Part shown: positions 1 through 64,000 of the stretch, one piece after another
Layout: each line of letters starts with the position of its first letter
Numbering within the stretch: position 1 is the first letter of the stretch
Assembly: GCA_003150395.1 (NCBI GenBank)
Contig: QAMI01000059.1
Span: 2,719-66,718 of the forward strand
DNA: 64,000 nt
DNA from: Candidatus Gastranaerophilales bacterium
GTDB taxonomy: Bacteria; Cyanobacteriota; Vampirovibrionia; Gastranaerophilales; Gastranaerophilaceae
Reading direction: 5' to 3'
Program-made: the position numbers and the translations under genes
Notes under the pieces: model-generated
The model's input: the letters and a program-made list of their open reading frames with translations, nothing else
Told to the model about the DNA's origin: nothing
Databases searched by the model: none

Positions 1-1977
1 ATTAACTTCACAAGAATCTCCGCCAAGTTCTACTCTTGCTGAACCTTGAGAATCTGTTCCGTTTTGTGCATAGCAGCTTGGTTGTGATTTCCATTCAGCT
101 TCAGTATACATTGCTTTATAGCCTGCTCCGGTACAGTTTTTATCACTGCCTCTTATTCCAGGAACTACATCTGAGTTGCCGACATATTTTATGCCAAGAC
201 CAGCGCCAATGTCATTTGTACGGCATTGAACACCTTTACCGCCTTTCCCGCCATCTACTTTTTCCGGATAGTATGATGCATACTTTGATGATGGGCTATA
301 TGTATGTAGACATTCTGTACCTGATGAGTGTTGATTTACATAACTGCATTGAGGTGAGGAATTATAATGGTAGTTATGATTATACTTTGTCGTTGTGCGA
401 CAATTGTAAATCTCATTAATGTAGTTATGTCCTGATGGGCAAGTATCAACCTTAGATGTGCTATATGATACTTTATAGCCAGTAACCAAGCTTTTTACTG
501 GTGGGTCATTGAAATAATCATTAGGGTCGTTTGCATCTTGTTCAATTGGTGTTTTTTTATTCTTGCCACAGTCTTGTATAGAAGTTGGCATATTTGATGA
601 AGGGCCGTTCCCTTTTGCATCACTGAAACATCTGGTTCCATATGCATTGTTATTTGTTTCAGAGCCGTCATAAAGGATTTTTTGGTTATAAACTTCAGAT
701 GACATTTTGGTTACAATTTTTGCAATTGCTGCTGAGCCTCCGCCCATAGGAATAATATCATCTCCAAATGCATCTCTTATGCCTCCTGTATCACAACTAA
801 CGTTAACTTTGTCAAAAACTTGTAAGAATGAACCAAAAATTCCATCGCTAACGCCGGAAAATTTGCTGGGGTTTCCGTAGTTGCAGATACTATATGTGTC
901 GTTTTGGTCTCTAAGCACCTGACGTTCTTTTTCTTTTGTAGTATCTCCATTTGCTTTATCTTTTTCATAAACTCTTTTTGGAGGATTCGGTTCTTTATTT
1001 CTGTAGTCAAATGTGTAAGTATCAACTGCAGATACTTTAAGATTTGAGTATGTATCAGTAAAAGAACTTGATGGATAAGTATATCTTTCACAGGTACCGG
1101 TATGGAGTGGCCCATAGTCATAATAACAATCACAGTCATAAGTTTTATATGTCCGGCCGTTACATTTTGTATAACCGCTATGCCACTTTCCATCATCATC
1201 ATAATAACCTGGTTCGTAAGATGTTGACCCGTCACAATGACAATCATAATCACTATAATCACAACCATATTCTTTACAAGTCTTATGACAGCCCCACGAC
1301 TTGTCTTGGTACCTGTAACTGCATGTTGTATAATCATAGGGCTTACTATAGGTTTGGCAAGTATATTTTCTTTCTTTGTCACCTTGATATTTCCACTCCC
1401 TATATTTTAAACAAATAGGAGTAGTATCCTGCTTAATGTAGTACAAATCCCCGCCGTCACCTGCGTCACCGCCGGGTTTTGTTAGCTGTTTGCCGCCGCC
1501 GTCACCGGTCGCATTTGCATAGGCGTACAATTTTCCGCCCAAGGAGCTTAATTCTCCCGAGTTTATACCTTTTAAATCTAATATCCCTTGTGTAATTCCA
1601 AAAGGTGACATAACTTCTGTCGCAGATTTAAATACTTGAAGGTAGCCGCCATGATAGCCGGCATCTCCGCCGCCGCCACCGCCTGCTGTTGCTTGAATAT
1701 ACAAATAAGATGCCCTTGCTGGCGGTTTAAACCGGCATTCTGTTCCTGCATCTTCATCCATAATTTTTTTTGTCAGGTTTGAACCTACATACTGTTCCTG
1801 ATGAAGTTTACCATCTTTGTAGTAACACATATAAGCCCCATGCATAGCAATTTTGGGCACTTTTACGTGTTTTTTAGAAATAACTGAAACGCCAGAAGCC
1901 AGCATTAATGATGTGATTACTAGAAGCAACATCATTTCGACAAGCGAAAATCCGCTCCAAATCCTCGTTTTGTTCAT
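1..1977 (-). CDS. Very large type IV pilin-like (prepilin N-terminal domain) protein, Cys/Tyr/Asp/Gly-rich; 3' end lies beyond the window (659 codons visible)
   Basis: Absent from the ORF track because there is no stop in the window. Hand translation from ATG 1977 (AAAGGTGA about 8 nt upstream) stays open to position 1. N-terminus is MNKTRIWSG|FSLVEMMLLLVITSLMLASG (G-1/F+1/E+5 prepilin signature). It continues with ATAGGGGGGDAGYHGG, GDGGGKQLTKPGGDAGDGGD and KEYGCDYSDYDCHCDGSTSYEPGYYDDDGKWHSGYTKCNGRTYKTYDCDCYYDYGP. Confidence 0.75.
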   Translation of the reverse strand, partial: MNKTRIWSGFSLVEMMLLLVITSLMLASGVSVISKKHVKVPKIAMHGAYMCYYKDGKLHQEQYVGSNLTKKIMDEDAGTECRFKPPARASYLYIQATAGGGGGGDAGYHGGYLQVFKSATEVMSPFGITQGILDLKGINSGELSSLGGKLYAYANATGDGGGKQLTKPGGDAGDGGDLYYIKQDTTPICLKYREWKYQGDKERKYTCQTYSKPYDYTTCSYRYQDKSWGCHKTCKEYGCDYSDYDCHCDGSTSYEPGYYDDDGKWHSGYTKCNGRTYKTYDCDCYYDYGPLHTGTCERYTYPSSSFTDTYSNLKVSAVDTYTFDYRNKEPNPPKRVYEKDKANGDTTKEKERQVLRDQNDTYSICNYGNPSKFSGVSDGIFGSFLQVFDKVNVSCDTGGIRDAFGDDIIPMGGGSAAIAKIVTKMSSEVYNQKILYDGSETNNNAYGTRCFSDAKGNGPSSNMPTSIQDCGKNKKTPIEQDANDPNDYFNDPPVKSLVTGYKVSYSTSKVDTCPSGHNYINEIYNCRTTTKYNHNYHYNSSPQCSYVNQHSSGTECLHTYSPSSKYASYYPEKVDGGKGGKGVQCRTNDIGAGLGIKYVGNSDVVPGIRGSDKNCTGAGYKAMYTEAEWKSQPSCYAQNGTDSQGSARVELGGDSCEVN

Positions 1978-2061
1978 ACGCTATTCACCTTTATATAATA
2001 AACTAATAAATATACTTTATTATAACATTTATCAAGGCAAAAATCAAGAGTAGATGATTAT

Positions 2062-3444
2062 TTGACATTCTTTTTACTTTTTTATGAGAATGCCTTTATT
2101 AATTGTCCAGAGCATTTTTATAACCGTTTTACTATTGATATAATTGTAAATGAGTGTTATAATGTTAATGTGAGTTCTGATAAAAAAGGAAATATTATTA
2201 ATAATCTTCCGCTTTTCTTCAATGTTGAACATGAACCTAATCCAAACAGAATTTTTCTTTTCAATAAAGGTGTTAGCGGAGAAGGGCCTGTGCTTTACCT
2301 TATAGACAGGGAACTTAGATGTGCAGATAATTACGCTTTACTTTTTGCAGCGGCTAAGGCTGCTTCTTGCAAAAGACCTTTGAAAATTTGTCATTTGTTT
2401 CATAATTTTGCCTCTGAAGATAAGCAGATATTCTATGAAGACGAACTTGATATTCTTAGACTGGATATGAAAAAAAATAATCTAGATTTTAAAATTATTT
2501 ATGATAAAGATGCATATACTTTTGTAAATGAAATTTCACCTGCTTGTGTTGTAATTGATTTTGATCCTATTAGGGAGGAGGGCGATTTAGAGCGTTTAAA
2601 GTATACAATTTATGAAGTAGACAGTCATAATATTGTTCCGGCAAGGGTTGTTTCTGATAAGCAAGAGTATAATGCTTTTCAATTTAGAAAACATATTTAT
2701 CACAAAATTTTTGAATATTTCACAGAGTTTCCGGAAATTTATTCGTCTAATTCAGAGGGGTATAAGGTTTTAAAAGACTTTATTGAAAACAAGATTGACA
2801 GATACGCTGATGAAAAAAATAATCCTAATGCTGATGTCGTTTCTAACTTAAGCCCTTATATTAAATTCGGTTTTATATCGGCGCAAAGGGTTGCATTGGA
2901 AGTATATAAAAGTGATACATTAAACAAAAATAAAGAGGCTTTTCTTGAAGAACTTATTGTGAGAAAAGAGCTTGCTGACAATTTTTGTTTGTATAATAAA
3001 AATTATAAAAACTTGCGTTCTGTGCAATTATGGGCTGTTCGTTCCCTTTTAAAACACAAAAACGATTTCCGGCCGGTATTATTTTCCCGCAAAGAACTTG
3101 AAAATGCCAATACCTCCGATATTATCTGGAATGCCGCACAAAAAGAACTTGTTCAAACCGGAAAAATTCATGGTTATTTAAGAATGTATTGGGCAAAGAT
3201 GCTTCTTCAGTGGACGGAAACTCCAATGGATGCGATAGATACTGCCATTTATTTAAATGATAAATATGCATTTGATGCACCTTCTCCAAACGGGTATGTT
3301 GGGATTTTATGGTCGATTGCGGGGCTTCATGACAGGGCTTTCAGAGAAGAAAACATCTCTGGCAAGATTAGGCGCATGAGTTATAGTGTTTTATATAGAA
3401 AACTTAAGAATGGTAATTATTTAAAAAAATTCGGACCAGTATAG
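2062..3444 (+). CDS. phr: Class II CPD photolyase (deoxyribodipyrimidine photo-lyase)
   Basis: The C-terminal half carries class II photolyase hallmarks: LSPYIKFGFISAQRV, HGYLRMYWAKMLLQWT, NGYVGILWSIAGLHDRAF, GKIRRMSY. The track start is TTG 2062. There is no in-frame ATG before the conserved core, and GTG 2170 is an alternative start. Confidence 0.85.
   Translation: MTFFLLFYENAFINCPEHFYNRFTIDIIVNECYNVNVSSDKKGNIINNLPLFFNVEHEPNPNRIFLFNKGVSGEGPVLYLIDRELRCADNYALLFAAAKAASCKRPLKICHLFHNFASEDKQIFYEDELDILRLDMKKNNLDFKIIYDKDAYTFVNEISPACVVIDFDPIREEGDLERLKYTIYEVDSHNIVPARVVSDKQEYNAFQFRKHIYHKIFEYFTEFPEIYSSNSEGYKVLKDFIENKIDRYADEKNNPNADVVSNLSPYIKFGFISAQRVALEVYKSDTLNKNKEAFLEELIVRKELADNFCLYNKNYKNLRSVQLWAVRSLLKHKNDFRPVLFSRKELENANTSDIIWNAAQKELVQTGKIHGYLRMYWAKMLLQWTETPMDAIDTAIYLNDKYAFDAPSPNGYVGILWSIAGLHDRAFREENISGKIRRMSYSVLYRKLKNGNYLKKFGPV
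2135..2163 (+). promoter_or_regulatory. Candidate sigma70-type promoter in front of the photolyase core
   Basis: TTGATA (2135-2140), 17-nt spacer, TATAAT (2158-2163). An in-frame GTG at 2170 lies 7 nt after the -10 box. Confidence 0.35.
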
Positions 3445-3456
3445 TCCGAATTTTAT
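3429..3456. terminator. Hairpin terminator between convergent genes
   Basis: ATTCGGAC-cagtata-GTCCGAAT flanked by an A-run and TTTT. The photolyase stop codon sits in the loop. Confidence 0.6.
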
Positions 3457-3479
3457 GTTTCAAGATATATTTAAATATT

Positions 3480-4115
3480 TTAATTGTTATTTTGGTTTTG
3501 GTTTGCTTCTTTTTTAACAGTTTCTCTTACAACAGATGTTGTTCTCAAATATGATTTTTCAAGTTCGCCTTTAACGCTTACTTTACCGTCAGCCGCTACA
3601 TAAATCGAATATCTGTCAGGGGTTTTGCAGTCCTGAGTACCAGATTTGCAATTAGGAGCTTTATCGCCGTTAATGTCAACCATGATTTCTGCTTCTGTTG
3701 CAAATGAAGTATTTGGCATATAATATGCTACGCTGTCATTTGTTGTAAAGCTTATTGTTCCATTACCGTTGCAAGTGATAGTGTCATCTTCGATTGTGTT
3801 CATCTTCATTGCGAATAGCTGGCAGAATTTAGTGTTGCCGCTGTATGAAGTGTCATTAAGTGTTACTGCTGTTGTGTTATCTAAGCCTTGATATTTTGTT
3901 CCGTCATCTTTTGATGCTTCCGGATAAAGATAGTCGTCGTTAACAAGTTCTGTTACAACCCGCTCTACATTTGTATAAGCTTTTTTAAACATCATTTTTT
4001 GTCTGTCAGGCTGGATTTGGTTAATTGCCGGCAGGATTAATGATGCTATAACCCCAACAATTGCCAATGCTACCAGAATTTCGCCTAAACTGAATGCTGC
4101 TTTTCTATTTTTCAT
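3480..4115 (-). CDS. Type IV pilin-like / pseudopilin protein
   Basis: MKNRKAA|FSLGEILVALAIVGVIASLILP (E at +5, hydrophobic helix). VDINGDKAPN motif is shared with the other pilin-like genes here. Confidence 0.8.
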   Translation of the reverse strand: MKNRKAAFSLGEILVALAIVGVIASLILPAINQIQPDRQKMMFKKAYTNVERVVTELVNDDYLYPEASKDDGTKYQGLDNTTAVTLNDTSYSGNTKFCQLFAMKMNTIEDDTITCNGNGTISFTTNDSVAYYMPNTSFATEAEIMVDINGDKAPNCKSGTQDCKTPDRYSIYVAADGKVSVKGELEKSYLRTTSVVRETVKKEANQNQNNN

Positions 4116-4308
4116 GTTAAATCCTCATAGTTACTTATAATTTTACTATACCACTATTTAAGCTATAATTATCATTATAAATTTTTATTTTATAAAAAAA
4201 TCCTCTGTTTGATTTGTTTTTGCTGAGTGAACAAGTTTGAAATCCTTGACTATGATGCTTTGATATGTTATAATAATAAGTGTTATACTCTAAAACTGGG
4301 AGCAGGAT

Positions 4309-5175
4309 ATGTTTAGGAAAATGAAGGGTATTACAATAGCAGAAATGATGATAACCCTGGGGATTATCGGCATCATTGCAATGCTGGCTCTTATTACCAT
4401 AAAACCTTATGACAAAACTTATAAATGGCTGTATGTAAGAATTTATCATACGCTTGAAACCGCAGTGTATAATTCTATGATGGCTAGGGATAAATTCCCG
4501 GAGAGCACTACAGCTTTTTGTACAATGCTCACAGAATATATGAATGTCTCTGAAAATTATTGTACTACCGGGAATGATTTAAGCATAAATGCAACAGAAT
4601 TTCCGGAAGCAGATATAAAACTTGTTGCAAGCAACGGTATGAGATTATGGATAGCTTCGAATGGCGGGACATATTATACACACACAAACACTCAGGTTGA
4701 CGGGGCTCCGGCAAATATGAAATATTATGTAGTATTTGCGGATCTTAACGGTTCAAAAGGTCCAAACAAAGCTCAATGGACTGATGAGGGAAACTTGGGG
4801 TGGACTTCTGATAGCAAAATGGTTGATATTGTAGCTTTTGTAGTGACAGAAGCTTCTGTTGTGATTCCTATCGGACCTCCGGAAATAGATACCAGATATA
4901 TGCTGGCGTCTGCAATCTATCCGCCGGATGATGAGAATAAGCCTGAAGGTACACGCTCTAAACCAATGTCTTATTATGAGGCAAAATATGATGCCTTTGG
5001 CAGCAGCAAATCTTTAGCAGAACCAATGTCTCTTGACTTTTATAAAGATTTTGCAACAAATAGCCCGTTTGCAATAACTTATCCTGAGCCTGGCAGTGCC
5101 AATGTTGCTGAAGGATGTACTGATGGCGGTAATTTAGTTTCACCTTGTTATGTAAAAATTGAAGAATATAACTAA
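4309..5175 (+). CDS. Type IV pilin-like / pseudopilin protein
   Basis: MFRKMKG|ITIAEMMITLGIIGIIAMLAL; ADLNGSKGPN motif; divergent from 3480..4115. Confidence 0.75.
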   Translation: MFRKMKGITIAEMMITLGIIGIIAMLALITIKPYDKTYKWLYVRIYHTLETAVYNSMMARDKFPESTTAFCTMLTEYMNVSENYCTTGNDLSINATEFPEADIKLVASNGMRLWIASNGGTYYTHTNTQVDGAPANMKYYVVFADLNGSKGPNKAQWTDEGNLGWTSDSKMVDIVAFVVTEASVVIPIGPPEIDTRYMLASAIYPPDDENKPEGTRSKPMSYYEAKYDAFGSSKSLAEPMSLDFYKDFATNSPFAITYPEPGSANVAEGCTDGGNLVSPCYVKIEEYN

Positions 5176-5207
5176 AAAAAGCGGTTTAAAATACCGCTTT
5201 TTTTTTT
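5174..5207. terminator. Bidirectional intrinsic terminator
   Basis: AAAAAAAGCGGT-ttaaaat-ACCGCTTTTTTTTTT between convergent genes. Confidence 0.8.
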
Positions 5208-5210
5208 GCC

Positions 5211-6587
5211 TTATAAATTATCACTGCTTTTTGTATAATCAACTCCGCCTGTTGCTTTATATATATTAATTGTAGAGATTAAATAATTTGTTTTATAAAA
5301 AATGACGTTCCGTTCAGATAAAATAACTGCTTCCTCATCTTTCAAAAAATCAAGCTGGGATTTTGCTCCAATCAGCAATTTCTTTTTATTTAAAAGATAT
5401 TTTTGTTTTTCCAAATCAAGTCTTTCAGAACTTTTTAAATAGTTATTTTTCGAAAGCTTTGCTGCGGAAAGTGAGTCATTAAGCTCCTGAATTGAAGTTA
5501 AGATAGCTTTTTCATAAATCTGACCGGCCTTTTCGTATTCAAGCTTGTTAAATCTGAAATGAGCCATTTTAGCACCGCCTGTGAAAAGGTCAATGGAGGG
5601 AAGTATTCCAAAATTCGACAAAAAAGTATGTCCCTGAAAAATATGTGATAAATTATTATATGCATTAAATCCTGCCTGTCCGTATATTGTGAATTTCGGC
5701 AGGAAATCTCTTTTTGCAGCTTTTACATCAAAACCTATTTTTTTGATGTAATCTTCAGCTTTAATTAAATCCGGTCTTTGTGCAATTGCCTCTGCCGAGA
5801 TAGCTTCCGGAATATCAGGAGGTGAAATGTTATTATATGAGTTTCTTGAAATATCTTTCAGGTTTCTGTCGCCAAGAAGAACTAACATTTGATTAAATAC
5901 AACTTCCCGCTTGTCTTTATAGTCGTTAAGCTCCTCTTCAAATACTGTTAAAGCCTGTTTTTCTATAAGAACTTCAACTGTTGAGCAAAGACCGCTGTTA
6001 AATTTTTTCGTCTGCATTTCTGAAATTTTCTTTTGCAGTGCAACAAGCTCTTCCTGATTTTCAATTAATTTGTCGAGTTTGATAAGGTTAAAATAATTCG
6101 AGGCCAGCTGGCTTGTTAAATTAATATATGCGGAACGCTCATTTTGCTTGATTATATCACGCTGTTTTTCGATGCTTTTTGTTTTAAGCCTGTTTTCTCC
6201 CCAAATATCTACTTCATAAGTCATAGTGAAAGGAAGTAAAAACCTTGTCTGCGAGTAATCAGGAATTAAAACCGAGCCAAATCTTGTGTCTGCTGCGGTT
6301 AATTCTCTTCCGATGCTGCCGCTGAATCCAAGGTAAGGAAGTTCCCGGGCAAAAGCTTCTTTAACTGCCTGATCTGCTTGTTTTGACTTGATTGATGCAA
6401 CTTTTAAATCCTGATTGTTGTTGTATGCTGTCATCATGTGATTTATTAAATTTTCATCATTATACTTGTTCCACCAGTCAAGATTTACATATTTCAATCT
6501 GTAATCTGTATCTTCCTGGGGTTTTGCATAAACTGTCTGTGAAAAGCATAATATAAGTACAGCTAAAATAATTTTATAAACTTTCAT
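5211..6587 (-). CDS. TolC-family outer membrane efflux protein
   Basis: 458 aa with signal peptide MKVYKIILAVLILCFSQTVYA. OEP-like two-repeat sequence. Divergent from a HlyD/MFS pair. Confidence 0.75.
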   Translation of the reverse strand: MKVYKIILAVLILCFSQTVYAKPQEDTDYRLKYVNLDWWNKYNDENLINHMMTAYNNNQDLKVASIKSKQADQAVKEAFARELPYLGFSGSIGRELTAADTRFGSVLIPDYSQTRFLLPFTMTYEVDIWGENRLKTKSIEKQRDIIKQNERSAYINLTSQLASNYFNLIKLDKLIENQEELVALQKKISEMQTKKFNSGLCSTVEVLIEKQALTVFEEELNDYKDKREVVFNQMLVLLGDRNLKDISRNSYNNISPPDIPEAISAEAIAQRPDLIKAEDYIKKIGFDVKAAKRDFLPKFTIYGQAGFNAYNNLSHIFQGHTFLSNFGILPSIDLFTGGAKMAHFRFNKLEYEKAGQIYEKAILTSIQELNDSLSAAKLSKNNYLKSSERLDLEKQKYLLNKKKLLIGAKSQLDFLKDEEAVILSERNVIFYKTNYLISTINIYKATGGVDYTKSSDNL

Positions 6588-6756
6588 ACGGTATTCCTTC
6601 TAATATTATGTTAGCACAAAGGGGTTTTTCTTTGTCAAGTATGGTCCGAAAGCTTAATAACTAGCAGGTTTGGGAATTATAATTGTGTAATGCTTTACAA
6701 AATTTATTTTGTGTTAGTATGGAAATAGAGAAGAAATTATAAAAGTGAGGTTTAAA

Positions 6757-7887
6757 ATGGACGAAAAGAATAATGACCAATCTTTTGATAATAATGATGA
6801 TAATGAAATCAAACATATTGATAAAGAAGAATTAGAGAAAAAAGCAAAAGCAAAGTTAAAGAAAAAACGCCCCGAATATAAGAAAAAACGTGTTGTAATT
6901 CCTGCCATCAGTGCATTAGTCTTGATAATTACCGGAATACTTCTGGCAGTACATTCAACATTTTATCAATCAACAGATGATGCGTTTGTCGAAGGACACA
7001 TCATTTCAATTGCTCCGCGTGTCGCAGGGCAGGTAATTAATCTTTATGTTGATGACAACCAAGAGGTTAAGCAGAACCAAATTCTTGTTGAAATTGACCC
7101 GACCGATTATCAGGTAGCTTTAGCGCAGGCTCAGGCAAAGCTTGCAGAAGCAAAAGCAAAATTGGGTGTTATAGAAAAGCAGGTTGATGAAAATTCTTCA
7201 AAAGTTGATTTTACCGTTCAGGAATTGAATTCAACAGCCTCAAAACTGGACTTTGCTGAAAAAGACTACACAAGATATGCCGAAATGTATAAAGAAGGTA
7301 TTGTCTCAAAACAAGAATATGATAAAAGTTTGAATTCCTTGACTGTAGCCCAGGCAAATAAAAAGGCCGCTGATGAAAATAATAAAGCGGCAAGAGCTTC
7401 ACTGGAGGCTAATAAGGCAAAGATTGCTTCTCAAGAAGCAGAAATTAAAAGGCTTGAAGCAGAGGTTAAACAGGCTGAAATAAACCTTTCTTATACTAAA
7501 ATTTATGCCCCCGAAGACGGCAAAATTTCTGCCAGAACAGTTGAAAAAGGTAATTATGTTCAAATTGCACAGCCAATGCTTTCTCTTGTGCCTCAAAGGG
7601 TTTGGGTTGTTGCAAATTTTAAAGAAATCCAGCTTACTAACATGAAGCCAGGTCAAAAAGTTTGGATAAAGGTTGACACATACCCTCACAAAAGATTTAA
7701 AGGTCATGTTGACAGTATTCAAAGAGCAACCGGTGCAAAATCTTCATTATTCCCGCCGGAGAATGCGGTTGGAAGTTATGTAAAAATCGTTCAGCGAGTT
7801 CCTGTAAAAATCCTTTTTGATGATGATTTGGAAGGATATAATATTGTTCCAGGAATGTCTGTTGTTCCGAAAGTTAAAATTAAATAG
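6757..7887 (+). CDS. HlyD/EmrA-type membrane fusion (periplasmic adaptor) protein
   Basis: N-terminal TM segment, long A/K/E/Q coiled coil, C-terminal GSYVKIVQRVPVKI. ATG 6757 is preceded by GAGG (6747-6750); the track start is GTG 6745. Confidence 0.8.
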   Translation: MDEKNNDQSFDNNDDNEIKHIDKEELEKKAKAKLKKKRPEYKKKRVVIPAISALVLIITGILLAVHSTFYQSTDDAFVEGHIISIAPRVAGQVINLYVDDNQEVKQNQILVEIDPTDYQVALAQAQAKLAEAKAKLGVIEKQVDENSSKVDFTVQELNSTASKLDFAEKDYTRYAEMYKEGIVSKQEYDKSLNSLTVAQANKKAADENNKAARASLEANKAKIASQEAEIKRLEAEVKQAEINLSYTKIYAPEDGKISARTVEKGNYVQIAQPMLSLVPQRVWVVANFKEIQLTNMKPGQKVWIKVDTYPHKRFKGHVDSIQRATGAKSSLFPPENAVGSYVKIVQRVPVKILFDDDLEGYNIVPGMSVVPKVKIK

Positions 7888-8017
7888 AGTTTGATTTCAG
7901 TTTAATTTCTGATTTTCAGAGCTGTTATTATACGATAGCGCAACTTGTGTAATTAGCCAGATATATTGTGTATCAAAAGTTGCAAGATAAAATAAAACCA
8001 ATTCCGGAAGTAATATT

Positions 8018-9565
8018 ATGGAAAGTGAAAAACAAGTTAATCCGTATATAGTAGCAATATCTGTGCTTCTCCCATCATTTATGGCGCTTGCGGCTTCTTC
8101 CGCCACAAACGTCTGCCAGCCGAATATTGCAGGTTACTATGGCGCGACTCAGTATGAAGCAAATACTGTTATTACGGCTTATATTATCTCCGGCGGTATA
8201 ATGCTTCCGATTACGGGCTTTTTAGTTAGAACAATCGGTAAAAAACTTTTATTTTTCTATAGTATATGGCTTTTTTGTATCGGAGCAGTAATGTGTATAC
8301 TTGCCCCGAATCTTCAGATGCTTATTGTTGCAAGAATTGTTCAGGGAATTGGAAGCGGATGTATTTTGCCTTTATGTCAAGCTGTGCTTTTGGAGGTTTT
8401 TCCTGTAGAGCAGCGTGGGGTTGCAATGGGACTTTTTGGCGTTGCTGCAATGTTTTCACCTTTGGCCGGACCGTTTCTTGGCGGTTATTTGACAGATTAC
8501 TACAGCTGGCAGTGGGTTTTTATAATAAATATTCCTCTTTGTATGCTTTCGTTTCTTCTTATAAAACTTTTTGTGAAAAGCGACAAACCGCCGAAACAAA
8601 AATACAGAAAGAAATTTGATATAGTGGGTTTTATGTCTGTTGTTGTTGCAATGGGCTGTATGCAGGTTGTGCTTGATAAAGGCCAGCAATATAACTGGTT
8701 TGACACGCCTTGGATATGCTGGCTTACCGGAATTTGTATTTTCTCCTTCATTCTTTTTTATGTTTGGGAACTGGAATATAAGTATCCGATTATAGATATA
8801 AGGGTTTTTAAAGATAAAAACTTTCTTTTTGGAACTTGTGTCAGCTCCTTTCTAAATATAATGCTATATTCGACCTTGTTATTGGTGCCGATGTTTGTAC
8901 AAAGCTTGTTAGGTTACAGTCCATCCATGTCAGGGCTTACAATGTTTCCGCGAGCAATTGTTTGTTTTGTCGGTTTAATAGTAATGGGCGAGGTTTCAAG
9001 ATTTGTTGAAGGGAGAACTCTTGCAATAATAGGACTTGTTATGATGTCGGGAGCTATTTTTTTGATGACGAATTTAAATACTACAGCTTCTATTGAAAGT
9101 ATAATTTTGCCAAATTTGCTTTTGTGTATTGGGGTTCCAACAGCCTTTATTCCGATAACAGCTCTTTCTTTTGCAACTCTTGATCCAAAGCGCAACGCGG
9201 ATGCTGCTGCGCTTCATGCTATGTTTAAAAATATTGTAACGGCTGTTGCGACTTCTGTTTCTGCAACCTTTATCGCCAGAGCTTCACAGGTTCATCAAAC
9301 TTATCTTGTCCATAATCTTTCAGGCGAAAATCATATGTTTCATTATAAACTTATGGCAGCTCAGGCTAAATTTTCAACGTATTTTTCACCCTACATTGCG
9401 GCAAAAAAAGCCGCTGGTAGTCTTTATAACCAGATGCTTGTTCAGGCAAAACTTTATTCATTTTTTGATGCTTTTCAAATTTTGGCTTTTATGTGTTTGA
9501 TAATTATTCCGTTAGTAATTGTTCTGAAAAACAAATCTTCGAGAAAGAAAAAAGCTCAAGTCTAA
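8018..9565 (+). CDS. MFS drug efflux transporter, DHA2 (EmrB/QacA) type
   Basis: 515 aa with about 14 hydrophobic segments. Position after a HlyD gene is typical of EmrAB modules. Confidence 0.8.
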   Translation: MESEKQVNPYIVAISVLLPSFMALAASSATNVCQPNIAGYYGATQYEANTVITAYIISGGIMLPITGFLVRTIGKKLLFFYSIWLFCIGAVMCILAPNLQMLIVARIVQGIGSGCILPLCQAVLLEVFPVEQRGVAMGLFGVAAMFSPLAGPFLGGYLTDYYSWQWVFIINIPLCMLSFLLIKLFVKSDKPPKQKYRKKFDIVGFMSVVVAMGCMQVVLDKGQQYNWFDTPWICWLTGICIFSFILFYVWELEYKYPIIDIRVFKDKNFLFGTCVSSFLNIMLYSTLLLVPMFVQSLLGYSPSMSGLTMFPRAIVCFVGLIVMGEVSRFVEGRTLAIIGLVMMSGAIFLMTNLNTTASIESIILPNLLLCIGVPTAFIPITALSFATLDPKRNADAAALHAMFKNIVTAVATSVSATFIARASQVHQTYLVHNLSGENHMFHYKLMAAQAKFSTYFSPYIAAKKAAGSLYNQMLVQAKLYSFFDAFQILAFMCLIIIPLVIVLKNKSSRKKKAQV

Positions 9566-9645
9566 TTTGTAACGCAATATTAAGTACAAATGCAATTTTT
9601 AAAATTTTTCATTTATAATTTAAATGAAAGAAGACTTGGATTATT

Positions 9646-10335
9646 ATGTCATATCAACTTAACATTAATAATACCCCTGCAAAACCTTTCAATTCGTTTA
9701 AAAGCGCACCTAAGGTGAAAAAAGGTTATATGAATTACCGTTATCACAATTCTGAGGCTGTTGAAACTCATACAAAGGTAAAAGCTTTAGCAGGTTCTGT
9801 ACTGGGTGCAGGAATTTCGGCAGCGATTGTTGCGAAAACACAGAAAGTAAAGCTTTCTAATCCGATGAATATCTTTAAACTGAAATATGGTGTTAAAGAA
9901 ATGATTGCAGTCAGCAGCTTATCAATTATTGGCGGTGTAATCGGCGGTATGATTGGTTCAAACAAGAAAAAAGAAAAAATGGATGAAGGTGTTTTTCAAT
10001 TTATGAATGCTACAGTTCCGCTTCTTCTTGTTCATCCAACGACTAAACTTCTTGATAATTCTAAATCTTTAAAAGAAAATAAATTTGCTCGTATTGCAGG
10101 AATTGCCGCGGCATTGCTGGTTGGTATGAAAGGTGCTGCAGTGATTTCAAACTTTATAAATGACCCGAATGATAAAGTTCCGGACAGAAAGTTAACGATG
10201 AAAGATGCAATTGCAAACATTGATGATGCTTTAGGCGCTTTTGCGATTGCAAAAGTTCCGTTTGCAGACAAAGTTGAAAAAATAATCCCTCTGATATTTG
10301 TATGGTGTGGCTATAGGGCAGGTCAAAGCAATTAA
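9646..10335 (+). CDS. Hypothetical membrane protein
   Basis: 229-aa ORF with Gly/Ala-rich hydrophobic segments. No family recognised. Confidence 0.5.
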   Translation: MSYQLNINNTPAKPFNSFKSAPKVKKGYMNYRYHNSEAVETHTKVKALAGSVLGAGISAAIVAKTQKVKLSNPMNIFKLKYGVKEMIAVSSLSIIGGVIGGMIGSNKKKEKMDEGVFQFMNATVPLLLVHPTTKLLDNSKSLKENKFARIAGIAAALLVGMKGAAVISNFINDPNDKVPDRKLTMKDAIANIDDALGAFAIAKVPFADKVEKIIPLIFVWCGYRAGQSN

Positions 10336-10369
10336 AAAGGTGAAAATTTTTGATTTTTCACCTTTTATT
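10335..10369. terminator. Bidirectional intrinsic terminator
   Basis: AAAAGGTGAAAA-tttttga-TTTTCACCTTTT between convergent genes. Confidence 0.75.
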
Positions 10370-10375
10370 TAAGAC

Positions 10376-10711
10376 TTATTCAATACTGCGAATTTTTAAC
10401 TGACCGTTTTGTTCAACAAATTGAACATTTTGTTTTGGCTGTTGATTATAAATTCTCTTCATTGCCGGTTCTGTTAGTTCAAATTGTTTATTTTTAGCTT
10501 CTTTTTGTTCTTTTAAATCCTTATAGTCATTGTACTCTTGATATCTGAATTTCATGTCATTAATCATCTGCATATCATGAAGTTGTGTTGCTCCTCCGGC
10601 TCCCATTATCTGATTCATCGCTCCTCCGGGAATATCTGCGCCTGAGAAGGCAAAAGCCGAGGTTCCAATCGTAATTAAGCTCAATAAAATTCCGTATTTA
10701 AACTTTTTCAT
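10376..10711 (-). CDS. Small secreted hypothetical protein
   Basis: Signal peptide MKKFKYGILLSLITIGTSAFA followed by a polar, Q/K-rich body. Confidence 0.5.
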   Translation of the reverse strand: MKKFKYGILLSLITIGTSAFAFSGADIPGGAMNQIMGAGGATQLHDMQMINDMKFRYQEYNDYKDLKEQKEAKNKQFELTEPAMKRIYNQQPKQNVQFVEQNGQLKIRSIE

Positions 10712-10723
10712 ACTTAATCCCCT

Positions 10724-11449
10724 TTATTTAATTCTAAATACAACGTTTGCAACCGAGGTTACTTTTTTATCTATTGTAGAAGTGTCATTGATTCCGTAAT
10801 CAGAAACATTTGTTGAATCAGGTGGTGTAATTTGGAATACACCCATCCTTACAGATTGAATTTTACCGGGACGGTTGTGTGTAGCTTTTAACATTGCTTC
10901 TGCGCGCTGTTTTGCATCAGTTGTCGCATCTTCCAATAGTTTAACCTTTAAATCGGAAAGCTGCGAATAAAAATATGATGGTTCAAAAACATTAATATCA
11001 ATGCCTTTAGAGATAAGACTTGATATATCGGTTGAAATCTCTTTTATTTTGTAAACATCTTTGGAATTAATGCTTATCTGCTGTGATAAATTATAATATG
11101 CAATTTCATTTGTGGCATTGCCATTTGGCGTGTATTTATATTGATTGTAGCCATTAACAGATTTTAATTCGATATCTTCTTTTGCAATCCCTTTATTTTC
11201 AAGGTATTGCATAACAACAGGCATTTGTTTTTGAATTTGTGCGTATGCTAAAGCTTTATTTGGCTGTCTTGCTGTAATTTCAAATTGTAAACGGCCGCTG
11301 TCTGATTTTACAGTTTGAGAAGCTGAGCCGGTTACTGTTATTTGGTCATTTGAAAAGGTTCCGGATAAAACCTTTGCAGAACAAATCAATCCGGCCGCCA
11401 AAATTATTGACAACGTAACAATTTGTAATTTCTCCAATTTTTCAAACAT
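10724..11449 (-). CDS. SIMPL-domain (DUF541/YggE-like) protein
   Basis: GSASQTVKSDSGRLQFEI, LLEDATTDAKQRAEAMLKA and GVFQITPP resemble the SIMPL family. ATG 11449 is preceded by GGAG; the track ORF starts upstream at 11503. Confidence 0.65.
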   Translation of the reverse strand: MFEKLEKLQIVTLSIILAAGLICSAKVLSGTFSNDQITVTGSASQTVKSDSGRLQFEITARQPNKALAYAQIQKQMPVVMQYLENKGIAKEDIELKSVNGYNQYKYTPNGNATNEIAYYNLSQQISINSKDVYKIKEISTDISSLISKGIDINVFEPSYFYSQLSDLKVKLLEDATTDAKQRAEAMLKATHNRPGKIQSVRMGVFQITPPDSTNVSDYGINDTSTIDKKVTSVANVVFRIK

Positions 11450-11586
11450 AATAACACTCCTTAAGTTAATAGAACTTTTACATATTATAACAAAATTTTT
11501 CATTACCGAACTGTTTATATAGATTTGTGAAGTTTTGGTAATTTTACATTCTCTTATTATATAATAAATTCATATAGGAGATAAAA

Positions 11587-12939
11587 ATGAGCGATTATAT
11601 CAATGACGTTTTAAATAATGTAAAAGAAAAAAATCTTAATGAACCTGAATACTTACAGGCTGTTGATGAAGTCTTAACAACAATACGGCCGATAGTTGAA
11701 CTTCATCCGGAATATAAAAAGCTTGCAGTTCTGGAGCGTATGACAGAACCTGAAAGAATAATTACTTTCCGTGTTCCCTGGGTCAATGACAATGGAGAAG
11801 TTATTGTTAATCGCGGTTACAGAGTTCAGTACAGCGGTCTTATCGGACCTTATAAAGGCGGATTGAGATTTGACCCGAGTGTAAACCAATCAATTATGAA
11901 ATTTCTTGCGTTTGAACAAATATTTAAAAATGCATTGACAGGACTTCCAATTGGCGGAGGTAAGGGCGGAAGCGATTTTGACCCGAAAGGTAAATCAGAT
12001 ATGGAAATTATGCGTTTTTGCCAAAGCTTTATGACAGAACTGCAAAGACATATTGGTCCTGATGTGGATGTTCCGGCCGGTGATATCGGTGTTGGTGCCC
12101 GTGAAATCGGATATCTTTACGGCCAGTATCGCAGAATTAAAGATCGTTATGACGGAGGTGTTTTAACCGGCAAAGGGCTTGAATATGGCGGCTCTCTTGC
12201 AAGAACTGAAGCCACCGGATACGGTTTGATTTATTTTATGAGAGAAATGCTTAAAGCCAATGGCGCTCAGACTCTTGAAGGTAAAACAGTTACAATTTCC
12301 GGCTCAGGAAATGTTGCAATTTATGCATGTGAAAAAGCACAGATGCTCGGCGCTAAAGTTGTTGCCATGAGCGACAGCAGCGGTTGTATTTATGATGAAA
12401 ACGGAATTGATTTGGCTGCTATCAAACAAATTAAGGAAGTTGAAAGAAAACGAATTAAGGAATATTTAAATTATCATCCGCAAGCAAAATATATAGAGCG
12501 TAAAGATAATAATTCTCCTATTTGGGAAATTAAAACAGATATTGCGTTGCCTTGTGCAACACAAAATGAAGTTACGCTTGAATCTGCCAAAAAGCTTGTT
12601 GAAAACGGTGTAATTGCAATTGGGGAGGGCGCTAATATGCCTTGTGAACTAGCTGCAACAGAATATTTCCTGAAACATGGTATTCTTGTTGCTCCTGCAA
12701 AAGCGGCAAATGCAGGCGGAGTTGCAACATCAGCAATTGAGATGAGCCAGAATTCAATGAGATATTATCTTTCTTTTGAACAGGTTGATAATATGTTGGA
12801 TGCGATTATGGTAAATATTTTCAAGTCCACACAGGAAGCTTGCGAAAATTATTCATTAGGTAATAATTATGTTGCAGGAGCAAACATTGCGGCGTTTACA
12901 AAACTTGCAAAAGCAATGATTGCACAAGGAATTGTTTAA
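11587..12939 (+). CDS. gdhA: NADP-specific glutamate dehydrogenase
   Basis: 450 aa with KGGLRF, GLPIGGGKGGSDFDPKGKSD and the GSGNVA dinucleotide fold. Confidence 0.95.
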   Translation: MSDYINDVLNNVKEKNLNEPEYLQAVDEVLTTIRPIVELHPEYKKLAVLERMTEPERIITFRVPWVNDNGEVIVNRGYRVQYSGLIGPYKGGLRFDPSVNQSIMKFLAFEQIFKNALTGLPIGGGKGGSDFDPKGKSDMEIMRFCQSFMTELQRHIGPDVDVPAGDIGVGAREIGYLYGQYRRIKDRYDGGVLTGKGLEYGGSLARTEATGYGLIYFMREMLKANGAQTLEGKTVTISGSGNVAIYACEKAQMLGAKVVAMSDSSGCIYDENGIDLAAIKQIKEVERKRIKEYLNYHPQAKYIERKDNNSPIWEIKTDIALPCATQNEVTLESAKKLVENGVIAIGEGANMPCELAATEYFLKHGILVAPAKAANAGGVATSAIEMSQNSMRYYLSFEQVDNMLDAIMVNIFKSTQEACENYSLGNNYVAGANIAAFTKLAKAMIAQGIV

Positions 12940-12969
12940 TTTTTAGAATAGTAAAAATAAGGAGCACAA

Positions 12970-13748
12970 ATGTCAAAAACACAAGTTATTATTGGATTTA
13001 ACGGGGGGGGGGGCACCCGGAAAACAGCTCCTTAAAGCCTTTTAAAATCAATGCTTTTACTCTTGCCGAAGTTCTTGTAACTCTGGGAATTATCGGGGTA
13101 ATTGCAGCAATGACTCTTCCGTCTGTTATTAATAAGGCGGAAAAAATGATTTTAAAAAACCAATTCAAGAAAACATATTCAACATTTTCGCAAGCATTGC
13201 TTAAATCCGAAGCTGATTATGGTGCAAAACCAGCATGTTATTATCTGACATCATCAAATTCTTCTGTATCCGGACTTATCTCAAGCCAGTATCTTGATGT
13301 AGAATGCAATGTTTTAAAAACACTTTTTCTGAAAAATTTGAATGTAATTGCAACTTGCGAAGATAATGCATACCCGACCTGCATACCAAAATATAAAGGT
13401 TTTGATACCATGGCGATTGAGAATAATCCAGACTTATCAGAAGAAGAAGCTTTAGAGATAGTCAGGGGGCAGTCGGGTTTCAAGCAGAATAATATTTTAT
13501 ACAAAGCACCTGCATACGTTTTGTCAGACGGTAGTATAATTTTGAGTTATGCCTCGGCATCCTTTCCTAAAATATTTGCAATAGATATTAACGGCAAAAA
13601 AGGACCAAACAAATGGGGGCATGACCTGTTTTCTTTCTGGATTGGAAGTAATGAAAAATCTAATATTATCCTTCTCGGAACAACTTATCTGGTTGAAAAA
13701 GGCGGTGTTACATCAAGAAAAATGATACAAGATGTTCTTAAAAAATAA
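12970..13748 (+). CDS. Type IV pilin-like protein, frameshifted at a G11 tract in the leader region (candidate phase-variable gene, OFF as sequenced)
   Basis: AAGGAG (12959-12964) then ATG 12970 gives MSKTQVIIGFN-G11. The frame as sequenced stops at TAA 13033. The other frame reads HPENSSLKPFKINA|FTLAEVLVTLGIIGVIAAMTLP and runs into track ORF 13110..13748. That frame has no canonical start between TAA 12999 and FTLAE. Confidence 0.75.
13003..13013. repeat. Homopolymer G11
   Basis: Counted directly: 13003-13013 are all G. Confidence 0.95.
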
Positions 13749-13814
13749 CTGCCAGCCAGGGTAATTTTTATTGAAGGCTCAGGAAATATAATCCTTTAAT
13801 AAGGAGAATTTCCA

Positions 13815-14261
13815 ATGAAGATTTATAGAAAACCGTCTGATGAAGTTTTAGTAAAGATGCTAGATGAAATTTCATACAGAGTTACTCAGTGCAATGCTGA
13901 AGAAAAGCCGTTCTCAAGTATTCACAACCGCAATTATAATGAGGGAATTTATGTTGATATTGTGACAAAAGAACCGCTTTTTTCATCACGATGTAAGCTT
14001 TTTACTAACTGCGGCTGGCCTTCTTTTTCTGCAACAATAAGCGATGATGCAGTTAGAGAATTTACTCATAATATTTGCGGATTTAAATTTGTTGAGGTCA
14101 GGAGTAAGTTTGGCAATTCTCATCTTGGACATCTTTTCAATGACGGCCCGAAAGAGGCCGGCGGTATGCGTTACTGCATAAACGGCGCCGCACTTAAATT
14201 TGTGGCAAAAGAAGATTTGGTAAAAGAAGGTTATGGAGAATATCTCTCATTTTTTCATTAA
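13815..14261 (+). CDS. msrB: Peptide-methionine (R)-S-oxide reductase
   Basis: 148 aa with CGWPSF and the catalytic RYCINGAAL motif. Confidence 0.9.
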   Translation: MKIYRKPSDEVLVKMLDEISYRVTQCNAEEKPFSSIHNRNYNEGIYVDIVTKEPLFSSRCKLFTNCGWPSFSATISDDAVREFTHNICGFKFVEVRSKFGNSHLGHLFNDGPKEAGGMRYCINGAALKFVAKEDLVKEGYGEYLSFFH

Positions 14262-14263
14262 AC

Positions 14264-14292
14264 AAAAGCCGGATTTAATCCGGCGCTTTTTT
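14264..14292 (+). terminator. Intrinsic terminator of msrB
   Basis: GCCGGA-tttaa-TCCGGC followed by GCTTTTTT. It overlaps the 3' end of the convergent esterase gene. Confidence 0.65.
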
Positions 14293-15249
14293 GTTAAAGA
14301 TTTCTTTCAGCAAGGCTGATGTTAATCTCAAAACAGATTTTGTCTGACAGGTGTTTTGAAGGGCGTTTAACATCAGAAAATCATGAATTGTGCCGTTTGC
14401 ACGGAAATTTATCACTTCAACGCCTGCTTCATCAAGCCGGCGTGCGTATTCTTCGCCTTCATCTCGCAAAACATCGTTTTCTGCAGTAATTATTATTGCA
14501 GGTGGTAAGCCTTTCAAATCTTCAACCGGAGCTTTTAGTATTGAAATATACTTGTCATCACGGAGCCTTTCGTCAGGCAGATACGCGTCAAAAAAGTATT
14601 CCATTGCTTTTTTCGTAAGCCAGGGGCCGTTTTTGAATTCATTATAAGATTTTGTGTCCATAGAAGCATCGCAAACCGGATAAAATAAAACCTGAGCTTT
14701 CATTTTCGGGCCGCTGCTAAGTTTTGCTCTTATCATTGTTGCAGCAGCCATATTTGCACCTGCACTGTCGCCTGCAATAGCCATTTTATTGTTATCTATG
14801 TTAAATTCATGAGGATTGTAGTAAACATAATCCATAACTCCGTAAATTTCATTAAGTGCTGTCGGATATTTTGCTTGTGGAGAACGTGAATATTCTACAA
14901 AAAATACAGCGGCATTTGTTTCAATTGCGAGTTTTTTTATCAAAGCTCCAAAAATTTCTTTATCGCCCATTACCCATCCGCCGCCATGCGCATAAATTAT
15001 TGCGGGAAGTTGTTCATTGGAAGAATTATTTGGTCTTGCAATTCTTACACTAACTTCACCTGCATATTCAGTCAAAATGGTGATGTCTTTAAGTTCAGCT
15101 TCAATGTCAATGAAATCTTTTTTCTGAAGTTCTGATAAAAATTCCCTTGCTTCTTCTGCTGTCATTTCATAAAGCGGTTTTCCGCCTGAAGCCTCGATGC
15201 GTTCGATAAATTCTTTTACTTCGCTTGAAAGATTAATTTTTTCAGTCAT
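14275..15249 (-). CDS. Alpha/beta hydrolase, hormone-sensitive-lipase-type esterase
   Basis: HGGGW oxyanion motif and GDSAGAN nucleophile elbow; 324 aa. Confidence 0.85.
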   Translation of the reverse strand: MTEKINLSSEVKEFIERIEASGGKPLYEMTAEEAREFLSELQKKDFIDIEAELKDITILTEYAGEVSVRIARPNNSSNEQLPAIIYAHGGGWVMGDKEIFGALIKKLAIETNAAVFFVEYSRSPQAKYPTALNEIYGVMDYVYYNPHEFNIDNNKMAIAGDSAGANMAAATMIRAKLSSGPKMKAQVLFYPVCDASMDTKSYNEFKNGPWLTKKAMEYFFDAYLPDERLRDDKYISILKAPVEDLKGLPPAIIITAENDVLRDEGEEYARRLDEAGVEVINFRANGTIHDFLMLNALQNTCQTKSVLRLTSALLKEIFNKKAPD

Positions 15250-15393
15250 ATTAATACCTCATATCAGTTCTACAAAGCTTCACCGTTTAATTTCAGCAAA
15301 GCCTTCTCAAAGTTTTGCCCGGACTGATATAAGATAAATCCTGCTTGTATATAATTTTCAGGATAATGCTTCCTTGACTTACAATAAAATATA

Positions 15394-15439
15394 GAGATCC
15401 TTCGCAATATTGTCATTCTATGCGATTGCGAAGAATCTC
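15394..15439. repeat. Strong inverted repeat (15-nt arms, 1 mismatch, 16-nt loop); possible terminator of the upstream (-) gene or REP-like element
   Basis: GAGATCCTTCGCAAT (15394-15408) pairs with ATTGCGAAGAATCTC (15425-15439). On the - strand a T-rich stretch follows. The loop contains a GTCATTC core resembling the repeats at 59.3-59.5 kb. Confidence 0.6.
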
Positions 15440-15515
15440 CTCAAAATATTGCTCAGTATGACATATTTAGGAAAGGTAGTGTAGGTCAATGGAGAATTCC
15501 CATTTTCAGTATAAT

Positions 15516-16070
15516 TTAATCTGCATTTTTTATTGGCCGGCATGGATTTCCAACCGCCACGACATTTGATGGAATATCTTTTGTCACAACGCTTCCGGCG
15601 CCGATAACCGTGTTATCGCCGATTGTTACTCCCGGCATTATGCATACGTTTCCGCCGAGCCAAACGTTATTACCAATAGTGACAGGCTTTGCATATTCGA
15701 TTCCTTCGGCTCTTTCTTTGCTGTTTATAGGGTGGCAGGCTGTGTAAATCCCGCAGTTTGGCCCAATCCAGACGTTATCGCCCATTTTGACTTTTGCACA
15801 GTCAAGGATTACAAGATTGTGGTTTGAATAAAAATTATCTCCGACTTCAATGTTGTAACCGTAATCACAGAAAAAAGCCGGCTCTACATAAGGGTTTTCT
15901 CCGGTTTTACCCAAAATCTGTTTGAGAGTTTTTTTACGGGTTTCTGTGTCTGAAGGGTTTATCTGGTTATATTTCTGGCATAAAGTTTTGACTTTAATTC
16001 TTTCATAATATAATTCCGCATCCGCCGGATTGTATATCTCGCCTGCAATCATTTTTTCTTTTTCACTCAT
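15516..16070 (-). CDS. Maltose/galactoside O-acetyltransferase family (left-handed beta-helix)
   Basis: 184 aa with hexapeptide repeats (IGDNVWIGPN, IGNNVWLGGN, IGDNTVIGAGS) and a Maa-type N-terminus. Confidence 0.85.
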   Translation of the reverse strand: MSEKEKMIAGEIYNPADAELYYERIKVKTLCQKYNQINPSDTETRKKTLKQILGKTGENPYVEPAFFCDYGYNIEVGDNFYSNHNLVILDCAKVKMGDNVWIGPNCGIYTACHPINSKERAEGIEYAKPVTIGNNVWLGGNVCIMPGVTIGDNTVIGAGSVVTKDIPSNVVAVGNPCRPIKNAD

Positions 16071-16123
16071 TTAATATCTCCCCATATTTGGTTTTAAATT
16101 ATAAACGATTTTTGCTAATTTAA

Positions 16124-17290
16124 TTAACAGGTCCTTAGTCTTTCGACAAAATTTTTAAGTCGTTCAATTGCAATTTTCAGGTTTTCTATTGAATATGCAT
16201 ATGATATTCTTAAATATCCTTCTCCGCATTCGCCAAATGCCGTACCCGGAACAACTGCTACTTTTTCTTCTTTTAAAAATCTTGTTGCAAACTCTTCACT
16301 TGTCATGTTGAATTCTTTAATGCTTGGAAAAACGTAAAATGCGCCGAATGGTTCAAAACATTGTAAACCGATTTCTTTGAATGCATGTAGTAGAAAGCGG
16401 CGTCTCTGATTGTAAGCCTGTCGCATTGTTTCCACATCATCATCGCCATTTTTCAATGCTTCAATTGCTGCATATTGGCTTGTTGTCGGAGCGCACATAA
16501 TTGCAAACTGATGGATTTTTGTCATCTGCTGAATTATTTCTTTTGGCGCACAGGCATAACCCAATCGCCATCCGGTCATTGCATAAGCTTTTGAAAATCC
16601 GTTAATTAAAATGGTTCTTTCTTTCATTCCGGGCAAAGACGCGATCGAAACATGCTTATCTTTGTAAGTCAAAGCCGAATAGATTTCATCCGACATAACG
16701 AGAATATCTTTCTCTATAACTATTTTCGCAATATCCTCCAAATCTTTTTGTTCCATGATTGCGCCTGTGGGATTGTTCGGATAAGGTAAAATTAAAACTT
16801 TTGTTTTATCTGTAATTGCGGCAAGAAGCTCTTCCGGCTTTAACCTGAAATCGTTTTCTGCCTTCAGATTTATTATTACAGGTTTTGCTCCTGCAAGAAC
16901 AGCACAGGGTTCATAAGAAACATAAGACGGCTGAGGTATTATAACTTCATCCCCCGGATTTATAACCGCACGAAGTCCGATATCAATTGCTTCCGAGCCG
17001 CCGACAGTTACAAGAATTTCTTTTGCAGAGTTATATTCGATATTTTGTGTTCTTTTTAAATAGTTTGAAATCTCTTGTCTAAGGTCTTTTAATCCTGAGT
17101 TTGAAGTATAAAAAGTTCTTCCGCGTTCAAGTGCGTAAATTCCTTCATCTCTGATGTGCCATGGAGTGTCAAAATCAGGTTCGCCGACACCAAGCGAAAT
17201 TGCATCTTTCATTTCGCTTACGATATCGAAAAACTTTCTGATGCCTGAAGGTTGGATTGAAGCAGTTTTGTCAGATATGAAATTCCTCAT
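16124..17290 (-). CDS. Class I/II PLP-dependent aminotransferase
   Basis: 388 aa with NPTG, SKAYAMTGWRLGY (Lys-PLP region) and RISY near the C-terminus. Confidence 0.85.
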   Translation of the reverse strand: MRNFISDKTASIQPSGIRKFFDIVSEMKDAISLGVGEPDFDTPWHIRDEGIYALERGRTFYTSNSGLKDLRQEISNYLKRTQNIEYNSAKEILVTVGGSEAIDIGLRAVINPGDEVIIPQPSYVSYEPCAVLAGAKPVIINLKAENDFRLKPEELLAAITDKTKVLILPYPNNPTGAIMEQKDLEDIAKIVIEKDILVMSDEIYSALTYKDKHVSIASLPGMKERTILINGFSKAYAMTGWRLGYACAPKEIIQQMTKIHQFAIMCAPTTSQYAAIEALKNGDDDVETMRQAYNQRRRFLLHAFKEIGLQCFEPFGAFYVFPSIKEFNMTSEEFATRFLKEEKVAVVPGTAFGECGEGYLRISYAYSIENLKIAIERLKNFVERLRTC

Positions 17291-17769
17291 GGGGTAATGA
17301 CCTCTCTTTCATCACGATTTTCTTCATTGAAAATCGTTCCATGGTCTTTGTATTTTTTCAGGATAAAATGCGTTGCCGTACTCAAAACGCTGTCGAGAGT
17401 CGACAGCTTATCTGATACAAATGCTGCAATTTCTTTTAAAGTTTTTTCTTCCAAAGTTACAAGCAGGTCATATCCGCCGGAAATCAAATAAACTGCATGA
17501 ACTTCAGGGTATTTGTAAATTCTTTCAGCGATTTTGTCAAATCCCTGCCCGCGCTGGGGGGTAACTTTAACTTCAATTAATGCAGTAACCTTTTCTATTG
17601 AGGTTTTTTCCCAATTTATAAGTGTGTGGTAACCGCATATAATGCCTTCTTTTTCAAGCGCGCTAATTTCAGCTAAAACCTCTTCCTCTTTTGCGCCGAG
17701 CATTATTGCAAGTTCTGAAAAATCAATACGGCTGTTTTTTTCTAATATTGAAAGCAACTCTTCTCTCAT
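17287..17769 (-). CDS. Lrp/AsnC-family transcriptional regulator
   Basis: 160 aa with an N-terminal HTH and a C-terminal RAM-like domain. 4-nt ATGA overlap with the aminotransferase. Confidence 0.75.
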   Translation of the reverse strand: MREELLSILEKNSRIDFSELAIMLGAKEEEVLAEISALEKEGIICGYHTLINWEKTSIEKVTALIEVKVTPQRGQGFDKIAERIYKYPEVHAVYLISGGYDLLVTLEEKTLKEIAAFVSDKLSTLDSVLSTATHFILKKYKDHGTIFNEENRDEREVITP

Positions 17770-17941
17770 AAGTTTCTCCTGTCAAATCTTATTCTAAATT
17801 ATACTCCAAATCTTTTATTTAACAAAATTGTTTTAATTTTTGGAATATTTTTAATAAAAATTTGATTTATTTTTTTGACTTGTTGTATACTTAATTACGT
17901 AGATTGTAGTATTAAATTTAAGGTGATTTAATAATTTAGTC

Positions 17942-19021
17942 ATGGAAGAAATGCTTTTACATAAGAAAGTTGGAATTCCCCGCGCGATTTCTTATTATAA
18001 TAATTATCCATTTTATTACGGATTTTTCACAGCTCTTGGGATTGAAGTTGTGCTTTCGGACAAAACCACAACCAAAATAATAAATGAGGGAAGCAGTTAT
18101 GTTGTTTCTGACACCTGCCTGCCGATAAAAGTTTTTACAGGACATGTGGTAAATCTTTTGAATAAAGGATGTGATGTGATTTTTGTTCCGTCGCTCCAAT
18201 CAACCGGTTTTAAAATAAACAATTGCAGCAAAATCAGAGGCTTGCCGGAAATTATCAGAAATGTTATAAACAAACCTTTTACAATGATTGAGCCAACGCT
18301 TGATAAGACGGAAAATATCGGATTTCATGATTTTTGCATGCAAATAGCAGAAGCATTCGGAATAACTGATTCGAAAATCGTTAAAGCTGCAGCTAAAGCG
18401 GGATGGAAAATTTATGACGATTTTCTTGAAATGACGCAATCCGGAGTTCCTTATAAAGAAGCTCTTGAAAATGCTTTGAACGGCAAAGTTCTTAAAAAAT
18501 CCGTCGATATTGTAAAACCGCTTTCGGTTGTTATTATGGCACATGGATACAATCTTTTTGACGAGCGGATTTCGATGAATATAATCAAAAAATTGGAAAA
18601 AATGGATGTGAAAGTTTATACATCACTTGATGTTCCTCCGCAAAAGGCGCTTTCCTCAATCAAACAGATAGGCGAAATCCAATACTGGGCAAACGAGCTT
18701 GAACTCACAGGAACTGCGGCGTATTACCTTTTAAATAATAAAGTTGATGGCATTGTTGCTCTTTCTGCTTTTGGCTGCGGGCCTGACTCGTTGATGGTTG
18801 ATGAAATGTCATATCATTGCAAAGAAAAAGGCATGCCGCTTATTCATCTGACAATTGATGAGCATACAGGAGAAGCCGGGTTTGTAACTCGTTTGGAAGC
18901 ATTTGTCGATATGCTTATGAGGAAGAAACGCCGTCAGTTTGTGAAGAAATCAGAGAATATCAAATCAGCGGATGTTGTTAAACTAAGAGAGGCCAAAATT
19001 TTAACAGGTTCTGTAAAATAG
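17942..19021 (+). CDS. Acyl-CoA dehydratase-activase-related protein (DUF2229-type)
   Basis: N-terminus GIPRAISYYNNYPFYYGFFTALGIEVVLS. C-terminus GCGPDSLMVDE...LTIDEHTGEAGFVTRLEAFVDM. Confidence 0.65.
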   Translation: MEEMLLHKKVGIPRAISYYNNYPFYYGFFTALGIEVVLSDKTTTKIINEGSSYVVSDTCLPIKVFTGHVVNLLNKGCDVIFVPSLQSTGFKINNCSKIRGLPEIIRNVINKPFTMIEPTLDKTENIGFHDFCMQIAEAFGITDSKIVKAAAKAGWKIYDDFLEMTQSGVPYKEALENALNGKVLKKSVDIVKPLSVVIMAHGYNLFDERISMNIIKKLEKMDVKVYTSLDVPPQKALSSIKQIGEIQYWANELELTGTAAYYLLNNKVDGIVALSAFGCGPDSLMVDEMSYHCKEKGMPLIHLTIDEHTGEAGFVTRLEAFVDMLMRKKRRQFVKKSENIKSADVVKLREAKILTGSVK

Positions 19022-19030
19022 CTTTTTATT

Positions 19031-20083
19031 ATGAAAAATGATTTTGCAAAAAACGAAGCATATAAATATCGCGGCGCAATCCATGTTCATTCTACTTTTT
19101 CAGATGGTTCAGGTGATATTTTTGAAATTGTTTCAGCCGCGAAAAAAGCCGGCCTTTCCTGGATTATTGTAACCGATCACAATAATCTTGATATTCAGGA
19201 AGGAATTTACAGCGGAATTTATGTTTTGAAAGGCGAAGAAATTTCACCGCCGGATGATAATCATTATCTGGCTTTTGGTATTGATGATGTTATCCAGCCT
19301 TCAGAAAATCCGGAAATATATGTTCAGGAAGTAAGAACCCGCGGCGGATTTGGATTTGCCGCGCACCCGGATGAGTCAGAGAAAAGAAAAAACAATGCAA
19401 AGCCAATTAAATGGCTCGATAAAACAATAAAAGTAGACGGAGTGGAAATCTGGAACTGGTTTTCAGATTGGGCGAACAATTATGATGAAACAAATATTTT
19501 TACAATCGCATATGCTTATTTTTTCAGACATAATCTCATTAAAGGGCCTTCTTTCGAAACTTTGAAATGGTGGGATGAGCTGAACAACAATGCCGCAGAA
19601 ATTGTTCCTGCAATAGGCGGGGTCGATGCGCATGCTCTGAAAATTTCCAAATACATAATTCCTCTTAAAATTTTTCCTTACGAATGCTGCTTCAAGACTC
19701 TGAACAATATTATTACGCTTGAAAATCCTTTGCCAGAATGTTTTGAAGAAGCTAAAATGACTATTTTCAATGCCATTAAAAGAGGCTCAAATATTATTAT
19801 TAATCAGAAACTCAATAACACAAAAAACTTTCCGGAATTTTATATTGCAAACTCAAATTCAAAAGCTTTTTGCGGAGACGCAATAACCTTGACTGACAAC
19901 ACATATTTGACAATAACAATCCCAAAATTTGCAAAAATAAAAGTTTTCAGAGACGGAAAACTGTTTAGTCAGGAATGCACAAACCTATTCCGGACTAAAC
20001 TTAAAAAACTCGGGAAATATCGTTTTGAAGCTTATTATAAAAATCACCCTTGGATTTATTCAAACCCGATTTGCGTGAAATAA
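19031..20083 (+). CDS. PHP-domain metallophosphoesterase (CehA/McbA-like)
   Basis: GAIHVHSTFSDGSG, IIVTDHNN, AAHPDE and GGVDAHA metal-ligand motifs. Confidence 0.7.
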   Translation: MKNDFAKNEAYKYRGAIHVHSTFSDGSGDIFEIVSAAKKAGLSWIIVTDHNNLDIQEGIYSGIYVLKGEEISPPDDNHYLAFGIDDVIQPSENPEIYVQEVRTRGGFGFAAHPDESEKRKNNAKPIKWLDKTIKVDGVEIWNWFSDWANNYDETNIFTIAYAYFFRHNLIKGPSFETLKWWDELNNNAAEIVPAIGGVDAHALKISKYIIPLKIFPYECCFKTLNNIITLENPLPECFEEAKMTIFNAIKRGSNIIINQKLNNTKNFPEFYIANSNSKAFCGDAITLTDNTYLTITIPKFAKIKVFRDGKLFSQECTNLFRTKLKKLGKYRFEAYYKNHPWIYSNPICVK

Positions 20084-20105
20084 CTTATGTGCTAGGATTA
20101 ACATT

Positions 20106-21257
20106 ATGGAAAATGCAGAAAATGAATTTAAATCAATAATGGAAGACACAATTCCTGCCAAAGACAGGGTTATTGCCTGGCCGAGAATGGGCAGGATTGA
20201 TATTCCTCTGAAAGCATTGCTGGTATCGCTTGGCGCGAAGGTTGTAATTCCGCCGCCAAACAGCAACGAAGCTCTCGAAATTGGTGTAAGAAACAGTATT
20301 GAAGGTATTTGTCTTCCTTACAAATTAAATCTTGCAAACTATATAATGGCACTTGATAAAGGCGCAAATACTTTGATGATGTTTCAGGCGCCGGGTTCTT
20401 GCAGGCTTGGAAATTATACAAAAATGGCTCAAAAAACATTAAAATCAATGGGTTATGAATTTGATTTGGTAATTTTTGACATGTATAAAAGCAAAATGAA
20501 ACAAACTTTACATGCCTTCTGGCATGTTACCCATTGTATAAATCCCTGGCGTTATTATAAAGGTTTCAGCCTTGGTTTTAATAAATTTTTTGCAATTGAT
20601 ACAGCAGAAAGACTTCTCTTTTATACCCGTCCGCGCGAGCTTAATAAGGGCGATGCAGAAAAATGCTACAATAAATGGCTTCAAATTACGGATGAAACAA
20701 ATTCGGTGTGGAAAGCTAAAAGACTGAAAAAACAAATTATTGAAGATTTCAAAAAAATTCCTATTGATAAAGATAAAAAAGTTCCGATAGTTTATTTAAT
20801 CGGGGAATTTTTTGTGCTTCTCGATCCTTATACAAACCAGAATATTGAAAAAGAATTGGGCGATATGGGAGTTGAAGTTCAACGCCAGATTATGTTTGGC
20901 GACTGGCTTGAGCATGTATTGAAACCGTCTCTTTTATATAAAAGAGAATCTCACAGAGCACGCTCTGTGAGATATGCTTCCCCCTATATGAAACGTGCGA
21001 TAGGCGGCGAGTGCATAGAGACTGTCGGTGATACAGTTTATGCCGCAAAACATGGCGTTGACGGAGTAATACATATTTCACCGTTTTCCTGCATGCCTGA
21101 AATCGTTGCGCAGAATATTCTGCCCAAAGTCAGCAAAAATGAAGATATTCCAATTCTGTCGCTTGTTCTGGATGAACAGACTGGTAAAGCAGGATATCTT
21201 ACAAGGATTGAGGCGTTTATTGATTTGATTAAGCGCAAAAAAATGAAAAAGAATTAA
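20106..21257 (+). CDS. Acyl-CoA dehydratase-activase-related protein (paralogous to 17942..19021 at the C-terminus)
   Basis: ISPFSCMPEIV...LVLDEQTGKAGYLTRIEAFIDLI parallels the C-terminus of the first gene. Confidence 0.6.
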   Translation: MENAENEFKSIMEDTIPAKDRVIAWPRMGRIDIPLKALLVSLGAKVVIPPPNSNEALEIGVRNSIEGICLPYKLNLANYIMALDKGANTLMMFQAPGSCRLGNYTKMAQKTLKSMGYEFDLVIFDMYKSKMKQTLHAFWHVTHCINPWRYYKGFSLGFNKFFAIDTAERLLFYTRPRELNKGDAEKCYNKWLQITDETNSVWKAKRLKKQIIEDFKKIPIDKDKKVPIVYLIGEFFVLLDPYTNQNIEKELGDMGVEVQRQIMFGDWLEHVLKPSLLYKRESHRARSVRYASPYMKRAIGGECIETVGDTVYAAKHGVDGVIHISPFSCMPEIVAQNILPKVSKNEDIPILSLVLDEQTGKAGYLTRIEAFIDLIKRKKMKKN

Positions 21258-21369
21258 TAATATGTAAAGTTTCTTGTATTATATTGGCCGATCGGCTAAT
21301 TTTTATTGTATGGTTTGCATGTTCATGATATTATAATTTTGACTAAAATAATATTGTACATGAGGGGAT

Positions 21370-22428
21370 ATGATGATTACCGAATCAAGAAACAAAATGA
21401 CGTTCGAGCGTCTAAAGTATTATAGACACCTTGGCGGCGGGGCTCTTGAATGTATTGCGAGCAGACTTTCAAAAACTCCAAAACCGTTGTGCTTTTCGCT
21501 TATGGTTACAAGCAAATGTAACTGTGATTGTGACTTCTGTTTCTGGAAACACAAAAAAGGCACGGATGACATGCCAAAAGAAGAAATTATAAGACTTTTG
21601 ACAGAAGCAGGCCAAATCGGTTATATGGATAGCATTCTCTGGGGCGGTGAACCTTTAATCAGACAGGATTTCGCAGAAATTTGTAAAGCGTCTCATGATG
21701 CAGGTTTATATACAAAAATCGCAACAAACGGCTGGTATCTTGAAACTAATCCTGATTTTGCCCAATATACAGATTTAATGTTTGTGTCATTAGACGCAAT
21801 AGGTAAGGCGCATGACGATATTCGCCACATGCCCGGAATTTGCGATAAAGTCATGTCCGGTATTGAATATCACAAAATTCATTCACCCAAAATGAGAATT
21901 TATGTATGCTGTACTGTTTCAACTCAGACTAATTTTGAACAAATAAAAGAAGTTGCTCAATACTGTAAAGATGCGGATATTTTGTTGTATTTCACTGTTA
22001 ACAAAGCCGCTTCAATACCTGAAGAAGCTGAAAATGTTCTTGCGACTGAACTTGAAAATGAACAACTTTCACAAATGTTTGTCAAGATTAAAGAGCTTAA
22101 AAAACAAGGCTATCCGATTAGAAATTCATACTATTTCATGGACTACATTATTGACAAGAAAACTTACTATGAATGCCATTGGCCAAGAATTGCAACTGTT
22201 ATTTATTCAAACGGTGACATGCTTAGATGTTATGACAGAAAACCTTTTATAAGTGTCAGAAACAGACCTTTAAAAGATGTTATAAAAGATCCTCTGTTTA
22301 TCGAAACAGTAAACAAATGCAAAGATTGTAAACTAGCATGCGTCGGAAATTATGCACTTGATGCGTCTGGCCTTTGGAAACTTGAATGGCCTGCAATCAA
22401 ATCTTTGATGGAAATTGCTATTACATAA
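21370..22428 (+). CDS. Radical SAM protein
   Basis: CNCDCDFC contains CX3CX2C; GGEPLIRQDF; Cys-containing C-terminal region. Confidence 0.75.
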   Translation: MMITESRNKMTFERLKYYRHLGGGALECIASRLSKTPKPLCFSLMVTSKCNCDCDFCFWKHKKGTDDMPKEEIIRLLTEAGQIGYMDSILWGGEPLIRQDFAEICKASHDAGLYTKIATNGWYLETNPDFAQYTDLMFVSLDAIGKAHDDIRHMPGICDKVMSGIEYHKIHSPKMRIYVCCTVSTQTNFEQIKEVAQYCKDADILLYFTVNKAASIPEEAENVLATELENEQLSQMFVKIKELKKQGYPIRNSYYFMDYIIDKKTYYECHWPRIATVIYSNGDMLRCYDRKPFISVRNRPLKDVIKDPLFIETVNKCKDCKLACVGNYALDASGLWKLEWPAIKSLMEIAIT

Positions 22429-22476
22429 AATTGTTTTTTACTTAAGAATTGTGAAAATAAAATTAAAAGGGATATT

Positions 22477-24948
22477 ATGAAAAAAATACTTACATTAGCA
22501 ATATTGTTGACATTCTGTATGGAACCTTTAGCATTTGCGTCATCCGATGTCGCAGATACAGCTTCGGCCGCTGCCAGGGTTAAAATGGTGCAGAATGAAG
22601 ATCCGGCAATTAATCTTGATGCATTTGAAAATAATTATCAGGAAGCCGCAGAATCTTCCGCTCCAAAAGTTGTCCTAAGTCCTATAGAACAAATCTTTAA
22701 CGGAAAAGATACCGCTGTTTCAGGAAAAGTTCTTCACCAGGCAGGTTATGATCTTTTCACCTCAGGTTCAACGTCGCAAACTTCCGTAGGTAAATTTGGC
22801 AATTCCTATAAGTTAAGTATCGGCGAAAAAATCAATGTTTATACTTACGGAGATTCGGTTGACGTAATGGCAATTTCCGGAGCAAGTCTTGTTTCACCTT
22901 CATCTTCAACCCAGGTTGATTCAAAGGGTAATATTTTTATCCCTGGAGTAGGTTTAGTTAAAGCCGAAAACAGAACAATAAGCGATGTTGAGAATGAAGT
23001 TAACCGTGTTGCTGCACAAAAATATAAAAGTATGAAAATACGACTAACTGTTGCAACAGGTCAGGAATTTTCAGTATTTGTATACGGTCAGGTTAACAGA
23101 CCGGGCAGAGTCTTGATTGGAAATAATTCATCAGTTTTCGATGCGTTAAACGCAGCAGGCGGAGTTAAGAAAACTGGTACCTTAAGAAACATTTCATACA
23201 CCTCTGATAACAAAACAAAAAGTGTGGATTTATATAAAACTTTGTTCTTCGGAAACGATGATGGAATTATTGTTCGTCCAAACGACAAAATTTTTGTAGG
23301 CAAAATCGGTGATGTTGCAGCAATTAAAAACGGTGTAACTGTTCCTGCAATATATGAAATCCTTCCGGGAGAAAATATTGAAAAAGTCGTTGCTTTTGCA
23401 GGGGGATTGTTACCGCAGACACAAGTTTCTGAAGTTACTCTAATCGGATTTGATGTAAACCTTAAACAAAAGACAGCAGAAAACATTGCCTGGGATAAAG
23501 CAAGGTCAAAAGTTCTTAGAAGCGGTGATTCTGTAGAATTCAGAGAATTATACAATAATGCTGAAAATATCGTAACAATTCAAGGTAATGTAAAACATCC
23601 GACAACTTATGCTTATAAAGAAGGCATGAGGCTTTCTGACATTTTGAAAAGTGAAGACGAATTGTTAGAAGAAACTTTCATAAACCAGGCTGTTATTAGA
23701 AGAATTTCAGGTAAAGATAATACTATTGAAACAATTCCGATTTTCTTAAAAGAATTTTTCGCAGGAATGAACGATCCTGTTTTACAGCCGAAAGATATTA
23801 TTAATGTTTATAAAAATACAAATTCATTATTTGTGGACGTATATGGTTGTATAAACACCCCTAAACATCTTACATATACAGCCGGCATGACTCTAAACGA
23901 TGTTATGACAGATATTCAGTTCCTTGAATCAGATGTACAAAAACAGGATGTTGAAACTGAAAATAAAGAACAAGCAGAAACTGAGGTTGCATATCAAAAA
24001 GGCGCTGTTGAAGAAAACAGTGTTCATCTGGCTGCAGGAACCGCAAATTCAAACAAACTTATACCGGCAGAAAAAGTAGCTGTTGAAATTACAACTCCGA
24101 GCGGTGCTACTCAGGTTTACTATTTATATGATATAATGATAAATTCAGATAGAATTAAATCTATTGCTATCTCACCAGAGGATAAAATTTTCTTCAGAAC
24201 CCTGCGCGGAAATGAAGTTATGAAAACCGTTAAAGTTTCAGGTTTCGTAAAACATCCGGGCGTTTACACTTTTGTTGAAGGTAAAAGACTTGCTGATGTT
24301 ATAAAGATGGCCGGCGGGCTCTCTAAAGAAGCTGATTTGCGCGGAGTTGTATTCAAAAGGACTAACCTTCAGGGCAAACAGGTTGAACTTGCTCATAAAA
24401 ATAACGAGCGTGACATAAAACTTATCGAAGGTAGAATGGCCAGTGCGTATAAACCAACAGAAGCCGATCAGCAGTCAAAAGCTGAGATGTTAGAAATGCT
24501 AAAAGCTGAAGATCAGACAATTGCACAAAAATACACAGGGCAAATTGCTTTGAATATAAAGGATAACGATATAGATAAAATCAAAGATTTGGATAATATA
24601 GAAGTTCAGGATGGTGATGATATCTATATACCTAGAACTTCAAACCATGTAAGTATTATTGGTGAAGTTTACAATGAACAATCCTTTGTATACAAAAAAG
24701 GGGCAAATGCAAAATATTATATAAAAGAAGTTGGCGGCTATACTCCAAACGCAAACAAATTCCGACTTTATAAAGTAAGCGTAAATGGTCGCGCAGAAAA
24801 AATCAGAAACGGCAGCGATATTCAGCCCGGTGACACTATAGTTGTTCCGAGAAAAATTGCCGGGAATGATTGGATTACGCCAATATGTGAAACCCTTAAA
24901 GGTGTAGCGTCAATTATCGTTATGGCATTTGCTATCAATAAGTGGTAA
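22477..24948 (+). CDS. Polysaccharide export protein (Poly_export plus multiple SLBB-like repeats, Wza-related)
   Basis: 823 aa with a signal peptide. Repeated segments of the type V.V.G.V..PG.Y....G.RL.D.I..AGG. Confidence 0.7.
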   Translation: MKKILTLAILLTFCMEPLAFASSDVADTASAAARVKMVQNEDPAINLDAFENNYQEAAESSAPKVVLSPIEQIFNGKDTAVSGKVLHQAGYDLFTSGSTSQTSVGKFGNSYKLSIGEKINVYTYGDSVDVMAISGASLVSPSSSTQVDSKGNIFIPGVGLVKAENRTISDVENEVNRVAAQKYKSMKIRLTVATGQEFSVFVYGQVNRPGRVLIGNNSSVFDALNAAGGVKKTGTLRNISYTSDNKTKSVDLYKTLFFGNDDGIIVRPNDKIFVGKIGDVAAIKNGVTVPAIYEILPGENIEKVVAFAGGLLPQTQVSEVTLIGFDVNLKQKTAENIAWDKARSKVLRSGDSVEFRELYNNAENIVTIQGNVKHPTTYAYKEGMRLSDILKSEDELLEETFINQAVIRRISGKDNTIETIPIFLKEFFAGMNDPVLQPKDIINVYKNTNSLFVDVYGCINTPKHLTYTAGMTLNDVMTDIQFLESDVQKQDVETENKEQAETEVAYQKGAVEENSVHLAAGTANSNKLIPAEKVAVEITTPSGATQVYYLYDIMINSDRIKSIAISPEDKIFFRTLRGNEVMKTVKVSGFVKHPGVYTFVEGKRLADVIKMAGGLSKEADLRGVVFKRTNLQGKQVELAHKNNERDIKLIEGRMASAYKPTEADQQSKAEMLEMLKAEDQTIAQKYTGQIALNIKDNDIDKIKDLDNIEVQDGDDIYIPRTSNHVSIIGEVYNEQSFVYKKGANAKYYIKEVGGYTPNANKFRLYKVSVNGRAEKIRNGSDIQPGDTIVVPRKIAGNDWITPICETLKGVASIIVMAFAINKW

Positions 24949-25806
24949 TTAGTTACTAAAAACTTTTACAGATTTAGGGGCGACTTTGATATCAATGTCG
25001 CCTTTAAATTTTTGTTTTTCTCCATCAACATGACAGGTAGTAAAGTCGTTTTTTATGTACAATTCTTTTGCCTGAAAATACATCGCTTTTGAACCGCTGA
25101 ATTTTTTGTTAAGCAAAATCATTAAAAACTCTATAAAATACATAATCGGATTTTGAACTTTCAGTATGAAAACATCCAACAACTCATCATCAAGTTTGCA
25201 GTTGTTTGAAATTGAAACCAGATTTTTAAACATATTTCCTGCATTTGCAATTATGATGCAGGTTGCAAGAACAGAAATCTTTTTTTCATCAGCAGTAATC
25301 GTGTATTTTTTTCTTTTTAACCTTAGTGCAAAAATTATACCCGATAAAAAATATGCAAAATATCCGAATTTATTTTTCAAACTTTGCGGCGTTTTGCAAA
25401 TAATATCTGAATCGTAACCAAAACCTGCTCTCAAGATTGAAAATTTTTCATTTACCTTTATAACATCAATTGTTTTGATATTATTTTTCTTAATAACTTC
25501 AAGAGATTTTTGAATATTTGTGGAAATCCCGAGTTTTGCGGCCAAAAGGTTTGCTGTGCCGCATGGAATTATCGCTAAAGCTTTGTTAGTGTTAATTATA
25601 TATGGAATTATTTTGTTTACAGTACCGTCGCCGCCGATTGCAATTACAGTTTTAATCTCCTGAAAATCAACCTCTGAAAGCTCGTCTATTCCAACGCTTT
25701 TAAATTCAGCGTTTTGGTTTAAGAGAAATTTGATAACATTTTTCTTATATTTGACGGCTTTTCTTCTTCCTGCATTCGGGTTGTTAACTATTAAAAATTT
25801 TTCCAT
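24949..25806 (-). CDS. Diacylglycerol-kinase-family lipid kinase (YegS/BmrU-like)
   Basis: IVNNPNAGRRKA and IAIGGDGTVN motifs. Confidence 0.75.
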   Translation of the reverse strand: MEKFLIVNNPNAGRRKAVKYKKNVIKFLLNQNAEFKSVGIDELSEVDFQEIKTVIAIGGDGTVNKIIPYIINTNKALAIIPCGTANLLAAKLGISTNIQKSLEVIKKNNIKTIDVIKVNEKFSILRAGFGYDSDIICKTPQSLKNKFGYFAYFLSGIIFALRLKRKKYTITADEKKISVLATCIIIANAGNMFKNLVSISNNCKLDDELLDVFILKVQNPIMYFIEFLMILLNKKFSGSKAMYFQAKELYIKNDFTTCHVDGEKQKFKGDIDIKVAPKSVKVFSN

Positions 25807-25906
25807 AAGTTGATTATTGCATGTTTAATATAACTTATCAATATGGCAAAAAATAAGAATACTTTTCATGTTTGTTATATAATAATATCATAATAAGGAG
25901 ACTAAA

Positions 25907-27433
25907 ATGAGAGTAGAAAAACAGTCAACTGTTTGGCAGCCTAATTCAATGGGAAAATTCGACAAATTAAAACTTAAATTCAATGATTTTGCTATTGATT
26001 GCCTTCTGAATTATCTGGGAAATAATTTCAGCAAAGAAAAACTTATAAATCTTGCAAAAATATTTGAAAAAATTGCAGGTTCAAAAGGCGGAATAAATCA
26101 CGCACGCAGAATGCAATGGCTTTTCAAATCAGAGCATCCGCACCTTTTCTGGTGGAAAAAGATTTTGACAGAACTCCACCCGAATTGCAGAAACAAATGG
26201 ATTAAAAACTTCTTTGTAAACGGATACTACGGCGACAATTTGAGAAAACGTACTCAATTCAATGAGAAAAACGGATTTTTCCCGCCAACTGTTCTGCTTG
26301 CAAGTATTACAAAACGCTGCAACTTCCACTGCAAAGGCTGTTGGGCGCATGAATATGATGTTAAAGAAGATTTGACAAAAGAAAAATGGAGAGAAATCTT
26401 CACAGAAGCTCGTGATGTCATGGGAATTCACATATTCCCAATTGTTGGCGGCGAACCTTTTGCAAGAAAAGAATTTCTTGAACTTGCCGAAGAATTTAAT
26501 GATTGTACATTTATAACATTTACAAACGGCTCGTTGATTACTGAAAAAACAGTAGAAAAATTAAAAAAACTCGGTAATGTTCAGCCAATGTTTTCGATAG
26601 GCGGGTTGAAAGAAAATACTGACGCAGTTCGCGGCGAAGGCTGTTTTGACATGGTTATGGAAAAAATGGCCATGCTTAAAAAAGCAGGAATTTTCTTTGG
26701 GGCAAGCATTACTGCAACAAGTCAAAACTGTGATGAAGTCACATCTGATGAATTCATGAAAATGCTCTCTGATAAAGGTGTTTTATGGGCCTGGTTTTTC
26801 CATTATGTTCCGGTCGGCGACAGCCCGGATGTAAGCATGGTTCCGAATGCCGCTCAAAGACAGCAGATTTTGAAGGCTGTTTATAACGCAAGAAATACTC
26901 TTCCGATGATGACGGTTGACTTCTGGGGCGACGGTCCTGAAATGATGGGTTGTATTGCAGGCGGCAGACAGTATATTCACGTAAATCCAAGAGGAGATGT
27001 TGAACCGTGTACTTTTGTTCACCTTGCAACACATAATCTTAAAGACTGCACTTTGACAGAAGCGCTTGCCGCACCGTTTATGCGTGCAATCAGGGATGGA
27101 ATTCCATACGAAGACGGGAACATGCTTCGTCCATGTATGATTGTTGACAGACCTGAAGTTTTGAGAAAATATTATGAAGAATTCAAACCTTATGAAACTC
27201 ATGAAAATGCAGCGGCTTATCTTACAAACCCTGAAATTACAGCAAAAATTGATAAATATTCTCAAGATGTAAAAGAAATTCTTGATAAAGATTGGCGCGA
27301 AAATCTCTGGATGACAATATTCCCCCTGGAAGGCGAATATTATGTGGACAGAGACCACTTCTGCTCGAAAGAACGCCCGCAAATTAAAGAAGAACATAAA
27401 TGTACAGGAAATTGTGCATGCTGTGGAAAATAA
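25907..27433 (+). CDS. Radical SAM protein with SPASM/twitch-like C-terminal Cys region
   Basis: CNFHCKGCW (CX3CX2C), VGGEPFARKEF, CIAGGRQYIHVNPRGDVEPCTF, and a terminal CTGNCACCGK. Confidence 0.75.
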   Translation: MRVEKQSTVWQPNSMGKFDKLKLKFNDFAIDCLLNYLGNNFSKEKLINLAKIFEKIAGSKGGINHARRMQWLFKSEHPHLFWWKKILTELHPNCRNKWIKNFFVNGYYGDNLRKRTQFNEKNGFFPPTVLLASITKRCNFHCKGCWAHEYDVKEDLTKEKWREIFTEARDVMGIHIFPIVGGEPFARKEFLELAEEFNDCTFITFTNGSLITEKTVEKLKKLGNVQPMFSIGGLKENTDAVRGEGCFDMVMEKMAMLKKAGIFFGASITATSQNCDEVTSDEFMKMLSDKGVLWAWFFHYVPVGDSPDVSMVPNAAQRQQILKAVYNARNTLPMMTVDFWGDGPEMMGCIAGGRQYIHVNPRGDVEPCTFVHLATHNLKDCTLTEALAAPFMRAIRDGIPYEDGNMLRPCMIVDRPEVLRKYYEEFKPYETHENAAAYLTNPEITAKIDKYSQDVKEILDKDWRENLWMTIFPLEGEYYVDRDHFCSKERPQIKEEHKCTGNCACCGK

Positions 27434-28074
27434 GCTTTGTTCTTGCTTTAGTATTCGTAATTTTATGTGTTTTAATAACTTCCTGTTCTGTTGTAACCCA
27501 ATGGGACAGGAGTTTTATCATATTTATTCAAGAACGGCTGGCATTTTTACCGAATTGGATTCCAATGCTTCCTGATTGTGTTCTTTATACTGCGATGATA
27601 ATTTTGCCTCTTGGGCTTGGTGTTGTATTTTTTTTCAAAAAAAGATTGTGGGCTGATTTAATTTGCTTTTTATCAATTCCGCTTGTAACCTTTTTGCTTA
27701 ATTGTATTTTAAAACCTCTAATTCATCGTTCAAGACCGCCTTTGGAATTACAAATTACCTCAATCCATCCCGACAGTTTCAGTTTTGTCTCAAGCCACAG
27801 TTTGGTCACAATTTGTCTTTGGGGCATGGTAATTTTTTATTTAATTCAATATTGCAGAAATAAATTTTTGAAAATTTTTGGAATTTCCGTCTCTATTTTA
27901 TGGATTTTATTTGTGGGCTTAAGCCGCGTCTGGATAGGCGTCCATAACCCGACAGACGTTCTCGGAGCATATATTTTGGGCCTTCTGCTTTTAAGTTTTT
28001 ATATCTTATTGCCTGCACAAGTTAGTAAGGTTTTGAATTTGATTTTCAAGCGTATAAAAAATCCGGCTAAATAA
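27400..28074 (+). CDS. PAP2-family phosphatase (integral membrane)
   Basis: KPLIHRSRPP, SFVSSHS and SRVWIGVHNPTDV match the three PAP2 motifs. It overlaps the preceding gene by 34 nt. Confidence 0.8.
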   Translation: MYRKLCMLWKISFVLALVFVILCVLITSCSVVTQWDRSFIIFIQERLAFLPNWIPMLPDCVLYTAMIILPLGLGVVFFFKKRLWADLICFLSIPLVTFLLNCILKPLIHRSRPPLELQITSIHPDSFSFVSSHSLVTICLWGMVIFYLIQYCRNKFLKIFGISVSILWILFVGLSRVWIGVHNPTDVLGAYILGLLLLSFYILLPAQVSKVLNLIFKRIKNPAK

Positions 28075-28087
28075 CCGGATTTTTTAT
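28057..28087. terminator. Bidirectional intrinsic terminator
   Basis: AAAAATCCGG-ctaaataa-CCGGATTTTT between convergent genes. Confidence 0.75.
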
Positions 28088-28106
28088 TATTCTGATTTAA
28101 TCCTAA

Positions 28107-29480
28107 TTATTTAACAAGTACATCAAACGCAACTTTTTTATTCATTTCAGAAAGCATTGTTTTAATTTGTTTGTATAGCTTCGAATTTGTTTTGCCGATG
28201 CTTGCAAAGATTATGACTTCGCTGCTGTTTCTTACCTGCTGTACAAAGTCGTTTGAAATATCAGCTTTGACAAGTGTAACATTTCTGAATTCCTTTAATT
28301 GGTCTATAATATTTTGAGGAATATTTTCAAACACAATAATTGAAATTTTTTGGTCTTGGTTTGCAAGAAGCATTAATTTCAAATCGGAAAAATCGTTTTC
28401 CAGATTATAAATTATATTATCACCAAGCATTGAATATGATAATTTTTTGTCGGTAACTTCTGCAAAAATTACTGCAAAAATTGAGGCAATAAATCCAAAA
28501 ACAATACCGAGTAAAATATTAATTAATAATTTAGGTGAAGAATATTCAAAATCTCTGAGTTTTTGCGGTTCTTTAATCACAAGAACTTTCGAAGAATCGG
28601 ACATATCTTCGACCATTTTGGCCCATTGAAGCTTTGAGGATAGATTTGCAACTTTAGCCGCTTCTTCGGTAACCTCGATTCGTGAGCGTTGGCCTTCAAT
28701 AATCTGACCTTGTAAATTAGACATTGCATGCTGTGCGGATTTGGAAAATGCACTCATTGCAGATAATCCACCGGTTGAAACGACAGCTTGTTCAGGAAGA
28801 CCTGAAACTGTATTAACTTTTTTATTTAAAGCTGTTTTAGCTTTATTGTATTCGTTTTCTATCATTTGTTTATCGGATTTAGACTTTTCTGAATTTAATT
28901 CTTTATGCAATGCAATATAGTTTGTAATAATTGAATTTACAACATTATACGCAAGCTCAGGGTCTTTGTTTTTGTATTCAATACTTACAACATTTGTGCC
29001 TTTTTTGTTTTCAAACGAAATATTTTTCTTTAAAAATGAGGCTGTCGAAATATATTCACCCTCTTTTTTATTTGGTATAATTCCCCATTTTTTCTTTATA
29101 ATAAGATTATTTTCTCTGATAACTTTATCAATAACAAGAGGGGATTGCATAAGTTCAAGTTCATTTGTTAATGCTCCTGCGCCACCAGACATGAGAGCAG
29201 CCATACCACCGCCTGCCCCAAGTTCTTCAATAGCGTAAGGGTTAATTTCCATCATGTTCGAGTTGTTGGCTTTGTTTATGTACAGGTCAGAGGTAACTGT
29301 GTATTTTTTTGATGTAACAAAAGTTAGTGATATAAATAATAATATTATTGCGCTAAAAATTTTAAAAATTAAAAATTTCCGTGTACAAAGAGCAAAAAAT
29401 ATTTTTTTTAAATCTATCGTTAATTCTTTATCAAGTTCTTCCTGTGGAATGTAAGCTGTTTGCTGCATATAATCTCCCAT
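28107..29480 (-). CDS. Polysaccharide co-polymerase / chain-length determinant (Wzz-type) with a C-terminal extension lacking a Walker A motif
   Basis: Wzz-like N-terminal TM, long periplasmic coiled region, second TM LLINILLGIVFGFIASIFAVIFAEV. The tail of about 100 aa has no GxxGxGK[ST]. Confidence 0.65.
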   Translation of the reverse strand: MGDYMQQTAYIPQEELDKELTIDLKKIFFALCTRKFLIFKIFSAIILLFISLTFVTSKKYTVTSDLYINKANNSNMMEINPYAIEELGAGGGMAALMSGGAGALTNELELMQSPLVIDKVIRENNLIIKKKWGIIPNKKEGEYISTASFLKKNISFENKKGTNVVSIEYKNKDPELAYNVVNSIITNYIALHKELNSEKSKSDKQMIENEYNKAKTALNKKVNTVSGLPEQAVVSTGGLSAMSAFSKSAQHAMSNLQGQIIEGQRSRIEVTEEAAKVANLSSKLQWAKMVEDMSDSSKVLVIKEPQKLRDFEYSSPKLLINILLGIVFGFIASIFAVIFAEVTDKKLSYSMLGDNIIYNLENDFSDLKLMLLANQDQKISIIVFENIPQNIIDQLKEFRNVTLVKADISNDFVQQVRNSSEVIIFASIGKTNSKLYKQIKTMLSEMNKKVAFDVLVK

Positions 29481-29539
29481 TAAATATTTTTTTTCAGGAT
29501 ATAATAAACAAACAAAATTTGCAAATTTTTTAACATAAA

Positions 29540-30865
29540 ATGTATTTTTATGCTAAAATTCAAAATAACATGTTTAATCTTAAATATAATTTTTTAGTAG
29601 CTGTTCAAATTATAGTTGGTATCTTAAATACTGCACTCTTGATGCGTGTTTTTGGCGTCTCTATCCAGAGTGATGCTTATTTATTAGCAAGTTCTATTTT
29701 AATTTCCCTTCAAGGAATACAAAATATGTTCATAATTCAATTTATTCATTTTTATAATGATGAAAAAGTCAAATCAATTGAATCTGCAAATAAATTTTAT
29801 AACTGTTCTTTGCTTTTTGCTTTTATCTTTGGCATACTATCTTTTATAATTTTTTATTTGTTTTTGAATCAAATTATACATTTGTTTGTTTTAAATATTG
29901 ATATTGAAAGATTAAGAGTTTTAAAACAATTATTATTTGTATCAACTATCGTGCTTGTTTTTTATCCTGTTATTTCTATTAATGAGGCAATATTGAATGC
30001 AGAAATGCGGTTTTCTATTCCCTATATATTAAATACAATCCCTGCTGCTACTGTGGTCCTCGCCCAAATTGTATTATTGTATTTAGGAAGTAAAAATATA
30101 ACAATTTTAGCTTTTGCTCAGTCAATAGCTTCGGTTATGGTTGCCGTGTTTGGTACTATATATATTTCTCAAAAGCTTGTACCTTTTAGAGTTCAGCTTT
30201 GGCATGTAATTATGCCTAAATTTATAAAAAATAGTTTCGAAATAGCTGGTGGACATGCTTTTTATGGGATTATGTTTAATTTGGTATTAAATAATTTTCT
30301 TGTATTATTTTCGAAAGGTATAGTATCTTGCTACTATTATGCTAAGAAAATTATTGATATTTCGACTCTTTTTTCAATTGGTCCTTCAAAAAGTATTTTA
30401 AGATCAAATATTTCTAAATCTCTTGCTAATCAGGAACCTGAGTTAATAAAGAATTATATAAAAAAGTTTATAAAGCTTTCTTTAGTTATCTTTATTGTTG
30501 TTGCAACAGTTGCCTATTTATTACAGGGTCCTATAATAAAATTAATTTCGAATGACAGTATAAATAATGTTCAGATAAAACAAATTTCATATCTTTTCTT
30601 GGGCCTTTTGCCATGGAGTTTAATTGAACTTTTAGGTGTTCCTTTTGCTCAGTTAAATATTGCAGCTAAAAAGAGTATTTATTTAATTACTGCAAATATA
30701 GGTTTTATAATTGCTATTATAATTACTCTATACTTATTTAAAAATATCCTACAACTATATTCAATTATTCCTGCGACAATAATTGCAGCTACAACTTGTA
30801 CAATTTGCCATATTATATTTTCAAAAAAAATATTTGCTAAGTTAAGGAGAGTTTCGAATGAATGA
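29540..30865 (+). CDS. MOP-superfamily flippase (Wzx/MurJ-like)
   Basis: 441 aa with about 12-14 TM segments, located in the polysaccharide locus. Confidence 0.65.
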   Translation: MYFYAKIQNNMFNLKYNFLVAVQIIVGILNTALLMRVFGVSIQSDAYLLASSILISLQGIQNMFIIQFIHFYNDEKVKSIESANKFYNCSLLFAFIFGILSFIIFYLFLNQIIHLFVLNIDIERLRVLKQLLFVSTIVLVFYPVISINEAILNAEMRFSIPYILNTIPAATVVLAQIVLLYLGSKNITILAFAQSIASVMVAVFGTIYISQKLVPFRVQLWHVIMPKFIKNSFEIAGGHAFYGIMFNLVLNNFLVLFSKGIVSCYYYAKKIIDISTLFSIGPSKSILRSNISKSLANQEPELIKNYIKKFIKLSLVIFIVVATVAYLLQGPIIKLISNDSINNVQIKQISYLFLGLLPWSLIELLGVPFAQLNIAAKKSIYLITANIGFIIAIIITLYLFKNILQLYSIIPATIIAATTCTICHIIFSKKIFAKLRRVSNE

Positions 30866-31757
30866 TATAAATAATCCAATGATAAGTGTGCTAACATCTT
30901 GTTATAATTCTGAAAGTTATATGCAACGGTATATTGACACTATATTGTATCAAACCTATGACAATATAGAACTAATTTTAATAAATAACGGTTCCACAGA
31001 TAAAACAGAAGATATTATTTTAAGTAATAGACATGCACTTGAAAAAAAATGTAAAAAGTTTATATATATTCGTCATGAAAATGTGTTACAAATAGGAGCT
31101 TCTATTAATGATGGTTTAAAACATGTTACTGGAACTTATTTAACTTGGCCAGATTCTGACGATATTATGTATCCAGATTATTTGACTAAAAAAGTGCGTT
31201 TTCTTGAAGATAATCCTCAGTATGATTTTTGTTTTAACGCAACTGATGTTGTAAATGAAAATGATGTAAATTTAATAATTAGACAAAATAAAAGAGTGAT
31301 TAAAGACGAGGATGATGATAAAAATTTGTTTGAAGATTTGATTTTTAGCCGTAATGTACTTTTTGAACCAATTGCAAGTTGCATACGTACAGAGCCTTTT
31401 TGGAAGGTAGTGCCTGAACATCAAATTTATCCTGGTATTTTAGGACAAAATTGGCAGTTCCTTTTGCCTATGGCTTATCATTATAAATGTGGATATATTC
31501 AAGAAAGCTTGGCTAAATATGTTTTAAGACCAACTTCAGAATCAAATAAACCGATGAGTTTTATACAAAAGAATAAATACTATTATGATATTCTTATAAA
31601 TACTGTTAATTCTATAGATATGCCTCAGGCAGAAAAAGTAAAGTACTTATTTCTTATAAACAAAATGTTTTTTATTAAATTTACTAGAGAATTTTTCATA
31701 AAATGTTTTTTTATAAGACAAATTAGAAACTATTTTAATTCAAAGAAAGGTCATTAA
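30858..31757 (+). CDS. Family 2 glycosyltransferase
   Basis: ISVLTSCYNSESYMQRYIDTILYQTYDNIELILINNGSTDKT; DSDD motif. Confidence 0.85.
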   Translation: MNDINNPMISVLTSCYNSESYMQRYIDTILYQTYDNIELILINNGSTDKTEDIILSNRHALEKKCKKFIYIRHENVLQIGASINDGLKHVTGTYLTWPDSDDIMYPDYLTKKVRFLEDNPQYDFCFNATDVVNENDVNLIIRQNKRVIKDEDDDKNLFEDLIFSRNVLFEPIASCIRTEPFWKVVPEHQIYPGILGQNWQFLLPMAYHYKCGYIQESLAKYVLRPTSESNKPMSFIQKNKYYYDILINTVNSIDMPQAEKVKYLFLINKMFFIKFTREFFIKCFFIRQIRNYFNSKKGH

Positions 31758-34006
31758 TGAAACAAGTTATAGAAAAAAAAGATTGTTGTGGATGTTCTGC
31801 ATGTGCGAACATTTGCCCTCATAAAGCAATTTCAATGGTTGAAAATTCTGAAGGTTTTTTATATCCGGAAATTGATGAGACTAAGTGTATAAATTGCGGA
31901 TTATGCGAAAAAGCATGCCCGATTTTGAGTAACAATAATGGCAATTTTAAAAATCCTGACTGTTATGCCGCTATGGCAGACGACGAAACAAGAAAAGTTA
32001 GTTCATCCGGCGGTGCTTTTTCGATTATTGCAGAATATATTTTAGAAAAGAATGGTTATATTTGTGGCTGTACTTTTGATAAAAATGACCTAAAGGCAAA
32101 ACATATAGTAATTAACTCAAAAGAAGATTTGTATAAACTTCGCGGGTCTAAATATGTCCAAAGCGATATTGGAACAACTTATCAAGATGTAAAAGAGTTG
32201 TTAGAAAATGGAAAGTTTGTTTTATTTAGTGGAACCCCTTGCCAAGTTGCAGGTTTAAAATCATTTTTGAGAAAAGAGTATGAGAACTTATTGACTGTTG
32301 ATATTTTGTGTCACGGGGTACCTTCTCCTAAAGTTTATCGTAAATATTTGAATGAACTTCTTACCTCTAGCAATGAAAAGGTAATAAATGTAAATTTTAG
32401 AGATAAAGTTAGGGGTTGGTCACCAACATTAACTCATACTACTACTACTACTACTACTACTTATAGTTATGTACAAGTAGATGATACATATATGCAGCTA
32501 TTCTTAAATAATATATCTCTAAGAAAAAATTGTACAGATTGTAACTTCTGTTCAACACAACGTCCTGGAGATTTTACGATTGCAGATTTTTGGGGTATAG
32601 AAAATTTTGATAAAAATCTAAATGACGGAAAAGGCACGTCATTAGTGTTGGTGAATAATCCAAAGGCAAAAAATATATATGAAAAACTTTTAGAGAAATT
32701 CCTTCTTTCTAAAAGTGTTCCTTTGAAATATGCGATTTTAGGAAATCGTAATTTATATGCACCGCACAAAGTTCATCATAAAAGAGAAGAATTTTTTAAA
32801 GAATTGGATAAATTTTCGCTAAAGCAACTGGTGAATTTATACGTAAACCATAAATATGATTGCGGAATTATGAATATGTTTAATAGTGTGAATTGTGGAG
32901 CGATGTTAACTTGTTATGCGTTACAAGAAACCTTAAAATTGTTAGGTTACACTTGTGCTGTAATAAATTTTGGTTATTGGGATAAGGAATATAGAAATAG
33001 TACTCATATAAATTTCGCAAAAAAGTATCTTAATACTACAAAAATGTTTAAAACAGCTAAAAGTCTTGTTGAAACAAATAATATATTTGATAAATTTATC
33101 GTAGGTTCTGACCAAATATTTAGATACTGGAATGGTAATTTTAATTATTTATATTATTTGGATTTTGTTGAAAATAATAAGAAAAAAATAGCCTGTGCTG
33201 CAAGTTTTGGTATAAATAGATTTGAAGCCCCAGAAAAATATAGAATATTTTATGAATATTACTTAAATAGATTTGACGCTATATCAGTGCGTGAGCTTAG
33301 TGGAATAAATATTTGTAAAGAGTATTTTAATAAAGATGTTGTGCGGATTTTAGATCCTGTTTTTTTAATAAATAAGGAAAAGTATGAACATATAATTTCT
33401 ACTTCTAACTTGCAATATGATAATTACATCTTACACTATGTTATTTCAAATTCAAATGTTGATAACTTCATTGATTTGTTAGCAAAACGATATAAATGTA
33501 ATATTATAAAGGTTCAAAAAAATGAAAAAATAGAAGATTGGCTTTATTTAATCAAAAATGCTAAATTGATAGTTACTGATTCTTTTCATGGTACGTGTTT
33601 TTCAGTTATATTTAATAAAGATTTTGTTTGTTATCCTACAGCTCAAGACGGTGCTGAGCGCTTAAGTTCTTTATTAAATATATTTGGATTAGAGGAAAAT
33701 TTATATTATAATTTTAGTAACGTAGAAAAACTTCACAAAATAGACTACAAAAATGTTAATAGAATTATGGAAATGGAAAAGAGTATGTCTATAACATGGC
33801 TGAGCTCAGAATTACAAAAGCAAAAAAATGATTTTGACAAATCTATTGAAACCCGATTAATTTTTGAGTTGTTAAAAAATAGTAATAAAATAATCCGTTA
33901 TCCAAGACAATCATTATATAAAAGAATTTATAATAAATTAGCAAAGCTTGTTAAGTCTGGTTTTAAAAGGCTTAAATTTTTCATTAGGTTTGTTGTAACA
34001 TATTAA
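31757..34006 (+). CDS. Fusion protein: FrhB-like (coenzyme F420 hydrogenase/dehydrogenase beta-type, 2x[4Fe-4S]) domain plus polysaccharide pyruvyl transferase domain
   Basis: N-terminus CCGCSACANICP / CINCGLCEKACP, then an FrhB-like body. Poly-Thr linker. The C-terminal half has DKFIVGSDQIF and LIVTDSFHGTCFSVIF, typical of pyruvyl transferases. Confidence 0.65.
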   Translation: MKQVIEKKDCCGCSACANICPHKAISMVENSEGFLYPEIDETKCINCGLCEKACPILSNNNGNFKNPDCYAAMADDETRKVSSSGGAFSIIAEYILEKNGYICGCTFDKNDLKAKHIVINSKEDLYKLRGSKYVQSDIGTTYQDVKELLENGKFVLFSGTPCQVAGLKSFLRKEYENLLTVDILCHGVPSPKVYRKYLNELLTSSNEKVINVNFRDKVRGWSPTLTHTTTTTTTTYSYVQVDDTYMQLFLNNISLRKNCTDCNFCSTQRPGDFTIADFWGIENFDKNLNDGKGTSLVLVNNPKAKNIYEKLLEKFLLSKSVPLKYAILGNRNLYAPHKVHHKREEFFKELDKFSLKQLVNLYVNHKYDCGIMNMFNSVNCGAMLTCYALQETLKLLGYTCAVINFGYWDKEYRNSTHINFAKKYLNTTKMFKTAKSLVETNNIFDKFIVGSDQIFRYWNGNFNYLYYLDFVENNKKKIACAASFGINRFEAPEKYRIFYEYYLNRFDAISVRELSGINICKEYFNKDVVRILDPVFLINKEKYEHIISTSNLQYDNYILHYVISNSNVDNFIDLLAKRYKCNIIKVQKNEKIEDWLYLIKNAKLIVTDSFHGTCFSVIFNKDFVCYPTAQDGAERLSSLLNIFGLEENLYYNFSNVEKLHKIDYKNVNRIMEMEKSMSITWLSSELQKQKNDFDKSIETRLIFELLKNSNKIIRYPRQSLYKRIYNKLAKLVKSGFKRLKFFIRFVVTY
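32438..32461 (+). repeat. In-frame trinucleotide repeat (ACT)8 encoding Thr8
   Basis: Eight consecutive ACT codons counted, lying between the two domains. Confidence 0.9.
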
Positions 34007-35168
34007 AAAATTTATTATATAACTCTTCAGAATAGTTTTTTTCTATATAACTATATGCATATTTGGACATTTGTTCAAGCTTATTCTTGTCTTTTAATAA
34101 AGAAATAATTTGATTTGCAAAATCAATGTCTGTTTTACATTTAATAGTAGCTTTGGTTTTAATTCCTTCTAACCCTATATTGTTTGATATAACAGGCAGG
34201 CCCATAGCTAATGTTTCTAATATTTTTATTTTAATTCCACTCCCGTATCTAAGGTAAACAATAAATAATTTGCATTTATTATAATATTCCTTTAAATCTT
34301 CAACAAAACCAGTAATTATGATTGACGGGTCAGAGTAACTATATCTTTTAATTAATTCAGGAGGGTTTTTACCAATAATATAAAATTTAATATTGGGTAT
34401 ATGTTTTTTTATATCGGGGTAAATATTCCTCAAAAAATATGAAAGTCCATCAATATTCGCATCCCAAGACATTGTTCCTACATACATAATGGAATTTTCT
34501 CGTTCTGCAAATGGTGTAGTATTAGTTGGGTTATTATTTATAATTATTGCGGGAAGCATTGAAATTTTTTGTTTGGGTACACCAATTCTAAATAAATGAT
34601 TTTTATCTTCTTCTGTAACGGTTAGTACTTTAGTAGCTCTATTGCATATTTTGCATTCATAGTTCTTTATTTTCTTAACTTCCTGTTTTAAATAAACTTT
34701 TTTTATAAGATTTCTTTCTTGTTTTTCTAATCTTTCCCACATAACATATTCAGCGTTGTGTTCCTTTAAAATTACTGTTTTGGGATAATCATCAGGAATA
34801 AATTGCATAGATAACCAATGATCAGAGTATATAATATCATATTCGTTCGCTATTTGTTTAACTTGTTTATACATTTCTTCTGATTTATTTCGAAAAATGC
34901 TTAATGGTAAATTATTTTGTATTGCTGCTAATATGTTTGTTAAATTTCTTTGTTTTGTTACAAAGTTTATCAAGTATACTTTATTTATTCCAATTAATTT
35001 TAATTCTTTTTCTATTTTATTAATGTTATGTTCATCTTCATTATAAAATGATATATAATCTACTTTAAAATTTTTGCATAGATATTTTAATGAATGTAAT
35101 GTACCAATTAAACCACCACTAATTGCCGGAATGGGTACTCTCGGAGTTATAAATAGTAACTTTTTCAT
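33984..35168 (-). CDS. Family 4 (GT-B) glycosyltransferase
   Basis: C-terminal GSGIKIKILETLAMGLPVISNNIGLEGI motif. 23-nt convergent overlap with the preceding gene. Confidence 0.8.
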   Translation of the reverse strand: MKKLLFITPRVPIPAISGGLIGTLHSLKYLCKNFKVDYISFYNEDEHNINKIEKELKLIGINKVYLINFVTKQRNLTNILAAIQNNLPLSIFRNKSEEMYKQVKQIANEYDIIYSDHWLSMQFIPDDYPKTVILKEHNAEYVMWERLEKQERNLIKKVYLKQEVKKIKNYECKICNRATKVLTVTEEDKNHLFRIGVPKQKISMLPAIIINNNPTNTTPFAERENSIMYVGTMSWDANIDGLSYFLRNIYPDIKKHIPNIKFYIIGKNPPELIKRYSYSDPSIIITGFVEDLKEYYNKCKLFIVYLRYGSGIKIKILETLAMGLPVISNNIGLEGIKTKATIKCKTDIDFANQIISLLKDKNKLEQMSKYAYSYIEKNYSEELYNKFFNMLQQT

Positions 35169-35177
35169 ATGTTGATT

Positions 35178-36650
35178 CTAAATCCTTTCTTGTGAATTGT
35201 GCAATTGTGTTATTACTAATCCTAAAAATAAAAAATAATAAAAATTTCCCGTAACACCACTTGCAGAATCTGTAAACATTGAGTTGATGGTATATCCTAA
35301 AAAGGCTCCAGCTGTTGTTAAACTAAGCTTGGCTAATTCTAGATTTTTGTTTTTATTTGAAATATATCCTTTTACTAATGAATAAATTGATGTAATTATA
35401 AACATTAAGTATGGTATAAATCCAATAAGTCCAGTTTGTCCAAGCATTGTCCCAATCATAGATTCTTTGCCAACAGCTTCTGTAGAAGCATTATCATCGA
35501 AAGATGTAAAATTCCCTGCATTACCGAATCCTAGTCCAAAGGGATGTTCTAAGCCAGAAAGAATACCAGTTTTAAGACCATCAATATGAGCTGCTGCACC
35601 AGAATTAGTTAGCAGAAGAAATGCTATCGTAAGTGTGATACATGCATAAACACTTATTAAAAAAGTTCTACGAATTAATAAAGGGATTTTTTGATTAAAA
35701 TATAATATAAATGAGCTTCCACACAATATAATTATAAGTGCCCCTTTACTAAATGTTAATATTATGCAGAAAAAAACTAAAAAATTAATTATAAACTTAG
35801 TAAAGAAATCTTTTATTCCTTTAATTTTCATTGTGTTAACGAAACAACTACAAAAAATTGAATATAGTAATGAGAAAGCGAGAAAACTACCTAATGTTGT
35901 TGGCTCTATGTAAGTTGTAATAAATCTAGGAAGTGCTCCCCAAGTATAATCAATAAAAATGCCACCTTTCATTACATCTCCAAAAGACCATTGTATTGGG
36001 ATAAAACCAGCTAAAACTTGTTTATTAAAATATTCATTTACATTAAACAATACTTGATAAATATAATGTCTTGCACCAAAGTAATCAATAAGTCCAAAGA
36101 TGCAAATTGAATATGTAAAGAATATAGTAAATTTTAAACTGTTTTTCAGCTGTTTAATATTAATTACAGCTAGTCTACCTATAAAATAAACTAAAGGCAA
36201 CATTATAAAACGTCTAAACGATAATAAAGTTAACCATATATTTACATGTGAAAATATTGCATAACATATTAAGATAATGCAAAAACTTATTAAAAAAGTA
36301 TCAGAACTTTGAAGTTTTATTTTTATTTTTTTTATACAGAAAAGACTAAATAATATAAGAAATATGTAGACAAATAATATTTCTTTTATTAAGAAGAAGC
36401 TTCTAAATGTTTCTACTGTAATAATAGGTAGTGATGCTAATATTAACCCTATAAATCTTTGAAAGCCAAACCAAAGAGTTATAAAATTTATTAATAAATT
36501 AAATTTTTTAATTATTAGGTATGATAGTATTGCTATACTAATAAATCCTAAAGTCAGACTAAAAGTTATATCAATCAAAGGATTTCCTGATATATTAGAC
36601 AAACATAGTATTATAAAAAAAAGTATAACTATATAAATTAAAATACTCAT
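35178..36650 (-). CDS. O-antigen polymerase/ligase-like (Wzy-type) polytopic membrane protein
   Basis: 490 aa with more than 10 TM segments, located in the Wzx/Wzy locus. Confidence 0.6.
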   Translation of the reverse strand: MSILIYIVILFFIILCLSNISGNPLIDITFSLTLGFISIAILSYLIIKKFNLLINFITLWFGFQRFIGLILASLPIITVETFRSFFLIKEILFVYIFLILFSLFCIKKIKIKLQSSDTFLISFCIILICYAIFSHVNIWLTLLSFRRFIMLPLVYFIGRLAVINIKQLKNSLKFTIFFTYSICIFGLIDYFGARHYIYQVLFNVNEYFNKQVLAGFIPIQWSFGDVMKGGIFIDYTWGALPRFITTYIEPTTLGSFLAFSLLYSIFCSCFVNTMKIKGIKDFFTKFIINFLVFFCIILTFSKGALIIILCGSSFILYFNQKIPLLIRRTFLISVYACITLTIAFLLLTNSGAAAHIDGLKTGILSGLEHPFGLGFGNAGNFTSFDDNASTEAVGKESMIGTMLGQTGLIGFIPYLMFIITSIYSLVKGYISNKNKNLELAKLSLTTAGAFLGYTINSMFTDSASGVTGNFYYFLFLGLVITQLHNSQERI

Positions 36651-37450
36651 TTTAAGTGTTTCCTACTAAAATACTCTTTTGCGCATAAATAATAGTAAAA
36701 TGGTATTGTTGTCATTTGTCTTTTGAAACGAAGCTTTGGTTCTTGCAATAGCCGATATAGCCATTCGTTACCTGTTTTTTTAAAGAAGGTAGGTGCTCGC
36801 TTGACCTTGCCTGCAATAAAGTCAAATGAGCCTCCAAGACCTATACAAATTTTAATGTTTTCTTTTTCAAAAAACGAATAATTATCATATATAAAGAGTT
36901 CCTGCTTGGGGGCTCCAAAAGCTACACATAATACATCAGGCTTAAAACATCTAATTCTATTTTTAATATTATTTAACTCAGAATCAGAAAATGAACTATT
37001 TTTTGTATAAGGTGGAGAATAGTTAGAGATTTCTAACTTTGGATATAGTTTTTGCAATTCAATCTTTGCCTGTAAAGAAACTTCATCGGAAGCTCCAAGT
37101 ATGAAAAATTTTTTATTATGTTTCATGCATAACTCGGAAATTTCATATACTAAATCAGACCCACAAACTCTTTCTTTAATATTTATATTATACCACTTGA
37201 GTACATTTATAATGCCTACACCATCAACGGTATTTAAATCGGAGATAGAGTTAAGGTACTTTTTAAATAAGTTGTTTTTTTGAGCTATCATGATTAATTC
37301 TAAATTAACTGGAGTGATTAAATATGGTTTTGTTCTTGTTGAATTAAGTATAATTTGTATTTTATTTAGTACAGCACTTTTTTCTAGGATATCAACTTTT
37401 ATATCTAATATTAGTGTAGAATGCGTTTTTTTATTTACATCATTATCCAA
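36647..37450 (-). CDS. WecB/TagA/CpsF-family glycosyltransferase
   Basis: VDGVGI, AFGAPKQELFI, GLGGSFDFIAGKVKRAP, NEWLYRLLQEPKLRFKRQ. Confidence 0.85.
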   Translation of the reverse strand: MDNDVNKKTHSTLILDIKVDILEKSAVLNKIQIILNSTRTKPYLITPVNLELIMIAQKNNLFKKYLNSISDLNTVDGVGIINVLKWYNINIKERVCGSDLVYEISELCMKHNKKFFILGASDEVSLQAKIELQKLYPKLEISNYSPPYTKNSSFSDSELNNIKNRIRCFKPDVLCVAFGAPKQELFIYDNYSFFEKENIKICIGLGGSFDFIAGKVKRAPTFFKKTGNEWLYRLLQEPKLRFKRQMTTIPFYYYLCAKEYFSRKHLK

Positions 37451-38460
37451 CTTTCGGCCCCCAAGTTTGTAAATCTAAATCTTCTGAATTCTCCACCTAG
37501 TTTGGATAATTCTTCAATAACTCTATATCGGCTATTGCCAGGACAATAAAACATGAAAAAACCGCCGCCGCCGGCTCCTGAAATCTTTCCGCCTGTTGCA
37601 CCTGCTTTAATTGCGGTTTCATAAATATTGTCAATAACAGGATTTGAAATTGCAGATGACATTTTCTTTTTATTTTCCCAGCCGGTATTTAATAGTTCGC
37701 CCATTTTCGATAAATTTCCGGTCAACAATGCTTCTTTCATATCCAAAGACTGCTGCTTTAATTTATGCATTGCATCAATTGCTTTTTCTTCTTTTTTCTT
37801 TGTGTTTTCAACCTGACTTTCAATAATTTTAGCTGAAAGTCTGCTTGTTCCTGTATAATACAACAAAACATTGAATTCCAACTCGTTAACATATTCTTTT
37901 CTAATTCTTAAAGGATTTACCAAAACTTTCTCATTTGCGGCAAATTCCATAAAGTTAAACCCGCCAAATGCTGCAGCATATTGATCCTGACGTCCGCCTG
38001 CCATGTTTAAATCTTCGCGTTCAATACTCCAGGCAAGTTTTGCTAGGTCATATTCACCAAGCGGAAGGTTTTGCCATTCTTGAAACGCTTTTACAATTGC
38101 AACAACAAGGGTTGAGCTTGAGCCTAAACCGCTTCCGGCAGGGGCATCAACATAGGTTGTCAAAGTAAAACTCAAAGGCTTTTTTATATAATCTTTTATC
38201 AAACGATTGTACACACCTTTTAACAAATCAAATTTGCCGTCTATTTTAAAAGCTTCAACTGAATCAAAAGTGCAAAATTCACCTCTGTCTTCACATCTAA
38301 ATTCGATTTTTCCGTCATTTCTTGGCTCAATTGTTGCATAAGCATACATGTTTATACATGCATTCAGAATAGAACCTCCAAAAATGTCACAGTATGGGCT
38401 GACATCGGTTCCCCCGCCTGCTAGACCTATTCTTAATGGAGCTTTTGACCTGATAAGCAT
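37435..38460 (-). CDS. hddA: GHMP kinase, D-glycero-alpha-D-manno-heptose 7-phosphate kinase type
   Basis: SKAPLRIGLAGGGTD, PAGSGLGSSSTLVV, GGKISGAGGGGF. Neighbours are gmhA and hddC-gmhB. Confidence 0.75.
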   Translation of the reverse strand: MLIRSKAPLRIGLAGGGTDVSPYCDIFGGSILNACINMYAYATIEPRNDGKIEFRCEDRGEFCTFDSVEAFKIDGKFDLLKGVYNRLIKDYIKKPLSFTLTTYVDAPAGSGLGSSSTLVVAIVKAFQEWQNLPLGEYDLAKLAWSIEREDLNMAGGRQDQYAAAFGGFNFMEFAANEKVLVNPLRIRKEYVNELEFNVLLYYTGTSRLSAKIIESQVENTKKKEEKAIDAMHKLKQQSLDMKEALLTGNLSKMGELLNTGWENKKKMSSAISNPVIDNIYETAIKAGATGGKISGAGGGGFFMFYCPGNSRYRVIEELSKLGGEFRRFRFTNLGAESWIMM

Positions 38461-39038
38461 ACATTTTCCCCTTTAAAGATTGCTTCTTCTACCAACGCGC
38501 AAATTATATGACCAATCATTATGTGCGCTTCCTGAATTGTCGGTGTGCTTTCGGACGGTACTTTTATTATATAATCACAAAGTGTATCCATTTCGCAAGC
38601 TTTTTGACCGACGAGTCCAATAGTTGTTACATTTTTCTTTTTGGCTTCAAGGATAGCTTTTACAATATTTTTGGAATTTCCAGAAGTTGATATTGCAATA
38701 AAAACATCTCCTTCATTTGCATTTGCCTGAATTTGTCGGGAAAAAGAATTTTCATAACCGTAGTCATTTCCGATTGCAGTTAAAATTGAAGTATCGGTTG
38801 CAAGAGAAAATGCACTCAAACCAGGTCTATCAAAAAAGAATTTTGAAACGAGTTCCCCTGCAATATGCTGAGCGTCTCCGGCTGAGCCCCCATTGCCCGC
38901 TGTTAAAACCTTTTTGCCGTTAATATAGGCTTCTACAATAACATTGGCTGATTTTTGAATTGTTTTAAGTAAGTTGTTATCATTTAATATTTCTTGCTTT
39001 GTTTTTATTGATGCCTCAATGTAGTTTTCTATGAACAT
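38433..39038 (-). CDS. gmhA: Phosphoheptose isomerase (SIS domain)
   Basis: GNGGSAGDAQHIAGEL, TAIGNDYGYE, ISTSGNSKN. ATG 39038 is preceded by AAGGAG; the track ORF starts at 39086. Confidence 0.85.
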   Translation of the reverse strand: MFIENYIEASIKTKQEILNDNNLLKTIQKSANVIVEAYINGKKVLTAGNGGSAGDAQHIAGELVSKFFFDRPGLSAFSLATDTSILTAIGNDYGYENSFSRQIQANANEGDVFIAISTSGNSKNIVKAILEAKKKNVTTIGLVGQKACEMDTLCDYIIKVPSESTPTIQEAHIMIGHIICALVEEAIFKGENVCLSGQKLH

Positions 39039-40098
39039 TTTAATAGGTCTCCTTTGTTTTGAAACTTGCCTAAAACGATTGGACAATATTTTTCTAATAT
39101 TTTAATTGTGTAGTAGTTTATAAGCAATAGTATGAATGTGAATATTATTAAAAATATTAGTTTTAGGATTATATTTGGAAAGTAATTTATTATTTGTGTA
39201 TTCAAAATTCGTAGAGGAAAAAGCAGTAACTCATGAAAAAATATTATAAATAATGTATTTTTTGCTATAGTTTTTATAAATTCATTTTCATCGCAGAAAA
39301 ATTTAGAAATTATACATATCATATATGTTCCGATTATGCCACCTAAATATGATAAAAACAAGGATTGATTTTGAATATTTTTATTAGGAAGACTCATTTC
39401 TATCACTCCGTTATGTGAAAGTATATTTTCTAATAGTAAATAACTAATTATAACCCCCCCCCCCCAGCTCTAAGCCCTTTTTTAGTATAGCTTTTCAGCA
39501 TATAGCCAAAAGTGAAATAAGGTACCGCCATTAGAGTATTATCAAGGCAAAAATATAAATTTATATTATTTATAAATAAAAATTTACATATAAATATTGC
39601 TGAAATGTTTAACAAAACTAAATTTCTAATATTTAAATTTATATTATTAAATAGTAATCTAAGTTGTATGATTGTCATTATAAACCAGCATGGCGCGCAA
39701 TTTGGTATTGAAATAGGTGTACTAGAAGCATCTCCAAGAATTGCTCCACTGACAATTCCTAATATTTTATATCCTAAATAAGGTTTTATTAGAAACAAAT
39801 ACCAAGCTTTAAAAGGTAAGTATATAATCTGGTAAATTAAATAAGGAATTAAAAGTCCATATAAAATTTTTTTATAGTTATCAGTTTTTGTTTTTGATTT
39901 ATATAAATACCCTGCCATAATAAAGAATAAAGGCATATGAAATAGATAGATAAAATCCCATAGATGTGAGAAAAATGTAGAATTTTTTAGAAGTCCAAAT
40001 GGCGATAATGTATGCCCAAAGACTACCAAAAATATTCCAATAAACTTTGCAATATCTACCCAAACAATATTTCTATTTTCAATAATATTTTCAGACAA
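39029..40098 (-). CDS. Acyltransferase-3 (OafA/YrhL-like) membrane O-acyltransferase, split by a G12 tract (candidate phase-variable gene, OFF as sequenced)
   Basis: Track ORFs 39448..40098 (N-terminus NRNIVWVDIAKFIGIFLVVFGH) and 39029..39406 are both polytopic. Together they equal one acyltransferase of about 350 aa. The second frame is open back through the tract. Confidence 0.8.
39454..39465. repeat. Homopolymer C12 on + strand (G12 in the gene sense)
   Basis: Counted directly. Confidence 0.95.
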
Positions 40099-41260
40099 AT
40101 TTTAGTACCTCGCATTTTAAGTATGGAAGTTTTATATTGTCAATTTCTGGATTGTCGCCGATCATTATTGAATTTTTTAAATCAATTTTTAAATTATCAC
40201 ATGCCTTCAAAATCATGCCAGGGTTTGGTTTCCGCAATATGGTGTCAAAATGATATTCTATTCGGGTTCCATCTTTGTGAAACGGACAAAATTCTATAGC
40301 ATCAAATTTTAGGTTTTTTGTTTTATAAAATTCTTTTATACCTTCAAAATTCTCCTGCATGTCCGTAAAACTGAATTTTTCTTTTGCAACACCCGCTTGA
40401 TTTGTAACCATCACAACATAATAACCTTGTTCTGAATATTTTCTTACAATATCAATTGTACTTTCTATAATTTGAAAATCTCGACCATGAGGGTATTCTG
40501 TGTTTACAATTAAGGTCCCGTCTTTGTCAATGAACAATGCGGGTTTTGCTTTCTTTTTTATCCATGACGGAATTAACTCTTGAGCTTTTGAGTAATCCTG
40601 TGGAATTCCAATATCAATAAAACAGCCGCCTAAGGGTAATCCGTAAAGTTTATCTTGCGATAATAATTTCGGGAAAATTTCGGTTTCCAAAGAGATAAAT
40701 TCTCCATTAAAATTTTTTACGAAATCTTTTAAAACTTCTTTTTTAAGATAATAAATCCCGCCGTTAATATATCCGTCAATACGGTTTTCCGGCAAAGAAC
40801 CCTTTTCTACAAAAGATGTTGTTTTGAAATCATCGTTTATTTCCACCATGCCATATCTTGAGATATTGTTGGTATATCTTAATGTAATTGTGCAAGGCTT
40901 ATCTTTGCTGAAATCTTCAAGAAGTGAATAATCAATATCAAAAAAAGTATCGCCGTTTATCACAAAAAATTCATCTTCAAGATAATCATAAGCATTAAGA
41001 ATAGCACCGCCTGTCCCTAAAGCAGTTTCTTCTTTTATTAATATGGCATTCTTTAATTTTTTAAAGTGTTTTTCAATTATTTCGGATTTGTAACCGGTTA
41101 AAAATACAAAACTATCAAAACCTTGATGTTTCAATGTCTTTACCAGGTATTCAAGAAAAGGTTTTTTAGAAATCGGAGCCATTGGTTTAGGTACATCACT
41201 GACAACATGCGCTAATCTTGTTCCGAAACCGCCTGCCAATATCACTGCTTGTCTAGCCAT
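40091..41260 (-). CDS. Bifunctional heptose 1-phosphate nucleotidyltransferase (HddC-like) / D,D-heptose 1,7-bisphosphate phosphatase (GmhB-like) fusion
   Basis: N-terminus AVILAGGFGTRL...PKPMAPI (NTP transferase). C-terminus FIDKDGTLI, VTNQAGVAK, RKPNPGM, GDNPEIDN (HAD/GmhB motifs). Confidence 0.75.
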   Translation of the reverse strand: MARQAVILAGGFGTRLAHVVSDVPKPMAPISKKPFLEYLVKTLKHQGFDSFVFLTGYKSEIIEKHFKKLKNAILIKEETALGTGGAILNAYDYLEDEFFVINGDTFFDIDYSLLEDFSKDKPCTITLRYTNNISRYGMVEINDDFKTTSFVEKGSLPENRIDGYINGGIYYLKKEVLKDFVKNFNGEFISLETEIFPKLLSQDKLYGLPLGGCFIDIGIPQDYSKAQELIPSWIKKKAKPALFIDKDGTLIVNTEYPHGRDFQIIESTIDIVRKYSEQGYYVVMVTNQAGVAKEKFSFTDMQENFEGIKEFYKTKNLKFDAIEFCPFHKDGTRIEYHFDTILRKPNPGMILKACDNLKIDLKNSIMIGDNPEIDNIKLPYLKCEVLKFV

Positions 41261-42623
41261 GTCTGCCTCCTAAAGCCAAAAATACAGCTTTTATCAAAAT
41301 CCCGATTTCCCACAATAAATTCCGATGTTTTAAGTAATAAAGGTCATATTGAAGTTTTTCTGCGACATCATCACTTGAAACACAATGTCCTTGATTAATC
41401 TGCGCCCATCCTGTCCATCCGGTTTTAACCCACTGACGGCTTGTATAGTAAGGAATTTCATTTGAATATATTGAAACAAGATTTTCCCATTCACTGCGGG
41501 GACCGACAATTGACATATCGCCTTTTAATATATTTATCATCTGCGGAATTTCATCAAAACGAGCTTTCCTGACAAATTTACAGAATGGAATTACTCTGTC
41601 GTCTTCATCTTGAGATTCTGTATGCCCGATATGACCCTTTTGAGGTACATAATCATTTAAATACATTGTTCTTAGTTTATACATTTTAAATTGTTTGCCA
41701 TTTTTGCCAATTCTATTTTGTGTGTAAATTGCCGGGCCGCCATCAGTCATTTTTACTCTTATTCCAATGTATAAGAGTATCGGAAAAGTCACTGTTAATA
41801 TGATTAATGCTGCAATAATGTCATAAATACGTTTACAAAAATCATAAACTGCCGAACGTTTGTTCATGTAATCATAAAACAGCCAATTCATAGACATTCT
41901 GTCAATAAAATATTTACCGGTAACGAGCTCATAGAACTCAGGCATTTTGTAAACTTTTACGTTGCGCGGAATACTTTCTACCAAGCTTGTCAGCAATTCT
42001 TCTTCCATGCGCCTTTTAACGGCAATAATTACAATATCAATATTATTTAATTTTATAGTTTCTTTTAGTGCGAATGGTTTTGTAAGAATTTTGAGATTAT
42101 GGTCATTGATATAATCAGTGTCGTCGTCAAAATCTTTTATAAAACCTGTGACATTCATCTTTAAAGCTTTTTTATTAATAATCTCATCTGCAAGAAGTTT
42201 TGCATTCTTATCGGCGCCTATAATTAGAATGTTTTTAACTTTTTTGATATGGAAAAGATAATAGTGAAAAAGAGTTCTATAAACTTGTAGAACCAAGAAA
42301 ATTGTCACTAGGTTTGCGAGAACAAATTCGAGTGAATTTACATTATCAGCAAATGTAAGAAGCAGGATTGCTGCAGGAATTTGTGAAAACACAATACCTT
42401 CAAAAAGCAGATAATGATTTTTGAGATTAACGTTAAACTCTCGTATTTTGTAATTGTCTTTCAAAAATAGAACGGCCAAGCCCGTAAGAACAGTTATAAA
42501 AACTGTTAGGTGAAGAAATTCTTCTGGCATGGAAAATCTTTCAAACCAAAAAGTTGTTGATACTAAAAAAGTAATAATATCAACCGTTAACATCACCCAT
42601 ATAGATTTTGACAAAAATTTCAA
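41253..42623 (-). CDS. Polyprenyl glycosylphosphotransferase (WbaP-type initiating sugar transferase)
   Basis: 456 aa with N-terminal TMs and a C-terminal bacterial sugar transferase domain (RFDEIPQMINILKGDMSIVGPR). Confidence 0.85.
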   Translation of the reverse strand: MKFLSKSIWVMLTVDIITFLVSTTFWFERFSMPEEFLHLTVFITVLTGLAVLFLKDNYKIREFNVNLKNHYLLFEGIVFSQIPAAILLLTFADNVNSLEFVLANLVTIFLVLQVYRTLFHYYLFHIKKVKNILIIGADKNAKLLADEIINKKALKMNVTGFIKDFDDDTDYINDHNLKILTKPFALKETIKLNNIDIVIIAVKRRMEEELLTSLVESIPRNVKVYKMPEFYELVTGKYFIDRMSMNWLFYDYMNKRSAVYDFCKRIYDIIAALIILTVTFPILLYIGIRVKMTDGGPAIYTQNRIGKNGKQFKMYKLRTMYLNDYVPQKGHIGHTESQDEDDRVIPFCKFVRKARFDEIPQMINILKGDMSIVGPRSEWENLVSIYSNEIPYYTSRQWVKTGWTGWAQINQGHCVSSDDVAEKLQYDLYYLKHRNLLWEIGILIKAVFLALGGRHG

Positions 42624-42783
42624 ATCATACCTCTCTGTTCAATTATAATAATACAACAAACATGAAATTATATTAGCCAAATGGCTATAATATTAATAAA
42701 AGTTTTAACAATATATAACTAGTAGCTTATTAGTTTCTATATATTGTGTTATAATTATCTCTGTGAAACGTCAGGATAATAGT

Positions 42784-43785
42784 ATGACAAAGATTAAAAT
42801 TCTAGATTGCACTCTTCGCGACGGCGGCTATGTAAACCAGTGGAATTTTGGCGAAGAAAATATTCAAAAAATTATTCGAAATTTAGAAAATGCTCATCTC
42901 GATTATATTGAATGCGGGTTTCTTAATCAAAAAGTATATAACTCTAATGAAAGTCTATTTCAAAATATTAACCAATTAGAAAAGTTTTTATATAATAAAT
43001 CTTCTGAAACTTTATATTCTTTGATGATAAATTACGGTGAATATCCACTAGAAAACCTTCCTGAGTGTAAAAATAATAAAATTTTTTTAAGGGTTGCTTT
43101 TCATAAACGGAATTTTAAAGAAGCGATTATTTTTTGCGAGCAGCTTATTGAAAAAGGTTATGGAATCTTTTTAAATCCTAAACAAACAAATTTGTACACT
43201 TTCCAGGAAATGCTTGAACTTATAAATAGTGCTAATGAATTCAAACCAAAGGCTCTTACAATCGTTGATACCAATGGTGCAATGAAAGAAGATGATGTTT
43301 TTAAATTATTTCAATTAATTGATGAAAATTTAGATAAAAATATTGCATTATGTTTTCACTCTCACAATAACTTGCAGCTTTCTTTTGCAAATGCCAAATG
43401 TTTGATGAAAATTTGTACAGTAAGAGAACTTATTATAGATTCAAGTGTTTTTGGGATGGGGCGCGGTGCAGGAAATCTTTGCTCCGAACTTATTGTTAGG
43501 TATCTCAAAGATAATTACGGTGCAAATTATGAGCTTGTTCCGATTTTGAAGATTATAGACGAACAAATATATCCTATTTTTACACAAACAACTTGGGGAT
43601 ATTCTTTTCAGTATTTTCTTTCAGCTGTCAATAACTGTCATCCAAATTATGCTAAATATTTTGTTGAGAACCAAATTATTTCTGCTGAATTTATTAATAA
43701 TATTCTGCAAGCAATTCCTGATGATAAAAAATCCGTTTACGATAAGGATTTAATTAAACATTTGTGCAATTTAAGCAAAGTTTAA
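42784..43785 (+). CDS. HMGL-like (pyruvate carboxyltransferase/aldolase TIM-barrel) protein
   Basis: ILDCTLRDGGY, YIECGF and HSHNN motifs. ATG 42784; the track start is GTG 42763. Confidence 0.6.
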   Translation: MTKIKILDCTLRDGGYVNQWNFGEENIQKIIRNLENAHLDYIECGFLNQKVYNSNESLFQNINQLEKFLYNKSSETLYSLMINYGEYPLENLPECKNNKIFLRVAFHKRNFKEAIIFCEQLIEKGYGIFLNPKQTNLYTFQEMLELINSANEFKPKALTIVDTNGAMKEDDVFKLFQLIDENLDKNIALCFHSHNNLQLSFANAKCLMKICTVRELIIDSSVFGMGRGAGNLCSELIVRYLKDNYGANYELVPILKIIDEQIYPIFTQTTWGYSFQYFLSAVNNCHPNYAKYFVENQIISAEFINNILQAIPDDKKSVYDKDLIKHLCNLSKV

Positions 43786-43797
43786 ATGTTAAAACTC

Positions 43798-44757
43798 TTA
43801 TGAATACATCAAAATGCTGTTATAATGTAATTCTTTCACGATATCAATTATTTTGTTTATAAATTTCTTGTAGGCCTGTCTGTCGGCTTCACCTGAAAGA
43901 ATTATATCTGCATTAGAAATTGTCGGATGAATATGGGTTTTTGCTTTGCTGGCGGCGTTGTTGTAAACTTCATCGCTGGATGAACCCAAATTCCTTTCAG
44001 CTGCACGTTTGTAAAATCTTTCCTTTTGAATATTCGCCGAAACGTCAACATATATTTTAAAATCAAATGCATCAACGACTTTTTCGGTTAAAGTGAATAA
44101 CCCTTCCGAAATTATGATTTTAGCCGGAACCGCCCGGGTTACATTGTCTTTTCTGATTGCAGTTCCAGACATGTCATACTTTGGAAGCCAAACTGTTTTA
44201 CCGTTCAAAAGAGCTCTTATGTGTTCTTTCATTAGTTCCAGCTCTAATGCCTCCGGAATATCCAAATCGTAATGTTTTGCAAATTCAGCAAAACTTCCGG
44301 CTTTTTTTACCATTTCCGAGCGATCATAGTAATAATCATCTGTGTTAATTCTTGTAATCGCATTTTCAATGCAATATTCATTTGCAAAGGCTTCAATTGT
44401 ATCAATTATATCAAGCGTTATTGTTGATTTTCCGCTTGCAGTCTCCCCGGCAATTCCTATTGAACAGGCTCTGCCTTTGGCGCCGGATAAAAATAATGCC
44501 ATTTTATGAATGGCATTACTCGATACATATTTAAATATAGAATCAGATGAATCCATTTCATCTGCAAAAATTTTATTAAGCTTTTTTTCTATTGATTGAA
44601 AAACTAGAAGATTATTGTTTCTTTTACCTGAAAACAATTGTTTGTCTGAAGGTTTAATAGTTTTTGTAACGGTATTCTGCAATTTACAAATCCTTTTATT
44701 ATACTTCTTTTTTCCTATTTTACTACAATAAAAAATAAATAGAAGAAAATTTGTCAA
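43798..44757 (-). CDS. Uridine kinase/phosphoribulokinase-family P-loop kinase (start uncertain)
   Basis: IGIAGETASGKST Walker A. The track start is a TTG inside a TTGACA hexamer. The first in-frame ATG is at 44556. Confidence 0.6.
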   Translation of the reverse strand: MTNFLLFIFYCSKIGKKKYNKRICKLQNTVTKTIKPSDKQLFSGKRNNNLLVFQSIEKKLNKIFADEMDSSDSIFKYVSSNAIHKMALFLSGAKGRACSIGIAGETASGKSTITLDIIDTIEAFANEYCIENAITRINTDDYYYDRSEMVKKAGSFAEFAKHYDLDIPEALELELMKEHIRALLNGKTVWLPKYDMSGTAIRKDNVTRAVPAKIIISEGLFTLTEKVVDAFDFKIYVDVSANIQKERFYKRAAERNLGSSSDEVYNNAASKAKTHIHPTISNADIILSGEADRQAYKKFINKIIDIVKELHYNSILMYS

Positions 44758-44791
44758 AAATGTTAAAAATGTTCAAAATTTGTAATAAAAA

Positions 44792-45814
44792 TTATAATTT
44801 ATTGTTTTTTATTTGTTTATCAATTTTTTCGGCCAGATATGTTGAAATCATTGGTAAAAATCCATAATAAATTGCTGCAAAAATTAATGCCGGCCGTAAG
44901 ATATTGATACCTTCTATGTATTTGTAGAGTTTCGGGTCATTTTGGTTTAGTTTTGAAAATTTCTCAATAAAGGTTTGCGTGTGTTTTTTTATAACCCTGT
45001 CAACCGCATAGCCGCCGGTTAATGTAATTCCGGTTGAGATTACATTATTATAAATAAGCGCTTTTTTCCTATCTTCTTTAATTTTGCTGCTTTGATTTGT
45101 TAAATATGCAAAACTTGAGGTTAAGAGTATATCTGTGGCTGCTGTCATATGTTTTGCGATATTTTTGTCATTGTTTTGGTGTTTTGCGGCAAAGTTTCTA
45201 AAAACTTCCCAATCAAGAACTTTTGCAATGCCTTTTGGAATTGCTTCTGGCAAAGCGCCCGTAAAAGGAATGTTTTTTTCTTTCAAAGCTGTACTTTTCT
45301 GAGGAGTTTGTTTGTGCGGCACAATTTTTAGGTCAAACAGCTTGTCCATAATAATCGGAATAAAGGCAATTGTTAAGATAGATTTAGGAATTGCCGAAAG
45401 AAAGCCTGCACCTAATTTTAGAGTTTGGGTTGCAAGTTTGTAGCTCTTTGAAGAGGTCAAGGGATTTGAAGATGGCTGAAAACTTTTGATAGATGCCTTG
45501 TTAAGATATTTTTCGGGGTTTTTGTCGATTTTTTTTACGGCATTTTCAATTGGGAGTGCAATTGCTTCAACCATTGCAAATTTTATGAGTCCTGAACCTA
45601 TTGAATTTGCAATCGCATACTGTTTGTTCTCCTTTTCAACATTTGGGGTTGTAAGAATTGCAAGCGGACGTGTTGTAAGTGACATCACAAGCGCTGTTCC
45701 GGCAGAGAACGATGTAGCGTGCTCGGAAACTTTTTCAAGAGTTTTCAGAACTGTTTTGTTTGTCAAAACTCCTGTAAAATTTGGATTATTTCGGCTTACT
45801 TTATTTACTTGCAT
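44792..45814 (-). CDS. Hypothetical protein, member of a local paralogous family
   Basis: It shares an RP-x4-5-(D/P)(K/N)-x5-8-YA segment with 46924..47553 and 47553..48104. ATG 45814 follows AGGAAAAA. Confidence 0.5.
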   Translation of the reverse strand: MQVNKVSRNNPNFTGVLTNKTVLKTLEKVSEHATSFSAGTALVMSLTTRPLAILTTPNVEKENKQYAIANSIGSGLIKFAMVEAIALPIENAVKKIDKNPEKYLNKASIKSFQPSSNPLTSSKSYKLATQTLKLGAGFLSAIPKSILTIAFIPIIMDKLFDLKIVPHKQTPQKSTALKEKNIPFTGALPEAIPKGIAKVLDWEVFRNFAAKHQNNDKNIAKHMTAATDILLTSSFAYLTNQSSKIKEDRKKALIYNNVISTGITLTGGYAVDRVIKKHTQTFIEKFSKLNQNDPKLYKYIEGINILRPALIFAAIYYGFLPMISTYLAEKIDKQIKNNKL

Positions 45815-45893
45815 ACGCTTTTTCCTATTACAAGTAGACAACACACAAAGCAAAAAGTAAAATGTTTCTTAAAATTTTTATACTATAATAATT

Positions 45894-46598
45894 GTGATGA
45901 ATATAAAAGAGTTTATTAAATCGGAATTGTTAGGATGGGGAAGGGTTGAAAGAGTTATTTTTCCACTTGAGATTTTTTTGATTATAATAATATCAATCTA
46001 TATTGGCGATAATAAAATCGCGCTTGTTTCGGCCGTTTGCGGAATAAGTTATACTATTTTGGCCGGAAAAGGTAAAATTTCATGTTATTTATTTGGGCTT
46101 TGCGGAACTTTATGCTACGCATATATTTCTTATAAAAATCAACTTTATGGGAATTTATATCTTTATGCCCTTTATTATTTTCCCATGCAGATTTTGGGAA
46201 TTTTTAAATGGCGTCAGCACCTTAACAAAGAAACTAATGAGATTATTAAAACTTCGTTGAAATTTAGAGAACGTTTTGCATATTTTTCTTCTGCGATAGT
46301 GCTATCATTGATTGCTGCAGTTCTTTTAAAATATACCGGCGATTTAACACCTTTTTTTGATGCCTTCACAACAGTGTTTTCTATATTCGGCCTGATTTTG
46401 ACAATAAAACGCTGTATTGAGCAGTGGTATATTTGGACAGTTGTTAACGGCTTATCCGTAATTATGTGGATTGAAGCATATTTTCACGGTTCAAACTGTT
46501 TTGCTACAATTTTAATGTGGGGAACATATTTTATTTTAGGACTTTATTTCCTATACACCTGGCACAAAGAAATCCGGCAAAACCGTGCTTTAGGCTAG
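45894..46598 (+). CDS. pnuC: Nicotinamide riboside transporter
   Basis: 234 aa with 7-8 TMs and PnuC-like ILAGKGKISCYLFG and YFPMQILGIFKW segments. Confidence 0.75.
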   Translation: MMNIKEFIKSELLGWGRVERVIFPLEIFLIIIISIYIGDNKIALVSAVCGISYTILAGKGKISCYLFGLCGTLCYAYISYKNQLYGNLYLYALYYFPMQILGIFKWRQHLNKETNEIIKTSLKFRERFAYFSSAIVLSLIAAVLLKYTGDLTPFFDAFTTVFSIFGLILTIKRCIEQWYIWTVVNGLSVIMWIEAYFHGSNCFATILMWGTYFILGLYFLYTWHKEIRQNRALG

Positions 46599-46600
46599 AA

Positions 46601-46912
46601 TCAATTTATCGAAACCTTTTCCTTAATTCCTGCTTCATTTTTTTTATCAGATGCCGGTGCATTGTTGTCTTTGTATTTCCAATATAGAAACATGTCCACA
46701 AGCAGGAAAAACGTATTTATAATATACAACCAGAAAACCCAGTCCATATCATCAAGAACCTTATGTGCAATGCCGCAAATATATCCTAAAAGAATAAGCA
46801 TTGAAAAATGGATACTTTTGCCGTGGACGCACTTGCATTTGTAAGTTTTCAAGGCTGCAACCGGCCAGCTTATGCCAAAACAAACCATCATTCCTGCTTC
46901 AAATACACTCAT
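46601..46912 (-). CDS. Small 3-TM membrane protein (PQ-loop/SemiSWEET-like topology, tentative)
   Basis: 103 aa with three hydrophobic segments and a polar tail. Confidence 0.35.
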   Translation of the reverse strand: MSVFEAGMMVCFGISWPVAALKTYKCKCVHGKSIHFSMLILLGYICGIAHKVLDDMDWVFWLYIINTFFLLVDMFLYWKYKDNNAPASDKKNEAGIKEKVSIN

Positions 46913-46923
46913 AATTATCTCCT

Positions 46924-47553
46924 TTATGCTTTTATATTTATTTTACCATTTTCCTGTTTCTTGCTTTCTTCAAAACCTAAACCTCGCATTAGCGGATGAA
47001 GTATATGGTTGCTTAATTCAGAGGCAATCCAGGCCAAACCAATTACTGTTCCTGTTAAGTTGCTTAATTCAATCGCACCTTTGGCTGCAGGGAACTCCGG
47101 AGGTTTTGCATCGTTAATAAGATGCTCTTTTAATGTTAATTTGTCATCTTTATCTGCTTTTAAAGTATCTGAAATTTTTGACAGAAGTTTATTGTTTTTT
47201 CTTTCACCAATGGGCATTTTTGCCAGTTTTGCATAATTTAAATATTCTTGTGCATCTTTGAACGCCGGGAGTTCTTTATCACCTTTTAATATTTTCTGGG
47301 CTATCTTGAAACCGTATCTCTGAAAAATAAATGGAATCATTGTGAGATAAATTCCCAAGCATAGCATCTGATATAAGCCTTCTTTTGTTGCAGCGTACTT
47401 TCTTGTATCTTCATCAACTTTTTTATCCATCATAATAGCTGCCGGCCGGCCTGTTGCTTTGAAAATGGATTCTGTAGAGACTGTGTATTTTGTGTTATTT
47501 GCAAAATTTACAAATTTTGGATTTAAAAGTATATTTGCGACTTTATCAAGCAT
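46924..47553 (-). CDS. Hypothetical protein, local paralogous family
   Basis: KATGRPAAIMMDKKVDEDTRKYAATKEGL. 1-nt TAATG overlap with the upstream gene. Confidence 0.5.
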   Translation of the reverse strand: MLDKVANILLNPKFVNFANNTKYTVSTESIFKATGRPAAIMMDKKVDEDTRKYAATKEGLYQMLCLGIYLTMIPFIFQRYGFKIAQKILKGDKELPAFKDAQEYLNYAKLAKMPIGERKNNKLLSKISDTLKADKDDKLTLKEHLINDAKPPEFPAAKGAIELSNLTGTVIGLAWIASELSNHILHPLMRGLGFEESKKQENGKINIKA

Positions 47554-48104
47554 TATATACCTCCAATCTTCATTCCGGAACTGTAAAAATTTCTGAAATG
47601 ATACATATTTTGTGCTTGATAACCGTTAAAATTAATCTCTTTCTTCTCCGGGTGAGGTAAAGCTTTTGTTGAGGGTTTTTGAACTTCTGCTTTTTTCTTT
47701 GTTATGAATTTGTCAAGAAGCGGTTTTGTTGCCGCATTACATATTGCAGGTATAACAAATAATGCTGTTAAACTTACTGTAATTAAGGATAAGGTTGATT
47801 TCATTTTTGGAAGCTCTTTTACATTATTTGTTTTAACTGCAATATGTTTGGCTAGTTTTTCAACGCCTGCATCTGTTACCAGGTATGAGCCAAAGGCAAC
47901 TGCGCCCGTCAAACCTTCTCTGAATGCTGTGTAAATTCGTGAGGCTTTCTCCTGTTTTTTGTCCATCATTGTGAATGTGGGGCGAAGAATTCCTTTTGAT
48001 ACTGCAATTGTCAAGGCTCCGTAAAGGGCTTTGTTATTTTTTCCAAGACTTAGACAAATATCTTTAAAATATTTTTGAAACGGGGTATTCATTTTTATCT
48101 CCAA
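47553..48104 (-). CDS. Hypothetical protein, local paralogous family
   Basis: SKGILRPTFTMMDKKQEKASRIYTAFREGL. Confidence 0.5.
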   Translation of the reverse strand: MEIKMNTPFQKYFKDICLSLGKNNKALYGALTIAVSKGILRPTFTMMDKKQEKASRIYTAFREGLTGAVAFGSYLVTDAGVEKLAKHIAVKTNNVKELPKMKSTLSLITVSLTALFVIPAICNAATKPLLDKFITKKKAEVQKPSTKALPHPEKKEINFNGYQAQNMYHFRNFYSSGMKIGGI

Positions 48105-48194
48105 TACAATTTTAGAACCTGAATTTGTAATGTAAAGTGTTAATTTTACGCTTAATTCAGTAATTAAGTTATTTTTTATAATATAATTTTATGT

Positions 48195-48723
48195 ATGATG
48201 GAAAATAAAAAGGTATTTTTACTGCATTAACCATATTATGCATTGTCGTAAGTTATTTTATATGGAATTCTCTTGATTTCAGACTTTACAGGTTAAATTT
48301 TAAGAAAAATGCGAAAAAGCTGTCAATGAGAAACAGATGAATAAAGATATCGAAAAACAATACTTAAATAACGCATCTGTGTCAGATATGTTAAAACTGA
48401 TAAAAAAGAGTTGTGAAGGTGAACTTTTATCAAAAAAATCTACAAATTATTTAGTTAGGATTATGCAGGATACAAACACGGGGCAAGATAAACTCAAAGC
48501 AGGTTTGCCGGAAGGAGTTTTGATAGGGCACAAAACAGGCTCTTCATCAAGAAAGTCCAACAGAATAAAAATAGCAGATAATGATGCCGGGTTTGTTATA
48601 CTTCCTGGAGGTGGTGTTTATTATATTGCAGTGTTTATTCAGGATTCGCCAATGTCAGATTCTGAAAACGCTGACTTAATCCGCTCTATATCGCAAATAG
48701 TTTACAAATATTTTGTCAAATAG
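48195..48723 (+). pseudogene. Decayed class A beta-lactamase (catalytic N-terminal half deleted)
   Basis: The 128-aa ORF 48337..48723 has E-x-x-M-N (NEKQMN, spanning the ATG) and HKTGSS (KTG box), but no SxxK or SDN. Upstream only a frameshifted signal/TM remnant remains (MMENKK / GIFTALTILCIVVSYFIW). The space is about 145 nt where about 480 nt would be needed. Confidence 0.7.
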
Positions 48724-48760
48724 CCACCCAAAATGATAAAAAGCCTAAAAGCGCTTAAAA

Positions 48761-48799
48761 AATGGAGATAAGGCTTAATCCTTTATCTCCATTTTTTTT
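48761..48799. terminator. Bidirectional intrinsic terminator
   Basis: AATGGAGATAAGG-cttaat-CCTTTATCTCCATT flanked by A- and T-runs. It abuts the tRNA 3' end. Confidence 0.75.
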
Positions 48800-48802
48800 A
48801 CT

Positions 48803-48879
<77 letters not shown>

Positions 48880-48961
48880 ATATTTAATTCTCATGCCGAA
48901 TAAATGCCTCGACAACTTTATTATTAAATGCTGAAAATTAAAAATCAACCCCTAATTTTTT

Positions 48962-49681
48962 TTAGGCCTCTATGTCCAACAAGTTGTTTGTGTTAGCTTC
49001 AAATGCTTTTTGAGCCTCACCAAGGTTGTAGGCGTTGTATATATCTGCCAGATTTTTGGAAGCAGCGGCCAAATTTTTTGCGTTTGTATATTGAAGTATC
49101 TTGTATAATCCGTTATTGTTGATTTTACCGTCGATTTTAGAGGCTTCAAGCTCTTCACCCTTGCTTAACATATCGGATACAAGAATTGATGTTGAATATT
49201 CTGCATTGTCGACTTTTCCGTCTTTGTTTATGTCAAATGCAGAGGCATCAGCATTTTTGAAACTTGTTTTCAGCTTTTGTGTAAGCTCTTGAACTGGTAT
49301 TGATAGCTTTTTGCCCATTTCTTCAAATGCAGCCCCTAATAAAGCCATTTTATCAATATTTTTGCCGTTTGTACTGTCCGGCATGTACTGATATTCAAAA
49401 TCAAGTGGTGGTAATGATTTTAAAAAATTATCAGTTTCTTTGATTAGTTTTTCGGAACTTGCTTCTACAAGTTTTGTTTTTAATAAGTTCCCGTAATTTT
49501 TGTCTGAAAATTTAAAACTGTCTGTGTTTTTAGCTTTTTTGCCGCTAAGTTTTTCTAAATATTCAAAATGATTGGCAGCTGCGTTTCTGCCGTATCTTAC
49601 GGAATTGTCATTGATTTTGCCATCATAAATTCCTTTGCTGCCGTTGATATATGCCGCATTATTTTGAATTGAATAAACCAT
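48962..49681 (-). CDS. Hypothetical protein with EF-hand-like calcium-binding loop
   Basis: DINKDGKVDNAEY matches a DxNxDGxxD loop. No signal peptide is obvious. Confidence 0.5.
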   Translation of the reverse strand: MVYSIQNNAAYINGSKGIYDGKINDNSVRYGRNAAANHFEYLEKLSGKKAKNTDSFKFSDKNYGNLLKTKLVEASSEKLIKETDNFLKSLPPLDFEYQYMPDSTNGKNIDKMALLGAAFEEMGKKLSIPVQELTQKLKTSFKNADASAFDINKDGKVDNAEYSTSILVSDMLSKGEELEASKIDGKINNNGLYKILQYTNAKNLAAASKNLADIYNAYNLGEAQKAFEANTNNLLDIEA

Positions 49682-49771
49682 TCTTCACACCTTTTAATTT
49701 TATCCATTTTTATAAAACAACTAAAGATAGAAAATTGATTAATCTAGAAACTTTATTAAAATATATTAAGC

Positions 49772-50293
49772 TTACCTTTTGATAACACCCCAGGCCTTGA
49801 TTGTGCCGCGAATATATTTTACAAGATAATAGTGTCCGGATTCTACATATTCAATAGATGCTTCCATGTAAATTTCTTCTTTATCTGGTTTCATTCCGAC
49901 TTTCGCACGTTTTTTGTTAATTTTTTCGCGCTCTTTTGCTTCTTTTTTTCGTTGTTTTTTGTATTTCGGATCGTTTAATCGTTCTTTTTCTGATTCATCT
50001 TCCTCCACTTTAATTACCGGAATTAAAGCTACAGGAGTTTTACTTTGCGTAAGTATAAAGAATTTCCAATCATCGCTTAGTGCAAGCTCATAGTGTCCGG
50101 GTTGTATAAAATCCATTTCTCCATCAAAGAGATAGTTGGCTAAAACAAGAGTCGGATAATCGCTTTCATCAAGCGCATATCTGTAAATTGCCTGTGACCC
50201 CATTCTAATCCCCGACATATTTTGCGGCTGAGGCGGGTAGGCACGAATTGTGGGATGCATTAATACTGTATCAGTATAAATACCTTCAATCAT
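49772..50293 (-). CDS. Hypothetical protein with Lys/Glu-rich central segment
   Basis: 173 aa. TAATG 1-nt overlap with the rnpA stop. Confidence 0.5.
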   Translation of the reverse strand: MIEGIYTDTVLMHPTIRAYPPQPQNMSGIRMGSQAIYRYALDESDYPTLVLANYLFDGEMDFIQPGHYELALSDDWKFFILTQSKTPVALIPVIKVEEDESEKERLNDPKYKKQRKKEAKEREKINKKRAKVGMKPDKEEIYMEASIEYVESGHYYLVKYIRGTIKAWGVIKR

Positions 50294-50646
50294 TAAAGAC
50301 GCTCCAAAAGGTTTTTAATAATATTTTGCATTTCTGTAAAATTTTTATCAAGGGCTTTTTCACCGCCAACAAAAATTAGAGAAAGATAATTCTGTGAATT
50401 TGAAGTATTTCCGGATTTTAACAGTAATCTGTAACTTTCACGCATAAGGCGTTTTAAACGATTTCTTTTAACGGCGCGTTTGTGAGTTTTCTTTGATACT
50501 ACAAAACCTACGCGGGTTGGAGCGTTGGGATCCTTTTTTAATATTCCGGCAAAGAGCGTTACGCCGTTCTTGTGAAAAGAATTTTTAATCCTGTATGTTG
50601 CGGTAAAGGCCGCTTTATTTTTTAATCTGAATTGTTTTGGGAGCAT
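50293..50646 (-). CDS. rnpA: Ribonuclease P protein component
   Basis: LPKQFRLKNKAAF and VGFVVSKKTHKRAVKRNRLKRLMRESYR (RNR motif). ATG 50646 is preceded by GGGTGAGGGT. It lies downstream of rpmH. Confidence 0.9.
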   Translation of the reverse strand: MLPKQFRLKNKAAFTATYRIKNSFHKNGVTLFAGILKKDPNAPTRVGFVVSKKTHKRAVKRNRLKRLMRESYRLLLKSGNTSNSQNYLSLIFVGGEKALDKNFTEMQNIIKNLLERL

Positions 50647-50771
50647 ACCCTCACCCAAATTTCTAAGCTCATTATATTCGCTAAGAAATTTTACCCTCAG
50701 CCATACAGCATACAAACTCACACAGCTCGTAACGCGCTGGTTCGTTTTGCATCCCACAAAGGGCGAGGGTA
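50647..50771 (-). promoter_or_regulatory. Structured GC-richer spacer between rpmH and rnpA; possible SD-sequestering leader or inserted repeat
   Basis: In mRNA sense, ACCCUCGCCC (from 50761-50770) can pair with GGCUGAGGGU (50693-50702). It can alternatively pair with the rnpA SD GGGUGAGGGU (50647-50656). Confidence 0.3.
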
Positions 50772-50795
50772 AATAAATACCTTGTAATCTTTAGA

Positions 50796-50948
50796 TTAAG
50801 CTCTTTTTTTAGCTTGGATTGCTAATCTGTGACGGCCTTTTGCGCGGCGTCTGTTCAAAACTTCGCGTCCGCCCGGAGTTGCCATTCTTGCTCTGAAGCC
50901 GCTTACGTGCTGTCTTTTAATCTTTGTTCCTTCTAGTGTACGTCTCAT
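50796..50948 (-). CDS. rpmH: 50S ribosomal protein L34
   Basis: Hand-translated and below the track cutoff: [50 protein letters not shown]. Confidence 0.95.
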
Positions 50949-51046
50949 AATCTTTATTCCTTTTAATTTATATTTGTCGTATAATTCAAATGTTAAATGA
51001 AAAAAAATAAATAGTCAACACAATAGAGGGAGTCAGGTTAAATTAT

Positions 51047-51862
51047 ATGAACAAAAATTTTAAAAAAATAGGGTTTATCGGCTGCGGTAAAATGGCAGGA
51101 GCTATAATTTCAGGGATTAAATCCTGCATTTGCGGAAATCATTTCGAATTAAAGGGTTCTGAGGTCAACTGTGAGATTGCTGAACTTGCGCAAAATAAAC
51201 TCGGAATTGAAGTTTTGACAGATAACAGATTTTTGACAATGGACAGTGATGTTATTTTTATTGCTACAAAACCGAATTATGTAAGAAATGTTTTGGAAGA
51301 AATTAAAGACGAAATCACCCCGGAAAAACTTGTGGTTTCTATTGCTGCCGGCATTTCAACTGAAACTATTCTTGAAATAATTCCCAATGCACGCATAATA
51401 AGAGTTATGCCAAATACTCCGGCATTGGTAAAAGAAGGAATGTTTGCGGTTGCCAAGGGTGAATATGCAACTGAAGAAGATATTGAATTTGTTATGGAAT
51501 TGCTTTCTTCTATTGGTAAAGTAATTGAGGTTGAGGAAGGCCAAATCGATATTGTGACAGCAATTTCAGGTTCAGGCCCTGCGTTTTTCTATAAAGTTAT
51601 TGAAGACATGGCGCGTGCCGGTGAAAAACTCGGATTGGATTATGAAAAATCACTTCTTCTTGCAGCTCAAACAGCTTTGGGGTCTTCTAAAATGGTGTTT
51701 GACAGAGGCGAGGCTACTGTTCAAAATTTAATTGATAATGTTGCAACTAAAGGCGGATGTACTTTTGTCGGGATTACGGTTATGAATGAAGAACATTCAG
51801 ACAAACTTTTTTATGATGTTATTGAAAAGACAGCAATTAAAGCAAATGAACTTGGGAAATAG
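51047..51862 (+). CDS. proC: Pyrroline-5-carboxylate reductase
   Basis: IGFIGCGKMAGAI Rossmann start, RVMPNTPALV, SGSGPAF. Confidence 0.9.
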   Translation: MNKNFKKIGFIGCGKMAGAIISGIKSCICGNHFELKGSEVNCEIAELAQNKLGIEVLTDNRFLTMDSDVIFIATKPNYVRNVLEEIKDEITPEKLVVSIAAGISTETILEIIPNARIIRVMPNTPALVKEGMFAVAKGEYATEEDIEFVMELLSSIGKVIEVEEGQIDIVTAISGSGPAFFYKVIEDMARAGEKLGLDYEKSLLLAAQTALGSSKMVFDRGEATVQNLIDNVATKGGCTFVGITVMNEEHSDKLFYDVIEKTAIKANELGK

Positions 51863-51884
51863 GTTTTTGCTTTTATGAATTGTT

Positions 51885-51943
51885 GGCGGGAATTATATAT
51901 TTAAGGCTTTTCATAGCTTTTAATATTTAATTCCCGCCTTTTC
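51885..51943 (+). terminator. Long-loop hairpin terminator after proC
   Basis: GGCGGGAATTA (51885-51895) pairs with TAATTCCCGCC (51928-51938), followed by TTTTC. Confidence 0.55.
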
Positions 51944-52031
51944 TATATTAATTCATCTGTTTGTATGAATTTATTAAAGAAATTGATTTTCGGGACCGTA
52001 TTATGTTTTGTGTGGGTAAGAACAGAGGTTG

Positions 52032-52367
52032 ATGATAAAAAAATACTTTAATAAAAAATATATTCATATTCTCTTTGTTGCGTTATTACCGATATTTTTC
52101 TATATCGGGGTAAGGCTGCTTGTTAATGAAAATCCATACCCTATATGTATTTTTAAAATACTTACAGGACACAATTGCTGGGGCTGTGGAATTACAAGAG
52201 CTTTTAATGCATTGTTTCAACTTCAATTTGAAAAAGCTTTTGAATTTAATCCACGTATAGTTATAGTTGCCCCGTTAATGTTTTGGATATGGATTTCAAC
52301 ATTAATAAGAACAATTCACACAACGGAGTTTCAGCCGTCTTCTGAAACAGAGAGTACATCGAAGTAA
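52032..52367 (+). CDS. DUF2752-like membrane protein
   Basis: CPICIFKILTGHNCWGCGITRAF motif after the first TM. Confidence 0.65.
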   Translation: MIKKYFNKKYIHILFVALLPIFFYIGVRLLVNENPYPICIFKILTGHNCWGCGITRAFNALFQLQFEKAFEFNPRIVIVAPLMFWIWISTLIRTIHTTEFQPSSETESTSK

Positions 52368-52384
52368 AAAGAAAGAGGTTTTCT

Positions 52385-52699
52385 ATGGAATCAAAAAAGA
52401 ACTACACTGCGACATTACTTTTGTCATTTTTTCTAGGCGGATTAGGTATTCACCGTTTTTACACAGGTTATATCGGACTTGGAATTCTCCAGCTGCTAAC
52501 TGCCGGTGGATGCGGAATCTGGACATTAATTGATTTTATCAATATTTGTTTTGGCAACTTCAAAGCTGCAGACGGACAGGCACTTGATGAATACAATCCA
52601 ACATTAGGTAAAACCTTCTTCTTCGTTTGGGTTGCATTATGCTTATTAAGCGTAATTATGTATGCTACTGCTTTTGCAGAAATCTTTAGAAGTGTATAG
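52385..52699 (+). CDS. TM2-domain protein
   Basis: LLSFFLGGLGIHRFYTGYIGLGILQLLTAGGCGIWTLIDFI. Confidence 0.8.
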   Translation: MESKKNYTATLLLSFFLGGLGIHRFYTGYIGLGILQLLTAGGCGIWTLIDFINICFGNFKAADGQALDEYNPTLGKTFFFVWVALCLLSVIMYATAFAEIFRSV

Positions 52700-52709
52700 G
52701 AGGTTAGTT

Positions 52710-53138
52710 ATGTCAACTAAACAATGTCCTTTTTGCGGGGCTGAAATTGACAGTGAAGCTGTAAGATGCCATGCATGTCAAAAATGGTTAAATGAGAACA
52801 CTGAAGTTTTAACAGATGATAGACCTCAGGAGTTTTTGCCGACGTTATTGTTTGCATGGTTTTGCGGGGCTTTCGGAATTCACCGGTTTTATACAGGAAA
52901 TATTCCGATTGGAGTTGCACAGCTTTTAACCCTTGGCGGTTGCGGTATTTGGGCCTATGTCGACTTTATAATGATTTGTTTTAATCAGTTCCGTGACGGG
53001 CAGGGAAGATTGCTCAGAAATTATGATAAAAACATTGGGATAACTCTTTTTGTATTAAGCCTTATACCTGTAATTATCATATTATTTCTGGTTTTACTTT
53101 TGTGCTTTGCAGTTACACTTCCGGCATTGATACATTAA
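52710..53138 (+). CDS. Zinc-ribbon plus TM2-domain protein
   Basis: AGGAGG (52698-52703) then ATG 52710. CPFCGAEI...CHACQ, then FCGAFGIHRFYTGNIPIGVAQLLTLGGCGIWAYVDFI. Confidence 0.8.
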   Translation: MSTKQCPFCGAEIDSEAVRCHACQKWLNENTEVLTDDRPQEFLPTLLFAWFCGAFGIHRFYTGNIPIGVAQLLTLGGCGIWAYVDFIMICFNQFRDGQGRLLRNYDKNIGITLFVLSLIPVIIILFLVLLLCFAVTLPALIH

Positions 53139-53157
53139 AATATGAGGTTACACAAAT

Positions 53158-53640
53158 ATGACAGATAAAAAATGCCCTTATTGTGGTGATATAATTAGTG
53201 ATACTGATAATGTATGTCCTAAATGTGGTGAAAACCTAATACTAAAATGTCCTTTCTGCAAGGAAGAAATTAAAGCCTATGAAGTGGTGTGTCCGCATTG
53301 TACTTCTAAACTTCGCGGACGTAAAGAGCCAAAGTCCCTTTTTTATATAGGCTATGCGTTGGCTGCTGTATGGGGAATTATAAACTTACTGTTCTTGTGG
53401 GCTGCTGCGCATTTTCCTGAAATAATAACTGCAAAAGATAAAGACGGCATGCTCGTATTACCGCTTTCATCATATATGCAGTTAACTTTGCAGCCAATGA
53501 TATTCATTTCAATCCCTTACATAATGGCAGCCGTTAAAAAATATAAAATACCACTTGCAGTCATTTGTATGATAATCAACCTGATTTTAGGAATCGGCTT
53601 TTTAAGTTATTTCATACATCTTCAATATATATATCTTTAA
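53158..53640 (+). CDS. Double zinc-ribbon membrane protein
   Basis: CPYCG...CPKCG and CPFCK...CPHC, followed by 3-4 TM segments. Confidence 0.65.
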   Translation: MTDKKCPYCGDIISDTDNVCPKCGENLILKCPFCKEEIKAYEVVCPHCTSKLRGRKEPKSLFYIGYALAAVWGIINLLFLWAAAHFPEIITAKDKDGMLVLPLSSYMQLTLQPMIFISIPYIMAAVKKYKIPLAVICMIINLILGIGFLSYFIHLQYIYL

Positions 53641-53668
53641 AAAAAAAGCTCCCTTTTGGGAGCTTTTA
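53641..53668. terminator. Bidirectional intrinsic terminator
   Basis: AAAAAAAGCTCCC-tttt-GGGAGCTTTT between convergent genes. Confidence 0.8.
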
Positions 53669-53669
53669 G

Positions 53670-54489
53670 TTATTTAAGCATTTCTTCAAACATTTGTTTT
53701 CCGGTTTTACCACCCTTTTCGGTTGCGTAAGTAATAGGAACTAAGCTAGTTATACCGTTTACATTATCCCCCTTCAACTGGAAGGTAAACATATCATATC
53801 CCCATTTATTCGGGTTTTTATGACCATTGATGTCAATGGTGAATAATGGTGTTGTGGAGCTATACCCAAGTATAATAGTTCCGTCCGCTAAAACCCACGC
53901 CGGCCACTTTTCTTTAATGTTTTTGTCGCTAAACCCACTATTCGGGTCTGGGTTTGCTTCTGGATTGTTTTCAAGTTTTACCTTATCAACGCCTTTGTGC
54001 TTATTTGTAATACAACCTTTCTCAAGTGCTTTATTCTGACAATATGTTGCAACATTCAGTGTCTTGAATAGTTGTTCTCTGAATATTTTACATTCATTCA
54101 TGCCACCGTTATAATCTGATGGAAGAGATGAACCATCAGGCATTGACCATTTATTACAGTTACCATATTCGTTACGGTTGGTGCAGGTTGCGGCGGGGTA
54201 TGGTGAGTTTGCCCAGTAGAAACAATTAATCGGCGCTTCATTTTTTGCCTGAACCAATTTTATTCCATTAAAAAGGATGTTGTAAGCTTTTTTGTACTGG
54301 TTTTTCAAAATCATGTTTTGTGCTTTGTTAATGACTGAAGGTAAGGTCATCGCAGCTATAATTCCGATAATCCCAAGTGTGATTAAAACCTCTGATAATG
54401 TAAACCCTTTTGAAAAATGGTTAAAACCATTGCTATGACTGAATTCTACGGGGGGGGGGGCAGCCCATAATTCCTATTCCTCTAAGCAT
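53670..54489 (-). CDS. Type IV pilin-like protein, frameshifted at a C11 tract in the leader region (candidate phase-variable gene, OFF as sequenced)
   Basis: AGGAGG (rc of 54495-54500) then ATG 54489 gives MLRGIGIMGC-C11. The frame as sequenced ends RRIQS*. The other frame reads VEFSHSNGFNHFSKG|FTLSEVLITLGIIGIIAAMTLP and runs into track ORF 53670..54350. That frame has no canonical start upstream of FTLSE. Confidence 0.75.
54450..54460. repeat. Homopolymer G11 on + strand (C11 in the gene sense)
   Basis: Counted directly. Confidence 0.95.
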
Positions 54490-54535
54490 TTTTACCTCCT
54501 GTATTTTTGAATAGTGCATGCTAATGATATCATTT

Positions 54536-55663
54536 CTACATATTTTTATCAAGTCTAATTCCTTCCGCATTTGCCAAAAACTCCATAACATTTATAACTT
54601 TCGGGTGTTTTTTGTGTAAAACTCCGGCAGCTGCAAATCCTTGTAAAATTCCTAAAACACAGGCCGGGCAGGTTGTTAAAACAATATCAGCCCCGGTTTG
54701 CAGAATATTTTTAGCTTTTCTTTGGGAGATTTCAGCAGAAAGTTTTGGATTTTTCAATGCAAATTCTCCTGCAAACCCGCAGCATTCGTCAAAATCTTTC
54801 ATTTCAATATATTCAACATTTTCGCATTTTTCTAATAGCGTTTTTATAAAATTTGCGTTTTCAAGATGACAAGGTTTGTGAAAAGTGACTTTTAAGTTTT
54901 TTTTGAAACTAAATCTAACATTTTGTGTTGTCGCAAATTCACCGGCATTAATAAACCTTGGTTTGTATTCTGTATTTTTAAAATATCCTTTCAAAGTGCT
55001 TTCACAGCTTGCGCAATCGGTTAAAATGTAATCAAATTCACAATCCAGAAGTTGAAGATTTCGGTTTTTGACTTGCTTAAAACGTTCCAAATTCCCGCTT
55101 GAAAGAAACGGCAGGCCGCAGCATTCAAAATCTTTTTCAATAACTTCAACATCCATATTTGAAAAAACCTTCTTTAAATCGTTTTCAACTTTTGGCGCTA
55201 TGTTGTTCACACAGCCTTTAAAGTAGAGAAGCTTTGTTTTTGGGGTGTTGTTGTTTGACGCGGATATGGAATTTAATTTTTGTCTTAGTCCGAAGTTAGT
55301 CAAAGATTTAACAAGCTTTATAAAATTCCCGAAAATTAAATCTGATTCTAAAAATTTTTCAAGTTTACCGTGAAAAGTATTTTTGGCGTATTCATATTTT
55401 GCCGTGTTAAATATTTCACAGACATCAATACTGCTCGGGCAAAAGTTTTTGCATTTACCGCATTTAAGACACATGTCCAGATATTTTTCGATATTTTTGC
55501 TGAGTTTTAAATCACCTTTAAGAATTCCGTCGAGCATAACGAATTTGCCGCGGGAAACAGCACAATCGTTGCCTGTAATTTTATAAACCGGGCAGACAGA
55601 TTGGCAAAGTCCGCATTTTGAACATTTGTTAATTTCATCGGCAAAATCTTGAAGTTTTTTCAT
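54536..55663 (-). CDS. (Fe-S)-binding oxidoreductase subunit, GlcF/GlpC-like (2x[4Fe-4S] plus 2 CCG domains)
   Basis: CSKCGLCQSVCP, CLKCGKCKNFCP, CCGLPF, CCGFAG. Confidence 0.75.
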   Translation of the reverse strand: MKKLQDFADEINKCSKCGLCQSVCPVYKITGNDCAVSRGKFVMLDGILKGDLKLSKNIEKYLDMCLKCGKCKNFCPSSIDVCEIFNTAKYEYAKNTFHGKLEKFLESDLIFGNFIKLVKSLTNFGLRQKLNSISASNNNTPKTKLLYFKGCVNNIAPKVENDLKKVFSNMDVEVIEKDFECCGLPFLSSGNLERFKQVKNRNLQLLDCEFDYILTDCASCESTLKGYFKNTEYKPRFINAGEFATTQNVRFSFKKNLKVTFHKPCHLENANFIKTLLEKCENVEYIEMKDFDECCGFAGEFALKNPKLSAEISQRKAKNILQTGADIVLTTCPACVLGILQGFAAAGVLHKKHPKVINVMEFLANAEGIRLDKNM

Positions 55664-55681
55664 ACATAAATGATAACATAA

Positions 55682-56380
55682 TTACCACGGATAATCATCT
55701 CTGATTTCCCAGCCATCTGCCATAATCAACCCTAAACAAAATGCACCGTTTGTATCGCCGGCTTCTTTTCTACAACCATATCTTTGTGATTTAATAATTT
55801 CATTTCTGTCAAATTTTGAATATCCGCCAATATCGGATGTCCCTTTATAACCAAAAGGAACAAGGCCGTAGTCTTTAGATATAACAATCGCAAAAAAATC
55901 TTTTCCAAATTTGTTTGGCTTTTTATATCCGTTTAAATCAATACAGATAATCTTAAAAGGAAGATATGAGTACTGCTGGGTATTACTTAAATAAAATGTT
56001 GTTCCGTCAACAGTGCTTACAATCAGTGCTTCGGAGTAAAATGGAGTAAATGTATTTTCAATAGTTCCATTTGGCCTTGTATATTGAATTTTATCAGATA
56101 TTTTCCCATAAGATGTCATATTAATTGTTTTTAATTGAGGTTTTATATATTGATTAAAAAATTCAGCAGACGTCTGATTATAATTCCAATATGTCAGATT
56201 TTCGTTTTTTAGCTCAGAAAGTTCTATTGCCTGAGATAATATTGAATAAACTTTTTTTAATTGGTTTATTGTCTGAATTTTTTGATATTTCCCGATTAAC
56301 GCAGGTAGCGTTATAGCCGCAACAATTCCGATAATACCTAATGTTATTAAAACTTCTGGCATGGTGAATGCTTTTTTCAT
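55682..56380 (-). CDS. Type IV pilin-like protein
   Basis: MKKA|FTMPEVLITLGIIGIVAAITLP; IDLNGYKKPNKFGKDFF. The C-terminus YGCRKEAGDTNGAFCLGLIMADGWEIRDDYPW parallels 58634..59332. Confidence 0.85.
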   Translation of the reverse strand: MKKAFTMPEVLITLGIIGIVAAITLPALIGKYQKIQTINQLKKVYSILSQAIELSELKNENLTYWNYNQTSAEFFNQYIKPQLKTINMTSYGKISDKIQYTRPNGTIENTFTPFYSEALIVSTVDGTTFYLSNTQQYSYLPFKIICIDLNGYKKPNKFGKDFFAIVISKDYGLVPFGYKGTSDIGGYSKFDRNEIIKSQRYGCRKEAGDTNGAFCLGLIMADGWEIRDDYPW

Positions 56381-56524
56381 AAAAATCCTCTTTATTATAA
56401 TTTAAATATCTAACGAATGCGTTAATTATTACATTTATTCGTTCATTTGTCAATGAAGTTTTGAATTTATTTAATGAAAATTTAATTTAAAAGTAAAATG
56501 TTAAACGTATGAATGGAGCATTAA

Positions 56525-56740
56525 ATGATTATAAATGATTTAAAAAAAGTTTTACTAGACGTAAATATTTCATTGACCGAGTTAGCTGATGCGCTTGGAA
56601 AACGTTTAAATAAACATTATTCTTTAAATAATCTTTCAAACAAACTCCGCAACGAAACGATTACGCATCGTGAAATGATTATAATTGCAGATATTTTGGG
56701 GTATGATTTAAAATTTGTAAGGCGCAAAGAAAATCGTTAA
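56525..56740 (+). CDS. Small putative helix-turn-helix protein
   Basis: 71 aa. [12 protein letters not shown]...LSNKL resembles an HTH. Weak call. Confidence 0.35.
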
Positions 56741-58386
56741 ACAATCGCACCGTGGCTTGCATCCTGAACATTTTGTGCATATTTGAATAAATATCCTGAC
56801 TTAACTTTCGGCTCAAATGGTTTCAATTTTGAACGACGGTTTTTAAGGTCTACTTCGCTTACTAGAAGTTCTATTTTTCTGTTTGGGATATCTATTTTTA
56901 TTCTGTCGCCATCTTGTACAAGTGCTATTGCACCGCTCTTTGCAGCTTCTGGACAAATATGTCCGACGCAGATCCCGCGTGTTGCACCTGAAAATCTTCC
57001 GTCGGTAATCAGAGCGCAGGATTTGCCCAGACCTTTTCCTACTAAAAGCGACGTCGGGGCAAGCATTTCACGCATTCCGGGGCCGCCAGCAGGGCCTTCA
57101 TAGCGAATAACAATTACATCTCCGGCATTGATTTTGTCATTTTCTAAAGCTTCCATCGCGGCTTCTTCACTGTCAAAAGTTCTTGCCCTGCCTTCAAATT
57201 CATAACATTCAGGCGCCACTCCTGAAATTTTTATTACACATCCGTCTTTTGCAAGGTTGCCGTAAAGTACGCCTAGGCCGGCTTCTGTGTATGTTGAATT
57301 CTCATAAAGCGGAATGACTTCGGTATCGATATAAGCCTTTTGAGCAATTTCAGAGGTGGTTAAGCCACAAACCGTTGCAGTATTTGAAAGTTGTTTGCTT
57401 AAAGATTTCATCACTGCAGGAACACCGCCGGCATTGTGAAAATCTGACATTGTGAGTGTTGATGATGGATTAATTTTTACGATTTGGTGAATTTTACGGC
57501 TGAGTTTGTCAAAATCGTCTATTGTAACATCAAGATTGGCGGCGTTTGCAATTGCAAGAAGATGTAAAAACGTGTTTGTGGAGCCGCCGAGCGCCAGCGA
57601 GGCGGTAAGTGCGTTTATCAATGCATCTTTTGTGATTATGTCAGAAGGTTTTATATCATTTTTTACAAGTTCTAAAACTTGCATGCCGCTTTCAAAAGCT
57701 ATGCGGCGTTTGCGTGACGAAACCGCTGATGCTGAAGCACAGTACGGAAGCGACATCCCAAGGATTTCGGTCAGGCATGCCATTGTGTTTGCTGTGTACA
57801 TTCCTTGGCAGGCACCTGCTGAGGGGCAGGATTCCTCTTCAAGAGCAAGAAGTTCTTCTTCTGTAATTTCACCGTTTCTGAATTTTCCGACAGCTTCAAA
57901 AGAACCTGTTACCATTGTCAATTTGTGGTGATTTCTGCACTCACCATCTAACATGGGGCCTGCAGTTACTATTATTGCAGGAATGTTAAGCCTCAAAGCT
58001 CCGATAATCATTCCCGGCGTAATTTTGTCGCAATTAGAGAGTAAAACAATTCCATCAAGCTGATGTGCTGCGGCAACGCTTTCAACGCAATCTGCAATTA
58101 AATCACGTGAGGGTAAAGAATATCTCATACCATCATGCCCCATTGCAATTCCGTCGCAAATCGCAGGAACACCGAATATAAAGGCTTGACCGCCTGCAGA
58201 GTGAATTCCCTTCTCAATTTGACGTTCCAAATCTCTCATCCCGATATGTCCTGGCACCAGGTCTGAAAATGCGCTCGCAATTCCGATAAAAGGCGCTTTC
58301 ATGTTCTTTTTGCTTACGCCTGTTGCCATCAAAAGTCCGCGATGTGGAGTTTTTGAAATTCCTGATTTTATATTGTCACTTTTCAT
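56737..58386 (-). CDS. ilvD: Dihydroxy-acid dehydratase
   Basis: 549 aa with [51 protein letters not shown]. Confidence 0.95.
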
Positions 58387-58494
58387 AAATTTACTCCCTT
58401 GGTTTTATTTTACAGCAAATAAAACATTTGATAAAATTTCAAATAAATGGTATTATATAAATAGAATTAAAAAAGAATATAAGGAGCTAAGTTT

Positions 58495-58545
58495 ATGAAA
58501 AAGCGCACTATGACTGAATTGCCGGGGGGGGGGGGCATCCGCTAA
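58495..58545 (+). CDS. Upstream mini-ORF containing a G12 tract (MKKRTMTELPGGGGIR*); becomes the start of the downstream pilin at G11
   Basis: AAGGAG (58481-58486), 8-nt spacer, ATG 58495, stop TAA 58543. With one G fewer, the frame continues without a stop into MKKG|FTLAEV. Confidence 0.5.
   Translation: MKKRTMTELPGGGGIR
58524..58535. repeat. Homopolymer G12
   Basis: Counted directly. Confidence 0.95.
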
Positions 58546-58633
58546 TAGCACTCCTCACAGTTTTTTACGTATCTTGTGTATTGCTCATAATAATAATAAA
58601 ATGCTTAATGTATTAGGTGACATAAAGGGCGAT

Positions 58634-59332
58634 ATGAAAAAAGGTTTTACATTAGCGGAAGTTTTAATAACTCTTGGTGTCATCGGAATTATTGCAGCAA
58701 TGACTTTTCCAATGATGATTACCAAATATCAAAAACAGGTTACAGTTGAGCGTCTAAAGAAATTTTATTCTGTCATGCAAAATGCTATCAGGCTTTCTGA
58801 AGCTGATAATGGAGAAATGGCAGATTGGGATTTCCCTAAAGATACCTATGACAGAAATATGAAGACATTTTTTGACAGATATTACAGACCTTACTTGAAA
58901 GATTCTCAGGAATGCAGTAAGTCCTTATGTTTTAAACATGAAAAATATGATATTTATTACTTGAATGGGAAACCTGCTGGAGGAATTTATTCTGATAATT
59001 ATATAGTTAAGTTGAATGATGGGATGTATGTTTATTTTCTTCCAAATACTCCGGCAGCTTATATTTGGATGTTTGTTGACATAAACGGGCATCAGAAGCC
59101 AAACACCATAGGAAGGGACATTTTTGTTTTTGATATATATAGTTATCCTGCAAGGGCTCAACGCAAAAATTATCACATGAAATTCTGGGGTGAATACGAT
59201 AAAGATGATGGAAAATTAACTGACAGTAATGATTATGGCTGCAACAAGTCAGCATCTAGATATTCAGGTTTTAAATGCGGTGAATTAATCTTACGAAGCG
59301 GCTGGAAAATCCCCAAAAATTACCCCTGGTAG
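58634..59332 (+). CDS. Type IV pilin-like protein
   Basis: MKKG|FTLAEVLITLGVIGIIAAMTFP; VDINGHQKPNTIGRDIF; C-terminus YGCNKSASRYSGFKCGELILRSGWKIPKNYPW. There is only a weak SD (AAGGG) before ATG 58634. Confidence 0.85.
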   Translation: MKKGFTLAEVLITLGVIGIIAAMTFPMMITKYQKQVTVERLKKFYSVMQNAIRLSEADNGEMADWDFPKDTYDRNMKTFFDRYYRPYLKDSQECSKSLCFKHEKYDIYYLNGKPAGGIYSDNYIVKLNDGMYVYFLPNTPAAYIWMFVDINGHQKPNTIGRDIFVFDIYSYPARAQRKNYHMKFWGEYDKDDGKLTDSNDYGCNKSASRYSGFKCGELILRSGWKIPKNYPW

Positions 59333-59338
59333 GCGCAC

Positions 59339-59396
59339 ACGTAGTGTGCTTTTACACATTGGCTCAGTCATACTAATATCGCTGGTGAAGGAATTA
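59339..59396 (+). repeat. Direct repeat copy 1 (58 nt)
   Basis: ACGTAGTGTGCTTTTACACATTGGCTCAGTCATACTAATATCGCTGGTGAAGGAATTA. Confidence 0.85.
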
Positions 59397-59480
59397 GGTA
59401 TGGAAGTGCAGGATCAGGACTGGGCGCTGGGAAAGAGAAATGTTTTGTGACGATATTCGAAAAATGCGGCAGGGTTGTGA

Positions 59481-59537
59481 ACGTAGTGTGCTTTTACACA
59501 TTGCTCTGTCATACCAATATCGCTGGTGAAGGAATTA
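59481..59537 (+). repeat. Direct repeat copy 2 (57 nt; differs by 1 indel and 2 substitutions)
   Basis: ACGTAGTGTGCTTTTACACATTGCTCTGTCATACCAATATCGCTGGTGAAGGAATTA. Confidence 0.85.
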
Positions 59538-59725
59538 CGAGTATCCGCAGTATTAAAGTGGTACCGCTGATAGAGATGAAGTCCTCGTTCATTCCCTCGC
59601 CGGGGAGAGGGCGCAGTTCTGCAAGAGCATTTAGCGATTGCTAGAAATGCGGGTGAGGGTTTAAAAATCATAAGTTGCATGGTAGAAAATTTCGTAAATG
59701 TTCAACCACGCTATAGTTCAAGTTT

Positions 59726-61054
59726 TTAAACTTGAGCCTTTTTATTAATAGTACCTATAATAGCAGCCATTGTCCAGAAGATAAACTGAATTTGCGGCCT
59801 GAAAAATACAGTGTCGACAAGCCCGTGTACCATCATTGCAAGAATTGAAATTACAGCCGCTGATAAAAATATTACTTGTCGAATTTCAGTTGATTTTAAA
59901 ATTATTTTTATGCCTTGAGCCAGCATTGTTCCGATAAATCCTAAAAATGCAATTAATGCAAAAATTCCGCTTTCAACTGCAATTTCTAAGAAAATGTTAT
60001 ATGCTGACAGTGCGTCAAATCCTGTTCTCATATATAGTCCGTAGATTTCTCGAAAATTCTTGTTGCCTACGCCAATGCCTAAAAGCCAGTTTTCTTTAAA
60101 CATATTGAAAGATGATTGGTAAACATTAAATCTGAAAGAGTTTGACGAATCCTGCCGCATTGCAAACATAGATAGAACTCTCGCTCTTAAAGATGCAGAA
60201 AGCAGGATTGCCGATGTAATTAGAGCAATGCTGCCGCCTACAATTGCAGTGTAAATGGCTTTGTAATTTTGCCAGAAATATTTGGCTGAAACCGCAAAGG
60301 TTCCTGCAAGAATTACCATCATCCCGATATATGAGCCGCGGCAGCCGGTCAAAAAGAGAGCCGCCGTTGAAATTAAAGATAAAATTAAACCAACAATTCC
60401 GAAATGGTATTTTTTTTCAGTTAAGAATGCCGCTGTTGAGGCGTAAAGCGCCGGAATCCCAGCAACAAAATATCCTCCCAAAAGGTTTGGGTTGTATGGC
60501 TTTAAGGTTCCGTAAACACGCGTCATGATTTGTTCCGGATTAAGTTTTGATACATCTTGCCAACCGGAAATTTCTTCAACATGCGCAAAGTTTTGTAAAA
60601 ATCCGATTATTCCTTCAAAGCTTATGCAAAGCCCGATTGTAATCAAAATCGGTAAAATTTTATCTGTATTTTTTCTTAAAAAATGCGCGATGGAAAGATA
60701 AAAACCCATATATGTCAAAGTTTTTAAGAAACCTTTTAAGCTCAAGGCAAAGAGTGATGAGCCGGCTAGGCTGATTATTACAATCATAAAATACGCCAGA
60801 AGCCAGAGTTCAGCTTTTGAAGGTTTAAGTTCTTCGCCTTTTACAAATAAGAGCTTAACTATTGTCAGAAAAGTCGTAAAAAGTGCGATTAAGCCGATAT
60901 AATCCGACTTCATGACCGTTGATGCTGCAAATACCGCAAGAATTGATATGTAAATTAATTTATCAATATTTTGCAGTATAAGGCTGTTATTATATAAAAA
61001 TTGCGTGTGATTTTGTGTGAAATTAAATAATTTATTGAACATTTTCCACTGCAC
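59726..61054 (-). CDS. O-antigen ligase family (Wzy_C-type) membrane protein
   Basis: 442 aa with about 10-12 TMs and one larger loop. Confidence 0.6.
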   Translation of the reverse strand: MQWKMFNKLFNFTQNHTQFLYNNSLILQNIDKLIYISILAVFAASTVMKSDYIGLIALFTTFLTIVKLLFVKGEELKPSKAELWLLAYFMIVIISLAGSSLFALSLKGFLKTLTYMGFYLSIAHFLRKNTDKILPILITIGLCISFEGIIGFLQNFAHVEEISGWQDVSKLNPEQIMTRVYGTLKPYNPNLLGGYFVAGIPALYASTAAFLTEKKYHFGIVGLILSLISTAALFLTGCRGSYIGMMVILAGTFAVSAKYFWQNYKAIYTAIVGGSIALITSAILLSASLRARVLSMFAMRQDSSNSFRFNVYQSSFNMFKENWLLGIGVGNKNFREIYGLYMRTGFDALSAYNIFLEIAVESGIFALIAFLGFIGTMLAQGIKIILKSTEIRQVIFLSAAVISILAMMVHGLVDTVFFRPQIQFIFWTMAAIIGTINKKAQV

Positions 61055-61607
61055 TTAATTGCTGGTCTTTTGCTACTTCTTCTGCTCCATTAATAAGCTG
61101 GATGTTTGAAACGGTTCCGTTAAGTCTGTAGTCAGCACCTTCAAGAGTAATCGGAAGTCCGATTTTAATCTTGTTTCCGCCGACAACTGCGCCGTCTTTT
61201 GTGATTTTTGCTGTATCAGTAAGGGTTACAACTGCATCATATACATTTGGTTGTGAAACATCTTCAACTACAATTACGGTTTTTGTATTTCTTGTGTTCA
61301 ATACAGGAAGAACAATTTTGCGTCTTTCAGCTTTTACATTTGTTATTTGTAAATCTGAATACGGAACATTTCTTATGCTTATAAAAGTTGTTTCGTTGGC
61401 TTTTATTGGCAGTTCGTTACCTGTATAAGTTATGCCGCGCATGACAACGTCAAAAGAAATTTGAGAAACCGCATCAATACTTTTGCTTGCGGTCGAGCGC
61501 ATACCTTTCATTGTACAAAATCCGACGATTGCTGCGAGAATTATGCCTATGATAATAATATAGTCGACAATTCTGAGTTTTTTCAGAGTATTTAAAAAGT
61601 TTTCCAT
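61032..61607 (-). CDS. Membrane-anchored hypothetical protein (DUF4330-like, tentative)
   Basis: A single N-terminal TM then a beta-rich body. 23-nt overlap with the downstream gene. Confidence 0.4.
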   Translation of the reverse strand: MENFLNTLKKLRIVDYIIIIGIILAAIVGFCTMKGMRSTASKSIDAVSQISFDVVMRGITYTGNELPIKANETTFISIRNVPYSDLQITNVKAERRKIVLPVLNTRNTKTVIVVEDVSQPNVYDAVVTLTDTAKITKDGAVVGGNKIKIGLPITLEGADYRLNGTVSNIQLINGAEEVAKDQQLSAVENVQ

Positions 61608-61616
61608 AATGTTCTC

Positions 61617-62654
61617 CTATAAAATATTTTCGACAGCGCAAAGAAGTTCGCTGATTGTTGTTGTGGCGCATCCAAACTGTTTTACGACAAGACTTGCCGC
61701 TATATTTCCGATGAGAGCCGCATAAACACTGTCGGCGCCTGCTGCAAGTGCAAGTGTGTAAACTGCAGTAACAGTGTCGCCGGCACCTGTTACATCAAAT
61801 ACTTCGGATTTGTTAAATACTGGAATTTTAGTGTATTTTTTGTTCGGTTCTGTTACAAACATGCCGTCTGCACCGCAAGTTATTAATATTGATTTGGCTT
61901 TTGTATCACGTAAGAGTTTGTCGCCTGCTTTTTTCAAATCCTCGTCATTGTTTATAAAAAATCCGACTGACTTTTGCGTGTCAGGAAGGTTTGGTGTCAT
62001 AGAGGTTATGTTTTTGTATGTTTCGAGATTTTTTTGCGCATCAACAACGACTATTTTTTTGTGTTTATTTGCGATTTCGATTGTTTTTTCAATAACTTTT
62101 TTTGTGAGAGTTCCGATGTGATAATCCGACAAAATAACAGCATCAACTTCAGGAATTGCTTTTTTAAGCTGTTCAATTACGAGATTTTCAGTTTCTTTAG
62201 AAAGCGGTTCCTTGGTCTGACGGTCAATTCTTACAATCTGCTGGGTGATTGATGTAGAAATGCTTCCTGAAATTCTTGTTTTAGTTGTGGTTTTTCTGGA
62301 GGAGTCTTTCACAACATAAGCCGCGTCAACTTTAGCCTCTTTAAAGGTTTCAAAAAGCTGTCCTGACTGATAATCATCTCCGCAAACCCCGATAACTTTA
62401 ATTTTTCCGTTATTGAGAGTTGCAACGTTGTGCGCCGCATTGGAAGCAGCACCGAGAATAAGTTTTGTTCTTGTGTGCTGCAAAATCAGCACTGGTGCCT
62501 CGCGGGAAATTCTTTCAGTGTCGCCGTAAATCATCTCATCAATTGCCAAATCCCCGACAACAAGGATTTTGGGCTCGTTTAATCTTTTAATATATGAAAT
62601 TAGTTTCTTTTTATCAAAATCCATAACAATTCTCTTCAAAAATTTTTCTTCCAT
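61617..62654 (-). CDS. hldA: PfkB-family D-glycero-beta-D-manno-heptose 7-phosphate kinase (RfaE domain I type, stand-alone)
   Basis: ILVVGDLAIDEMIYGDTERISREAPVLIL, GAASNAAHNVATL, DVTGAGDTV. No adenylyltransferase domain is attached. Confidence 0.7.
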   Translation of the reverse strand: MEEKFLKRIVMDFDKKKLISYIKRLNEPKILVVGDLAIDEMIYGDTERISREAPVLILQHTRTKLILGAASNAAHNVATLNNGKIKVIGVCGDDYQSGQLFETFKEAKVDAAYVVKDSSRKTTTKTRISGSISTSITQQIVRIDRQTKEPLSKETENLVIEQLKKAIPEVDAVILSDYHIGTLTKKVIEKTIEIANKHKKIVVVDAQKNLETYKNITSMTPNLPDTQKSVGFFINNDEDLKKAGDKLLRDTKAKSILITCGADGMFVTEPNKKYTKIPVFNKSEVFDVTGAGDTVTAVYTLALAAGADSVYAALIGNIAASLVVKQFGCATTTISELLCAVENIL

Positions 62655-62736
62655 TCTAGCACAAACAAAAATTTTCGCAAAAAGGCAATTTTTTTATAGC
62701 TAAATACTTTATATAAATATAACTGGGGGATATTTT

Positions 62737-64000
62737 ATGGGAAAAATAGGATTAGGCATTGATTTATTAAAGAGTGGCGTAAAGATGTTTAAGAGCGCCG
62801 GTAAAACCGCAGTAAAAGATTTTGAGTTTTTAAAAGCTTCTTCTAAATGTAAAATGCCGGAAGAGTTTTCTGCGATTTTTGGTTCGCGTTCAGGAGTTTA
62901 CAAACTTTCACCCGAAGAAAAAGTTATTGACGCATTAAAAGAAGTCAAAACAAAAAGCGGTAAGGCGAAGTTCTCTGAAGAGGCGCTGAGGGCTGAAATC
63001 AAAAAGGTTAATTGGGGTTTTATGCGAAATAAGGACATTACAGGGCAATATTCAGATTCGAGATGTTTTGAGATTGCAAGCTTTGCAGAGCGCCCGGATG
63101 TTAATTTGAAGGATGTTGCAGAATTTTCGCTTTTGCCTGAACATTCTTTTGGTTTTGTAAATTCACTTTCAAAAGACAGATTTAAAATTTTCAAAGAATT
63201 TATGCGATATACCAAAGGGGACAGAAATTATATTCTCAAAATTGGAGAACCAAATCCCCGAAGATTTTCATTTGAACAACTGGTTCATATTTCAAAAGAT
63301 ATGTCAGAAAAAAGCGTTCAAAGGTTAAGAAAACTTGTTGATATCAAAAGACCTGAAGGAGCATCTGTATTTAAAGATGAATACGTTTTCAACGGCGATA
63401 ATTTAATAAAGCTTGCCCAAACGGATAATTTAGAAATTAACAGTCTTGTAAAACTTGCTAAAACAAGCGGTTTAAACGGGCATTCAATCTGTGAAATCGC
63501 AAAAGTCAAGGATATCGACCTTAAAGCTGCTTCAAATGTCATTAATAAAATCAAAAAATCCCATAACGGAGATGTCTGCTTTTTTGTTGAAAAAGATTTG
63601 TATGAGGCGGATAAATTCAGACTGCTTGAGTGGAGCAAGGCAAATGACAAAGAAGTTTTGGTAAAAACTTTTGATAACAAAATGAACTTAATCTCGACTG
63701 ACAAAATCGTCCCTGTTGCCGGCAAGCAAAATCAGGCAAAGATTATCGGAAAGGATTTTGAGGTTGTTCTGGAACCGCATGCAGTTCAGCGAAAAGATTT
63801 ACTTTCATATGAGAAAAAGATGGAAACAGTTTCCGAAACCCGAAAAATAAGAGATAAAAACGGAAATCTTTTGCGAACTGAATATTTAACTCCGTCTAAA
63901 GTTGAAGGGCTTCATAACTGGAAAGCGGTTTTGCCGGACGGAACAGTTAAGCCGATTATTGATGTTAAAATGGGCAAAAACGGAATTTTGACTGTCAAAA
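62737..64000 (+). CDS. Large hypothetical protein, 3' end beyond the window (421 codons visible)
   Basis: Absent from the track because there is no stop in the window. ATG 62737 follows GGGGGA. The frame is open to the end (MGKIGLGIDLLKSGVKMFKSAGK...). No family recognised. Confidence 0.6.
   Translation, partial: MGKIGLGIDLLKSGVKMFKSAGKTAVKDFEFLKASSKCKMPEEFSAIFGSRSGVYKLSPEEKVIDALKEVKTKSGKAKFSEEALRAEIKKVNWGFMRNKDITGQYSDSRCFEIASFAERPDVNLKDVAEFSLLPEHSFGFVNSLSKDRFKIFKEFMRYTKGDRNYILKIGEPNPRRFSFEQLVHISKDMSEKSVQRLRKLVDIKRPEGASVFKDEYVFNGDNLIKLAQTDNLEINSLVKLAKTSGLNGHSICEIAKVKDIDLKAASNVINKIKKSHNGDVCFFVEKDLYEADKFRLLEWSKANDKEVLVKTFDNKMNLISTDKIVPVAGKQNQAKIIGKDFEVVLEPHAVQRKDLLSYEKKMETVSETRKIRDKNGNLLRTEYLTPSKVEGLHNWKAVLPDGTVKPIIDVKMGKNGILTVK

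What the first reader, a model, noticed from the sequence alone, without database searches (positions are those of the whole stretch)
58480..58645. Pilin-like gene 3: three-state G12 switch in an upstream mini-ORF
The strong SD AAGGAG (58481-58486) serves ATG 58495, not the pilin's own ATG 58634, which has only AAGGG.
- With G12 as sequenced, the upstream ORF is MKKRTMTELPGGGGIR* (stop at 58543).
- With G11 it reads on without a stop through ASANSTPHSFLRILCIAHNNNKMLNVLGDIKGD into MKKG|FTLAEV. This gives a prepilin with a leader of about 50 aa.
- With G13 it gives a hydrophobic peptide of about 40 aa (GGGGHPLIALLTVFYVSCVLLIIIIKCLMY*).

The tract could thus modulate pilin translation between a weak internal start and a strong upstream start, rather than simply switching it ON or OFF.
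Basis: partly seen in the sequence, partly recalled or inferred. Interest (0 to 1): 0.65.

Follow-up and report, generated by a model that had tools for sequence, protein, structure and literature searches.

The report
Poly-G on/off switch in pilin leader
A run of 12 G's just after the true start codon of a pilin-like gene in an uncultured gut bacterium (Gastranaerophilales) acts as a slippage-prone on/off switch. The same design recurs in about half of this pilin family. It is a classical mechanism found in a lineage where it had not been described.

Summary
In detail: AAGGAG 58481-86, ATG 58495, G12 58524-35, stop 58543-45, and MKKG|FTLAEV from 58634.

**Length variation.** Syntenic copies of this locus in other assemblies differ at the tract:
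- One copy has G10 and no other difference over 3.6 kb.
- A 97%-identical strain has G11 and encodes the predicted 278-aa fusion.
- Three further copies have G12.

**Family pattern.**
- 43 of 89 related pilin-like genes carry a G/C tract of 8-12 upstream.
- Each tract follows a strong SD, an ATG and about 9 codons.
- Across 42 non-redundant tract-to-pilin linkers there are 2 stops in the pilin frame. The other two frames have 132 and 167.
- Tract-bearing genes almost never have their own start.

**Conclusion.** The upstream ATG is the real start. The tract lies inside a long prepilin leader, which I infer is cleaved off. The switch is one ON frame and two OFF frames, and the window copy is OFF.

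**Three-state idea.** The graded reading is not supported. The internal ATG 58634 is TTG in close relatives, and the G13 peptide is not conserved.

This is a new member of a known kind, analogous to Neisseria pilC and opa. I found no report of phase variation in Melainabacteria.

The parts
58428..58456 (+). Promoter-like site: TTGATA, 17 nt, TG-TATTAT (extended -10). It would start the mRNA about 30 nt before ATG 58495.
   Evidence: Consensus scan, 10 of 12 matches. No transcript data, so this is inferred.
58481..58486 (+). Strong Shine-Dalgarno AAGGAG, 8 nt before ATG 58495.
   Evidence: The same SD+ATG arrangement precedes the tract in 43 family members.
58495..58523 (+). True start codon plus 9 codons and 2 nt (MKKRTMTEL, then CC of the Pro codon) before the tract. 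A second in-frame ATG lies at 58510.
   Evidence: The number of codons before the tract peaks at 9-10 across the family. The same N-terminus appears in L009, L096, L008 and L001.
58524..58535 (+). G12 homopolymer, the slippage-prone switch. G11/G14 is ON. G12 (as sequenced) is OFF. G10/G13 is the other OFF frame.
   Evidence: At the same syntenic locus elsewhere: G10 in L095 (no other difference in 3.6 kb), G11 in L096, G12 in L097-99.
58543..58545 (+). TAA that ends the 16-aa product in the G12 (as-sequenced) OFF frame.
58536..58633 (+). Linker. It codes the rest of the long leader in the ON frame (ASANSTPHSFLRILCIAHNNNKMLNVLGDIKGD). It is open in the pilin frame, and its amino-acid sequence is unconstrained.
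   Evidence: Across the family there are 2 stops in the pilin frame, against 132 and 167 in the other frames, over 1612 linker codons. The linker differs by 17-18% from 97%-identical strains but stays open.
58548..58556 (+). Degenerate copy (GCACTCCTC) of the family's GCTCC box. Its function is unknown.
   Evidence: 18 of 36 family members have GCTCC within 30 nt after the tract. The relatives L096-99 have GCGCTCC here.
58614..58616 (+). TAG that ends the 39-40 aa peptide of the G10/G13 OFF frame, 17 nt before ATG 58634.
   Evidence: L095 is in this frame.
58625..58636 (+). Weak SD-like AAGGG plus internal ATG 58634 (MKKG). Probably a relic short-leader start, and at most a minor start.
   Evidence: This codon is TTG in L096-L099.
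58646..59332 (+). Mature pilin-like protein (FTLAEVLITLG...DYPW) with its stop codon. It matches Pfam N_methyl and DUF6613. The predicted prepilin-peptidase cut lies between 58645 and 58646.
   Evidence: Pfam. AlphaFold2 model with pLDDT 92.3: long N-terminal helix plus a beta domain.
12959..13748 (+). Sister switch, pilin-like gene 1: SD, ATG 12970, G11 at 13003-13013, A|FTLAEV at 13056. ON at G12/G9. It has no internal start.
53670..54500 (-). Sister switch, pilin-like gene 2: SD, ATG 54489-54487, C11 at 54460-54450, G|FTLSEV at 54404. ON at C10/C13. It has no internal start.

Best explanation
Gene 3 is a phase-variable prepilin gene of a Candidatus Gastranaerophilales gut bacterium.

**How it works**
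- Translation starts at ATG 58495, behind the strong SD.
- The G tract sits ten codons in, inside an unusually long N-terminal leader (50 aa in the ON form).
- Slipped-strand mispairing during replication changes the number of G's.
- With G11 or G14, the ribosome reads through the linker into MKKG|FTLAEV and makes the full prepilin.
- The prepilin peptidase would then remove the whole leader at G|F. The tract-encoded glycines and the unconstrained linker would therefore never appear in the mature protein.
- With G12 (this window) or G10/G13, translation ends after 16 or about 40 codons, and the pilin is essentially not made.

**Shown**
- The anatomy.
- Length polymorphism at this very locus, with all three frames present in nature.
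- Family-wide preservation of the open frame.
- Absence of independent starts in tract-bearing genes.

**Inferred**
- Slippage as the source of the length changes.
- Use of the upstream start.
- Cleavage of the long leader.
- The phenotypic on/off outcome.
For: 1. **Tracts are not chance.** There are four G/C runs of 11-12 in a 34% G+C window whose next longest is 6. Three have the same SD-ATG-tract-open frame-prepilin layout.
2. **Same locus, different lengths.** All copies are syntenic (ilvD, gene 3, Wzy_C).
   - L095 has 0 mismatches over 3.6 kb and differs only by G10 against G12.
   - L096 has G11 and encodes the 278-aa fusion, called as protein P0134.
   - L097-99 have G12.
3. **Family layout.**
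   - All 7 relatives from Gastranaerophilales genomes have a G tract in this position, one of them interrupted by an A.
   - 43 of 89 family genes have a tract of 8 or more.
   - 41 of 42 non-redundant linkers are open in the pilin frame, against 1 and 3 in the other two frames. Stops number 2 against 132 and 167 over 1612 codons.
4. **Dependence on the upstream start.** Tract genes lack their own start: 7 of 43 have an ATG and 1 has an SD. Tract-less genes have 35 of 46 with an ATG and 27 with an SD.
5. **Other natural ON/OFF or length pairs.**
   - L062 (G11, ON) and L061 (G12, OFF) are 99.7% identical over 3.7 kb.
   - L006 (G9) against L091-93 (G10), L001 against L090, and L004 against L094.
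6. **Specificity.** 52 of 53 G/C runs of 9 or more in 392 kb of fetched DNA lie in pilin-like leaders.
7. **A real pilin.** N_methyl and DUF6613 match, and the predicted fold is helix plus a beta domain.
8. **Peptidase in the order.** pilD is reported in a Gastranaerophilus genome (PMC5877343).
Against: - No raw reads were available, only assembled contigs. Switching within one population and its rate are not shown.
- No transcript or protein data exist for either start.
- A 50-aa leader is longer than any leader I know for type IV prepilins (about 5-30 aa, from my own knowledge). Cleavage is assumed, not shown.
- 38 of 43 family tracts are OFF in the assembly consensus. This fits a mostly-silent gene family. 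It could also point to an RNA-level or ribosomal slippage contribution.
- This allele does keep an ATG at the classical short-leader position, so some tract-independent expression is possible.
Confidence: 0.85

Rival explanations
1. G11 gives strong expression from the upstream start. G12 gives weak expression from the internal ATG 58634. G13 gives a third level, for instance through the hydrophobic peptide or through re-initiation after its stop 17 nt before ATG 58634.
For: - ATG 58634 sits at the classical MKKG position used by tract-less family members, and it has a weak AAGGG in front.
- The G13/G10 frame ends only 17 nt upstream of it.
- All three frames occur in nature.
Against: - The codon is TTG in L096-L099, including the ON allele.
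- Internal starts are absent from genes 1 and 2 and from 36 of 43 tract genes.
- The G13 frame closes at once in L008.
- The OFF-frame stop after G12 lies 88 nt before ATG 58634, too far for coupling.
- No stable RNA structure was found that the upstream ribosome could open.
Confidence: 0.12
2. RNA-level rescue. The long G run lets RNA polymerase or the ribosome slip, so that OFF genotypes still yield some in-frame protein. DNA length then only tunes the level.
For: - A run of GGG codons lets the Gly-tRNA re-pair in any frame.
- 38 of 43 tracts are OFF in consensus, with a bias towards 'one G short' (26 against 12).
- A conserved GCTCC box follows the tract.
Against: - Both +1 and -1 relations occur, and orthologues change relation (window ON at G11, L008 ON at G13/G10). 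This is unlike fixed programmed frameshift sites.
- In-frame alleles exist.
- No conserved stimulatory structure was found. Fold z-scores are positive and the covariation test is negative.
- The OFF excess is also explained by selection for silence, deletion bias or assembly bias.
Confidence: 0.1
3. The mini-ORF is an independent regulatory leader peptide or 5'-UTR element. The tract acts through spacing or RNA structure, not through the reading frame.
For: - As sequenced, the uORF is separate and ends before the pilin.
- The GCTCC box is complementary to the SD. The mean SD:box duplex is -8.0 kcal/mol, against -5.4 for controls.
Against: - The pilin frame is open back through the tract in 41 of 42 non-redundant linkers, up to 349 nt long. 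A non-translated spacer would not show this.
- The fused form exists.
- No Rfam family matches.
- The region folds no better than shuffled sequence.
- There is no SD:box covariation (p = 0.21).
Confidence: 0.03

Closest known systems
Neisseria pilC (poly-G run in the signal-peptide coding region) and opa genes (CTCTT repeats in the leader-peptide region)
   Same: - A slippage-prone repeat sits in the part of the ORF that encodes a cleaved N-terminal leader. Repeat length sets the frame, and the mature protein is unaffected.
- For opa, it is a multi-copy family of surface proteins in which most copies are OFF at any time.
- This comparison rests on my own knowledge. My literature search for pilC returned nothing in the held library.
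   Different: - Here the leader is a class III (prepilin) leader cut by a prepilin peptidase on the cytoplasmic side, not a Sec signal peptide.
- The leader is extended to 20-130 aa by an unconstrained linker.
- The organism is an uncultured non-photosynthetic cyanobacterial relative.
- The protein family is DUF6613.
Campylobacter jejuni / Helicobacter pylori poly-G/C contingency loci
   Same: G/C homopolymers of 8-13 in an A+T-rich genome, lying within the 5' part of genes for surface structures. They are ON/OFF by frame, and many loci occur per genome.
   Different: Those tracts mostly sit in glycosyltransferase, flagellar-modification and restriction-modification genes, not in a pilin family. 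They have no dedicated leader module (SD, about 9 codons, tract, GCTCC box).
Haemophilus influenzae licA (lic1) CAAT-repeat translational switch with several initiation codons
   Same: Repeats lie just downstream of the start codons, and their length aligns or misaligns the start with the ORF (PMC2212159).
   Different: In licA, starts in two different frames upstream of the repeat make two of the three frames productive. Here all upstream starts (58495, 58510, TTG 58519) share one frame. The only other candidate start lies downstream of the tract and is not conserved.

Membership tests
Simple-sequence-repeat translational phase variation (contingency locus) | A repeat tract far longer than composition predicts, inside or at the 5' end of an ORF | tested here: met
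   G12 in a 34% G+C window. There are only four G/C runs longer than 6, all of 11-12.
Simple-sequence-repeat translational phase variation (contingency locus) | One tract-length class (mod 3) gives the full-length product and the other two truncate | tested here: met
   G11/G14 gives 278-279 aa. G12 gives 16 aa. G10/G13 gives 39-40 aa.
Simple-sequence-repeat translational phase variation (contingency locus) | Tract length differs between otherwise (near-)identical copies of the same locus | tested here: met
   Window G12 against L095 G10, with 0 mismatches in 3.6 kb. L096 has G11 and L097-99 have G12. In the family, L061 has G12 and L062 has G11.
Simple-sequence-repeat translational phase variation (contingency locus) | High-frequency reversible switching within a clonal population, with matching loss or gain of the product | not testable with these tools
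   Only assembled contigs of the public runs were available, with no raw reads. There is no culture.
Type IV prepilin (class III signal peptide substrate) | G/A at -1, F at +1, E at +5, followed by a hydrophobic helix of about 20 residues | tested here: met
   MKKG|FTLAEVLITLGVIGIIAAMT. Pfam N_methyl, E = 6e-6. The model has a helix over residues 7-59 plus a beta domain, pLDDT 92.3.
Type IV prepilin (class III signal peptide substrate) | A short leader (about 5-30 residues) | tested here: not met
   The ON product has a 50-residue leader. Family leaders run from about 20 to over 130 residues. The 4-residue leader MKKG exists only if the non-conserved internal ATG is used.
Type IV prepilin (class III signal peptide substrate) | A prepilin peptidase and assembly genes in the same genome | not tested
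   Not searched for in the window. A T2SS-F/PilC-like gene lies next to the relative in L008. pilA, B, C, T and D are reported for a Gastranaerophilus genome (PMC5877343).
Type IV prepilin (class III signal peptide substrate) | A globular head that resembles solved pilins | tested here: inconclusive
   Foldseek against the PDB found no match with E < 1. The sequence search hits only the N-terminal helix of pilins.
licA-type multi-start graded translational switch | Initiation codons in at least two different frames upstream of the repeat, so that two frames are productive | tested here: not met
   All starts that read into the tract (58495, 58510, 58519) are in one frame.
Programmed ribosomal frameshift site | A fixed frame relation and a conserved stimulatory structure across relatives | tested here: not met
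   In-frame, +1-needed and -1-needed relations all occur. No stable or covarying structure was found.

The most novel reading that the evidence does not exclude
The module may be more than a bare tract. The conserved nucleotide box (TTTAAGCTCCTT) just after the tract is read in all three frames and is complementary to the SD. Together with the fixed spacing of about 9 codons, it could be a second cis-acting layer. For example, it might sequester the SD on transcripts whose ribosomes stop early, or it might be a DNA feature that tunes slippage. Either would make this a new variant of phase-variation control, specific to Gastranaerophilales pilins.
Probability: 0.15. Interest if true: 0.6.

Novelty: new member of a known kind. 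Interest (0 to 1): 0.42.

Why it matters
- Gastranaerophilales are uncultured gut relatives of cyanobacteria, and little is known about their surface biology.
- About half of a large pilin-like family (DUF6613) is wired to poly-G switches, and most copies are silent in any assembly. This implies that these bacteria stochastically vary their pili or pseudopili, presumably under pressure from the host, phages or competitors. I found no report of this.
- There is a practical consequence for annotation. These genes are routinely mis-called: the start is placed at an internal codon, the product is truncated, or the ORF is extended into the promoter. Tract length should be read as an expression state.
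- Very long, sequence-free leaders appear to be tolerated on prepilins. That is a testable point about prepilin peptidase substrate limits.

Tried and rejected
- **Raw-read tract-length spectra.** Three run searches (any, RNA, DNA) returned only assembled contigs for runs that hold the locus. The raw-read RNA runs offered belong to the host-species label. Laying contigs showed G12 in a 93%-identical allele (runs X1, X2, X3, X5) and in a second contig in X8. It also showed contig breaks at the tract, but no within-sample variation.
- **RNA element.** No Rfam match above noise. The 5' region folds no better than shuffles, with z = +1.6 and +1.9.
- **SD:GCTCC-box hairpin.** The duplex is stronger than controls. 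Flank pairing is no better than with permuted partners, p = 0.21. I therefore do not claim it.
- **Early OFF-frame stops.** I considered whether OFF-frame stops always precede the box, which would fit a frame-sensing model. Reading the sequences shows counter-examples in gene 1 and L054.
- **Antisense gene from the box.** The reverse strand reads AAGGAGC..NTG-C(n), but the start codons are inconsistent, so I rejected this.
- **Internal promoter.** TTTACG-16-CATAAT at 58564-58591 is a weak match of a kind expected by chance. Its -10 is altered in relatives.
- **'ON' status of database proteins with GGG leaders.** Some are gene-caller extensions into the promoter, such as P0029. I therefore relied on DNA-level pairs instead.
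- **Fold search of the head domain.** No PDB relative was found.

Full report
**1. Observation**

The sequence is as described.
- AAGGAG lies at 58481-58486 and the ATG at 58495.
- After nine codons and two bases (MKKRTMTEL, then CC of the Pro codon) comes G12, at 58524-58535.
- As sequenced, the ORF ends at TAA 58543-58545 (MKKRTMTELPGGGGIR).
- Removing one G (or adding two) opens the frame through 33 more codons into MKKG|FTLAEV. This gives a 278-aa product.
- Adding one G (or removing two) gives a 39-40 aa peptide that ends at TAG 58614-58616.
- The pilin's nearer ATG (58634) has only AAGGG in front, 4 nt away.

The tract is not chance. The window is 34% G+C and contains exactly four G/C runs longer than 6, of lengths 11, 11, 12 and 12.

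**2. The same design three times in the window**

Three of the four tracts share one layout: strong SD, ATG, 9-11 codons, tract, 14-36 open codons, then a prepilin cleavage motif.
- Gene 1 (G11, 13003-13013) would be ON at G12.
- Gene 2 (C11 on the minus strand, 54460-54450) would be ON at C10.
- Neither gene has any start codon between the tract and the cleavage site, so for them the upstream ATG is the only possible start.

A fourth pilin-like gene (55682-56380, minus strand) has no tract and an ordinary SD-MKKA start. The fourth tract (39454-39465) interrupts an acyltransferase-like ORF.

**3. Organism and protein**
- Relatives of the pilin in species-representative genomes all come from Candidatus Gastranaerophilales/Gastranaerophilaceae MAGs.
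- Public runs that hold the locus are gut metagenomes.
- The protein matches Pfam N_methyl and DUF6613.
- An AlphaFold2 model (pLDDT 92.3) has the pilin-type long N-terminal helix plus a beta domain.
- The head has no Foldseek relative in the PDB. Only the N-terminal helix matches solved pilins by sequence.

**4. The decisive evidence: the same locus elsewhere**

The gene callers of the public collection had called this gene from ATG 58601, as a 243-aa product. Looking that product up, together with its 90% cluster, gave five more syntenic copies (ilvD, gene 3, Wzy_C) from independent assemblies.

| Copy | Relation to the window | Tract | State |
|---|---|---|---|
| window | - | G12 | OFF, 16-aa product |
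| L095 | 0 mismatches over 3.6 kb; the only difference is the tract | G10 | OFF, the other frame (39-aa peptide) |
| L096 | 96.7% identical | G11 | ON |
| L097-L099 | 97% identical | G12 | OFF |

L096 encodes exactly the predicted fusion: MKKHTMTEFQGGGVSANSAPHSFLRILHVAQNDDKMFNILGCKKGDLKKG|FTLAEV..., 278 aa, already called as protein P0134.

So all three reading-frame states exist in nature at this locus. The tract changes while the surrounding 3.6 kb does not. In L096-L099 the codon at 58634 is TTG, not ATG.

**5. The family-wide pattern**
- All seven genome relatives carry a G tract 60-275 nt before the cleavage site. Six are G9-12 and one is interrupted by an A.
- An unbiased fetch of 80 metagenome loci encoding family members brought the total to 89 genes with at least 150 nt of upstream sequence. 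Of these, 43 have a G or C run of 8-12 upstream on the coding strand.
- In 42 non-redundant cases the linker between tract and cleavage site is 10-349 nt long. Over 1612 codons it contains 2 stops in the pilin frame, against 132 and 167 in the other frames. In the pilin frame 41 of 42 linkers are fully open, against 1 and 3.
- Upstream there is always a good SD and an ATG, with a mode of 9-10 codons before the tract.
- Tract-bearing genes nearly always lack a start of their own: 7 of 43 have an ATG within 15 codons of the cleavage site, and 1 has an SD. Among tract-less genes, 35 of 46 have the ATG and 27 have an SD.
- Further natural pairs differ only or mainly at the tract:
  - L061 (G12, OFF) against L062 (G11, ON), 99.7% identical over 3.7 kb.
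  - L006 (G9) against L091-93 (G10).
  - L004 (GGGGGAGGGGGG) against L094 (G11).
  - L001 against L090.
- The 93%-identical paralogue L008 has the same 5' module with G12 but an unrelated 263-nt linker. That linker is still open, and the ON phase is different (G13/G10).
- Of 53 G/C runs of 9 or more in the 392 kb examined, 52 are in pilin-like leaders.

**6. Mechanism**

The upstream ATG is the real start, and the tract lies within the coding sequence of a long leader.

I infer the following steps.
- Slipped-strand mispairing changes the tract length.
- One length class in three yields the prepilin.
- The prepilin peptidase removes the whole leader at G|F. pilD is reported in the order (PMC5877343).

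The leader stays on the cytoplasmic side and is discarded, so its sequence is free to drift. This fits two observations:
- The linker is the most divergent 100 nt of the locus between 97%-identical strains (17-18%, against 2.6-3.0% overall).
- In the pilin frame, 3 of its codon changes are synonymous and 11 are not, with no new stop.

The window copy (G12) is OFF. Across the family, 38 of 43 tracts are OFF in the assembly consensus: 26 are one G short and 12 are one G long. The probability of 5 or fewer ON under equal phases is 0.001. This is what a mostly-silent multigene family would show. Deletion bias, assembly bias or RNA-level slippage could also contribute.

**7. The three-state idea**

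The further claim of a graded switch rests on ATG 58634 and on the G13 peptide.
- The ATG is not conserved even among 97%-identical strains, and internal starts are absent from most tract-bearing genes.
- The G13 frame closes immediately in L008.
- The G12 stop lies 88 nt upstream of 58634.
- No RNA structure links the two.

MKKG is the standard short leader of tract-less family members. The internal ATG therefore looks like a remnant of a short-leader ancestor that acquired the 5' module. A low basal level from it in this allele cannot be excluded without experiments.

**8. Comparison with known systems**
- In mechanism this is a classical contingency locus.
- The closest precedents place the repeat in the cleaved leader: Neisseria pilC (poly-G) and opa (CTCTT), both from my own knowledge.
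- The poly-G/C loci of Campylobacter and Helicobacter are also close.
- The licA multi-start switch (PMC2212159) is the precedent for more than two states. Its defining feature, starts in two frames upstream of the repeat, is not met here.
- What differs is the lineage, the protein family (DUF6613 pilin-like), the class III leader extended far beyond usual lengths, and a conserved module around the tract.
- Searches of the held literature found nothing on phase variation in Gastranaerophilales or Melainabacteria, or on DUF6613.

**9. Left unexplained**
- **A nucleotide box after the tract.**
  - GCTCC (consensus TTTAAGCTCCTT) follows the tract within 30 nt in 18 of 36 G-tract genes, against 1 and 0 in the next two windows.
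  - It is read in all three frames (as LSS, AP or KLL), so it is conserved as DNA or RNA, not as protein.
  - It is complementary to the SD, but I found no covariation and no stable fold.
- **The excess of OFF states** in assembly consensus sequences.
- **The hypervariable linker.**

**Verdict**

This is an ordinary mechanism in a new place, with a well-documented family-wide pattern.

Noticed in passing
window 58548-58556; family loci L002, L007, L008, L012, L014, L021, L051, L054, L058, L061 and others, 6-25 nt after the tract: A conserved nucleotide box, GCTCC (consensus TTTAAGCTCCTT), follows the tract in 18 of 36 G-tract genes. It is read in all three frames, so it is conserved as DNA or RNA. 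It is complementary to the SD AAGGAGC(T), but I found no covariation and no stable fold. Its function is unknown.
   Followed up: partly
window 58536-58633 against L096 and L097: The leader linker is the most divergent 100 nt of the 3.7-kb locus between 97%-identical strains (17-18%, against 2.6-3.0% overall and 2-7% in the flanking intergenic DNA). It falls into two allele types. This suggests relaxed constraint plus recombination, or accelerated change near the tract.
   Followed up: partly
window 39454-39465 (minus-strand gene, about 38433-40098): The fourth long tract (G12 on the coding strand) interrupts an Acyl_transf_3-like membrane protein. It is OFF as sequenced and would be ON at G13 or G10. 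It is probably another phase-variable surface-modification gene.
   Followed up: partly
window 12959-13748 (+) and 53670-54500 (-): Pilin-like genes 1 and 2 carry the same SD-ATG-tract-leader design (G11 and C11). Both are OFF as sequenced and neither has an internal start. So all three tract-bearing pilin-like genes in this window are silent.
   Followed up: yes
43 family loci (window, L001-L089): 38 of 43 tracts are OFF in the assembly consensus. 26 need one more G and 12 need one fewer. Possible causes are selection for silence, deletion bias, assembly bias and RNA-level slippage. I did not resolve which applies.
   Followed up: partly
L008 3130-3195; L031, L078, L079 and L087 upstream of the cleavage site; L029, L033, L076, L079, L088; L001/L090: Linkers of other family members contain repeated DNA elements kept in frame. 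One is a heptad-like run, TTTCACG TTTCACT TCTCACT TTTCAC (translated FSRFTSHFS). Another is a 'decoy' AFTLAEGATHV segment with the palindrome GCTACGCACGTAGC, followed by a second A|FTLAEV. A third is a MITE-like VILNLIQNL segment.
   Followed up: no
L004 about 3945-3960 against L094 288-298: In one genome the tract is interrupted (GGGGGAGGGGGG). A 98.8%-identical copy has an uninterrupted G11. The interrupted form is possibly a 'locked' allele.
   Followed up: no
Protein calls P0121, P0122, P0029, P0001 and others: Public gene calls for these loci are inconsistent. Starts are placed at internal ATG or TTG codons, products are N-terminally truncated, or ORFs are extended upstream into the promoter. 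The cause is that the tract is out of frame.
   Followed up: partly
window 58634-59329 (model m5e69ba132a8b): The DUF6613 head domain is predicted with high confidence (pLDDT 92.3) but has no Foldseek match in the PDB (best E = 2.4). It contains invariant Cys residues and a C-terminal DYPW motif.
   Followed up: partly
window 59334-59356: A hairpin, GCACAC-GTA-GTGTGC followed by TTTT, lies directly after the pilin stop codon. It is a possible terminator that falls below the scan's T-run threshold.
   Followed up: no
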